DNA from: Candidatus Iainarchaeum sp.
GTDB taxonomy: Archaea > Iainarchaeota > Iainarchaeia > Iainarchaeales > GCA-2688035
DNA: 32,000 bases
Assembly (NCBI GenBank): GCA_028713935.1
Contig: JAQTNI010000007.1
Span: 5,262 to 37,261 of the forward strand
Reading direction: 5' to 3'
Numbering within the stretch: position 1 is the first letter of the stretch; every line of letters starts with the position of its first letter. The position numbers and the translations under genes are program-made. This document shows, in pieces, positions 1 to 32,000 of this stretch. A model generated the notes under the pieces. That model made no database searches. It saw only the letters and a program-made list of their open reading frames with translations, and was not told where the DNA came from.

Positions 1-72
1 CGTAAAGAGGCGACGTCTATTTTTGACCGAAACAAGGAAAGTATTTTAAAGATTAAAAACTAATTTTTTATT

Positions 73-1308
73 ATGTCACTAAAGTATGATGTGCTTGTTG
101 TTGGTGCGGGCATTTCGGGTTGTATTTTTGCAATGAGTGCTGCAAGAAACGGTGCGAAAGTTTTGCTTGTTGAAAGAAAGAACGAAATAGCCGCGCCACT
201 TAGAGGCGGTGAAGCTTTTTGCAAGCCTTTTTTTGATTTGCTTGCTGAAGAAATGCCTTTTTTGAAAACAGTTCCAAAGTGGGAGCTTTCTGGGACGAAA
301 ATGGTTTTGGAAAAGTTTGAGATTCTTAACAAAGAACCCAAGTGGCTTGCATATATGTTAGAAAGAAGAGTTTTCGAAAAAACTTTGGCCATAGAGGCGG
401 TTAAAAGTGGCTGTGAAATTTTATTGGCTTCTACTTTTAGGGGTTTTATTTATAACAAAGGCTTAGCAACTGCTGCAATTGTTGATACCCCGGATGGAAG
501 AAAAAAGATAACCGCCCGCGTTTTTGTTGGTGCGGATGGTTATGCTTCTAAAGTGAGGTCTGTTTTAGGGCTAAAACAGTTTTCAAAAGACTTGGGTACG
601 GCGATTGAAATTGAAATGGCTGGTGCAAAACTTTCAACAGAAGAATACATTCAGATTTTTGTGGGGCAAGTTCCTGGGGGGTATGCTTATATTTTTCCAA
701 AAGGCGGTGGGCGAGTTGCAACTGGGGTTGGAATGCGTCCATTGATTGAAGCTGGCAAAAAAAAGACGCCCATAGAATATTTTAATTTACTTAAGAATGA
801 AATTCCCGAGCTGCATTCACAGCTCCAAAATGCAGTGGCTTTGGAAATTAAGGGCGGCTGCATAGATTTGGAAGGGCCAATAGCGGCAGTCCATAAAAAT
901 ATTTTGTTAGTTGGCGATGCGGCAAATCAAAGTTTTGCATATGTGGGAGAGGGGATTCTTCCTGGCATGGTTGCCGCGCAAATAGCCGGAGAGGCAGCTG
1001 CACAATATATTAAAAATAATGATCTCATAATTTTAAAAAATTATGAAAAAGACTTTTTGGCATCAGAAATAGGCAAAGAAGTCTTGCATACTGCGGAAAT
1101 AAAAGATGCAATAAATTTTGTTTTGGCTTCTAATAAATCTAAGGAGTACAAGCAATTTTTTACTGCTTTATTAGAAATGGAAATAATTGATTGCAGCAAA
1201 GCGGCAGTTAAAGAAACAATGAAAAATAACACGGTACAAGAATTAGTTGAATTAGCAAAAGTCAAGATAAAAGAAAATAATTTTAGTGTTGAAATTATCC
1301 AAAGATAG
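73..1308 (+). CDS. FAD-dependent geranylgeranyl reductase family oxidoreductase (archaeal lipid saturase type)
   Basis: 411-aa ORF. N-terminal dinucleotide-binding motif DVLVVGAGISGC..VLLVERK, plus GADG (VFVGADGYASKVR) and GDAA (LLVGDAANQ) motifs typical of the GGR family. Confidence 0.85.
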   Translation: MSLKYDVLVVGAGISGCIFAMSAARNGAKVLLVERKNEIAAPLRGGEAFCKPFFDLLAEEMPFLKTVPKWELSGTKMVLEKFEILNKEPKWLAYMLERRVFEKTLAIEAVKSGCEILLASTFRGFIYNKGLATAAIVDTPDGRKKITARVFVGADGYASKVRSVLGLKQFSKDLGTAIEIEMAGAKLSTEEYIQIFVGQVPGGYAYIFPKGGGRVATGVGMRPLIEAGKKKTPIEYFNLLKNEIPELHSQLQNAVALEIKGGCIDLEGPIAAVHKNILLVGDAANQSFAYVGEGILPGMVAAQIAGEAAAQYIKNNDLIILKNYEKDFLASEIGKEVLHTAEIKDAINFVLASNKSKEYKQFFTALLEMEIIDCSKAAVKETMKNNTVQELVELAKVKIKENNFSVEIIQR

Positions 1309-1480
1309 CGTTTGTTGGGCAAAGCCCTACACAAACCTTGTTTTTGCAACTTTTGCATTTTTTTTCATTTATTGTTAAATCCATGCCTTTTGAATCAAAC
1401 GCATTCTTTGGGCAAAAATTAAGACAAGCAAAACACTTAATGCATTTTTCAGGAATGATTTTTGTCATTTTAATCACCAA
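1295..1480 (-). CDS. 4Fe-4S dicluster ferredoxin
   Basis: 61 aa with two cluster motifs, CIKCFACLNFCP and CKSCKNKVCVGLCP. Its start overlaps the stop of the upstream minus-strand ORF by 11 nt (operon-like). Its 3' end overlaps the convergent GGR gene by 14 nt. Confidence 0.8.
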   Translation of the reverse strand: MVIKMTKIIPEKCIKCFACLNFCPKNAFDSKGMDLTINEKKCKSCKNKVCVGLCPTNAIFG

Positions 1481-2630
1481 TGTGCTTTTTGTAATCCCTT
1501 GGGATCGGCGCTATTACAAACAAGGATGGCAAGTATATTTTATTATAACTAATTTTTTTTCCAGAAAGATTTTTTATTAATACACACCCAAAATCAAATT
1601 CCGCTTTTTCTCCGCCAACCAGTTTTAGTGAATTTTCTCTCCATTGTTCTTTTTCCCAAAAACAATCAACAAAAAGAGAGTAACCTTTGTTTTTAATGTA
1701 CTCTTCATTTTGAGTTAGCAATTCAAAAACCAAATGCGCTGCAATATTGGTTTTTCTTTTGTCCCGCAGTATAAATTCAAACGGCGTGTAAGCAAAGAAA
1801 AAACTGTGGTTTTTACTGTAATGTGGTTTGCCAAACATCCATCCGCTCCAAGCGCCAACAAAATATAACAAGACTGATTCTATGGTATCTCCTTTTTTTG
1901 CTATCAGTCCGTGCGCAATTTTGTCGTTGAAAATTTTTTGCAAGTGTTTTTTTGTGTAAACCATGGAAAATTGAACATCTTTGTTGTGTAAATTTATAAA
2001 ATCGGCAACTTTGCCCAAGTCATTTTTGTTTATTTTTTCAATGCTTAATTGTTCTTCCTTTCTGTGCATTTTATTTTTTAATGAAATATTCCAGCGCCCG
2101 AATCTTAGCACAATTTTCCAAAGCATGCCAAGTTGATTTTCTTTTTTGGCGCCTAAAGAAATTCGTAAATCGCTCCCCGCAGGGTACCAGTAGAATCCAT
2201 TGATTTGTTCATATTTTCTTTTTTCAAAAACTTTTTTGTGCTTTTCAACGCGGTTTACAAAATCCCAGCCAAAAATAAGTTTTACTTTCTTTTTTTTAGC
2301 TTCTTTTTCAATTTCTTCAAAAAGCTTATCAAATATTTCAAAATAATTTGAATGCATTTCCGGCAGAATACAGTTGTCCACAAAAAAAGCAATTTTTTGT
2401 TTTTTTCCGTTTACTCTGCCATAAAAAAGGATTGCCCCCAATGAAGCGACTATTTTTCCGTTAATTTTTGCTATTCTTATTATTGTGTCTTGGTCTAAAT
2501 AGCGGTGTATCCATTTTGGGGGGAACCGAAAGTATTCAAATTCTTTTTTTTGGTGGTATGTTGATTTATAAAACAGGGCTAAGAGTTCTTTATCGTCTTT
2601 TTCATTGTAATTTGCAATTTCTATTGACAT
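1470..2630 (-). CDS. GNAT-like (acyl-CoA N-acyltransferase fold) two-domain protein, function unknown
   Basis: 386-aa ORF. The N-terminal segment (IIRIAKINGKIVASLGAILF..KIAFFVDNCILPEMH..) resembles a GNAT core. No precise family recognised by eye. Confidence 0.45.
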   Translation of the reverse strand: MSIEIANYNEKDDKELLALFYKSTYHQKKEFEYFRFPPKWIHRYLDQDTIIRIAKINGKIVASLGAILFYGRVNGKKQKIAFFVDNCILPEMHSNYFEIFDKLFEEIEKEAKKKKVKLIFGWDFVNRVEKHKKVFEKRKYEQINGFYWYPAGSDLRISLGAKKENQLGMLWKIVLRFGRWNISLKNKMHRKEEQLSIEKINKNDLGKVADFINLHNKDVQFSMVYTKKHLQKIFNDKIAHGLIAKKGDTIESVLLYFVGAWSGWMFGKPHYSKNHSFFFAYTPFEFILRDKRKTNIAAHLVFELLTQNEEYIKNKGYSLFVDCFWEKEQWRENSLKLVGGEKAEFDFGCVLIKNLSGKKISYNKIYLPSLFVIAPIPRDYKKHIGD

Positions 2631-2651
2631 TCAAAATTCACTTTCTTTTTT

Positions 2652-3938
2652 TTATTTGTCTGTTATGGCCGGGTTTTTTCTTGAAATTGATAAAAGATTT
2701 ATGGTTTCCTGTAACTGGTGGATGTATGCATTAGGTTTCCCTCTTGTTTCCCCCACAGTGTATATAAGCAGGAAATCATTTGTTTTTTGTAACAGTTTGT
2801 CCCGTGTTTTGAAAATATTTCTGCCAAGGGTTTCGAGCCTTACTGCACAAGATACGCCAAACAAGAATGCCGGTTCTTGTATGTTTAAGATTAAAGGATC
2901 TAAACTATTGAGTAATTTTTCTCCTGAGGTCGTTAAAAATTCAAATTTGTTGCCTCTTGCAGTATGGCCAAGTATTATTTCTTTTCCCGTAAAAATTGGG
3001 ACTGGGTATGGGTGTAATGTGCCATCAGGAAAATAGATTCCTATGGGGTAGTAAATTGTTTTTCTGTGTATAAATTCATCCAAGACTTTTTCATCCCATC
3101 CATTTGCTTCAAGGTATTTTTTTTGAGCATCCACTCCATCGAAGTCCTTTATCAAATAATCCCAAAGTGCTTTTTTTTGAATTGTGCCATTTATCCCCGT
3201 GCTTTGTAATCCATGGCCCCCATCCATAAAAACATTAAAATTTGTTGAGAGCCCCAGTGCAATTACAGTATTTTGTAGTACTTTATCAAAGAAAAACTGG
3301 TAGTTTCTGGTGTAATTATTGTCATCATTTGTAGACCCTCCAAAAACTGAAAAATCAGGCAATTGTTTTCTTATTTCTTCTGCAATTTCTTGTTCTCTCC
3401 CGAGTCCTTTTTGAATAACCAGAGTAGATAGTTTTATTATTGATGGCAAAAGCAATCTTAGAAAAGGATTTTTTACAACCTTGATTTTTCCAATTCCTGG
3501 CATAATCGGGTAGGACGGACCAGAAGTAATTAGTAAAAGTAACTTGTTTTGAAATTTAAATTTAAAATTTTTTATTTTTTTAATGCAATTTCTCGCGGCA
3601 TTCTTTGGGTTTCTTTTAGTATTTATTCCAAACCCAATTTCAAAATCAAGTTCGTCAGAATAAATTGCAGCCGCGGCAATGCCTTGGGTGCAAGCAGCAT
3701 TTGCAGTAAGAAAACCAGTAACAGTCCCTCCCACTAGCGGCGTTTCTTTTGGAATGTTTTGGTAAATTGTGTCTAATATTTTTTGGAATCCCCTGTTTTT
3801 TTCATGGTGAATAGTGGAAAAAAGAAGGACAAAGGTGGGCGGTTTGCTAAGCTTGCTTAATGCCTGTGTGATAACCTCTTTTGCTGCTTCTTCTGGATTC
3901 CAGTTCTGGCTAGTGCCAATTCCAACTTCAAAAACCAA
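2652..3938 (-). CDS. FIST (FIST_N/FIST_C) sensory-domain protein
   Basis: 428 aa. The N-terminus VGIGTSQNWNPEEAAKEVITQALSKL..PTFVLLFSTIHH..LDTIYQNIPKETPLVGGTVTG follows the FIST N-domain pattern. There is no output domain. Confidence 0.6.
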   Translation of the reverse strand: MVFEVGIGTSQNWNPEEAAKEVITQALSKLSKPPTFVLLFSTIHHEKNRGFQKILDTIYQNIPKETPLVGGTVTGFLTANAACTQGIAAAAIYSDELDFEIGFGINTKRNPKNAARNCIKKIKNFKFKFQNKLLLLITSGPSYPIMPGIGKIKVVKNPFLRLLLPSIIKLSTLVIQKGLGREQEIAEEIRKQLPDFSVFGGSTNDDNNYTRNYQFFFDKVLQNTVIALGLSTNFNVFMDGGHGLQSTGINGTIQKKALWDYLIKDFDGVDAQKKYLEANGWDEKVLDEFIHRKTIYYPIGIYFPDGTLHPYPVPIFTGKEIILGHTARGNKFEFLTTSGEKLLNSLDPLILNIQEPAFLFGVSCAVRLETLGRNIFKTRDKLLQKTNDFLLIYTVGETRGKPNAYIHQLQETINLLSISRKNPAITDK

Positions 3939-3996
3939 TTTTTCTCACTTTAATAGAATAAGGCATTGGAAATATAAAAAACAATCTTTTAACCTT

Positions 3997-4101
3997 TTAT
4001 GTATAAAAAAAGCCAGTTGTTTGCACAATTTTTATTTTGCTTGCAAGGAAGAGAAGGGCAAGGATTATTGCGAGAATAATTATTCTTGTTTTTGTGTTCA
4101 T
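3997..4101 (-). CDS. possible 34-aa single-pass membrane peptide (MNTKTRIIILAIILALLFLASKIKIVQTTGFFYT)
   Basis: Short ATG-initiated ORF below the ORF-track cutoff with one hydrophobic helix. No other support. Confidence 0.2.
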   Translation of the reverse strand: MNTKTRIIILAIILALLFLASKIKIVQTTGFFYT

Positions 4102-4112
4102 GTTTTTGCCTT

Positions 4113-4478
4113 TTAATCAAACAAGGAAAAGATTTCCTCAACGGGTTTTTGCCTGCAAAGACAGCCGTTTTTTTCAATCAAATGCTTTTTTGCAAGTTCT
4201 TGGGTGATTTTGGAGATTTTTTTGCTTGAGAGGTTAAGGGCTTGGGAGATTTCTTCTTCGGATTTGTAAAACCAGGAATCTGTTATGTATAAGAATGTTT
4301 TGCTGTGCTCTGTTTTTTTGTGCGGAATTTTTTTTCGCAGTAAGCGCAGCTGCGCTAGCTTTAATATGCTGATTTTTCCTGCCGATGGCTCAACAAAACT
4401 TTGCAATTTATCAAACCCCTTTTTAATAAAAATTCGCACGCGCCCGAAGGCGCGTGGAGCAGGCTCACCAATATGCAA
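4113..4478 (-). CDS. small helix-turn-helix / winged-helix DNA-binding protein (start uncertain)
   Basis: C-terminal part SEEEISQALNLSSKKISKITQELAKKHLIEK looks like an HTH. The listed start is TTG inside a GC-rich hairpin region. A TATA-like TTTATTAAAAA (minus sense, about 4420-4430) suggests the real start lies downstream, for example the in-frame TTG of ..DKLQSF... Confidence 0.4.
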   Translation of the reverse strand: MHIGEPAPRAFGRVRIFIKKGFDKLQSFVEPSAGKISILKLAQLRLLRKKIPHKKTEHSKTFLYITDSWFYKSEEEISQALNLSSKKISKITQELAKKHLIEKNGCLCRQKPVEEIFSLFD

Positions 4479-4572
4479 CGCCCGGAAGCGGGTTTGCTTT
4501 CAGAAGCAGTGCTGCCTTGAAAGCAGGTTGTTCCGCATTCTTTTTGTATGGCGTTTTGAATTGGGTGCTCTA
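4430..4572 (-). ncRNA. candidate structured ncRNA of about 135-140 nt, unknown class
   Basis: GC about 55% by hand count, against an AT-rich background. Minus sense has a TATA-like TTATATTAA (4593-4601) about 23 nt upstream of the GC-rich block. Long-range pairings form a rod: GAGCA/UGCUC, CCAAU/AUUGG, AACGCC/GGCGUU, GCGG/CCGC, UGCUUUCA/UGAAAGCA. It ends with an 8-bp GC hairpin capped by UUCG (4437-4456) followed by a UUUUU tract. Confidence 0.4.
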
Positions 4573-4672
4573 AAGAATTGCTGTTCAGGGCATTAATATA
4601 AGTGAGGTTGAAAATGCTTCAACCAAGGAGTTGAGTATTCCTTTTTGTATTTTTTGCAGTGCTGTTTTCTTT

Positions 4673-5176
4673 ATGGTGAAAAGCAGTGATTTTTATTCGC
4701 AGATTGCTCTTGGCTATAATGAATTGCATGCCGAGGAGCAATTGAAAAAAGCCGAATTTGTCAAATCAAAAATCAATTTGAATGGCTTGTTATTGGATAT
4801 TGGCGCGGGAACTTGTGTTTCCACCAAAGAATTTTTGGATAAGGCTGAAAGGATTGTGGCTCTTGACCCTTCTAAGGCCATGCTTTTGCAGTGTTCTTCG
4901 CAGGAAATTTTGCGTGTTTGTGCAAAAGCAGAGAAATTGCCTTTTCCCGATGCAATTTTTGATTCTGTTGTTTCCTTGACAGCACTGCATCATTCAGATT
5001 TGGAAATTGCTTTTGCTGAAATAATGAGGGTTGCAAAGCCGAATGCAAAAATTGCTGTTTCTTTTTTGAAGCAGTCAAAAAAAATTGTTCTTGCAAAAAG
5101 GCTTTTCAGGGATTTTGATTGTTTTGAAGAGGCAAAAGACCTGGTTTTTGCCAAGGATTTTGGCAAAGCAAAATAA
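4673..5176 (+). CDS. class I SAM-dependent methyltransferase
   Basis: Motif I LLDIGAGTCV, post-I VALDPS, and LTALHH..MRVAKPNAKIAVSF (Methyltransf_11-like). ATG at 4673 is preferred over the TTG at 4631, which adds a hydrophobic non-homologous N-terminus. Confidence 0.75.
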   Translation: MVKSSDFYSQIALGYNELHAEEQLKKAEFVKSKINLNGLLLDIGAGTCVSTKEFLDKAERIVALDPSKAMLLQCSSQEILRVCAKAEKLPFPDAIFDSVVSLTALHHSDLEIAFAEIMRVAKPNAKIAVSFLKQSKKIVLAKRLFRDFDCFEEAKDLVFAKDFGKAK

Positions 5177-5254
5177 TAGTTTTTTAAACCCTACATTGGA
5201 CAAATTATTCTGCCATTAATTAGTTGCCTTAATTTTGGTTTTTGAATTTGAATT

Positions 5255-6436
5255 TTGCGGGGGATTTTTTTGGAAGAAACTGAGGATTTGAAGTCTACTG
5301 GAAAATTTGCAGTTAAAGAAGAGGGAAAAAAGCCTGTTCTTGGCTTTATTGCAATTGCAGCTGTTTTTTTGGTTGTTGGAATTCTTGCGGGCGGATTTTT
5401 GGTTCCGCAGGCAGGCCTTGCAACTTTGCCAAGCACAAGCGGAAATGCCAATGCAGGAAATTCTTCCGCTGTTGCCGACAAGACAATAAAATATTTGAAT
5501 GACAATTTTTTTTCAGCACAGGGAGTGGAGGCAAAATTGTCTTCCGTGACTGAAGAATTTGGAATGTACAATGTTGCTTTTGATGTTTACAAGGGAACTG
5601 AAAAGCAGGGTTCAATGAGTGTTTATGCTTCAAAAGACGGAAAAGAAGCGCTTGTAGCATCACAGGTATTGGAATTGGACACACCTGTTACGCAGCCAGC
5701 CCAGACCGGCCAGCAGTTTTCTTATGAAGGTGTGGCTAAACCAGACACTCCTTTGCTTGAAGCATTTATTGTTTCAAACTGCCCTTTTGGCTTGCAAATG
5801 CAGCGCCTTTTAGCGCCAGTAGCAACTGGCCTTGCACAAAATATCAAAGTAAGGTATCTGGGTTCCATTGTAAATGGCAAAATAACCTCTATGCATGGCG
5901 ATGCCGAGGCACAAGAAAATTTGCGCCAAATTTGCATTCGTGAGGAACAGTCTGATAAATATTGGGCGTATGTCGCAGAGTACATAAAAGCCGGGAATGT
6001 GGATTCTGCTTTGTCTGTTGCAGGCATAGACAAGATAAGCTTGGATTCTTGCATGGCAGACCCGCAAAAAGGGTTAAAGTATGCCCAGGCAGATTTTGAC
6101 AGGGTAACTGAATTGACTGCAAAGTTTGCAAAGGACTATTCTGTTACGCAGGAAATTTCTTTTCCCTCGCCAGCAGTAGTGCTGAACAGTGAAACAACTC
6201 TGGAGTTCAGTTCACAAGGCAACTATTATTCGCCTTCAGAGGAATTTGCATATGCTGCTGCAAAAGGCGTGACTTATAATGCAAGGTCAGCTGAAAACGT
6301 GAAAAATCTTTTATGTGATGGCTTCAACACAATGCCAGCAGCCTGTTCCGCAAAGCTTTCTGAAGAACAAGCAGCAACATCTTTCTCTGAGCAATACTCT
6401 GGCGGAAGCTCCACTGGCGGAAGCTGCGGAAGCTGA
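5255..6436 (+). CDS. N-terminally membrane-anchored extracytoplasmic protein with DsbA/thioredoxin-like domain (CPFG in place of CPxC)
   Basis: TM helix VLGFIAIAAVFLVVGILAGGFLV. DsbA-like segment EAFIVSNCPFGLQMQRLLAPV...HGDAEAQENLRQICIRE..KYWAYV. No ATG precedes the TM helix, so the start (TTG) is uncertain. Confidence 0.5.
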   Translation: MRGIFLEETEDLKSTGKFAVKEEGKKPVLGFIAIAAVFLVVGILAGGFLVPQAGLATLPSTSGNANAGNSSAVADKTIKYLNDNFFSAQGVEAKLSSVTEEFGMYNVAFDVYKGTEKQGSMSVYASKDGKEALVASQVLELDTPVTQPAQTGQQFSYEGVAKPDTPLLEAFIVSNCPFGLQMQRLLAPVATGLAQNIKVRYLGSIVNGKITSMHGDAEAQENLRQICIREEQSDKYWAYVAEYIKAGNVDSALSVAGIDKISLDSCMADPQKGLKYAQADFDRVTELTAKFAKDYSVTQEISFPSPAVVLNSETTLEFSSQGNYYSPSEEFAYAAAKGVTYNARSAENVKNLLCDGFNTMPAACSAKLSEEQAATSFSEQYSGGSSTGGSCGS

Positions 6437-6461
6437 ATAGTTAATCGTGTGGGGAAATGAA

Positions 6462-6803
6462 ATGAATTTCCAAAAGATTTTCGTTTTGTTTTCCTTTTCA
6501 ATTCTTTTTCTTTTGCTTGGCTGCACTCAAAGCAGCGATTCTCCTTTGCCTGAACAGCAAATAGCCCTGAAAGAATGCAAGCAATTGTGCAATGCCTCTC
6601 TTCCAAAGTCTGATATTGACTGGCCTTCAGGGCCCTGCCTTGGAAACCCAATGCAGCAAAATCCTGATTGGGTGTGTGACATAGCGCAAAATCCTCGCAT
6701 TGCTCTTGATGATATCGCAGGAAACCAGTGCAGTGCTTTTCCTTCGCCTACAAACCATTTTGTTGAACTGGACAGCCAGTGCAATTTAATAAAGTTTTAC
6801 TGA
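6462..6803 (+). CDS. small secreted cysteine-rich lipoprotein-like protein
   Basis: Signal peptide with lipobox-like FLLLGC, and several further Cys in the mature part. ATG at 6462 lies inside the listed ORF. Confidence 0.5.
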   Translation: MNFQKIFVLFSFSILFLLLGCTQSSDSPLPEQQIALKECKQLCNASLPKSDIDWPSGPCLGNPMQQNPDWVCDIAQNPRIALDDIAGNQCSAFPSPTNHFVELDSQCNLIKFY

Positions 6804-6866
6804 TTTTTTGCAGTTTTGCCAATCCCTTTTTATTAAATTTGGCGCATAATTATTTAGGTGTTTTTT

Positions 6867-7088
6867 ATGGAATTTGATGTTGTTTTTGAAAAGCAGAAGG
6901 AAGGTGGTTTTACTGTTTATGTTCCGGGCTTGCCTGGCTGCATTTCTGAAGGGGAAACAAAATTGGAAGCATTGAAAAATGTCAAAGAAGCAATTTCCCT
7001 TTATCTTGAAGAAAAGAATAAATCAGAAATAAGGCAATTATTGGATTCTGTCTCTATAGAAAAAGCCGCCGTGAAAATTCATGCCTAA
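6867..7088 (+). CDS. hicB: HicB-family antitoxin (UPF0150)
   Basis: MEFDVVFEKQKEGGFTVYVPGLPGCISEGETKLEALKNVKEAISLYLEE matches the HicB N-domain pattern. AGGTG SD upstream. 8-nt overlap with hicA. Confidence 0.8.
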   Translation: MEFDVVFEKQKEGGFTVYVPGLPGCISEGETKLEALKNVKEAISLYLEEKNKSEIRQLLDSVSIEKAAVKIHA

Positions 7089-7299
7089 ACTCTGGAATGT
7101 TTCTGCAAGAGAAGTTGTTAAAGTTTCTTCTCGGCTTGGTTTTGTTTTTGCAAGGCAAAAAGGCAGCCACATTATTCTGAAGCACAATGATGGCAGGCTT
7201 CTTGTAATCCCAAATCATGAAAAACTAAAAATTGGCACTTTGCTGCAGATAATAAAAGCCCTGGGAATCAGCAGGGAAGAATTTGAAAAATTGCTTTAA
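7081..7299 (+). CDS. hicA: HicA-family mRNA interferase toxin
   Basis: 72 aa. ..ARQKGSHIILKHNDGRLLVIPNHEKLKIGTLLQIIKALGIS.. is the typical HicA/YcfA pattern. Confidence 0.8.
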   Translation: MPKLWNVSAREVVKVSSRLGFVFARQKGSHIILKHNDGRLLVIPNHEKLKIGTLLQIIKALGISREEFEKLL

Positions 7300-7365
7300 C
7301 ACTATCTTTTTGTAAACCATGGTTTTTTATTAGCCAACAACCATTATCTTTTGAGAGGTGTTTTT

Positions 7366-7602
7366 ATGAAAAAAGTGATTGTTTATTCAACTGATACCTG
7401 CCCTTTCTGCACAATGGCAAAGGATTTCCTGAAAAGCAAAAAAATAAAATTTGAAGAATTCAATGTTGCTGAAAATGAGGCAAAGCTGCAGGAAATGCTG
7501 AAAAAATCTGGCCAGACAGGAGTGCCTGTAATTGACATTGCAGGAGAAATAATAACCGGCTTTGACAAGGAACGCATAGAAAATGCGCTTGGCCTGAAGT
7601 GA
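7366..7602 (+). CDS. glutaredoxin / NrdH-like redoxin
   Basis: 78 aa. MKKVIVYSTDTCPFCTMAKDFL.. carries a CPFC active site and GVPVI motif. GAGGTG SD sits 6 nt upstream. Confidence 0.85.
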   Translation: MKKVIVYSTDTCPFCTMAKDFLKSKKIKFEEFNVAENEAKLQEMLKKSGQTGVPVIDIAGEIITGFDKERIENALGLK

Positions 7603-7620
7603 AGCATTGGATGTTTTTGG

Positions 7621-7890
7621 ATGAATGCCGCTGAAAAACAAATTTTGGATGAAGTAAAGGCTTATGCAAGGAAAAACGGCTTCAGGATAAATCCTGACAG
7701 CAAAATAGTTGAAGCTGTTGTAAAGGGCCTTGCAAAAAACCTTGGAAGATATGGCAAAAAAATCTGCCCCTGCAGGGTTCCGACTGGCAAGGCAGAAGAC
7801 GATGAAAAGCTTGTCTGCCCCTGTGCTTTTCACATTGAAGAGATAAAAAAAACAGGCCACTGCAAATGCCGCCTTTTTTTCGCCAAATAA
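7621..7890 (+). CDS. ferredoxin:thioredoxin reductase catalytic-subunit-like protein (ferredoxin:disulfide reductase type)
   Basis: 89 aa with the FTR-catalytic cysteine pattern CPCR...CPCAFH...HCKCRLF. Confidence 0.8.
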   Translation: MNAAEKQILDEVKAYARKNGFRINPDSKIVEAVVKGLAKNLGRYGKKICPCRVPTGKAEDDEKLVCPCAFHIEEIKKTGHCKCRLFFAK

Positions 7891-8161
7891 CTCCGAGTTT
7901 TCCATAATTTCGGCAAACGCACGGCTATGGATTTTGAATAATTTTTTTTAAAAAAATTTGGATTTCGTATTGTTTTTTGTTTTGGCATAATGCCTTTTTT
8001 GTTTTTAATGTTTTTTTTGTTTTTTTTGTTTGGAAAGCAAAATAATTTTTTTCAGCAGCAAATTTTATAAACAGGCGAATTGTTATTATTTTGCAAAAAA
8101 ATTTTTGTTTTTTTGAAGTTTGGTTTGCCTTTTTTAAAAAGATTTTTCGGGAGCTGGTTGC

Positions 8162-10201
8162 ATGGTTCAAAAGTTTTTGGAGTCTGTCAGGAAGCGCGAT
8201 GGTTCAATTGCCCCTTTTGATGCCAACAGGGTTACTGAAGCTATTTTTTCCGCTGCAAAGGCTGTCGGCGGCACTGACAGGAAAATTGCTGAGCAATTAG
8301 GCGAAAAAGTAGTCCATTCCCTGAAGAAAAAATTTGGCACAAAAATCCCTGAAGTTGAGGAAATCCAGGATGCGATTGAAAAAGAGCTTATTGAGGCTGG
8401 CCATGCGAAAACAGCCAAGGCATTTATTCTTTACCGCACCAAAAGGGCTGAGCTGCGCGAAGCAAGCGCTTTTTTGAAAAAAATTTCCAGCATTGTTGAT
8501 GGTTATGTTTCCTGTTCTGATTGGCGTGTTTTGGAGAACAGCAATGCGGGCTATTCTCTTTCGGGAATGCAGGCCCATATTTCCGCTGCTGTTATTGCTG
8601 AATACACTTTGAGGAATATTTATCCTGAAGAAATTTCGAGTGCGCACAGGAACGGGGATTTTCATATTCATGATCTGGGAAATGGTGTTTTTTCAGGTTA
8701 TTGTGCTGGCTGGTCTCTTGGGCAATTGCTTGAGCTTGGCTTTAATGGTGTGCCTGGCAGAATTTCCGCAAAGCCGGTTAAGCATTTTAATGCTGCGCTT
8801 GGCCAGATAGTGAATTTTATGGGCACTTTGCAGAATGAATGGGCTGGTGCACAGGCTTTCAATAGCTTTGACACTTATCTTGCGCCTCTTGCAGCAAAGG
8901 ATAATCTTTCTTATAAGCAGATAAAGCAGTCTTTGCAGGAATTTATTTTTGCAACCAATGCAACAAGCAGATGGGGAAACCAGGTTCCTTTCACTAACAT
9001 TACAATGGACTGGACAGTTCCGGAGGACATGAAGGACGACCCTGTTCTTTATGGCGGGGAATACCTTGAGAATGAAACTTATGCTGTTTACCAGAAGCAA
9101 GTTGAGCAAATCAACAAGGCTTTTTTGGAAATAATGGCTGCAGGGGACATGCATGGAAGGGTTTTTACTTTTCCAATTCCAACTTATAATATTACAAGGG
9201 ATTTTGAATGGAATTCAGAAGCCGCAAACCTTTTGTTTGAAATGACTGCAAAATATGGAATTCCTTATTTCCAGAATTTTGTGAACAGTGCATTGAAGCC
9301 AGGCGATGTCAGGTCAATGTGCTGCCGCTTGCAGTTGAACCTGAAAGAACTGAAAAGCAAGACCGGCGGCTTGTTTGGCAGCGGTGACAAAACAGGCAGC
9401 ATTGGCGTTGTTACAATTAACATGCCAAAAATCGGTTATCTGGCAAAAGATGATTCTGATTTTTTTGAAAGGCTTGAGCAATTAATGTATCTTGCAAAGG
9501 AAAGCCTTGAAATAAAAAGAAAAGAGGTTTCAAAAAACCTTGAAAACGGGCTTTTGCCTTGGAGCAAGCGTTATTTGGGAACACTTGACTATCACTTTTC
9601 AACTATTGGGCTTGTTGGAATGAACGAAGCCTGCCTCAATTTTTTTGATGAAGGCATTGCAACAAAACAGGGAAGGGATTTTTCATTGAAAACACTTGAA
9701 TTCATGAGAAACAGGCTTCAGGAATTCCAGCAGGAAACAGGCCATATTTATAATCTGGAAGCTACTCCTGCAGAGGGCACTTCTTACAGGCTTGCAAGAA
9801 TTGACAAAAAGCTTTATCCTGAAATCAAGACAGCCGGAACAAAAGAATCTTATTACACCAATTCAACTCAATTGCCAGTGAATTTCACTGACGATATTTT
9901 TGAGGCTTTGCAGCACCAGGACGAATTGCAGTCCAAATACACTGGGGGCACTGTCCTGCATGGCTTTTTGGGAGAAGCCGTTTCAGATGCAGAGGCCTGC
10001 AAAAAGCTTGTGAAAAAAATTGCTTATTCTTTCAAGCTGCCGTATTACACTATCACTCCAACCTTTAGCATTTGCCCTGTTCATGGTTATATCAAGGGGG
10101 CGCATTTCAATTGCCCAGTTGAATTAAACGGCAACCAAGCAAACGGAGGTGAAACCCAATGGCAGTCTGCAACAGTAAAACTGAAGTCTATAGCAGAGTA
10201 G
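8162..10201 (+). CDS. nrdD: anaerobic (class III) ribonucleoside-triphosphate reductase NrdD, large fragment lacking the glycyl-radical motif
   Basis: N-terminal ATP-cone (VRKRDGSIAPFDANRVTEAI..) and NrdD core (..DVRSMCCRLQL.., ..PYYTITPTFSICPVHGYIKGAHFNCPV). After CPV (10112-10120) the frame no longer matches NrdD and runs 27 non-homologous codons to TAG. Confidence 0.9.
   Translation: MVQKFLESVRKRDGSIAPFDANRVTEAIFSAAKAVGGTDRKIAEQLGEKVVHSLKKKFGTKIPEVEEIQDAIEKELIEAGHAKTAKAFILYRTKRAELREASAFLKKISSIVDGYVSCSDWRVLENSNAGYSLSGMQAHISAAVIAEYTLRNIYPEEISSAHRNGDFHIHDLGNGVFSGYCAGWSLGQLLELGFNGVPGRISAKPVKHFNAALGQIVNFMGTLQNEWAGAQAFNSFDTYLAPLAAKDNLSYKQIKQSLQEFIFATNATSRWGNQVPFTNITMDWTVPEDMKDDPVLYGGEYLENETYAVYQKQVEQINKAFLEIMAAGDMHGRVFTFPIPTYNITRDFEWNSEAANLLFEMTAKYGIPYFQNFVNSALKPGDVRSMCCRLQLNLKELKSKTGGLFGSGDKTGSIGVVTINMPKIGYLAKDDSDFFERLEQLMYLAKESLEIKRKEVSKNLENGLLPWSKRYLGTLDYHFSTIGLVGMNEACLNFFDEGIATKQGRDFSLKTLEFMRNRLQEFQQETGHIYNLEATPAEGTSYRLARIDKKLYPEIKTAGTKESYYTNSTQLPVNFTDDIFEALQHQDELQSKYTGGTVLHGFLGEAVSDAEACKKLVKKIAYSFKLPYYTITPTFSICPVHGYIKGAHFNCPVELNGNQANGGETQWQSATVKLKSIAE
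10116..10162 (+). other. 47-nt intervening sequence inside nrdD (boundaries ambiguous within the CAGT repeat: start 10116-10120, end 10162-10166)
   Basis: Deleting 47 nt joins TGC CCA GT|C TGC AAC AGT AAA ACT GAA GTC TAT AGC AGA GTA GTC GGC TAT. This reads CPVCNSKTEVYSRVVGY, the canonical NrdD zinc-ribbon and glycyl-radical C-terminus in one frame. Confidence 0.8.
10145..10152 (+). promoter_or_regulatory. Shine-Dalgarno GGAGGTGA, 6 nt upstream of ATG 10159
   Basis: Perfect 8-mer of the GGAGGTGA type. Other genes in this window use GGTG-type SDs at similar spacing (7366, 11411, 13801, 15540). Confidence 0.7.
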
Positions 10202-10308
10202 TCGGCTATTTAAGGCCTGTCCAGGCATGGAATGCAGGAAAACAGGAAGAATTCAGGGACAGAAAAACCTTTTCAGAAGCAAAGGCACTTGAAAAATGCA
10301 AGGAATAA
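10159..10308 (+). CDS. 49-aa ORF encoding the NrdD glycyl-radical C-terminal motif
   Basis: MAVCNSKTEVYSRVVGYLRPVQAWNAGKQEEFRDRKTFSEAKALEKCKE. RVVGYLRPVxxWNxGKxxEFxxR is the class III RNR glycyl-radical signature. It lies in the +2 frame relative to the large ORF and is below the ORF-track size cutoff. Confidence 0.8.
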   Translation: MAVCNSKTEVYSRVVGYLRPVQAWNAGKQEEFRDRKTFSEAKALEKCKE

Positions 10309-10349
10309 TTTTTTTTAATTTTACTTTCAAATTTTTTCTTTTTTGATTT

Positions 10350-11063
10350 TTGGGTGTTTGTTTGCCGCTTGTTTTTAAGGGATTGCAGAAAACCACTTTG
10401 ATTGATTTTCCTGGGCAGATTGCCTGCACTTTTTTCCTGCCAAAATGCAATTTCAAATGCGGTTTTTGTTATAACCCAAACCTTGTTTTTGATGAGGAAA
10501 CAGGCACAAGAATTTCCGAAAAAGAGGCTCTTGCTTTTCTTGATGAAAGAAAAAACTTTTTGGACGGGGTATGCATTTCCGGCGGAGAGCCCACTCTGCA
10601 TCCAGGCCTTCCGGAATTTTGTGCAAAAATCAAGGAAAAAGGCCTGCTTGTGAAGCTTGATACGAATGGTTCAAATCCTGAAATGTTGAAAAGCCTGATT
10701 GAAAAAAATCTTGTTGATTTTGTTGCAATGGACATCAAGGCTTCAAAGGAAAAATATTCCCTTGTTTGCGGGGCAAAAATTGATTTGGAAAAAATTTCCG
10801 AAAGCATTGGACTCATAAGAAAATCCGGAATTGATTATGAATTCAGGGCAACTGTTGTGCCATTGCTTGAAGAAAAAGACTTGTTGGAAATTGGCGAATG
10901 GCTTAAGGGAAGCAAAAAATTTGTTTTGCAGCAGTTCCACAATGAAATGCCGCTTCTTGGAAAAAACCTGCAAAAGCTTTCCCCTTATTCTCCTGAACAA
11001 TTAAAAAAATTTGCGGAAAAATTAAAGCCTTTTTTTGGAAAAATTGAAGTAAGGGGAATTTAG
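10350..11063 (+). CDS. nrdG: anaerobic ribonucleotide reductase activating protein (radical SAM) NrdG
   Basis: CNFKCGFCYN CxxxCxxC radical-SAM motif preceded by LIDFPGQIACTFFL. GGEPTL motif present. The start (TTG at 10350, 10362 or 10383) is uncertain. Confidence 0.85.
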   Translation: MGVCLPLVFKGLQKTTLIDFPGQIACTFFLPKCNFKCGFCYNPNLVFDEETGTRISEKEALAFLDERKNFLDGVCISGGEPTLHPGLPEFCAKIKEKGLLVKLDTNGSNPEMLKSLIEKNLVDFVAMDIKASKEKYSLVCGAKIDLEKISESIGLIRKSGIDYEFRATVVPLLEEKDLLEIGEWLKGSKKFVLQQFHNEMPLLGKNLQKLSPYSPEQLKKFAEKLKPFFGKIEVRGI

Positions 11064-11127
11064 CTGAAAACAAGGCTTTTTTAAGGTTCTGGAACAATTT
11101 TTTATGTGGTTTTATGCCTTCTAAAAA

Positions 11128-11180
11128 GCCTTTTCTTAAAAAGAAAAGCCTTGGGAAAAGAAAAGCAAATGAAAAGCAGG
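11128..11180 (-). repeat. hairpin-repeat family 1, copy d (reverse orientation)
   Basis: Plus strand reads CTTTTCT-taaaa-AGAAAAG then CCTTGGGAAAAGAAAAG. This is the reverse complement of the core CTTTTC-CCAAGG-CTTTTC plus hairpin seen at 16526, 25587 and 28434. Confidence 0.7.
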
Positions 11181-11200
11181 CTGGGCTTGTTACTGGGGAA

Positions 11201-11398
11201 ATGACTTTTGCAGAGCTTACAAGCAGGCATCCTGCTGCTATTCCAATTCTTTTTGAATATGGCTTGCACTGCATTGGCTGCCATGTTTCTGCTTTGGAGA
11301 CAATTGAACAGGGCGCTCTGGCCCACGGCCTGTCAGAAGAGCAATTAAAAGAAATGCTTGGAAAAATCAATGGTGTTTCAAAAACTTCAAAAAATTAG
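11201..11398 (+). CDS. DUF1858-type redox-disulfide (CxxC) small protein
   Basis: MTFAELTSRHPAAIPILFEYGLHCIGCHVSALETIEQGALAHGL.. matches the hybrid-cluster-protein-associated redox disulfide domain pattern. The listed ORF start 11114 runs through repeat copy d and is probably not coding. Confidence 0.65.
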   Translation: MTFAELTSRHPAAIPILFEYGLHCIGCHVSALETIEQGALAHGLSEEQLKEMLGKINGVSKTSKN

Positions 11399-11410
11399 CA
11401 AGGTGGTTCA

Positions 11411-11590
11411 ATGGAAAGGCCCTATATTGATTATGGAAAATGCAATGGCTGCGGGACATGCATAAATGTCTGCCCTGTAAGCGTTTTTGCAAAGGAAGCC
11501 AAGAAAACAGTTGTAAAAAACCCCAGCGAGTGCATTCAATGCAGGGCTTGCGAAGCGAGCTGTCCGCAGAAGGCAATTCAGGTAAAGTAA
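11411..11590 (+). CDS. 4Fe-4S dicluster ferredoxin (59 aa, below ORF-track cutoff)
   Basis: MERPYIDYGKCNGCGTCINVCPVSVFAKEAKKTVVKNPSECIQCRACEASCPQKAIQVK has two CxxCxxCxxxCP motifs. AGGTGG SD sits 5-6 nt upstream. Confidence 0.8.
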   Translation: MERPYIDYGKCNGCGTCINVCPVSVFAKEAKKTVVKNPSECIQCRACEASCPQKAIQVK

Positions 11591-11642
11591 CTGATTTATT
11601 GTGGAATCAGAAGGCATTAGCGGTTTTATTAAGATTCTAGAG

Positions 11643-11697
11643 TTTCTTTCTTTTGGCAACTTACATTTTCTTTCTTTTTCAAAGAAAGAAAAGGCAG
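11643..11697 (-). repeat. composite repeat family 2, copy A (simple form)
   Basis: Reverse complement reads CTGCCTTTTCTTTCTT-tgaaa-AAGAAAGAAAATGTAAGTTGCCAAAAGAAAGAAA. This is near-identical to the two arms of the element at 30168-30274. Confidence 0.75.
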
Positions 11698-11711
11698 GTT
11701 TAGTGTAATGC

Positions 11712-12986
11712 ATGCATGAAATTTTTTTTACTGCGCTTGGTGGAGCCAAAGAAGTTGGCAAAAGCTCTCTTTTAATTGATTATGGCGAAAAAATCCTTTT
11801 TGACAGGGGAGTAAAATTAAATGCAAGGAAAACAGAGTATCCCTTGCCTGTCACAACAAATCTTGATGCAGTTATAATTTCACATGCACATTTGGACCAT
11901 AGCGGAAGCCTGCCGCACCTGTTTTTGCAGTCCAATGTAATAAGCTTTTTGACTGTTTCAACTCTTGACCTTGCAAAATTGCTCTGGTTTGACTCTTTGA
12001 AAATCGCAGGCTTGGAGTCAATGGCTCCTGAATGGACAAAAGAAGAAATTCATAAGGCTGAAAAATTTTCTTTTCCGACCCATTACAAAAAAAATATTCA
12101 GATAACAAAAGAAGCGCATCTCGAGTTTTTTGATGCGGGGCATATTCTTGGAAGCGCTATTTCTGTGCTTTCGCTTAAGCGCCAGAAAATTGTTTATACT
12201 GGGGATTTCAAGTTTTTGGAAACAAGGCTTCATCATGGCGCAGACTTAAGCAGGATTAAAAACACTGATATCCTGATAACAGAGTCAACTTATGGAGACA
12301 GGGAACATCCTCCAAGAAAAGAAGTTGAAAAGCTTTTTGTTGAAAAAGTTGTGGACACTCTTGATAAAGGCGGGCATGTTCTTGTGCCTGCTTTTGCAAT
12401 TGGCAGGAGCCAGGAAATAATTGACATCTTGCATGAATACAAAATCGGCGCGCCTGTTTTTTTTGACGGAATGGGCCAAAAGGCAGCAAAAATAATGCTT
12501 GACCATCCAGACCTGCTTAAAGATGCGCGTTTTCTAAGGAAAGCGCTTTCAAATGCAATCTGGGTCAGGAATCCTTCTTTCAGGAAAAAAGCCTTGAAAG
12601 AGCCGAGCGTTATTGTTACAACTGCTGGCATGCTTTCCGGAGGCCCGGTTGGTTATTACCTGAAAGAAATTTACAAGAACAGTGACAGTGCTGTTCTTCT
12701 CACTGGCTATCAGGTTGAGGGAACTCCTGGCAGGCAGTTGCTTGAAACAGGCAAAATTGAGGTTGATGGTTCCCTTCTTGATGTTGCCGCCCATGTTGAA
12801 AAATTTGATTTTTCAGCGCATGCTGACCAGGCTGAAAGCATCCAGGCAATAAGAAAGCTTTCGCCAAAAAAAATTGTCCTTGTCCATGGTGATGCAGAAG
12901 TGATGCCTGTTTTTAAAAAGAAAATACTGGAAGAAACAGGCATTGAAACAGTTGTTCCAAGCATTGGCGAAAGAATAAAATTGTAG
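11712..12986 (+). CDS. beta-CASP metallo-beta-lactamase ribonuclease (aCPSF2-like, no KH domains)
   Basis: 424 aa. HAHLDHSG (HxHxDH), DAGHILGSA, TGDFK, ESTYG, GRSQE, ..FSAHADQ.. and VHGD motifs appear in beta-CASP order. Confidence 0.85.
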   Translation: MHEIFFTALGGAKEVGKSSLLIDYGEKILFDRGVKLNARKTEYPLPVTTNLDAVIISHAHLDHSGSLPHLFLQSNVISFLTVSTLDLAKLLWFDSLKIAGLESMAPEWTKEEIHKAEKFSFPTHYKKNIQITKEAHLEFFDAGHILGSAISVLSLKRQKIVYTGDFKFLETRLHHGADLSRIKNTDILITESTYGDREHPPRKEVEKLFVEKVVDTLDKGGHVLVPAFAIGRSQEIIDILHEYKIGAPVFFDGMGQKAAKIMLDHPDLLKDARFLRKALSNAIWVRNPSFRKKALKEPSVIVTTAGMLSGGPVGYYLKEIYKNSDSAVLLTGYQVEGTPGRQLLETGKIEVDGSLLDVAAHVEKFDFSAHADQAESIQAIRKLSPKKIVLVHGDAEVMPVFKKKILEETGIETVVPSIGERIKL

Positions 12987-13011
12987 TTTGAACATATTTG
13001 AAATAGTTTTT

Positions 13012-13791
13012 ATGACAATTTTACGCATTTTACTCGAATCACTTGTTTTGCTGAAAAGCCAGCCCAAGCTTTTTTTGCCAAAAATAATAGTCGCCTTTTT
13101 ATTCGGGGCTGCGCTGCTGTTAACCGCACAATTGTTCCTGAAAGGGCCTTTAACCCAGGCTCTTTCTCCAAATTATAATTTTTGCAGTGAATTGGATTGC
13201 GTTACGTTTATTGCAGAAACACTTTTGCTCCTGGTTTTTATTTCCATTATTATCATCATAGATATTTTTACAAATGCCATGTATCCCGCAATGGTAAGGG
13301 ATTTTTTCAATAAAAAGAAAATTTCTTTCAGGTCTGCTTTTGGCTCGCTTAAGGGCAAAAAAATCAAGATTTTTTTGTCAATAATCCTGATTGAATTGCT
13401 GCTCTGGCTTCCGTTTGTTTTGCTTGCAGAAGTCCTGATTTTTACAAACAATAAGCTGTTTTTATATCTTTTTATAGTGGTTTTCCTTGTAATTTACCTT
13501 GCGCTTGCAACTATTTTTTATTTCGCATACCCTGTGCTTGTTATTGGCGAAAATTTTTTCCTTAAAATGTTTTCTGAAGCCTTCAGGATGAGCCATGGAA
13601 AGGGCTCAAAAATCATTGTTTTTTCTTTTCTGCCTTTTTTCATTTCAATTCTAAGTTTTTTATTGGCTTTTCTTGCAAGAGACCCTGGCTTTCTTTTGTT
13701 GTTTATCCTGGTTCGTTTCTTAATGGCTTTGCTGCAGACCTATCACATGGTTTTGAATCCAAGCATTTTTTTGAAATACTCCGAATTATAG
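13012..13791 (+). CDS. polytopic membrane protein, unknown function
   Basis: About 6 hydrophobic helices. The ORF opens at TTG 12988; the first ATG is at 13012. Confidence 0.5.
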   Translation: MTILRILLESLVLLKSQPKLFLPKIIVAFLFGAALLLTAQLFLKGPLTQALSPNYNFCSELDCVTFIAETLLLLVFISIIIIIDIFTNAMYPAMVRDFFNKKKISFRSAFGSLKGKKIKIFLSIILIELLLWLPFVLLAEVLIFTNNKLFLYLFIVVFLVIYLALATIFYFAYPVLVIGENFFLKMFSEAFRMSHGKGSKIIVFSFLPFFISILSFLLAFLARDPGFLLLFILVRFLMALLQTYHMVLNPSIFLKYSEL

Positions 13792-13800
13792 GTGAAAAAA

Positions 13801-14496
13801 ATGTCTGCTTTGTTCTGCCCTGGCTGCGGCTCCACTAATGGCCCTTTTTTCAAGGGCTTATGCAGGGATTGTTTTCTGAAAAAGCATTCCCTTTTTGAGC
13901 TTCCGCCAAAAACAGTGATTAAGCGCTGCAAAACCTGCGGAAGAATACTTTTTTTGGGAAAATGGCTGAACCAGGAAAACAGCCTGCTTGAAAAAATAAT
14001 TGAAAAAAACATGAAAATTTTTGAATTGGAAAATCCAAAGCTTAAGATTTCCTTTTCTCCGGAAGAAAAAGGAAAAATCCTTGCAAAAGCCGCTCTTTCC
14101 GGAGAAATCTGCTCAAATAAAATTGAACAGGAAAAAGAGGCGATTATTGAATTCACGAGCAGCCTTTGCGATTCCTGCATGAAAGTTGTTTCAAATTATT
14201 ACGAGGCGACAATACAGCTGCGGTTTGAAAAAAAAGAAACCGGAGAAAAAATTGTTGCAGAAATTGAAAAGCTGCTTTCTTCGCTTTCAGGCGAGGATTT
14301 GCTTGCAAAAATTGTTTCCGCAAAAAAGCAAAAAACCGGGATTGATTTGGTGTTAGGGTCTAACAAGAGCGCTTCAAAAATAGCAAAGGCAATTGCCACA
14401 AAGTACAATGCAAAATTAGTTGTCTCATACAAGCAGGCAAAAGGCGGAACAAGGGACGAAGCAAAAAAAAGATTCACTTACTGCATAAGAATTTGA
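13801..14496 (+). CDS. NMD3-family (archaeal 60S export factor homolog) zinc-ribbon protein
   Basis: N-terminal CPGCG..LCRDCF...CKTCGR cysteine clusters and a later CDSC, as in archaeal NMD3 homologs. AGGTGA SD upstream. Confidence 0.65.
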   Translation: MSALFCPGCGSTNGPFFKGLCRDCFLKKHSLFELPPKTVIKRCKTCGRILFLGKWLNQENSLLEKIIEKNMKIFELENPKLKISFSPEEKGKILAKAALSGEICSNKIEQEKEAIIEFTSSLCDSCMKVVSNYYEATIQLRFEKKETGEKIVAEIEKLLSSLSGEDLLAKIVSAKKQKTGIDLVLGSNKSASKIAKAIATKYNAKLVVSYKQAKGGTRDEAKKRFTYCIRI

Positions 14497-14503
14497 GTCC
14501 TGT

Positions 14504-15214
14504 TTATGCTTCGAATTTTTTTAGTGCCGCAATTATTTCTTCAACGGGTTTTTTTGTTATTATTACAGGGATTTTTTCGGATTCGGCTATTTTTATTGCA
14601 ATAGGGTCAACTGTTTCGGCTTCAAGGTTTCCGTGCAGGACAACTATTGCGGGTTTCATGTCAGTGCTGAACCTGCCGATTTTGACTGCAATCAATGGGC
14701 TTCTGCCGTTTTCAACAAACCTGAAAATCAGTGCCCTTTCTGGTGTTTTGCCGTACAAAAGCATGTATTCGTGCACTGGAATCTCAAGGATTACTTTTAA
14801 TGAATCAATAATGCTGTAACCATAAATCTGTGTTTCTTTCAGCCTTGAGGGATTTGCAACGCATTGCCCTTCAATTATTTTTGCGAATTCAGGGCCTTTT
14901 AATGCCGAGCCAAATTCGTGTGCCTGGAATGCTGCTTCTTTCGGCTTAAAGTCCTTGTCAAGTTGCTTTACAATTTTTCCGCCGCGGTTCTTGTCTATTT
15001 CCATTAAGGCTGAAACAAGCCTGCTAATTATCCCTATGCCTGGGCTTTTTCTCCTGCCTCCTTCATAATCGGAAATAGTGCTGTTGCTTACTTTTAAAAA
15101 ATCAGCCAGTTCTGTCTGTGAAATTCCGAATATTTCGCGCCATTTTTTCATGCTTCCGCCAGGGTCTTTGCTCAGGCAGATTTCCCCTGCAATAGTATTT
15201 TCCAATTGGTCCAT
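14504..15214 (-). CDS. XRE-type HTH transcriptional regulator with C-terminal uncharacterised domain (COG1395-like)
   Basis: WREIFGISQTELADFLKVSNSTISDYEGGRR is a classic HTH_3 motif. The remainder is a conserved-looking alpha/beta domain. Confidence 0.7.
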   Translation of the reverse strand: MDQLENTIAGEICLSKDPGGSMKKWREIFGISQTELADFLKVSNSTISDYEGGRRKSPGIGIISRLVSALMEIDKNRGGKIVKQLDKDFKPKEAAFQAHEFGSALKGPEFAKIIEGQCVANPSRLKETQIYGYSIIDSLKVILEIPVHEYMLLYGKTPERALIFRFVENGRSPLIAVKIGRFSTDMKPAIVVLHGNLEAETVDPIAIKIAESEKIPVIITKKPVEEIIAALKKFEA

Positions 15215-15539
15215 AAATTCAACTCGGTTAGTAAATTAGGGCAAAACACGTTTTTAAGGCTTTCAATTCCAAAAAATTTTGCAATCAGGCAGTCAGCTGA
15301 ACAATTCAAAAATTTTTACTAACAAATCGGGCCAAATAAAAAATAACACAAACATTGCAACAACTATGAGACAGACAATTATTGCAATTATTGTGTCAAA
15401 ACCGCCTGATTTTCCCAATGTTCCGCCTCTTTTGTTATATTGTGGCTGGCTTGAATTTTAAAATTAGTGGTTTACACTCAAGTTTAAAATCTCTTTTGCC
15501 CCTGATGTTAATAGCAAATAAAAATTAGGGTGGTTAAAA

Positions 15540-16412
15540 ATGTGGGAATTTGTTTATCTGTTTTTTCTGATTGCAGTAATAGTCGTGGTTTTTGCTTTAT
15601 CCATAAAAATTGTCAGGCCAACTCAAAGAGGGCTGGTTGAAAGGCTTGGAAAATATCATCATTATGCTGGCCAGGGAATTCACTTTTTGATTCCGTTTGT
15701 GGATGCAATAGTCAGGGTCAACATTACTGAACAAATGGTTGATGCCCAGCAGCAGGAAGTCATTACAAAGGACAATCTTAATGCAAAGGTTGATGCCCAG
15801 ATTTATTTTAAGGTTCAGGATTTGGAAGAAGGAGTGAAAAGAAGCCAGTACAAGGTGAACAATTACCAGGTTCAAATCGTGTCGCTTGCAAGAACCACTC
15901 TCAGGAATATTATTGGCCAATTGTCTTTTGAAGAAGTCAATTCAATGAGAGACAAGTTAAACCAGGAACTTGCGAAAGCGCTTGACAAGGAAACAGCAAC
16001 CTGGGGAATTTCTGTTGTAAGGTCTGAATTAAAAGAAATCCAACCTCCACAAGATGTCCAGGAAACAATGAACAAGGTTTTGATTGCAAAGAATTCCAAA
16101 ATAGCGGCAATTGATTTTGCAACTGCAAAAGAAACAGAAGCAGACGGCTTCAAAAGGGCTGCAATAAGGCAGGCAGAAGGCCAGAAAACCGCGGAAATTT
16201 TAACTGCAGAAGGCCAGGCAAAAGCCATAGAACTTGTCAACAAGGCAGCTGATGCCTATTTCAAGGGAAACGCAGTTGACCTCAAAAAACTTGAAACATT
16301 GCAGTCAACATTGAAGGACAACAGCAAAATAATTGTTTCAAGCGATTTGCCAATAATGGAACTGATTTCAAAAATAGCAGCAGTAAAAGAAAACAGGAAA
16401 AAAACAAAATAG
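15540..16412 (+). CDS. SPFH/band-7 (stomatin/prohibitin-like) membrane protein
   Basis: N-terminal TM helix followed by IVRPTQRGLVERLGKY.. and ..TKDNLNAKVDAQIYFKV.. typical of the SPFH domain, with an Ala/Glu-rich C-terminal coiled region. Confidence 0.85.
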   Translation: MWEFVYLFFLIAVIVVVFALSIKIVRPTQRGLVERLGKYHHYAGQGIHFLIPFVDAIVRVNITEQMVDAQQQEVITKDNLNAKVDAQIYFKVQDLEEGVKRSQYKVNNYQVQIVSLARTTLRNIIGQLSFEEVNSMRDKLNQELAKALDKETATWGISVVRSELKEIQPPQDVQETMNKVLIAKNSKIAAIDFATAKETEADGFKRAAIRQAEGQKTAEILTAEGQAKAIELVNKAADAYFKGNAVDLKKLETLQSTLKDNSKIIVSSDLPIMELISKIAAVKENRKKTK

Positions 16413-16437
16413 CCCTTTTCTGATTAAGAAAAATTAG

Positions 16438-16623
16438 CGGACCCGGTGGGATTTGAACCCACGACCCCCGCCTCGCTCCAGCTTTTTTTAATAAAAAACA
16501 ATCTGGGAATTTTTTTTAACAAAACCAGTTTTTCGAAGAAAAACTGCTCTTTTCCCAGGGCTTTTCTCTTCAGAGAAAAGGCCTTAGGAGTGCGGTGCCC
16601 TATCCAGGCTAGGCTACAGGTCC
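16438..16623 (-). tRNA. tRNA-Arg (anticodon CCU) with a 111-nt intron at the canonical 37/38 position
   Basis: Acceptor GGACCUG/CGGGUCC, D arm GCCU-AGCCUGGAUA-GGGC, anticodon loop CUCCUAA (CCU at 16588-16586), T arm GUGGG-UUCAAAU-CCCAC. Intron is 16474-16584. BHB: central helix CUCC (16590-16587)/GGAG (16479-16476), with 3-nt bulges cut after the second nucleotide. One A31-G39 mismatch. No encoded CCA. Confidence 0.8.
16526..16580 (+). repeat. hairpin-repeat family 1, copy a (inside the tRNA-Arg intron, antisense to the tRNA)
   Basis: CAGTTTTTC-gaa-GAAAAACTG hairpin, core CTCTTTTCCCAGGG, then hairpin CTTTTCTC-ttca-GAGAAAAG. Confidence 0.7.
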
Positions 16624-16861
16624 ATGTTATTAATTTTGTAATGAATTTGTTTAAAAATGCTTATATGCGTGATTTGTCAATTTCCTTCTTTATTTTTTCC
16701 TGTATTATTTCTAGTTCGCCTGGGTTTGCGCGGGAAAATAATTCTGGGTTGAATAGTTCATTTGATTTGTGCAATGGCACTAAGTGGAGATGTGCGTGCG
16801 GCACTGAAAATCCGACTATAACCATGCCAATTCTCTTTGCATTCATGGCTTTTTTTAGTGC

Positions 16862-17560
16862 CTTCCGCGAGAACCCCTGATACGCTTTAGCGTATGGATG
16901 AATCGCGGTCTTTTTCTACAATTTAACTGTTGTTTTTATTGCAAGAAACGACAGTGGCGCGTCCGCCTTCGGCGGAAGCGCTTTACAATCTATTTTGTAT
17001 AGCGGAAGCTTTCAAAAAGGTTTCTGTTTCTTGCAGGAAGTGTTTTGTATGGCTAGTTTTACTTTGTTTGAATCTGCGCATTGTGTTGGAGAGTCAAATC
17101 TGCATTTGCAGTTCACTCCAAAATACAGGAAGCCTGTTTTTGAAGATGAAGTTGTGAGAAAAGCCTGTGAACTGGCCTTTCAAGGAGTAGCGGCACAACT
17201 CAAAGTTGTTTTGTCTGGAATCGGTTTTGGCCCAGACCATGCGCATCTGTTTGTTAAAAACTGGAAAAACTACAGCATAGTGGAGTTGGCGCGAAGATTC
17301 AAAGGCGCGGTTTCTCATGCACTCAGAAAAGCGTATCCTGAGCGACTGCAAAAATACTTGTGGGGCAATGCTTTTTGGACAGGTGGATATTTCTATCGCA
17401 CGGTAGGAGCAGTAACTGTGCAAGCAATGAGAAAATATGTAATAGAAAGCCAGCAAAAACACTGGAAAAAAACAAACACAGTATCAGAGCAAACAACACT
17501 AATGCACTTCAACTAGACTGCCGGACTCACGACTCGGCGGGCTTTAGCCCGCCGTAGTTC
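16862..17560 (+). mobile_element. IS200/IS605-family insertion sequence (tnpA only); boundaries approximate
   Basis: Y1 transposase ORF flanked by subterminal hairpins ATACGC-ttta-GCGTAT (16880-16895) and CGGCGGGC-ttta-GCCCGCCG (17535-17554), plus a GC hairpin at 16957-16981. About 0.7 kb. Interrupts the HIT gene. Confidence 0.75.
17049..17516 (+). CDS. tnpA: IS200/IS605-family Y1 (HUH) transposase TnpA
   Basis: HLQFTPKYRK.., HUH motif PDHAHLFV, and C-terminal ..WTGGYFYRTVG.. with the catalytic Tyr region. ATG at 17049 lies inside the listed ORF. Confidence 0.8.
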   Translation: MASFTLFESAHCVGESNLHLQFTPKYRKPVFEDEVVRKACELAFQGVAAQLKVVLSGIGFGPDHAHLFVKNWKNYSIVELARRFKGAVSHALRKAYPERLQKYLWGNAFWTGGYFYRTVGAVTVQAMRKYVIESQQKHWKKTNTVSEQTTLMHFN

Positions 17561-17875
17561 AATGGTTTGGATAATTTTTTTGCAGACTGAAAAAGAGCTT
17601 CATACAATTGTTCATCTAAATCAAATATGTCTTCTGTGTGCTGCTTTGGAATTATCATCAAGTGCCCAGGCTTTGCAGGCGCAATATCAAGCAGTGCAAT
17701 AAAATTGGAATTTTCCCAGACAATATAATCCAAAGTTTTGCCTTCAATTATTTCGCAAAATTTGCATTTTGGCATTTTAAGTCAATCCAGTATTGTTAAG
17801 AGCCGAGAATTCTGCGGTTTATGCTGAAATGGAGCCTTTGTGCCCGCAGACGAATAAGCAATATCTGTTAATCCA

Positions 17876-18073
17876 TTATTTTGATACTTTTCTTCGTCTA
17901 GCCCTTGGTTTTGCAGCAGACCTTAGTGCGCGCATAACAGATGGCGGAAGTGGTTTTCTGACAATCGCTATTTGTTCAGGCGTAAGTACTCTTCTAAAGC
18001 CTGGTGCGAAACGCGGGCCTTTGATAAGTGCCCACAACTTTGCTGTAGTTGGTCTTCTCATGTTTCTTGACAT
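17876..18073 (-). CDS. small basic protein, unknown function (possible DNA-binding remnant)
   Basis: 65 aa, Arg/Lys/Pro-rich, in a locally GC-richer block (17793-18124) between the HIT start and the next gene. No family recognised. Confidence 0.25.
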   Translation of the reverse strand: MSRNMRRPTTAKLWALIKGPRFAPGFRRVLTPEQIAIVRKPLPPSVMRALRSAAKPRARRRKVSK

Positions 18074-18124
18074 TCTTTATCACCATAGTTATCTGTGGAT
18101 ATTCAACAATATATTTCTTTCTTT

Positions 18125-18691
18125 TCATAAAACTGTTGTCAATATTGTAAGTGTTATTGCGGCTGCAATCGGAATCGTGAAATTGTCATTAATCGGCAGG
18201 AGCTCTGCAAGCATTGCAATTATCACTGTTGCAATTGCAATTGGCAATGGGAACAGCACAGCAAGGAACGGCAGCGAGGCCAGAATTCCAGCGATTGTTC
18301 CTTCAAGTGTTCTTTTCCCGGCAAGCCTGTGTTTTCCGAATTTTATTCCAATTATTGTTGAAGCGCTGTCTCCGAAGATTAGTGCGCAGAGAGCCCCGAT
18401 TGCAATAAGCGGGTTCCTGAAGAAAAACAGGATTATTATTGCAGCCAGAAAGAAAAAAATTGCGCCCTGCCCAGGCCATTCTTTTTCGTGTTCCCTTTCA
18501 ACTTTTTCAACAATTTTGGAAAAAACAGGAATTTTTATTCCATGCTTTATTGCAAGGGAAATTGTTATGCCTGCAAGCAGGCAGGCGAGCAGTATTTCAA
18601 AAGTTGCCTCGCTTCCTAGAAGCACGAGAAGTGCAATGAAAATGCTTCCAAAAAGCAGGTGAATGAATTGCCTGCGCATTTCAAAAATCAT
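18125..18691 (-). CDS. CTP-dependent polyprenol (dolichol/phytol) kinase / cytidylyltransferase-family membrane protein
   Basis: Polytopic, 188 aa, with GDSASTIIGIKFGKHRLAGKRTLEGTIAG matching the GDxxAxxxGxxxGxxxxxxKTxEG motif of the CTP_transf_1/dolichol kinase family. 4-nt overlap with the fibrillarin stop. Confidence 0.6.
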   Translation of the reverse strand: MIFEMRRQFIHLLFGSIFIALLVLLGSEATFEILLACLLAGITISLAIKHGIKIPVFSKIVEKVEREHEKEWPGQGAIFFFLAAIIILFFFRNPLIAIGALCALIFGDSASTIIGIKFGKHRLAGKRTLEGTIAGILASLPFLAVLFPLPIAIATVIIAMLAELLPINDNFTIPIAAAITLTILTTVL

Positions 18692-19350
18692 TTTTTCTCA
18701 CATAAAAAAATGCAATGGTGTTTTTCAAACGGGGCAAGATTTACCTGCTGCAAAACATTGAATTGTTTTTCCAACTCTTTTTTTTCTTCCGCAAAAATTT
18801 TTTCAGGCTTTTCCGATTGAGAAATGCTTTTTGCCTTTATTACAATAATGCCAAATTTTCCTTTTTTCAGGAACAATTCCGCGTTCTTGTTGAAAATTTC
18901 AGCCTGGTTTTTTTGTGAAATATCCTGGTAAAGCAATTCAATTTTTGTTTCTTCAAGCTCTTCTGCATAGGTTTCAGGCTTGCCAGCATCGGCAAGGATT
19001 GGAAGCATGTTTTTGCGCAATTCGCACAATTCAACAAATTTTCTCATTACTTTTTCCGCAATATCGACTCCAAACAAAAGCCCATTTTCCCCAATAATAT
19101 CGGAAACATGGCTTGGGGTAGTGCCTTCAGCAGAGCCAAGGTACAAAACATTTCCGCCTTCTTTCAGGGGAATGTTTTTCAGGCTATTTTTTATTCCCGC
19201 ACAGAGCTTTGAGCGCCAGGGAACCCACTCCCTGTATTCAAGGCCATTTTCAACAACAAGGGCCTCGCCATAAACTTTTTTGCCAGGCACAAGGTTCTTG
19301 GTGAAAATCTTTCCATTGGATTCAAAAATTCCTGAAAAAATTTGTTTCAT
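18688..19350 (-). CDS. flpA: fibrillarin-like rRNA/tRNA 2'-O-methyltransferase
   Basis: ..VYGEALVVENGLEYREWVPWRSKLCAGIKNSL..VLYLGSAEGTTPSHVSDI..FGVDIAEKVMRKFVELCELRKNMLPILADAGKPE.. is diagnostic. Internal ATG at 19350 is preferred, because the longer ORF overlaps relE. Confidence 0.9.
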   Translation of the reverse strand: MKQIFSGIFESNGKIFTKNLVPGKKVYGEALVVENGLEYREWVPWRSKLCAGIKNSLKNIPLKEGGNVLYLGSAEGTTPSHVSDIIGENGLLFGVDIAEKVMRKFVELCELRKNMLPILADAGKPETYAEELEETKIELLYQDISQKNQAEIFNKNAELFLKKGKFGIIVIKAKSISQSEKPEKIFAEEKKELEKQFNVLQQVNLAPFEKHHCIFLCEKK

Positions 19351-19370
19351 TAAAGTCCACTTTCTTAGGA

Positions 19371-19652
19371 TTAGATATTTTTGTAAGTGTTTTCTTTTCT
19401 TCTTTCTATTTTTAAAACTCTGATTATTTTTTGTTCCCAATATACACAATAAGTGGCCCGATAGCGCGACAATCTTATTCGATATGTGTCTGTCTCTCCG
19501 GCAATCTTCCTAAGATCAAATTCTTTTGCAGGCACAGGATTCTGGCCCAGCTTTAAAAAGAGCTCATTCAGCCTTGCCCTTATTTTTCCATCACATTTTT
19601 TGAGAAATTTTTCAGCTTTGTTGCTGAACCTTACTTCAAACAAGCAGACCAC
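19371..19652 (-). CDS. relE: RelE/ParE-superfamily type II toxin
   Basis: 93 aa. FEVRFSNKAEKFLKK..IRARLNELFLKLGQNP...YRIRLSRYRATYCVYWEQKIIRVLKIERR follows the RelE/StbE pattern. Confidence 0.75.
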   Translation of the reverse strand: MVCLFEVRFSNKAEKFLKKCDGKIRARLNELFLKLGQNPVPAKEFDLRKIAGETDTYRIRLSRYRATYCVYWEQKIIRVLKIERRKENTYKNI

Positions 19653-19659
19653 CGTAATT

Positions 19660-19845
19660 TCAGCAAAAAACTTCTCTGAAAGTTTTTTCCCTGCCAGATT
19701 CCATTTCTTTCTTTATTTTTCTAATCTCACTTAATTCTTTAGCAGAAACTTTTTCTTCAGGAATAAGGGCATGCTTTACTGTTTCAATTTCATTTTTCAG
19801 GCTTTTAATTTCCTTGTAAATCAGTTCCATTGTCACAGTTTCCAT
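19660..19845 (-). CDS. putative cognate antitoxin (small coiled-coil protein)
   Basis: 61-aa ORF ending 8 nt upstream of relE on the same strand. No recognisable family. Confidence 0.45.
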   Translation of the reverse strand: METVTMELIYKEIKSLKNEIETVKHALIPEEKVSAKELSEIRKIKKEMESGREKTFREVFC

Positions 19846-19939
19846 TTACAACACCTAAATAACTGTCTTTGCAGCAGTATAAAAACATATTCTGTCAATG
19901 ACTTAAAAATTCCTGAAAAAACCCGTTCCTTGTTTTCGC

Positions 19940-20332
19940 TTATACAAACACAGTAAGGCCAGTTTGCCAGTTGGTTTTACCGCCTTTTGGAATATCATAA
20001 ATTGTTTTTACTTTATTGAGTTTTTTAACCAATATAAGGGTTCTTCTTGGAACTTTTTTGTTTCCTTCTGTTTCAAGCGCAGTTGTTTCAAAATACTCTC
20101 TGGGAAAAAAGGAAGAAAGTGTTTTTGGCCCTATCCGCCATAAGTCTATGGGATATTCGTGCTTTGGATAATGCCAAGAAGGCACTGTTATAAAAATGTA
20201 ACCTCCAATTTTGCAACATTTTGCAGAGCACTTTGTACACAAAATATTTAAAAAATAACCATAATAATAGTTATAATAACCATTAATAGGGTTATGGTTT
20301 TTGAATGGGTTTTTTGTCTGTCTTGAAGTCAA
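19940..20332 (-). pseudogene. C-terminal fragment of a class I methyltransferase (no SAM-binding motif I)
   Basis: ..CCKIGGYIFITVPSWHYP..DLWR.. resembles the post-motif-II part of class I methyltransferases. The N-terminal third is low-complexity (NGYYNYYYGYF) and overlaps the divergent MNT start. Confidence 0.3.
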
Positions 20333-20826
20333 ATCCTGATGTGAGAAAGCTGTTTGGAGAGCGCGAGCTGGTTATTATTGAAAAGCAGTTATTGGGCGTG
20401 CCTTTGACACAATCAGAGAAGAACAGGCTGTCAAGGGATATTCGGCGCAAACTGAAGGCAATTTCCGCCTTGGCTGGTTTTGAACCTGAATTTTCCCTGA
20501 AAAAAAGCAGTGAAATAAAGCGCTGGGTTGATGAAGCGCTTCAAACTATTTTGAAAAGCGGGTTTTCGCCCAGCATAAAGAAAATTTTTTTGTTTGGCTC
20601 TGCTGTTGAAAACAAGCTGTCCTTGCGTTCTGACATTGATATTTGCGTGGAATTCAATAAAATTTCCAAAGAGGAGGCCAATTTGTTCCGCAAGGAAATC
20701 CTGGGCATCGCCAATCAACGAATTGATGTGCAGGTTTTTAATGTTCTCCCTTCAAAGATTCAAAAAGAAATTCTTGCAAAGGGAAAAGTTTTATATGAAC
20801 GCCCGCATTCAGGACAAAATCCGTGA
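20305..20826 (+). CDS. minimal nucleotidyltransferase (MNT) protein, antitoxin-type
   Basis: IFLFGSAVENKLSLRSDIDICVEF carries the GS...DxD nucleotidyltransferase motif, with an extra N-terminal helical region. Confidence 0.75.
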   Translation: MGFLSVLKSNPDVRKLFGERELVIIEKQLLGVPLTQSEKNRLSRDIRRKLKAISALAGFEPEFSLKKSSEIKRWVDEALQTILKSGFSPSIKKIFLFGSAVENKLSLRSDIDICVEFNKISKEEANLFRKEILGIANQRIDVQVFNVLPSKIQKEILAKGKVLYERPHSGQNP

Positions 20827-21205
20827 AATAGAAAATTATCTTGAAGAACTTTCAGAAATTTTGCCCTCTTCTTTTAGGGAATATTCTTTTGATTTGAAAT
20901 CAAAGGCGGCTTGCGAGCGTTATTTTGAAAAAATTGTTGAGGCAATTGTTGACCTGGCTTTTTTGGTTATCCGTGAAAAAGGATTGCAAACTCCGGAAGA
21001 GGACAAGGAAGCTTTTGACATTCTTTGCAAGGCAAAAATAATTGATGCTCCACTGGCGACTCGCTTGAAAGAGGCAAAGGGAATGCGGAACTTTTTGGCT
21101 CACCAGTATGGGGCAATTGATGACAAAATTGTTTTTAAGGCATTAAAAAAAGAGCTTCGGAAGGATGCGGGCATTTTTATTGCCTCAATAGAAACATCCT
21201 TTTGA
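20795..21205 (+). CDS. HEPN (DUF86) domain protein, toxin-type
   Basis: MNARIQDKIREIENYLEEL... with Rx4-6H motif MRNFLAHQY. Overlaps MNT by 32 nt. The longer listed ORF (from 20594) is an out-of-frame extension over MNT. Confidence 0.75.
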   Translation: MNARIQDKIREIENYLEELSEILPSSFREYSFDLKSKAACERYFEKIVEAIVDLAFLVIREKGLQTPEEDKEAFDILCKAKIIDAPLATRLKEAKGMRNFLAHQYGAIDDKIVFKALKKELRKDAGIFIASIETSF

Positions 21206-21212
21206 TACAAAT

Positions 21213-22022
21213 TCACTTTTGCTTTTGCAGTTGTTTTGCCCTTTCATCGAGGCCTTTTTGCAGTTCTTTTGCGATTTCTTTTTTTCCAAAAAAGTCCATT
21301 TTTATTGCAATGGAAATTTTTCCTGCAAGGGAACGAGCCAGTTTTCCCTTGTTTTCAAAAGAAGCCTGTTTCACCATTGGGTGCTGGAACAAGAGGCCGT
21401 ATTTTGGTGTTTTTGCATTTGGGTTTTTCACATGCCTGAAAAAGGCTTTTTTTGCCCCAAGAATCTGTATTGTGGAAGAAGGCATTAATGCAAGCCTGCG
21501 CAGGCTTCCTGCCTCTTTGAGCATTTTTGCCCCCAAAACAGAGCCGCAGATTTGCGAGAAATTCGGGGCTTTTTTCTGCATTTCTTCTGTTAAAAATTTT
21601 TCAAGCGAATTTCTTTGTTCCCTGATGTTTAAAGCATTCAAGGCGAGCATTTTGATTTCCGCCATTGCTGTTTCCGGAATTTTAGAGCCCATGCTTTTTT
21701 TTGCTTTTTCAATAACAAGCTTTGCTGTTGCAGGTTCCTTGATTATGTCCGCAATTGCTTTTTCAGAGAATTTTTCTTTTTCCCCGACAAAATAAATAAG
21801 CTTCAAAAAAGCCTCGGGATTTTGCAATGCCCTTCCAAGCTCTGGAAAATGCGATGAATACCATTCTGCGCAGTGCTCTGAAAGAAGGTTAAAAATTTCG
21901 TCCAAATCCTGCAGTGCATTGACTGCCCTGATTATGTGCTCTTCTTCTCCAGAGTATTTTTCTTCAACCTTTTCGCGGGTTTTCTTGATGAGCTTTTTGC
22001 GCAGTTCTTCTATCCGGTTCAT
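21213..22022 (-). CDS. nop5: Nop5 (Nop56/58) box C/D sRNP core protein, short form lacking the N-terminal domain
   Basis: NOSIC-like HIIRAVNALQDLDEIFNLLSEHCAEWYSSHFPEL begins at about residue 28. Nop domain ..APNFSQICGSVLGAKMLKEAGSLRRLALMPSSTIQILGAKKAFFRH..PKYGLLFQHP..KGKLARSLAGKISIAIKMD. ATG 22022 sits 6 nt from a conserved upstream block. Confidence 0.85.
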   Translation of the reverse strand: MNRIEELRKKLIKKTREKVEEKYSGEEEHIIRAVNALQDLDEIFNLLSEHCAEWYSSHFPELGRALQNPEAFLKLIYFVGEKEKFSEKAIADIIKEPATAKLVIEKAKKSMGSKIPETAMAEIKMLALNALNIREQRNSLEKFLTEEMQKKAPNFSQICGSVLGAKMLKEAGSLRRLALMPSSTIQILGAKKAFFRHVKNPNAKTPKYGLLFQHPMVKQASFENKGKLARSLAGKISIAIKMDFFGKKEIAKELQKGLDERAKQLQKQK

Positions 22023-22025
22023 AAT

Positions 22026-22061
22026 CCAATTGAACAGCAATTGGTTTAAAAAAGGTTTTTT
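22026..22061 (-). promoter_or_regulatory. promoter/operator-like block, copy 1 (upstream of nop5)
   Basis: Minus sense reads AAAAAACCTTTTTTAAACCAATTGCTGTTCAATTGG-N3-ATG. A TTTTTTAAA TATA-like box lies about 30 nt from the ATG. Perfect inverted repeat CCAATTG-N5-CAATTGG. Confidence 0.5.
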
Positions 22062-22143
22062 GAACAACGTATTTATGGCGAAATCTAAGATTAGAGGAAT
22101 TGTCAAGCAACTGATAAAAAAGAACATGCCTGCACTAAAAAAA

Positions 22144-22530
22144 TTAGCTTAAGCTTTCTTTTATTATTTTGACCAATCTTTTGATTCTTATTTCTTTTTT
22201 TGCAACGGCCCATTCAAGTTCGCTTAATTTTTCCTGATTTAATTTTTTTGGATTCAAAGTAAACCCATTTATTTTAAGGAAGGTTAATCCCGCAATAAGC
22301 CCTGTTCTCTTGTTGCCTTCTGCAAAGATATGCCTGTCTGTTATTTCCCAAATCAAAAAAGCGGCTTTGTTTGCAATGGCATCTTTTTTGTTTTCAAAAT
22401 TAAACTTTTTTTTGACAGTTTCAGCTATCAAAAATAATGCGCCAAAATCCCGTATTGCAAAAGGCTCGCCAAAAACAGAAACAATTTCCTGATTGATTAA
22501 AATTATTTGGTTAGCACTCAAATATTCCAT
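22144..22530 (-). CDS. doc: Fic/Doc-family protein (death-on-curing toxin type), no adjacent Phd
   Basis: 128 aa with DRHIFAEGNKRTG (HxFxxGNKR Fic motif). ATG 22530 is 6 nt from upstream block copy 2. Confidence 0.8.
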   Translation of the reverse strand: MEYLSANQIILINQEIVSVFGEPFAIRDFGALFLIAETVKKKFNFENKKDAIANKAAFLIWEITDRHIFAEGNKRTGLIAGLTFLKINGFTLNPKKLNQEKLSELEWAVAKKEIRIKRLVKIIKESLS

Positions 22531-22536
22531 AAATTC

Positions 22537-22569
22537 ATTGAACAGCAATTGGTTTTTAAAGGGTTTTTT
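22537..22569 (-). promoter_or_regulatory. promoter/operator-like block, copy 2 (upstream of doc)
   Basis: Plus strand ATTGAACAGCAATTGGTTT is identical over 19 nt to 22029-22047, followed by a similar A/T box and TTTTTT. Same 6-nt spacing to the start codon. Confidence 0.5.
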
Positions 22570-22599
22570 CTTGGCAAACAATTTGGTTTCTTGAGCAAG

Positions 22600-23484
22600 T
22601 CAGGTTATCAGTGCCGCACCAATAAGCATTAGGATTATTGCAAAAAATTTCTGCAGGATTGTGGATTTTCCAATCTCCTCTTTTAGAATTCTTGGAAAAA
22701 ACATGCTGAGTGTTATTGTTATCAGCAGGACGAAGAGCGGCTGTATTGAGCTCAGTGCATTTACCAGCGTTACAAAGCCAATTGAAGTGGCAATTATGAT
22801 AAACAGCACTCCCGTAAGATTCAAAGACTCATTTAATGCAATTGCAGCAAAAGGCTTTTTTCCGTGCTCCTTCAAAGTTGAAACAAAACTTGGCAAGCAA
22901 AAATAAATCATCGGTATTATTGCAATAAATGCGCCTATTCTTTCGAATGAAAACACTGTCCAGAAATCAGCAAAGGAAAGAAGATACTTTATTACCACTA
23001 ATTCAACTGCAAAAACAAAGGCAGAGAGAATAGCGATCAATGCTGGTTTTCCAAGCCGGATTTTTGTAATGCTTTTGGAGGAAATCAAAACAGCCCCGGC
23101 AATCAGGAGGATAATGCCAAAATATTTTATTGGGGCAAGAACCTCATTCAAAAAAACAGATGCAATGACCAGAACAAAAAAAGGCGACAGGTAAAAAATC
23201 GGCACTATTCTGGATATTTCCTCGAACTGCACTGCCTTGAAATATAGTGCATTTCCCAAAAAATACAGAAAACCTGAAATAATTGCTAGGCCAATATTAA
23301 ACAGGGAGAAGCTTGCAAAGCCTTGTGTTAAAAAAATTACTGCACTTGCAATCAGGCCGACTATTCCAAGAATTGAAACATTGATTAGTGGGTTTCTAAC
23401 CCATTTTGTGAGAATAAACTTGTCAATTGTATTTACAACCGCAAAAATCAATGCAGCCAAAACTGCAAACAAAACCCAGCTCAT
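22600..23484 (-). CDS. EamA/DMT-superfamily transporter
   Basis: 294 aa, about 10 TM helices arranged as two EamA-like halves. Confidence 0.75.
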   Translation of the reverse strand: MSWVLFAVLAALIFAVVNTIDKFILTKWVRNPLINVSILGIVGLIASAVIFLTQGFASFSLFNIGLAIISGFLYFLGNALYFKAVQFEEISRIVPIFYLSPFFVLVIASVFLNEVLAPIKYFGIILLIAGAVLISSKSITKIRLGKPALIAILSAFVFAVELVVIKYLLSFADFWTVFSFERIGAFIAIIPMIYFCLPSFVSTLKEHGKKPFAAIALNESLNLTGVLFIIIATSIGFVTLVNALSSIQPLFVLLITITLSMFFPRILKEEIGKSTILQKFFAIILMLIGAALIT

Positions 23485-23540
23485 TGCCAGTATATTCTCT
23501 AAAAAATCTTTTAAAAAACCTTTCAGAATTAATTGTTCCT

Positions 23541-25037
23541 ATGCCGAAAGAGGAAATCAACAATTTGGCTTTGAGAAGGGCCTTGTTTTACCCTGCTGCG
23601 GAGATTTATTCCAATGCTCCGGGCGGCTTCTGGGAGTTTGCTGATGCTGGAGAAAAAATCCGCAGGAAAATTGTTGATTTGTGGAGAAAAGAGCTTGTTG
23701 AGAAAGAAGGCTTCATTGAAATTTCCGGTGCACAGATTTTGCCTGAAGATGTTTTCAAGGCATCAGGGCATATTGCTTCTTTTTCCGATCCTGTTGTGCA
23801 GTGCAAAAAATGCAGTTCTTTGCATAGGGCTGATTCTCTGCTTTCGGAAAAAACAAAGGAAGTTGTTCCTGAGTCTCTTGCCACAACTGAACTGGATAGA
23901 ATGATTAAGGCGCATGGAATTGAATGCCCGAAATGCAAGGGCAAGGATTTTGCAGAGGTAAAAAAATTCAATATGATGATGAAAGTTGACATTGGCGCTA
24001 CTGGCAATCAGGTTTCTTATTTGAGGCCTGAAACCTGCCAGAGCATTTTCCTTGATTTTAAAAGAATTTATCGGACAATGGCGAATTCTTTGCCTCTTGG
24101 AATTGCGCAGGCTGGCAGTTCTTTCAGGAATGAAATTGCGCCCAGAAATACTCTTTTGAGGCAGCGTGAATTCGGCCAGATGGAAATAGAAATTTTTTTC
24201 AATCCCCACAGGATTAATGAAATTGAAAATTTTTCCGAAATAGAAAATTTCAAATTGAATTTGTTTCTTTTGAAGGAAAAGGGAGTTAAAAAAATTTCGT
24301 GCAAAGAGGCGGCTGAAAAAAAAATTGTTTCGGGAAAATTGGTTGCTTATTTCCTTGCAAGAGCGCAGCAGTTTTATTCAAAATTGAACATTCCTGATGA
24401 AAAAATGCGGTTCAGGCAGCTTGCCAAGGATGAAAGGGCTTTTTATGCTTCCGAAACATGGGATTTTGAAGTTGAAACAGATTTGGGCTGGATAGAATTA
24501 ATGGCCTGCAATTACAGGACAGACCATGATTTGAAAGGGCATGGAAAACAAAGCAAGCAGGACATGGTTGTAACAGACAACAATGAAAAAGTTTTGCCGC
24601 ATGTTTTTGAGCTTTCAGCAGGCATAGACAGGGCTTTTTATGTTGCGCTTGACCTTGCTTTTAAGAAGGAAAAAAGAGGCCCCGAAGAAAGGATTTTTTT
24701 GAACCTGCCCGCGAGGATCTCCCCTTACCTTGCAGGAATTTTTCCGCTTGTGAAAAAAGACGGCTTGCTTGAAAAAGCAATGGAAATTTTCAGGCAACTG
24801 AATTCTTTTGATTTTGATGTCCTGTTTGAGGAAAAGGCAAGCATTGGAAAGCGCTATGCGAAAATTGATGAAATCGGTGTTCCTTTTGCAATTACAATTG
24901 ATTATGATTCCCTGAAAGACAATTCCGTTACCCTGCGTGAAAGAAATTCAATGCAGCAAAAAAGAGTGAAAATAGATTCTTTGCCTGAAATTCTCTGGCA
25001 TTTGAAAACAGGAAAAAAAAGCTTTGAACAAGCCTGA
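23541..25037 (+). CDS. glyS: glycine--tRNA ligase (archaeal/eukaryotic-type class II)
   Basis: ..RRALFYPAAEIY..GGFWEFADAGEKIRRKI.., YLRPETCQSIF, GIAQAGSSFRNEIAPRNTLLRQREFGQMEIEIF, SAGIDRAFY, and a C-terminal anticodon-binding domain. ATG 23541 is preferred over the extended ORF start. Confidence 0.9.
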   Translation: MPKEEINNLALRRALFYPAAEIYSNAPGGFWEFADAGEKIRRKIVDLWRKELVEKEGFIEISGAQILPEDVFKASGHIASFSDPVVQCKKCSSLHRADSLLSEKTKEVVPESLATTELDRMIKAHGIECPKCKGKDFAEVKKFNMMMKVDIGATGNQVSYLRPETCQSIFLDFKRIYRTMANSLPLGIAQAGSSFRNEIAPRNTLLRQREFGQMEIEIFFNPHRINEIENFSEIENFKLNLFLLKEKGVKKISCKEAAEKKIVSGKLVAYFLARAQQFYSKLNIPDEKMRFRQLAKDERAFYASETWDFEVETDLGWIELMACNYRTDHDLKGHGKQSKQDMVVTDNNEKVLPHVFELSAGIDRAFYVALDLAFKKEKRGPEERIFLNLPARISPYLAGIFPLVKKDGLLEKAMEIFRQLNSFDFDVLFEEKASIGKRYAKIDEIGVPFAITIDYDSLKDNSVTLRERNSMQQKRVKIDSLPEILWHLKTGKKSFEQA

Positions 25038-25044
25038 TTCCGGA

Positions 25045-25515
25045 TTACCTGTTTGGCACTACATTCAGCAATGCATCAACAAGAGGCCCTGTGCACTGTT
25101 TCTTCAAATCTTTTACCTGTGCTGCCCCAAAAGCATCATAATTTCCCAATTCTTCTTTTGGAACAAGGCAGGCCATGCTCTTGCCCTGAAGCATCACTGC
25201 CATTACCTGTGCAATAGCGGCGTCCTTGCTTTTCGGGTCAACAGTTATTTTTTCCATTTTATAACTTATTTTGCAATTCTCCCCATCCAAACCAAAAATT
25301 GAAATTTTCAGGCCTATGTCAGCTTCCGGGCTCTGGCTTTTTTCAGTTATAACAGCAAAAGCCTTTTCGCATTGTTTTGTTGCATCAGAAATGCATTCCT
25401 TGTTTGTTCCGCAATCCTTCAGGCCAGCAGTATCATCAGGCGCCACAGGCTGTGCGCAGCCAAGAAGCACAATAATGCAGATAAGCAGAATCTGCAGTGA
25501 AAAAACCTTTTTCAT
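25045..25515 (-). CDS. secreted lipoprotein-like protein, unknown function
   Basis: Signal peptide MKKVFSLQILLICIIVLLGC with a lipobox-like LLGC. The mature part contains several Cys. Confidence 0.5.
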   Translation of the reverse strand: MKKVFSLQILLICIIVLLGCAQPVAPDDTAGLKDCGTNKECISDATKQCEKAFAVITEKSQSPEADIGLKISIFGLDGENCKISYKMEKITVDPKSKDAAIAQVMAVMLQGKSMACLVPKEELGNYDAFGAAQVKDLKKQCTGPLVDALLNVVPNR

Positions 25516-25586
25516 AAAAAGAACAGGGGTTTCTTTGTTTAAATATTTAACGCCACAAATTTTTTATGTTAGCGGAGCGAACTCCA

Positions 25587-25642
25587 AAATCGCGAAGCGA
25601 TTTTGTTTCTTTTCCCAGGTTTTCTTTGCTCTGCAAAGAAAA
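25587..25642 (+). repeat. hairpin-repeat family 1, copy b (directly upstream of tRNA-Thr)
   Basis: AAAATCGC-gaa-GCGATTTT hairpin, core GTTTCTTTTCCCAGG, then hairpin TTTTCTTTGC-tct-GCAAAGAAAA, ending 3 nt before the tRNA 5' end. Confidence 0.7.
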
Positions 25643-25645
25643 GCT

Positions 25646-25718
25646 GCCGCAGTAGCATAACGGTTATTGCTCCGGTTTCGTAAACCGGCGGTTGGGAGTT
25701 CAAATCTCCCCTGCGGCT
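25646..25718 (+). tRNA. tRNA-Thr (anticodon CGU), intronless
   Basis: Acceptor GCCGCAG/CTGCGGC, anticodon arm CCGGT-TTCGTAA-ACCGG, T arm GGGAG-TTCAAAT-CTCCC, discriminator T. No encoded CCA. Confidence 0.9.
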
Positions 25719-25754
25719 TCACATGTTAAACAAATTTATTAGGCAAAGTGAGAG

Positions 25755-26717
25755 ATGAATATTATGAATATGAGCGATATACAAAATGCACATTGCAGGA
25801 TAAAACAGCATATCAAAAAGACTCCTTTAAAGCACTCAAATTTCTTCAGTTTGTTTTGTGGGGGAAACGTTTACCTAAAGCTAGAGAATCACCAGATTAC
25901 TGCTTCATTCAAGATTCGAGGAGCATTAAATAAGATGCTCCAGTTGACTGAAGAGGATAAAGCAAAAGGGGTTATAACCGCGTCTGCTGGGAATCATGCA
26001 CAGGCAGTTGCCATATGCGCGGAAAAATTGGGTTTAAGTGCAAAGATTGTTGTCCCAAAAACAACGCCCCAAAAGAAGATAGACAAGATAAAGATTCATG
26101 AGGTCAAGCTATTGTTGTATGGGAAAACTTATGATGAGGCTGAGCAAAAGGCAATTTCCATTGCTGAAGAAGAAAACAGGACGTATATCTCCCCTTATAA
26201 TGATAAACTTGTCATTGCGGGTCAGGGGACAATTGGGTTGGAAATATTAGAGGATTTACCAAAGATTGATGTGATTTTAGTTCCAGTTGGTGGTGGAGGT
26301 TTAATTTCAGGAATTGGAATTGCGGTTAAAAATAAGAATCCGACTATCAAACTTATCGGGGTTCAATCTAATGCTTCCCCCGTAATGTATAAATCACTTA
26401 AAGCGGGAAAAATAGTGGATGTGGCAATAAAAAACTCCATAGCGGATGGTCTTTCTGGAGGAATTGAAAAAGGTTCAGTCACCTTCGAAATATGCCAAAA
26501 ATATGTGGATGAGATTATATTAGTGAATGAAACAACAATTCAAAAAGCCATAAAAATGCTCTGGGAAAACCAAAAGGAAATTTCTGAAGGCGCCGGGGCA
26601 GTAGGGCTTGCAGCAATATTGGAGAATAAAAAGCGTTTCAAAAATAAAACTACTGTTGTTGTTATAAGCGGCGGAAATATAGATGACGATATTTTTAAAA
26701 AAATTATCAGTCAATGA
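25755..26717 (+). CDS. PLP-dependent threonine ammonia-lyase / serine-threonine dehydratase family enzyme (short, no ACT domain)
   Basis: ..LKLENHQITASFKIRGALNK.. (PLP-lysine motif), SAGNHAQAVA, and the GGGGLISG glycine loop. Confidence 0.8.
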   Translation: MNIMNMSDIQNAHCRIKQHIKKTPLKHSNFFSLFCGGNVYLKLENHQITASFKIRGALNKMLQLTEEDKAKGVITASAGNHAQAVAICAEKLGLSAKIVVPKTTPQKKIDKIKIHEVKLLLYGKTYDEAEQKAISIAEEENRTYISPYNDKLVIAGQGTIGLEILEDLPKIDVILVPVGGGGLISGIGIAVKNKNPTIKLIGVQSNASPVMYKSLKAGKIVDVAIKNSIADGLSGGIEKGSVTFEICQKYVDEIILVNETTIQKAIKMLWENQKEISEGAGAVGLAAILENKKRFKNKTTVVVISGGNIDDDIFKKIISQ

Positions 26718-26777
26718 AATAGTTACAAGCGGTTTCTAGTGCTGGTTCAATAGAGTGCAAATAGCAGAGGGCTTTTT

Positions 26778-28304
26778 TTAGGCTGTGCGTTTTGCTGTTA
26801 TTTCAATCCAGCCGCTCATTTCGCTGTCAACCTGGCTTCCGGATTCTATTGGATTGTCATACCAGTAGCGGATTTTGCAGTTCATTACTGTGTTGTTTTG
26901 CGCGTATAGGGGCGCGCTGATTTCTATGGGGAGAGTTTCGCTTGCGCCTTTTGCAAGAAAGGGTATTTCACTGGATTTGAATTTGAGCCAGCTTGCATCG
27001 CATTCGGAATCATTTTTTGTTTTTACTCTTATATTGCTTAAATCCATTTTTCCAGTGTTCTGGATTCTTATTGAAGAAGATTTTTTTTCGTATTTTCCGG
27101 AACTTTCAAGGAAGTTCACGCTGTTTGTTTTTGAAGCAGGCGTTAATGCAATTCCGAATTGTGCTTCGCTTTCTATTTCAAGGATTGCATCCCATCTTTC
27201 AGGCGAGGGCAACATTGGGCTTTCTGCTATAATCACTGCTGTCATTTGCTCTTTTTTTGCGGTTATGGGAATGTCAAACCTTATCTTGTTTTCAATTTTT
27301 TTTTCACTGGTTTTTTTGCCTCCAATGGAATCAAATTCAGTCCCTTCAGTAAATTGTATTTTGGAAAGAATTTCTTCTTCAGAATTCTTTGAAATGCTTG
27401 TTATTTCAAAGCTGAGCTTTAAGCCGTAAACAGTGAATGGGCTGTCATTTGTTATTGAAAATTCTTTTATGACTGTTTCGCCGGCATTGCCGCTAATGCT
27501 CAGGTTTGAAGGGGAAAATTTAAGAATTGGCTTTGGGAAAAGCCTTGCATCCGCAGGAATGTTTTCCTTTGTGTTTGTGTATTTTATCCTTATGTTCCCG
27601 CCAATTGCATCGCCAAGCTCCTGGTTTGTTATTTTTATGCTGTCAGGCACTGAAACAGTCACAGTTGCATTTTCCGAGTTTTTTGCGCCCACCTGCATAG
27701 CAGGGATTTGCAGGCTTATTTTGTCAAGCTCTTTGCTTGCAACAAATTCTATCTGCTGCGCTTCCGAGCCGTTGTTCACAACAGTAACCTGGAATTCCGC
27801 TGTCTGGCCCGCTACAAGCGCTTTTGGAAAATTTTCTTTTAATCCTTTTATTGATGCGTTAATATTTTTTTCAAATTCCAGTGTTTCCGAGGATGCTTCG
27901 GAAACAGACAGGTTTTCACTTATAACAGAGTAATCCGGGCCTGCTTTTGCCTCTATTTTGTATTCTCCCGGCTTTAGTTTTGCGGAAAAAGACCTGCTTC
28001 CGCTTGTTTCAAAAAGCTTGTTTCCAGCCAAATCAAAAATCTTGAAGGAGCTTGCCGAAAGGCTTTCGCCTTCAGTGTTTTTCAGGGAAAAATCAATTGC
28101 CCTGTATGACCCAATAAAAAAATCGTACAAAAAATATGCAAGCACAATAATAATTATTATTGCAATTATCGCCTTTGCGTTTTTTTTCAGCGCGCCAGTG
28201 ATCGGGGTAATCCTGCCCATTATGGAGGATTGTTCCAGCAGAACATCATCACCGCTGTAAGAAGGCGCATCAAACTTGTCAAATCCGTCAGGCAGAAAAA
28301 ACAC
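26778..28304 (-). CDS. N-terminally anchored cell-surface protein with repeated Ig/CARDB-like beta-sandwich segments
   Basis: TM helix AIIAIIIIIVLAYFLYDFFIG, followed by repeated segments of the type ..QTAEFQVTVVNNGS.., ..NATVTVSVPD.., ..VIKEFSITNDS.., ..IRIQNTGKMD... Confidence 0.5.
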   Translation of the reverse strand: MFFLPDGFDKFDAPSYSGDDVLLEQSSIMGRITPITGALKKNAKAIIAIIIIIVLAYFLYDFFIGSYRAIDFSLKNTEGESLSASSFKIFDLAGNKLFETSGSRSFSAKLKPGEYKIEAKAGPDYSVISENLSVSEASSETLEFEKNINASIKGLKENFPKALVAGQTAEFQVTVVNNGSEAQQIEFVASKELDKISLQIPAMQVGAKNSENATVTVSVPDSIKITNQELGDAIGGNIRIKYTNTKENIPADARLFPKPILKFSPSNLSISGNAGETVIKEFSITNDSPFTVYGLKLSFEITSISKNSEEEILSKIQFTEGTEFDSIGGKKTSEKKIENKIRFDIPITAKKEQMTAVIIAESPMLPSPERWDAILEIESEAQFGIALTPASKTNSVNFLESSGKYEKKSSSIRIQNTGKMDLSNIRVKTKNDSECDASWLKFKSSEIPFLAKGASETLPIEISAPLYAQNNTVMNCKIRYWYDNPIESGSQVDSEMSGWIEITAKRTA

Positions 28305-28433
28305 CCTTTTGTCTTGAAAAACAATGGTTTTTATTGGTTATATGTATAATTAATTTAGTGTTTAATATTGTTTCGGTAGGGCACTGTGTGTTCTTTTCCC
28401 GAACAAGGCAGGAAGTGTGTTTGTAAAGCTTTC

Positions 28434-28501
28434 GCGTTTTTCGCAGAAAAACGCTTCTTTTCCCAAGGCTTTTCTTCCTTGCAAAGCATTGCTTTGCGAG
28501 G
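28434..28501 (+). repeat. hairpin-repeat family 1, copy c
   Basis: GCGTTTTT-cgcag-AAAAACGC hairpin, core TTCTTTTCCCAAGG-CTTTTCTT, then hairpin CCTTGCAAAGC-att-GCTTTGCGAGG. That last hairpin is the reverse complement of the inner hairpin at 30209-30235. A partial core TTCTTTTCCCgaacAAGGC sits at 28391-28409. Confidence 0.7.
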
Positions 28502-28568
28502 CATCGTAAAAACCTTTTGGTTTTTACAATGTTCAAGAAAAGGCTTATATTGTTTCGGTGCAGGCATT

Positions 28569-28973
28569 ATGAAGGTTTCCCTTATTTCTGATTCAAAAAC
28601 AAGGATAAATTTTTTTCCAGAGCTTTCCGAATTGCTTGCGGAAAAAATTGCAGACATTGAAACGGAAATTTTTTTTGTTCCTTTTCCCGAGGATATTCCC
28701 GCAAAGGCAAAGGAAGCGATTGAATCAGAGGAATCAGAGCTTGTTTTTGTTTTTTCCGCCTGCAAAAAACTTGATTTCAGGGCGGAATTGCTCTTGTCAA
28801 AGCTTGTTGATGTTGAGCTTCAGACTGGAAAAAAAATAATAAAAATAATAAAGAAAAAAAGCCTTGACCTGTTCCAGGGCAGCGAAAAAAACGAAAAAGA
28901 AGAGCTTGCAAAAAAATGGTGCGAATTCATAATTGACTATTTGTACAAGCCGGAATTGTTTGAGCCGAAATGA
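28569..28973 (+). CDS. hypothetical 134-aa protein (flavodoxin/lumazine-synthase-like alternating pattern, weak)
   Basis: ATG 28569 lies about 20 nt downstream of a TTATAT TATA-like box. The longer listed ORF start runs through repeat copy c. No family recognised with confidence. Confidence 0.4.
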   Translation: MKVSLISDSKTRINFFPELSELLAEKIADIETEIFFVPFPEDIPAKAKEAIESEESELVFVFSACKKLDFRAELLLSKLVDVELQTGKKIIKIIKKKSLDLFQGSEKNEKEELAKKWCEFIIDYLYKPELFEPK

Positions 28974-28978
28974 CCTGG

Positions 28979-30127
28979 TTATTTTCCTTTTGTTTTTCTT
29001 TCAAAGTTTTTTTTCACTGCATCGTGCTTTTCCTTTGCTTTTAACAGCAAGCGGAGCTGTTTTATCTGCTCTTCGCTTTTCTTTTCTTTTTCAATTTTGT
29101 CTTCCGCAATTGCCCTGAATCTTTTCATTAAGTCGTTTTTTTCAGCAAGCTCTTTCTGCAAAAAAGCTATTTTTTTGCCAAGCTTTTCCTCGGCTTCTTT
29201 TTTTGCAGCCAGCTTTGCTTCCTGGAGATTCAGGAGTTCCCTTGTGTAACTGTTCCTCAACTGCATTGTTTCGTTTTCCACGTCCAACAAAATTTTTTTT
29301 GAATAATCCCTTTCTTTTTTCAGGATTTTTAAAAGCTCAGTGTTTTTCGAGGAATACCTGTCAAGGATTTCTTTTACGCCTGAAAACCTTTCCTTTGCGG
29401 CCAGAAAAGAGCCTTGCATCTGCTCGACCTGCCTTGCCATGCTTGAAATGTGCTGTTCAAAAACAGAGTTGTTTGTGGCAATTGTTTTTTCCAAAGCGGA
29501 AATGTCTGTTTCAAGGTCAACAGAAGTGTTTTCCTCTATGAGACCCATGTGGGATTTTCTTCTTATCTGGGAATATTTTTCGCGCAAATCCTGCAATTCA
29601 TCCTCTTTTTTTTCCAGGAGATCCATTATCTGCTTGCCAGTGCTTTTTTCAGGCAAAGGCGAGGCAGAGCGTTTTCTTGCAAAAATCAAGAGCCTTTCGT
29701 TCAAATGCCTTGTTTTTAAGGCAAGGGAAAGAACCTTGTGCTGCAGTGACGCGTAAAGTTCCGGGTTTGTGTCCTTGTGCAGGACATTTATTTCTTTTGC
29801 ATGGCTGTTTTTGCCCTGTTCAAGGCCAAGGTTTCTTTTCAGGACAGCAATTGTTTTTTCAAAATCATCTGCAAGTTCTGCGCAGTCAGGCGCATTTTCC
29901 AGGGAATGCTTTTCTGTTTCTCCCCGAATTTTTAAAATTGTTTCATGCATTTCTCCAAGCCCTGAAATGGATTTTTCAAGCAGGTTCACAAGGACAATCC
30001 TGTCAAGGCTTCCCCAGTCAGCATTGGAAACAAAACTGCCAAGTTCCGCTGTTTTTTTTGAGCATTCATCAATGTAACCGCCAAGTTTCTGCTCGGCAAC
30101 CATTTCTTGGGATCCATAAAAAGCCAT
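28979..30127 (-). CDS. long coiled-coil protein, unknown function
   Basis: 382 aa, heptad-rich and Lys/Glu/Leu-rich throughout. No enzymatic motif. Confidence 0.55.
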   Translation of the reverse strand: MAFYGSQEMVAEQKLGGYIDECSKKTAELGSFVSNADWGSLDRIVLVNLLEKSISGLGEMHETILKIRGETEKHSLENAPDCAELADDFEKTIAVLKRNLGLEQGKNSHAKEINVLHKDTNPELYASLQHKVLSLALKTRHLNERLLIFARKRSASPLPEKSTGKQIMDLLEKKEDELQDLREKYSQIRRKSHMGLIEENTSVDLETDISALEKTIATNNSVFEQHISSMARQVEQMQGSFLAAKERFSGVKEILDRYSSKNTELLKILKKERDYSKKILLDVENETMQLRNSYTRELLNLQEAKLAAKKEAEEKLGKKIAFLQKELAEKNDLMKRFRAIAEDKIEKEKKSEEQIKQLRLLLKAKEKHDAVKKNFERKTKGK

Positions 30128-30167
30128 TTTTTCTCACTATAAATAATGCGTGTTTTCCTTTTTAATT

Positions 30168-30274
30168 CTGCCTTTTCTTTCTTCCATAAAAAGCAAAGCT
30201 TTTTGTGGCCTCGCAAAAGCAAGGCTTTTGCAAGGTAAAAAAGAAAGAAAATGTAAGCTGCCAAAAGAAAGAAA
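30168..30274 (+). repeat. composite repeat family 2, copy B (with nested 57-nt double-hairpin insertion)
   Basis: CTGCCTTTTCTTTCTT, then [CCATAAAAAGC-aaa-GCTTTTTGTGG][CCTCGCAAAAGC-aag-GCTTTTGCAAGG], then taaa-AAGAAAGAAAATGTAAGCTGCCAAAAGAAAGAAA. The arms match copy A (11643-11697, reverse complement) with one Y difference. Confidence 0.75.
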
Positions 30275-30354
30275 TCCTAACTTGTGTGGTAAACAGGTCA
30301 TCAAAACTGCTTTTTTTTGCATAGCTTTAAATTTTTAGTCTGCCTATTTGATAC

Positions 30355-31341
30355 ATGAATTTTTCTTTTGAGAACGGCCTTGTTTTTGAAAAAAATTTTG
30401 CAATTGACCCAGGCAGGGCAAACGGATTTGAAAATGTCATTATTACCCATGCCCATGCTGACCATGTCTGCCTGAATTCAAAATCAAATTTCTTTTTTTC
30501 AAGGCAGACCCATTCCCTTATAGAATCGCGCTATGAAAAAGTTGCCAATGCAAAGGCAAAAGAATTCAAGCAAAAATTTTCAATGCCATTTGGAGAAATT
30601 TCCCTGCACAATTCAGGGCATATTCTGGGAAGCAGCCAGGTTTTGGTTGAAGGAAAGGAAAAAACAGTTGCAATCACTTCCGACTTCAAATTGCAGGACT
30701 CGCTTGTGCAAAAAAAAGCTGAAATTCTTCCCTGTGATTCGCTTGTGATTGAAAGCACTTTTGGCCTGCCCTGCTATAAATTCCCGGAAAGAAAAGCCGT
30801 TTATGAGGAAATTGCAAAATGGATTCTTGACAAAACAAAAAAATCTTTTGTGGTTTTAGCAGGTTATTCCCTTGGAAAGGCACAGGAGCTAACTGCTGTA
30901 TGCACACAGCTTGCAGGAATAAGCCCTGTTGTGCACGAAAGCATTTTCAAAAACAACAAGGTTTACGAAAGCTTCGGGGTAAAGCTTGGGGATTATCTGA
31001 AGCTTGACCATAACCTGAAAGATTCCAATGTCCTGATAATGCCGCCTTCTCTTGCAAAGCCTGAACTTTTGAATATCCTTGAAGAAACACTGCACAAAAA
31101 AATCTTTTCGGCTTTTGCAACTGGCTGGCAGAACCGCGGAAATTACAGCAAAATTTTTCCATTGTCAGACCATGCTGACTTTGAGCAATTATTGGTGTAT
31201 GTTAAAGAGGCAAAGCCAAAACAGGTTTTCACAATGCATGGCCATTCAAGGGAATTTGCAGGATACGTGCAGAGGCGCCTTGGCATTCCCGCAAGGCCTC
31301 TCGAAGAAAGCCCGCAAAAAAGCCTGCAGGAATTCTTTTAA
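30355..31341 (+). CDS. short beta-CASP/MBL-fold nuclease (about 330 aa, ligase-associated-exonuclease-like architecture)
   Basis: ITHAHADH, NSGHILGSS, TSDFK, ESTFG, LGKAQE, ATGW, PLSDHADFEQL and MHGH motifs appear in beta-CASP order. Confidence 0.75.
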   Translation: MNFSFENGLVFEKNFAIDPGRANGFENVIITHAHADHVCLNSKSNFFFSRQTHSLIESRYEKVANAKAKEFKQKFSMPFGEISLHNSGHILGSSQVLVEGKEKTVAITSDFKLQDSLVQKKAEILPCDSLVIESTFGLPCYKFPERKAVYEEIAKWILDKTKKSFVVLAGYSLGKAQELTAVCTQLAGISPVVHESIFKNNKVYESFGVKLGDYLKLDHNLKDSNVLIMPPSLAKPELLNILEETLHKKIFSAFATGWQNRGNYSKIFPLSDHADFEQLLVYVKEAKPKQVFTMHGHSREFAGYVQRRLGIPARPLEESPQKSLQEFF

Positions 31342-31427
31342 ATTGGTTTTCCGCTGAAGCCGCCAGAAGGCGTTTATTTTATTGTCGATAAAAATAAATG
31401 CCCTTAGCTTGATTTTAGTTATTGATT

Positions 31428-31883
31428 ATGAAGCAAAGGAAACTGTTAAATGAAAATGATGTTTTACGGGTCAGGGTTGGCAGGCCAGTTTTTCCAGGAC
31501 TGACAAAGGCGCATATGCCATATTCGCCTGAGGGCCTCACAAAAAAATTTTCTTTGTATCGTGTCGGAAAAGTTTATTGGAAAAGAGAAGCAGGCGTGAA
31601 GGCAACAAAGGTTTTTCTAAGGCCTGTTTCCAAAGCCGGTTTGGTTGATGCAAGGGAATTAATTTCAATTGCCCGCGATTTAAGAAAACTTGGGTTTAAT
31701 GTGCCTCATCAGGGACTTGTATCAGTTCCTGGAAGGTTTTCAACAAAATATTATGTTGCAACAGAAGCTTTTTTTAGGGAAGGAACTCATTCAAAAATTA
31801 AGCCCTTTAACAAGCCATTTTTGGGGCTTTTTTCACACAGGTATCCAACATTGTTGCGAAAACTGTCCATAGATGTAGAGTAG
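31428..31883 (+). CDS. hypothetical protein (weak resemblance to the N-lobe of small RIO/Bud32-type kinases)
   Basis: 152-aa ORF from ATG 31428. No catalytic motif seen. Ends just before a tandem direct repeat. Confidence 0.35.
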   Translation: MKQRKLLNENDVLRVRVGRPVFPGLTKAHMPYSPEGLTKKFSLYRVGKVYWKREAGVKATKVFLRPVSKAGLVDARELISIARDLRKLGFNVPHQGLVSVPGRFSTKYYVATEAFFREGTHSKIKPFNKPFLGLFSHRYPTLLRKLSIDVE

Positions 31884-31887
31884 TCAG

Positions 31888-31928
31888 ACATTTGTCCGTT
31901 TTGTTAGCCGAACATTTGTCCGCTTTTG
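31888..31928. repeat. tandem direct repeat ACATTTGTCCG(N0-1)TTTTG, 2 copies, 24-nt period
   Basis: Copies at 31888-31903 and 31912-31928. Followed by GC hairpin GGCTGGC-gttt-GCCAGCC (31977-31994) at the window edge. Confidence 0.5.
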
Positions 31929-32000
31929 AATACATAATTGCTTCTTGTTAAAATACTTTTTGTTGAAGTAAACGCTGGCTGGCGTTTGCCAGCCGAGCGG

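Follow-up and report, generated by a model that had tools for sequence, protein, structure and literature searches.

A class III ribonucleotide reductase with a predicted, separately translated glycyl-radical peptide in Candidatus Iainarchaeum

The window analysed here is a stretch of 32,000 nucleotides from Candidatus Iainarchaeum sp., probably a DPANN archaeon (Iainarchaeota/Diapherotrites), in which the class III ribonucleotide reductase (RNR) is very probably a naturally two-polypeptide enzyme, made up of a catalytic chain of 679 amino acids and a separately translated peptide of 49 amino acids that would carry the radical glycine. A glycyl-radical peptide translated on its own, with a zinc site built from two chains, had already been put forward in the initial annotation of this DNA, and it is the explanation best supported by the conservation of the arrangement, the selection acting on the small reading frame, its Shine-Dalgarno (SD) sequence and the recurrence of the split. 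That annotation was not aware of any such arrangement for NrdD; likewise, a full-text search of a limited literature collection returned no description of a split NrdD or of a glycyl-radical domain acting in trans in an RNR.

Two reading frames and their operon

The large frame, ORF1, is by its profile and fold matches the catalytic chain of a class III RNR (NrdD). It scores 1014 bits against NF006126 (cut-off 548), over profile positions 3-646 of 684 and without the last ~38 positions of that profile, and 482 bits against TIGR02487 (cut-off 326). The finger-loop cysteines C387 and C388, situated in RSMCCRLQ, are invariant in alignments of 34 and 22 homologues. Neither the translation of ORF1 nor a search with NrdD profiles reveals an RVxGY glycyl-radical motif in this frame; the sequence RVVGY is found on ORF2, in another frame. 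ORF1 terminates in FNCPVELNGNQANGGETQWQSATVKLKSIAE, and a check of the sequence places its stop 28 codons past the third zinc ligand. When residues 1-666 of ORF1 and the whole of ORF2 are modelled with AF2 as one fused chain, a class III RNR fold is obtained (pLDDT 76.8, pTM 0.73). The top Foldseek matches of this model are class III RNR structures (9D3X, 8P23), with 4COJ from T. maritima also among them. The junction residues 658-664 have a pLDDT below 50, as is expected of a loop in which the chain can be interrupted.

ORF2, of which the translation is MAVCNSKTEVYSRVVGYLRPVQAWNAGKQEEFRDRKTFSEAKALEKCKE, is read in the -1 register with respect to ORF1. It aligns with the C-terminal ~35 positions in each of five NrdD models of NCBIfam, with scores below the cut-off, and the NCBIfam scan yields only these NrdD model tails and no family dedicated to the small ORF. 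In precomputed Pfam assignments, ORF2 and its relatives match PF13597 (NRDD) alone, the PFL-type Gly_radical domain being absent. Gly16 (10204-06), within RVVGY, is the predicted radical site. Pairwise dN/dS values for ORF2 range from 0.03 to 0.23, with synonymous change being saturated, and those of the other two frames are about 1-7; variable sites are distributed as 13/12/36 over codon positions 1/2/3. Judged by this pattern of substitution, strong purifying selection acts on ORF2. The ORF1 tail QWQSATVKLKSIAE owes its conservation to the ORF2 codons that it shadows.

Features of the nrdD locus (positions in the window)
Feature	Position	Strand	Basis or remark
Glutaredoxin/NrdH-like gene	ORF 7351-7602, likely ATG 7366	+	TIGR02196, 92.8 bits
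Ferredoxin:thioredoxin-reductase-B-like (FtrB-like) gene	7621-7890	+	profile search
nrdD large subunit, ORF1, 679 aa	8162..10201	+	ATP-cone and class III RNR barrel
Zinc ligands 1-3 in ORF1, within CPVHGYIKGAHFNCP	10073..10114	+	alignment to T. maritima NrdD
Clade-specific loop within the CPxC knuckle, read as ELNGNQANGGETQ in ORF1	10121..10158	+	homologous loop in intact relatives
SD-like GGAGGTGA for ORF2	10145..10152	+	6 nt before ATG 10159; overlies Gly-Gly-Glu codons of ORF1
ORF2, 49-aa predicted glycyl-radical subunit	10159..10308	+	separate gene in public gene calls
43 nt shared by ORF1 (frame 0) and ORF2 (frame -1)	10159..10201	+	
nrdG, radical-SAM activase	10350..11063	+	TIGR02495 NrdG2, 206 bits (cut-off 131); directly 3' of ORF2

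The positions that the initial annotation had assigned to the two ORFs, to the SD, spacer and ATG, and to Cys651-Pro-Val of ORF1 (TGC-CCA-GTT, 10112-10120) are all confirmed on the sequence. The start signals of ORF2, GGAGGTGA-N6-ATG, are accommodated in the final 57 nt of ORF1, and the ORF2 frame is open from 10153 only, with a TGA just before it (10150-10152). It had also been claimed that the SD conforms in style and spacing to those of other genes in the window. In the 32-kb window, the full 8-mer is the sole one of its kind, and 6-mer versions of GGAGGTGA occur at 7355 and 13790, ahead of two other genes, placed 5 nt before their ATG. As to SD use by this host in general, only two other genes in the window are SD-led.

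The two frames are embedded in an operon with the activase gene nrdG and, upstream, genes for an NrdH-like redoxin and an FTR-like reductase. A relative with 92% identity (L161) has the same layout, with Pfam matches to Glutaredoxin and FeThRed_B. In gene content, the operon thereby resembles the NrdD3 subtype, which is reported, for M. barkeri, to depend on a redoxin and a ferredoxin-disulfide reductase and which is further defined by active-site residues, lacking the formate-type Met and the thioredoxin-type Glu.

The zinc knuckle and the position of the gene boundary

The ligands of the NrdD zinc site (for this site, see PMC4493059) were assigned from an alignment of T. maritima NrdD (4COI/4U3E) with an intact relative. 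In ORF1 they are Cys638 (10073-75), His641 (10082-84) and Cys651 (10112-14), and all three columns are invariant. The fourth ligand of the T. maritima enzyme aligns with Cys4 of ORF2 (10168-70), and a cysteine at position 3-4 of the small protein is strictly kept across the clade, in the contexts MAVC, MSVC, MASC, MSKC, MPKC and MKC. Because the gene boundary lies inside the loop of the knuckle, ligands 1-3 belong to the large protein, and Cys4 of the peptide would be ligand 4. From this we infer a Zn(Cys3His) site that spans two chains.

The initial annotation had considered homology to be lost exactly after Cys-Pro-Val, and had explained this by an insertion of 47 nt, carrying SD and ATG, with ends ambiguous within a CAGT direct repeat. 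This part of the annotation has to be abandoned. Intact relatives translate a homologous loop of 8-10 amino acids in frame (CPIETNGGDNVKCGKRTEVYSRVVGY), and the residues ELNGNQANGGE that follow Cys-Pro-Val in ORF1 align with the loops CPIETNGGDNVKC and CPVEVGGGEKMAKC of such relatives; in this region relatives differ by a 3-nt indel. The 47 nt thus encode a zinc-knuckle loop that is specific to the clade, and the CAGT repeat is not conserved among relatives, so that nothing points to a separate element having been inserted. What does stand is that deletion of 10116-10162 generates CPVCNSKTEVYSRVVGY, which matches the canonical knuckle (CPVCGKAK in T. maritima). The split probably arose within a lineage-specific surface loop that had enlarged the CPxC knuckle. 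A frame-breaking indel would have been tolerated there thanks to an internal SD and ATG in the loop, and one intact relative (L166) has a comparable in-frame motif, GGGGGTGA-aaa-ATG, which is read as GGGEKMAKC.

Recurrence of the split and alternative readings

Comparison with related nrdD loci, a check proposed together with the first reading of this DNA, demonstrates that the same split arrangement recurs. Four independent assemblies, 81-92% identical, share its geometry: ORF1 identity amounts to 92% for L161/L162, 84% for L081 and 81% for L163, and each of them retains SD, ATG and a -43 overlap, with the SD of ORF2 being GGAGGTG[AG] in L161, L163 and L081. In a further relative (L164), with an ORF2 that is 92% identical, the ORF1 stop is positioned 27 nt before the ATG and AGAGGTGG is retained past that stop. 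As judged from these alignments, the junction drifts while both genes persist. On a wider scale, 63 of 142 related loci are split; by set, this applies to 39 of the 71 classifiable GTDB loci and 23 of the 72 classifiable metagenome loci. At the ORF1-ORF2 junction the genes overlap by up to 43 nt or stand up to 166 nt apart, with all three relative frames in use and with relative frames 0/1/2 represented 6/10/7 times among the split metagenome loci. An SD-like tetramer precedes the ORF2 start in 78% of the split loci, against a background of 18%, and an ORF with the CxxxCxxC motif (nrdG) comes right after the small ORF in 55 of 60. A rough NJ tree requires at least 16 changes between the split and intact states.

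The glycyl motif is absent from 96 of the 120 closest NrdD homologues, which end at a median of 20 amino acids past Cys3. Two word-index searches for stand-alone small ORFs returned 109 and 1624 clusters, respectively. The best 150 representatives at 50% identity are 42-236 amino acids long; 137 of the 149 that were read do not exceed 100 amino acids and 145 have a Met start. Stand-alone small ORFs thus number in the thousands, and RefSeq already annotates them in genomes of cultured Stutzerimonas and of cultured Pseudomonas, the species named being other than P. aeruginosa. On the evidence of these gene comparisons, a two-gene NrdD is common in archaea and bacteria and has evolved repeatedly, and is no oddity of one locus.

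In a single sequence, one indel in the coding loop would give the same picture as the one described here, and a recent frameshift pseudogene, or an assembly or sequencing error in a one-piece nrdD, was therefore among the possibilities raised at the outset. Such an origin is now highly improbable, considering that the four independent assemblies differ by 8-19% and have the same structure, that purifying selection acts on both ORFs, that the nrdG and redoxin genes are intact, that SD and ATG are conserved and that hundreds of other lineages are split. Comparative data equally contradict the other proposals of the initial annotation, in which the 47 nt are either excised from the mRNA as an intron of the bulge-helix-bulge (BHB) type or skipped by a gene-60-type bypass from GTT 10118 to GTC 10165, restoring CPVCNSK. 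The host does splice BHB-type introns, as exemplified by a tRNA (16438-16623) with an intron of ~115 nt, and removal of the 47 nt restores a canonical knuckle. However, folds of 10080-10200 and 10100-10180 contain no helix that joins the two junctions and are less stable than shuffled sequences (z +0.5 and +1.6), the consensus fold of four sequences has 0 compensatory pairs, and an Rfam scan of the window detects two tRNAs only, none at the junction. For a bypass, the take-off codon GTT differs from the landing codon GTC, the codon after take-off is GAA and not a stop, a stable or conserved hairpin is lacking, and the landing Val codon is an Ala codon in L081 and L163. Since the CAGT repeat is not conserved, since intact relatives translate a loop homologous to the supposed insert, and since neither process can work where a split relative has a genuine intergenic spacer and an SD of its own, we regard excision or skipping as extremely unlikely.

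Programmed -1 ribosomal frameshifting in the overlap, by which a single fused NrdD would be made and initiation at ORF2 would be minor or irrelevant, is very improbable too. In its favour, the two frames share 43 nt, with ORF2 at -1, a slippery A_AAA_C is present in this overlap at 10177-10181, and the upstream GGAGGTGA could serve as an SD-like stimulator. An SD-like element stimulates frameshifting in dnaX. On the other hand, no X_XXY_YYZ heptamer occurs at 10153-10198 when this stretch is read in the ORF1 frame, slippage at A_AAA would leave out the strictly conserved Cys4, and the consensus fold of four sequences gives neither a conserved downstream structure nor covarying pairs. Moreover, relatives are found in frames 0, +1 and -1, with gaps of up to 166 nt, and in L164 ORF1 ends before the ATG. 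With such varied frames and gaps, no single recoding mechanism explains the family. A low-level -1 slip at gtA_AAA_Ctg (10177-10181) may nevertheless fuse the frames in some instances.

A radical subunit in trans: proposed working and significance

In the two-polypeptide enzyme that we propose, ORF1 would provide the ATP-cone, the catalytic barrel that holds the finger-loop cysteines, and zinc ligands 1-3 out of four. ORF2 would be translated independently from its own GGAGGTGA-N6-ATG, its translation probably being coupled to that of ORF1 by the 43-nt overlap, and would contribute Cys4 as the remaining zinc ligand, along with RVVG16Y as the glycyl-radical loop. The peptide would dock non-covalently in the barrel, in the manner of the C-terminal domain of a one-piece NrdD, and in the clade of the window the shared Zn(Cys3His) site would clasp it to the large subunit. 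The radical would be installed on Gly16 by the NrdG encoded next to it.

Such an organization has partial counterparts in known systems. In one-piece NrdD (T4, T. maritima, P. copri, E. coli), the family, the fold, the finger loop, the zinc ribbon, the RVxGY loop and the NrdG partner are the same, but the zinc ribbon and glycyl loop form the covalent C-terminus of alpha in all enzymes that have been solved or characterized; RNRdb describes class III as alpha2 and places the Gly radical on alpha (PMC2795772). As in the class I enzyme NrdA/NrdB, the stable radical would reside on another polypeptide than the one that binds the substrate. NrdB, however, is an unrelated ferritin-fold metalloprotein with a tyrosyl/metal radical and long-distance transfer, whereas the radical residue of ORF2 is itself predicted to be in the active site. 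NrdJa/NrdJb of Pseudomonas aeruginosa (PMC9669993, PMC4860495) is an RNR chain that is likewise distributed over two adjacent genes, with the C-terminal zinc-finger part on the second. That enzyme is a B12-dependent class II RNR, its NrdJb is a sizeable, folded protein with a reducing Cys pair rather than a radical carrier of ~50 amino acids, and the split leaves the radical site and the barrel together. Finally, the interruption near a conserved motif recalls phage nrdD genes split by group I introns and homing endonucleases (PMC3653736), and T4 gene 60, to which the resemblance of 47 versus 50 nt is superficial; what interrupts the locus described here is simply a boundary between two genes, the second with start signals of its own, and there is no intron, intein, endonuclease or bypass signal.

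A further parallel is that with GrcA/YfiD and T4 Y06I, which the initial annotation had also drawn for GrcA. A 2026 review (PMC13450708) states that autonomous glycyl-radical spare parts are on record for pyruvate formate-lyase (PFL) alone, and asks whether other glycyl-radical enzymes have them. These are small stand-alone carriers of a glycyl-radical loop, which presumably receive their radical from the cognate radical-SAM activase and enter the barrel of the large protein in trans. The analogy is valid as far as a small autonomous protein that is homologous to the radical C-terminus of its partner is concerned. It fails for the partner, as the PFL that GrcA rescues from O2 cleavage possesses a radical domain itself, whereas ORF1, like 96 of 120 homologues, has no glycyl-radical domain, so that the peptide would be an obligate subunit and no spare. 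ORF2 is, furthermore, homologous to the C-terminus of NrdD (PF13597) and not to that of PFL, is encoded in an operon in which it overlaps nrdD, and contributes a predicted zinc ligand.

The locus in the window can be considered as a further member of a group that has gone unrecognised, its unusual trait being the predicted division of the zinc site between two chains. In annotation, the large subunits seem "complete" and the small ORFs are inconsistently named or left hypothetical, and RNR phylogenies that count the C-terminus as part of alpha are affected as well. The arrangement also bears on how the glycyl-radical domain exits the barrel to reach its activase, and on the repair of oxygen damage in microaerophiles and biofilm pathogens. 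As a split NrdD is present in the genetically tractable bacteria Pseudomonas and Stutzerimonas, the question asked in the review is directly testable. It could be imagined, as a tentative idea that is rather less likely than the two-chain enzyme itself, that a sizeable share of class III RNRs, from DPANN archaea to cultured Pseudomonas, hold their radical on an exchangeable subunit of ~50 amino acids. After O2 cleavage at the radical glycine, this cheap consumable, activated by NrdG, might be resynthesised and re-inserted alone, being held in the clade of the window by the inter-chain zinc site. If so, that site could act as an assembly or redox checkpoint, and these enzymes would provide the first instance of a spare-part logic outside the formate lyases, which would be obligate instead of an emergency measure.

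Reading frames and conservation of the nrdD locus

The nrdD gene in the window's class III ribonucleotide reductase (RNR) operon is a genuine, functional-looking split gene. Against the NrdD model NF006126, ORF1 scores 1014 bits, covering only profile positions 3-646 of 684, and ends in ...SICPVHGYIKGAHFNCPVELNGNQANGGETQWQSATVKLKSIAE. The final ~35 positions of five NrdD models match ORF2, which begins MAVCNSKTEVYSRVVGYLRPV... in the -1 frame relative to ORF1, a frame that is open from 10153 only. The ORF2 ATG lies 43 nt upstream of the ORF1 stop and follows GGAGGTGA (10145-10152) and a 6-nt spacer. All coordinates of the initial annotation are correct, and its central reading, a separate 49-aa glycyl-radical peptide, holds on the basis of conservation, selection, start signals and geometries among relatives.

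Features of the nrd region and of one tRNA gene in the window
Feature	Position	Strand	Remarks
HicB-like and HicA-like ORFs	6858-7299	+	76 aa and 72 aa, overlapping; directly 5' of the nrd operon
Glutaredoxin/NrdH-like gene	7351-7602	+	
Ferredoxin:thioredoxin-reductase-B-like gene	7621-7890	+	
nrdD (ORF1)	8162-10201	+	679 aa; NF006126 match
ORF2	10159-10308	+	49 aa; tail of NrdD models
nrdG	10350-11063	+	
DUF1858 protein, small ferredoxin, RNase	11114-12986	+	3' of nrdG
tRNA gene	16438-16623	-	~115-nt insertion in anticodon arm

Since glutaredoxin/NrdH-like and FTR-B-like genes precede nrdD, a redoxin-dependent (NrdD3-like) and not a formate-dependent RNR is suggested; the best NCBIfam match of the FtrB-like gene is the selenoprotein FtrB family, well under cut-off. 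The small ORFs 5' of the operon are an antitoxin and toxin pair by resemblance, and a HicB_lk_antitox Pfam match lies at the corresponding position in L161, the relative with 92% identity. The genes 3' of nrdG, including a 2x[4Fe-4S]-type ferredoxin (CxxCxxCxxxCP twice) and a beta-CASP/metallo-beta-lactamase RNase, occur in identical order in L162.

Independent assemblies supply the closest relatives: L161/L162 (JGI metagenome and NCBI MAG; 92% ORF1 identity to the window), L081 (JGI contig, 98 kb; 84%) and L163 (Logan SRA assembly; 81%). Comparison with these genomes, as proposed in the initial annotation, revealed in all of them a 679/678-aa plus 49-aa pair with the same 43-nt overlap and GGAGGTG[AG]-N6-ATG, both ORFs being already predicted as genes by public gene callers. 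In L164, with 92% ORF2 identity, ORF1 stops 27 nt before the ATG and AGAGGTGG is still present; therefore, the start signals track ORF2 and not the Gly-Gly codons of ORF1. Variable sites of ORF2 among five close sequences number 13/12/36 at codon positions 1/2/3. Its dN/dS values between pairs are 0.03-0.23, synonymous sites being nearly saturated, as against dN/dS-type ratios of about 1-7 in the other two frames. An assembly artefact or a recent, decaying pseudogene is ruled out by the shared geometry of the independent assemblies, the selection on ORF2 and the start signals that track it.

The boundary had been ascribed to a 47-nt insertion (10116-10162) in the CPxC zinc motif. The knuckle of T. 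maritima NrdD reads CPV-CGKAKVDEYMRIVGY, while the intact relative P0039 has CPIETNGGDNVKCGKRTEVYSRVVGY, with 9 extra residues within the knuckle. Further intact relatives have this loop at 8-10 aa, Gly-Gly being frequent in it, and the window's ELNGNQANGGETQ aligns with it. In the intact P0062/L166, tgc cca gtt gaa gtt gga ggg ggt gaa aaa ATG gca aaa tgc encodes CPVEVGGGEKMAKC, a similar SD-like-plus-ATG motif in frame. The canonical knuckle is thus interrupted, but not by an insertion: judged from these alignments, it holds a clade-specific coding loop, translated in intact relatives, that harbours the gene boundary in the window's sub-lineage. Relatives have the segment at 47 or 44 nt, a difference of 3 nt. 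By homology, the predicted zinc ligands are Cys638, His641 and Cys651 on ORF1 and, as the fourth, Cys4 of ORF2; every close small ORF keeps a Cys at position 3-4 (MAVC, MSVC, MASC, MSKC, MPKC, MKC).

Distribution and variants of the split layout

The split layout recurs across phyla. The glycyl motif is absent from 96 of the 120 closest NrdD homologues, which end at a median of 20 residues past the third zinc ligand. A set of 80 GTDB genomes that carry relatives has 39 split and 32 intact loci, the split ones including Iainarchaeum, Methanosarcinales, Margulisbacteria, Patescibacteria, Acidobacteria, Coriobacteriia, Burkholderiales, Alphaproteobacteria and Pseudomonas; 80 metagenome loci include 23 split and 49 intact ones. 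In this second set, ORF2 starts from 43 nt inside ORF1 up to 166 nt downstream, in frame 0, +1 or -1 (6, 10 and 7 cases). Start signals are conserved, an SD-like tetramer being found at -18 to -4 in 78% of split loci (n=63) vs 18% of background 15-mers. So is the order nrdD, small ORF, nrdG: a CxxxCxxC radical-SAM ORF lies immediately 3' of the small ORF in 55 of 60 split loci. The split point falls after a complete CPxC (39 loci) or in or after a loop replacing it (24), and a rough NJ tree counts at least 16 split/intact transitions.

With the window's ORF2 as query, a word-index search returned 109 stand-alone proteins of 33-80 aa, and a Pseudomonas-type small ORF returned 1624 clusters, the 120 matches listed all being 48-91 aa. 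Scanned exhaustively with phmmer, 1.84 billion representatives gave 3101 matches; the best 150 are all 42-236 aa, and of 149 of these, 137 are no longer than 100 aa and 145 begin with Met. Cultured organisms are included: RefSeq small ORFs lie on large contigs (up to ~7 Mb) of P. chlororaphis, P. fluorescens, P. putida, P. mucidolens and Stutzerimonas, under the names 'anaerobic ribonucleoside-triphosphate reductase', 'oxidoreductase' or 'hypothetical protein'. In NCBIfam they lack a model of their own.

Several variants were encountered. In one split lineage, with L090 and L092 (gap 0) and L084, L085 and L096 (gap 1), ORF1 ends ...FGVKTGG on gggtggtTAG/TGA with the ORF2 ATG 0-1 nt on, the final Gly-Gly codons also serving as SD (GGGTGGT); in L090 and L092 both ORFs share one frame, separated by TAG alone. 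P0066 (752 aa, 23-kb Logan contig), a one-piece NrdD, bears two divergent glycyl-radical modules in tandem, ...TEIFSRVVGYYRPVQNWNEGKKEEFRDRKAF... then ...SEVFSRVVGYYRPVQNWNKGKKEEFSERKTY...; it resembles an intact NrdD to which an additional small-subunit copy has been fused, a hint that spare copies of the domain exist. Six close large subunits (P0024, P0037, P0038, P0043, P0047, P0078) of 1071-1113 aa, ~400 aa longer, also lack the glycyl motif; five of them, P0024, P0038, P0043, P0047 and P0078, contain intein Pfam domains (PF14890, with PF14528 in P0078), so that intein and split states co-occur. Intact genes nested in an otherwise split Proteobacteria-type clade (L037, L048, L050, L077), with long, poorly conserved linkers such as CPSCDEEKTVAIVRAQEARTGEAVARETVALAEDQRQRCEVWTRVMGY, look like secondary re-fusions.

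Recoding and splicing at the junction

Three mechanisms could join both ORFs into one product, and none is compatible with the range of split geometries: given varied gaps and all three relative frames, only ordinary independent initiation of the second gene fits every case. RNA-level excision of the 47 nt, raised in the initial annotation, could take the form of a BHB intron, and the host does splice large tRNA introns. The gene at 16438-16623, an end-to-end Rfam match (39.3 bits) missed by ARAGORN, probably encodes tRNA-Arg(CCU) and holds a large intron with strong structure (fold z = -4.2), and the genome is therefore archaeal with active BHB splicing. At nrdD, however, no BHB-like site was found, junction folding energies do not improve on those of shuffled sequences (z = +0.5 and +1.6), and the consensus fold of four sequences contains no compensatory pairs. 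Gene-60-type bypass between two Val codons, likewise proposed, is contradicted by the codon after the take-off, which is GAA and not a stop, and neither the landing codon nor the CAGT repeat is conserved among the relatives compared. A -1 frameshift would need a slippery site, but the overlap lacks an X_XXY_YYZ heptamer and offers only A_AAA_C at 10177-10181, where a slip would bypass the conserved Cys4.

A probable two-polypeptide class III RNR

Independent initiation very probably yields a two-polypeptide class III RNR. An AF2 model of ORF1(1-666) fused to ORF2, built on an alignment of 21 intact relatives, adopts the class III RNR fold (mean pLDDT 76.8, pTM 0.73), with S. thermophilus, P. 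copri, T. maritima and T4 NrdD structures as top Foldseek matches. Junction residues 658-664 have pLDDT below 50, consistent with a flexible surface loop that may tolerate a chain break; the model is supportive, not proof, of assembly in trans. ORF2 would be initiated at its own SD/ATG, its translation probably coupled to that of ORF1 by the overlap. The peptide would sit in the barrel where the C-terminal glycyl loop normally goes, clasped in the window's clade by an inter-chain Zn(Cys3His) site, and NrdG would make the radical on Gly16.

Other lineages seem to use a different tether. At Margulisbacteria-type loci (L017, L144, L148, L155, L159; P0163-P0168), both the ORF1 tail, e.g. CPKCKEEKVEKLQNQILELEEKLKEENSEC, and the ORF2 N-terminus, e.g. 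VSVEQLNAKIAVLKNEIDSVRGTECEVYARIVGY, are heptad-repeat-helix-like, which suggests that a coiled-coil or helical-hairpin tether replaces the shared zinc site.

As with GrcA/YfiD, a large barrel would be complemented by a small, autonomous protein bearing the glycyl radical, but the GrcA partner keeps its own glycyl-radical domain, which ORF1 does not, and ORF2 is no PFL homologue. Split class II NrdJa/NrdJb is another naturally divided RNR alpha chain, and class I RNR, functionally, also houses its radical on a second subunit. In RNRdb, class III is given as alpha2, its glycyl radical being located in alpha (PMC2795772), and large RNR phylogeny papers (one being PMC9669993) treat split NrdJ and not split NrdD. 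A 2026 review of glycyl radical enzymes states that spare-part proteins are known for formate lyases only (PMC13450708). No description of split NrdD was found in full-text searches of the accessible literature, though subscription papers may mention it. The window locus is an ordinary member of a large group that is present in databases and apparently unrecognised in the literature; the weight of the finding lies mostly in the generality and testability of the phenomenon.

Follow-up and report, generated by a model that had tools for sequence, protein, structure and literature searches.

The repeats described here appear, with moderate confidence on our part, to form a large family of small (~40-170 nt), non-autonomous elements inserted into the genomes of DPANN archaea and behaving much like miniature inverted-repeat transposable elements (MITEs). 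What is conserved in them is a single-strand fold and not a coding sequence. Copies were identified in the window—the whole 32-kb stretch of Candidatus Iainarchaeum DNA analysed—and the wider search for their core that a first-pass annotation of this DNA had called for returned the same 20-nt core in >90 loci of ~30 DPANN species, mainly Iainarchaeum and Micrarchaeota.

Within the window, the core pattern TCTTTTCCC-(A/AA/AG)-GG-(C)-TTTTCT matched four times, as against 0.00 matches expected from 100 shuffles, which rules out chance or low complexity as the origin of the copies. A covariance model trained on copies from other genomes returned the same four and no others (63, 57, 38.9 and 24.9 bits), the next-best match scoring 15.8 bits. 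These results bear out four copies with a conserved core of the CTTTTC-CCWGG-CTTTTC type at the positions first annotated, including the reuse of the second CTTTTC by a hairpin B, although a fifth, divergent copy had been overlooked. Hairpin A, previously ascribed to every copy, is present in three and lacking from the copy at 11.1 kb. An Rfam 15 search over the copies, at the gathering threshold and at E up to 1, matched tRNA models alone, with no C/D, H/ACA, K-turn or other curated family among the hits; the earlier idea of binding by L7Ae finds no support here, nor does the core contain an evident tandem G.A motif. Bacterial matches to the core 20-mer were devoid of hairpin B, and the covariance model gave no confirmation of the one viral match.

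Table 1 Copies of the element and associated features in the window
Feature	Position	Strand	Basis or remark
Core copy	11142-11161	-	core pattern match
Core copy	16548-16567	+	core pattern match
Core copy	25608-25625	+	core pattern match
Core copy	28456-28475	+	core pattern match
R-orientation copy without hairpin A, 36 nt in frame	11126-11161	+	in ORF 11114-11398
Fifth, divergent triplex-type copy, Y orientation	11643-11694	+	mirror and complement matching
tRNA-Arg(CCU) gene	16438-16623	-	intron 111 nt; 5′ splice site between 16585 and 16584
R-orientation copy in tRNA-Arg(CCU) intron	16526-16584	-	at intron nucleotide 1
Helix B of this copy	16584-16557	-
Purine third strand R2 of this copy	16556-16548	-
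Hairpin A′ of this copy	16546-16526	-
Y1_Tnp (IS200-like) transposase gene	16995-17516		~370 nt from tRNA-Arg copy
Full-length Y-oriented copy, 5′ leader of tRNA-Thr	25568-25645	+	fold and model; tRNA +1 at 25646
Module GTTAGCGGAGCGAAC of this copy	25568-25582	+
Hairpin A of this copy	25585-25605	+
Y1 of this copy	25606-25616	+
Helix B of this copy	25617-25629 and 25633-25645	+	paired arms
Target-site duplication, left copy TAATATTGTTTCGGT	28363-28377	.	flank comparison
Composite inserted element, Y orientation (pyrimidine third strand first)	28378-28546	+	alignment with filled L063 and empty L112, L113, L115, L116; fold
Partial core GTTCTTTTCCCGAACAAGG, remnant third strand and linker	28391-28409	+	weak model match at 28387-28436
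Hairpin A, 9 bp, loop GCA, top C-GCA-G	28434-28454	+	fold
Y1 third-strand segment TCTTTTCCC, mirror repeat of Y2 arm	28456-28464	+	unpaired in all secondary-structure predictions
Helix B 5′ arm AA-G-G-CTTTTCTT	28465-28476	+	covarying W, R positions; G of conserved G.G mismatch at 28468
Two hairpins nested in helix B loop	28477-28501 and 28502-28531	+	fold
9-bp hairpin core	28506-28527
Helix B 3′ arm AAGAAAAGGCTT, purine strand R	28535-28546	+	pairs with 28465-28476
Target-site duplication, right copy TTATATTGTTTCGGT	28545-28559	.	9 nt upstream of ATG at 28569

The conserved unit comprises a perfect A/T-rich hairpin A (usually topped by C-GNA-G), a 9-nt homopyrimidine segment Y1 and hairpin B. 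In the latter, the pyrimidine arm Y2 mirrors Y1 and the purine arm R complements Y2, and the stem is lengthened by a conserved G.G mismatch along with three more pairs, two of them covarying. Position W is paired with its partner in 89/91 copies and position R in 91/91, with six dinucleotide combinations in use. Across the alignment of helix B, 99% of the cells are paired and 8 of the 13 pairs show double changes, with the observed value reached in 0/500 shuffles. Together with hairpin A stems that vary in sequence from copy to copy yet pair perfectly, this lends strong support to the selection on a single-strand fold that had been proposed. None of 50 stems contained a G.T pair, and 27 of 43 loops on the Y strand read C-GAA/GCA/GGA-G.

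Inspecting the third strand revealed that the length of its mirror match averaged 7.24, as compared to 5.60 ± 0.10 when third strands were permuted among copies. The parallel columns 12-47 (UA 63 / CG 8), 13-48 (CG 58 / UA 13) and 15-50 (UA 41 / CG 6) covaried to an extent seen in 0/500 shuffles, and long non-symmetric variants, such as GAAGAGAAAGAAAA with GAAAAGAAAGAGA, follow the mirror rule, too. Watson-Crick pairing of the third strand was rejected as an explanation, for it covers only a symmetric 6-7-nt sub-core and not the non-symmetric mirror matches of 12-13 nt. A homopurine-homopyrimidine hairpin accompanied by a third block mirroring one of its arms is a triplex motif, and the design, as read from sequence, is the blueprint of an intramolecular triple helix that could form on either DNA strand or on RNA of either sense. 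The predicted triples would be T/U.A-T/U and C+.G-C on the Y strand and A.A-T and G.G-C on the complementary strand; triplex formation as such we infer from the covariation alone. With three extra base pairs separating the third strand from the hairpin, the turn would be geometrically tight. Purine-motif RNA triplexes lack a natural precedent (review PMC7583470). This mirror-repeat logic had escaped the first-pass annotation, as had the constancy of orientation within tRNA genes and the family's very broad distribution among lineages.

Evidence for insertion comes from the composite copy at 28.4 kb, where the comparison of orthologous loci suggested earlier returned one filled site (in L063) versus four empty ones (in L112, L113, L115 and L116). 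The empty sites harbor a single TTTAATA..GTTTCGGT directly before the ATG, whereas the filled sites of the window and L063 carry TTTAATATTGTTTCGGT twice, on both sides of the element. The composite element sits between both copies of this target duplication, its last two bases overlapping the right copy; the left copy reaches ~28354 when set against the 25-26-nt repeat of L063 and contains the probable TATA box of the plus-strand gene. The duplication measures 15-26 nt at this site and 10-36 nt at other copies, and flanking repeats of ≥12 nt were detected for 16 of 104 copies, relative to 2.2% in flank-swapped controls. Copies bounded by duplications have a precise helix-side end in common, while their distal ends vary (44-169 nt) and are heterogeneous in sequence instead of being nested truncations derived from a single master copy.

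The elements also nest within each other's structure. In L063, a 55-nt hairpin is inserted between Y1 and linker; extra hairpins fall exactly into the two connector loops, and L034, L015 and L025 contain tandem arrays of the element. At 28.4 kb, hairpin B was not swapped for another structure, as had been thought, because two hairpins are nested in its loop, beyond which its 3′ arm pairs with the 5′ arm. The partial core and the 9-bp hairpin core annotated around it are both present. The same nested architecture recurs in L007, L015, L024, L039 and L096, and the module 28477-28531 is kept, with a conserved T.G pair, in L007, L015, L039, L081 and L098. Empty sites, target duplications and nested insertions thus support the MITE-like character raised in the first-pass annotation.

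No enzyme could be assigned to these insertions. Ends of duplication-bounded copies had no terminal inverted repeats, a parent insertion sequence (IS) related to the element was not found, and no transposase, integrase or reverse transcriptase could be connected with the family. The 20 window ORFs scanned include a single transposase, the IS200-like Y1_Tnp, and no reverse transcriptase or further mobility gene. Its end hairpins are GC-rich and unrelated to the element, its family resides on many ~1-kb contigs as befits an ordinary multi-copy IS, and homologues are absent both from the 109 element-bearing loci and from the orthologous place in L050. These observations, along with the lack of common features, led us to reject a RAYT/IS200 link.

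Two copies in the window are associated with tRNA genes. The full-length, Y-oriented copy constitutes the 5′ leader of tRNA-Thr: it starts ~24 nt downstream of a TATA-like TTTAAATATTTAA and stops about 0-2 nt before the first tRNA nucleotide. The other copy resides in the intron of tRNA-Arg(CCU). The archaeal bulge-helix-bulge—two 3-nt bulges at the exon-intron borders, separated by a 4-bp helix—is found at this gene, where C32-C35 pairs with GGAG (16479-16476) between bulges UA|A and CG|A; the element is cargo starting at the third bulge nucleotide and is not itself the bulge-helix-bulge motif. Between the window and L050, the orthologous introns of tRNA-Arg are set apart by a three-way change, and at orthologous sites old copies keep their fold while the remaining intron sequence diverged. 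This retention suggests constraint, which gene conversion between copies could mimic. Comparison with L050 of the region beside tRNA-Arg yielded no usable insertion borders.

While the sites in the tRNA leader and tRNA intron are noncoding, as annotated, the 11.1-kb copy is not. It encodes 12 codons, KPFLKKKSLGKR, in the lysine-rich N-terminal tail of a DUF1858 protein, with the ORF being identical to the protein annotated by NCBI; homologues have the MPSKK start and a lysine-rich tail in common with it. The fifth copy, ~17 nt upstream of an ATG at 11712, consists of Y1 TTTCTTTCTTTT followed by GG, the linker CAACTTACA, Y2 TTTTCTTTCTTT, the loop TTC and R AAAGAAAGAAAA followed by GG, with 12/12 mirror and complement matches. 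It is missing from the close relative L111 and shares 92% identity with the 3′ end of an L106 tRNA-Ser intron.

Matching with the covariance model returned 142 hits in 93 archaeal loci from Iainarchaeum, Micrarchaeota, ‘Aenigmatarchaeota’, Woesearchaeota and Burarchaeum. For selfish DNA, it is unusual that a 20-nt core should be identical in lineages assigned by NCBI to separate phyla; this could point to a conserved host factor. With respect to placement, at least 32 copies lie inside tRNA introns in a single orientation, starting at intron nucleotide 1-2, and the orientation census amounts to 34 R and 0 Y inside tRNA genes, 10 R and 0 Y downstream of them, and 5 R and 2 Y upstream. Downstream copies begin 1-3 nt after tRNA 3′ ends, and two tRNA 5′ ends (tRNA-Thr in the window and tRNA-Cys in L047) are preceded by copies with a gap of 2 nt, which in the window can also be read as 0. 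Insertion alone gives no explanation for this strict orientation in tRNA transcripts. Stop codons of ORFs of ≥70 codons are abutted by 19 of 113 copies (3.6 expected), and in 11 of these 19 the stop codon itself supplies W and R. The in-frame insertion into a lysine-rich protein tail accounts for one copy. At least eight disrupted tRNA genes in the flanking sequences had been missed by standard tools.

Further candidate correlates of placement were discarded. A tie between orientation and replication is not supported: the cumulative GC skew climbs through the whole window, yet copies occur on both strands. GTGAGCGAAGCGAAC as a mark of transcription starts did not generalize, with a TATA-like box near -25 in only 5-6 of 14 copies, and ACCGAAACAATATTAA, considered as a minus-strand promoter motif, proved to be a locus-specific target duplication.

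We propose that the folded single strand would be the form recognized or active during copying. It would most likely be DNA, given perfect stems free of G.T pairs and loops of the d(GCGNAGC) type. The element would encode no enzyme, so that copying would depend on a trans-acting factor or on template switching of replication at the stalled structure. Copies would survive only where the cell removes or tolerates them: in tRNA introns, where the splicing endonuclease would cut them out with helix B lying directly beside the 5′ splice-site bulge; in leaders and trailers of tRNAs, which RNase P and RNase Z would trim off; and in the nucleotides right after stop codons, in promoter-proximal spacers and in a lysine-rich protein tail. 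The one-sided orientation in tRNA transcripts may stem from counterselection of the U-rich sense capable of forming a triplex or from an insertion step that is strand-specific.

Among the alternatives, a host RNA element strikes us as unlikely, if worth weighing. Here, a structured module would bracket exons, tRNAs and ORFs and guide or protect their ends, be it as the helix on the intron side of the splicing motif, as an obstacle to 3′ exonucleases behind stop codons and tRNA trailers or as a mark for nuclease cutting at its base. The hairpin side does always face the functional segment (intron nucleotide 1, tRNA 3′ ends, stop codons, +1 of tRNA-Thr and tRNA-Cys), orthologous sites keep the fold next to diverging intron sequence, the core is identical in distant lineages, and in several introns the purine strand and linker pair with a downstream UUCCCWRG segment, compacting the intron. 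However, the gene at 28569 has the element only in the window and L063 and does without it in four relatives—leaving position as the sole hint at the processing recognition site suggested in the first-pass annotation—just as L111 does without the fifth copy. Target duplications and nested insertions are hallmarks of insertion rather than of a built-in signal, sense transcripts carry both orientations, one copy is translated, and the stems are devoid of the G.U pairs that conserved RNA helices usually contain. To read the copies as transcription terminators or pause sites, acting through hairpins and T-tracts or through a purine mirror repeat on the non-template strand, seems far-fetched: the 19 copies that begin at stop codons, the 10 that follow tRNA genes, the T-rich sequence and the hairpins on both strands would fit, but the intronic copies would have termination destroy the tRNA, others lie in a coding region or in 5′ leaders, and T runs are just 4-5 long. 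We give just as little credence to a REP/BIME-type element moved by a Y1 (RAYT or IS200-like) transposase acting on single-stranded DNA hairpins, despite the nearby Y1_Tnp gene, perfect stems with DNA-type GNA loops, and intergenic and stop-proximal sites like those of REPs. To our knowledge, IS200/IS605 and RAYT reactions, REP mobilization included, generate no target duplications, at odds with those of 10-36 nt seen here; the unrelated end hairpins of Y1_Tnp, its nature as an ordinary multi-copy IS and its absence from the other loci likewise speak against it. REPs resemble the element as short palindromes in transcribed intergenic DNA, often just after stop codons, singly or in clusters, with hairpins suited to single-stranded DNA. 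They differ in their conserved 5′ tetranucleotide, their co-occurrence with RAYT genes and their insertion without duplication, none of which applies to the element—there being no association with a single-copy Y1 gene—and in lacking a triplex-type mirror strand, so the REP/BIME membership contemplated earlier is not supported.

Quite improbable, in our estimate, is also an RNA-borne element of the ENE/MALAT1 type, whose Y-sense transcript would fold into a U.A-U / C+.G-C triple helix capping an A-rich 3′ end and spread via an RNA intermediate; we know of no archaeal example of an ENE-type RNA. In full length, such an element would correspond to the 5′ leader that RNase P releases from a tRNA, and its spread would give copies, as in SINEs, a precise 3′ end, a variable 5′ end and variable target duplications. 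More specifically, and with a similarly slim chance of being correct, Y-sense RNA from the leaders of tRNA-Thr and L047 tRNA-Cys would cap the A-rich 3′ end that RNase P makes 2 nt past the purine arm, the capped RNA would be the copying intermediate seeding insertions, opposite-sense copies would reflect a tolerated orientation, and the whole would be an archaeal counterpart of MALAT1-mascRNA. Both leaders are full Y-sense units with nine consecutive triple-compatible layers each, promoter and leader show no difference between window and L063, and the precise helix-side end, the variable distal ends and the duplications are in keeping with this scenario. RNA triple helices stabilizing 3′ ends are known from transposable-element RNAs, where ENE-type helices also occur, and from MALAT1, whose end is made by RNase P (PMC7583470). 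Against this stand the absence of a reverse transcriptase from the window, distal ends that are not truncations of a master copy, the opposite sense of most copies in known transcripts, where the fold is nevertheless kept, and perfect stems with GNA loops more akin to DNA hairpins. As regards architecture, an A-rich strand is clamped by two U-rich ones in both systems, with C+.G-C layers occurring now and then (PMC7583470), and in the leader copies RNase P cleavage would turn the A-rich strand into the 3′ end, as in MALAT1-mascRNA. In ENEs, however, the U-rich strands line an internal loop on either side and the A tract is supplied by distant downstream sequence, whereas the element arranges Y1, linker, Y2, loop and R in one local unit; what the two have in common is only the base-triple rule, plus an RNase P-defined 3′ end in two leaders.

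As an inserted repeat, the element comes close to several known systems. With MITEs, it has in common that copies are short, noncoding, structured, dispersed beyond chance and nested, with target duplications and filled and empty sites. It departs from them in having neither terminal inverted repeats that span it nor an evident parent IS, in long and variable (10-36 nt) instead of fixed duplications, and in a core kept in very distant hosts. Rickettsia palindromic elements (RPEs) are selfish palindromic repeats that can sit in frame in genes, much as the element adds its codons to the DUF1858 protein, but RPEs are longer, bacterial and without triplex design or tRNA-intron habit. The PIT and TMECO intrastrand triplex motifs are interspersed, conserved repeats of bacterial genomes (Holder et al. 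2015, PMC4666352) and, like the element, comprise three consecutive blocks foldable into an intramolecular triplex, are intergenic and are linked to local rearrangement. These bacterial motifs are G/C-rich, with neither target duplications nor a tRNA-intron link reported, third-strand covariation not demonstrated and stable triplex formation in vivo not seen (PMC4666352). Finally, tRNA introns of Thermoproteales were gained by ‘transposition’, with near-identical sequences present in introns of numerous different tRNA genes within a lineage (PMC4090602); here, by contrast, what is shared is a defined structured element, found beyond tRNA genes, too, and accompanied by target duplications and empty sites.

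If our reading of the copies as inserted repeats is correct, they would represent an interspersed element not previously described in DPANN archaea, one that would account for much of the unusual length of the tRNA introns in these organisms (45-200 nt versus the usual 15-25 nt) and would reveal a route by which new sequence enters tRNA genes, gene ends and proteins of very small genomes. This would be the first repeat family known to us with three-way (base-triple) covariation across many natural copies and would offer a direct case, open to testing, for triplexes being formed by the cellular nucleic acids of prokaryotes. Long, variable duplications near transcription start sites, made without a recognizable enzyme, would imply an insertion route not yet described. 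In addition, the covariance model may serve as a practical marker for disrupted tRNA genes overlooked by standard tools.

A pattern search for the core TCTTTTCCC-(1-3 nt)-GG-(0-2 nt)-TTTTCT returned four matches in the window, as opposed to none in 100 dinucleotide-preserving shuffles. Model R1, a covariance model built from copies in other genomes only, recovered exactly the same four with 63, 57, 38.9 and 24.9 bits (next match, 15.8 bits). On reading, the four sites display the common plan that the first-pass annotation had recognized. No Rfam family covers these four copies. The earlier count of four stood, but had missed a fifth, divergent copy, whose mirror and complement matches hold at 12/12 despite a different linker and which shares 92% identity with the 3′ end of a tRNA-Ser intron in L106 (L-handles denote loci of other genomes compared with the window). 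ORF 11712-12986 (+), starting ~17 nt past this fifth element, and ORF 30355-31341 (+) encode beta-CASP/RMMBL RNA-metabolising metallo-beta-lactamases (aCPSF/RNase J-like).

Other parts of the plan required revision. The 11.1-kb copy (window copies are named by kb position) has no hairpin A, which had been ascribed to every copy, and the 28.4-kb copy, said to have swapped its hairpin B, retains the 3′ arm with two extra hairpins in the loop. Here, helix B and the loop hairpins make up a three-way junction (z = -7 to -8 under RNA or DNA folding), a long form also present in L007, L015, L024, L039 and L096. Nor are all copies non-coding: the 11.1-kb copy lies within ORF 11114-11398 (+), annotated as a DUF1858 protein, where it contributes 36 nt (12 codons) that are 100% conserved in the close relative L111. 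Homologues of this protein have an MPSKK start and a lysine-rich tail in common, and one at 85% identity also contains KKPFLKKKSLGKRK. In-frame reading of the repeat element supplies part of the lysine-rich N-terminal tail; the tail is very variable in length among relatives (proteins of 73-139 aa), and that of L111 bears another 30-nt insertion.

Element copies and associated features (window coordinates unless a locus is named)
Feature	Position	Strand	Details
Core copy	11142-11161	-	pattern search
Core copy	16548-16567	+	pattern search
Core copy	25608-25625	+	pattern search
Core copy	28456-28475	+	pattern search
Fifth, divergent triplex-type element	11643-11694	+	different linker, GG-CAACTTACA
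Helix B 3′ arm, 28.4-kb copy	28535-28546		
Extra hairpins in helix B loop, 28.4-kb copy	28477-28501 and 28502-28531		
Module GTGAGCGAAGCGAAC	25568-25582		13 further loci
55-nt hairpin	L063, ~5600-5655	-	orthologous to window 25615/25616
tRNA-Arg(CCU) gene	16438-16623	-	111-nt intron; missed by default ARAGORN run
tRNA-Ser with duplicated 5′ part	L023, ~5476-5560	-	
tRNA-Ser with duplicated 5′ part	L090, ~1369-1450	-	
tRNA-Ser with duplicated 5′ part	L106, ~2884-2960	-	
IS200-like Y1 transposase	16995-17516	+	PF01797, E 1.5e-26
Target repeat, 16 nt	L108		4 nt before ATG
Target repeat, >=12 nt	L053		promoter region
Target repeat, 10 nt	L042		3′ end of tRNA-Ala
Target repeat, 13 nt, or 25 nt with two mismatches	L026		spans Shine-Dalgarno, ATG and four codons
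Target repeats, 16, 18 and 36 nt	L023, L090 and L106, respectively		first 15 nt of tRNA-Ser gene; in L106 also promoter

A scan with the 20-mer TCTTTTCCCWRGGCTTTTCT, using one genome per species, gave at least 109 loci. About 90 of the 109 listed are archaeal, and the hosts among them include Iainarchaeum (many MAGs and the complete GW2011_AR10 genome), Micrarchaeota/Micrarchaeia, 'Aenigmatarchaeota', a Woesearchaeota MAG and Burarchaeum. In these listed loci, model R1, which puts into practice the covariance modelling proposed by the first-pass annotation, detected at least 142 copies in 93 archaeal loci. Bacterial 20-mer matches lacked hairpin B and were dismissed as chance, and the single match on a viral contig was not confirmed by the model. 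Extrapolating from the four to five copies in an unbiased 32-kb window, a ~1.2-Mb genome may hold ~150-200 copies.

Helix B proved longer than originally described, as W and R, the variable bases of the core, are paired with the two bases following AAAAGGC (R in 91/91 and W in 89/91 copies of the loci listed). The W-R/partner combinations comprise AA/TT (50), AG/CT (26), GA/TC, TG/CA, TA/TA and CA/TG, and between these pairs and the CTTTTC stem lies a G.G mismatch that is conserved (C.C when read on the R strand, the complement of the originally described Y strand). Across a 71-sequence alignment, the helix is 99% paired, with two-sided changes at 8/13 pairs; 0/500 shuffles reached the observed covariation score, and every slid register collapsed.

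The first CTTTTC (Y1, the third-strand pyrimidine segment) is the mirror image of the second (Y2, the pyrimidine arm of helix B) and not a direct repeat. This third segment tracks stem variants in mirror order (CTTTC, T5-6 and CTCT variants), long non-symmetric arms are likewise mirror-matched (for example, GAAGAGAAAGAAAA with GAAAAGAAAGAGA), and the mean mirror-match length is 7.24, compared with 5.60 +/- 0.10 when third segments were permuted among copies. Parallel column pairs covary (12-47, UA 63/CG 8; 13-48, CG 58/UA 13; 15-50, UA 41/CG 6; 0/500 shuffles at the observed score), and the base flanking the constant core obeys the same mirror rule (T/T/A in 76 copies, C/C/G in eight, one exception). 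A three-way change distinguishes the tRNA-Arg intron of the window from its L050 orthologue. Alternative Watson-Crick pairing of the third segment accounts for the symmetric 6-7-nt sub-core only, and we know of no replication error that yields mirror repeats. The classical design for an intramolecular triple helix joins a homopurine-homopyrimidine hairpin to a third block in mirror repeat; its triples are T/U.A-T/U and C+.G-C for the Y strand, and A.A-T and G.G-C for the R strand (PMC7583470, PMC4666352). From these sequence patterns, we infer that the core would form such a triple helix. Extra hairpins sit exactly where a triplex tolerates them, at its two connectors, namely between Y1 and the linker in the L063 tRNA-Thr leader copy (a 55-nt hairpin absent from the window) and in the loop between Y2 and the purine arm in the 28.4-kb copy. 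The nearest structural relatives are bacterial intrastrand triplex motifs (PMC4666352); ENE/MALAT1 elements have the base-triple rule in common with the element and, for two copies, an RNase P context (PMC7583470, a review that makes no mention of archaea).

Across the hairpin A stems of 50 copies, G.T pairs are absent and a single A.C pair occurs. On the Y strand, the hairpin top reads C-GAA-G, C-GCA-G or C-GGA-G in 27/43 copies, which is the d(GCGNAGC) mini-hairpin motif, known to be exceptionally stable in DNA. The distal end of many copies carries an optional, conserved 15-nt module (GTGAGCGAAGCGAAC) that holds the mini-hairpin heptamer GCGAAGC exactly and, in some copies only, follows a TATA-like box by ~25 nt. 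Together, these features of hairpin A and the distal module point to folding as single-stranded DNA rather than RNA, with RNA a possible form as well.

Presence and absence at orthologous loci, a comparison suggested by the first-pass annotation, revealed insertion. Repeats TAATATTGTTTCGGT (28363-28377) and TTATATTGTTTCGGT (28545-28559) flank the 28.4-kb copy, and their 12-mer occurs elsewhere only at the same, also filled, locus of L063, there within a 25-26 nt repeat. At the orthologous divergent gene pair of four relatives (L112, L113, L115 and L116; protein identity 68-82%), the spacers of 64-109 nt lack the element and contain a single copy of the repeat sequence directly before the ATG. 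Filled and empty sites can be compared at the 28.4-kb locus, which bears a target-site duplication, and the duplicated segment takes in a probable TATA box. Direct repeats of at least 12 nt flank 16/104 copies, compared with 2.2% in flank-swapped controls. Clear examples include L108, L053 and L042 (table). In each tabulated case the first repeat ends at the helix base; the distal end of the element is variable, with 44-169 nt between repeats, and most of these targets lie within ~30 nt of a start site. The fifth copy is missing from L111 (>90% identity with the window near 11 kb), and tandem arrays exist in L034, L015 and L025.

Among the loci listed, 32/123 core matches fall inside intron-containing tRNA genes (ARAGORN with intron search), of at least ten isoacceptor types. 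All 32 present the R strand in the tRNA sense and start at intron nucleotide 1-2, right after position 37. The window's tRNA-Arg(CCU) intron forms a canonical bulge-helix-bulge (C32-C35 paired with GGAG at 16479-16476). The element takes up 16584-16526, its first base being the third in the 5′ bulge, and in the predicted anticodon stem A31 and G39 form a mismatch. Under looser criteria, a census of 69 tRNAs counted 34 R and 0 Y copies inside, 5 R and 2 Y upstream, and 10 R and 0 Y within 120 nt downstream, the latter starting 1-3 nt past the discriminator. Both upstream Y copies (window tRNA-Thr and L047 tRNA-Cys leaders) have a purine arm ending 2 nt before tRNA +1, and in L106 the 3′-terminal part of a tRNA-Ser intron is a Y-sense variant. 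For several introns, predicted pairing joins purine strand and linker to a UUCCCWRG segment further downstream. In L023, L090 and L106, a duplicate of the first 15 nt of tRNA-Ser (plus promoter in L106) lies upstream with an R-sense element in between, and the purine strand is followed by a segment (CCGCCATC) complementary to the duplicated fragment (GATGGCGG); these could be D-loop insertions rescued by duplication, or unrecognised non-canonical introns.

At protein genes (ORFs of at least 70 codons), 19/113 copies begin at most a few nucleotides from the stop codon versus 3.6 expected, and in 11 of these 19 the final two bases of TAA/TAG serve as W and R. The hairpin side usually faces the adjacent functional segment, with third strand and hairpin A pointing away, as in all five window copies; R-sense copies upstream of tRNA-Ser genes are among the exceptions.

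We found no explanation of insertion in the window or the loci listed; the 20 window ORFs scanned include no reverse transcriptase or integrase. The IS200-like Y1 transposase has an identical NCBI entry annotated as IS200/IS605 transposase (Candidatus ainarchaeum sp.) and sits beside tRNA-Arg in a variable 1.5-kb region without counterpart in L050. We rejected it as the mover: the GC-rich hairpins on both sides (16950-16990, 17520-17560) are unrelated to the element, its family recurs on many ~1 kb contigs as for an ordinary IS, the 109 loci listed contain no homologue, and enzymes of this class leave no target duplication. Long, variable duplications are compatible with target-primed reverse transcription, with a DDE-type enzyme of an unusual kind, and with template switching during replication at a stalled hairpin-triplex.

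We consider it somewhat better than an even bet that these copies are small inserted repeats of a new family whose core is of the intrastrand-triplex type; a full-text literature search found no description of the element. It behaves like a MITE, as the first-pass annotation had proposed, but has no terminal inverted repeats and leaves long, variable duplications. The likeness to REP/BIME, likewise proposed, extends to size and placement but fails at two defining features, and we give very little credence to a REP/RAYT element, as to a terminator. Rickettsia palindromic elements offer a parallel for entry into a protein.

The main rival, a host RNA module bracketing functional RNAs, would accommodate the ordered placement, the fold kept at orthologous sites and the core identical in distant lineages; we deem it improbable given the empty sites, target duplications, coding copy and stems without G.U pairs. 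Still less probable is a MALAT1-like, RNase P-matured, triple-helix-capped leader RNA spread via an RNA intermediate. Such an RNA agrees with the two leader copies and with variable duplications around elements whose 3′ end is precise and whose 5′ end varies, but leaves the fold of opposite-sense copies unexplained, and the window ORFs offer no reverse transcriptase for it.

As members of an inserted repeat family, copies would persist at sites where the cell excises or tolerates them. Further element-bearing intron tRNAs not called by ARAGORN are visible in flanking sequences, and those in L044, L048, L051, L068, L074, L086, L102 and others go uncalled even with intron search. Because tRNA genes with the element escape ARAGORN, the tRNA sets of the host lineages are probably under-annotated.
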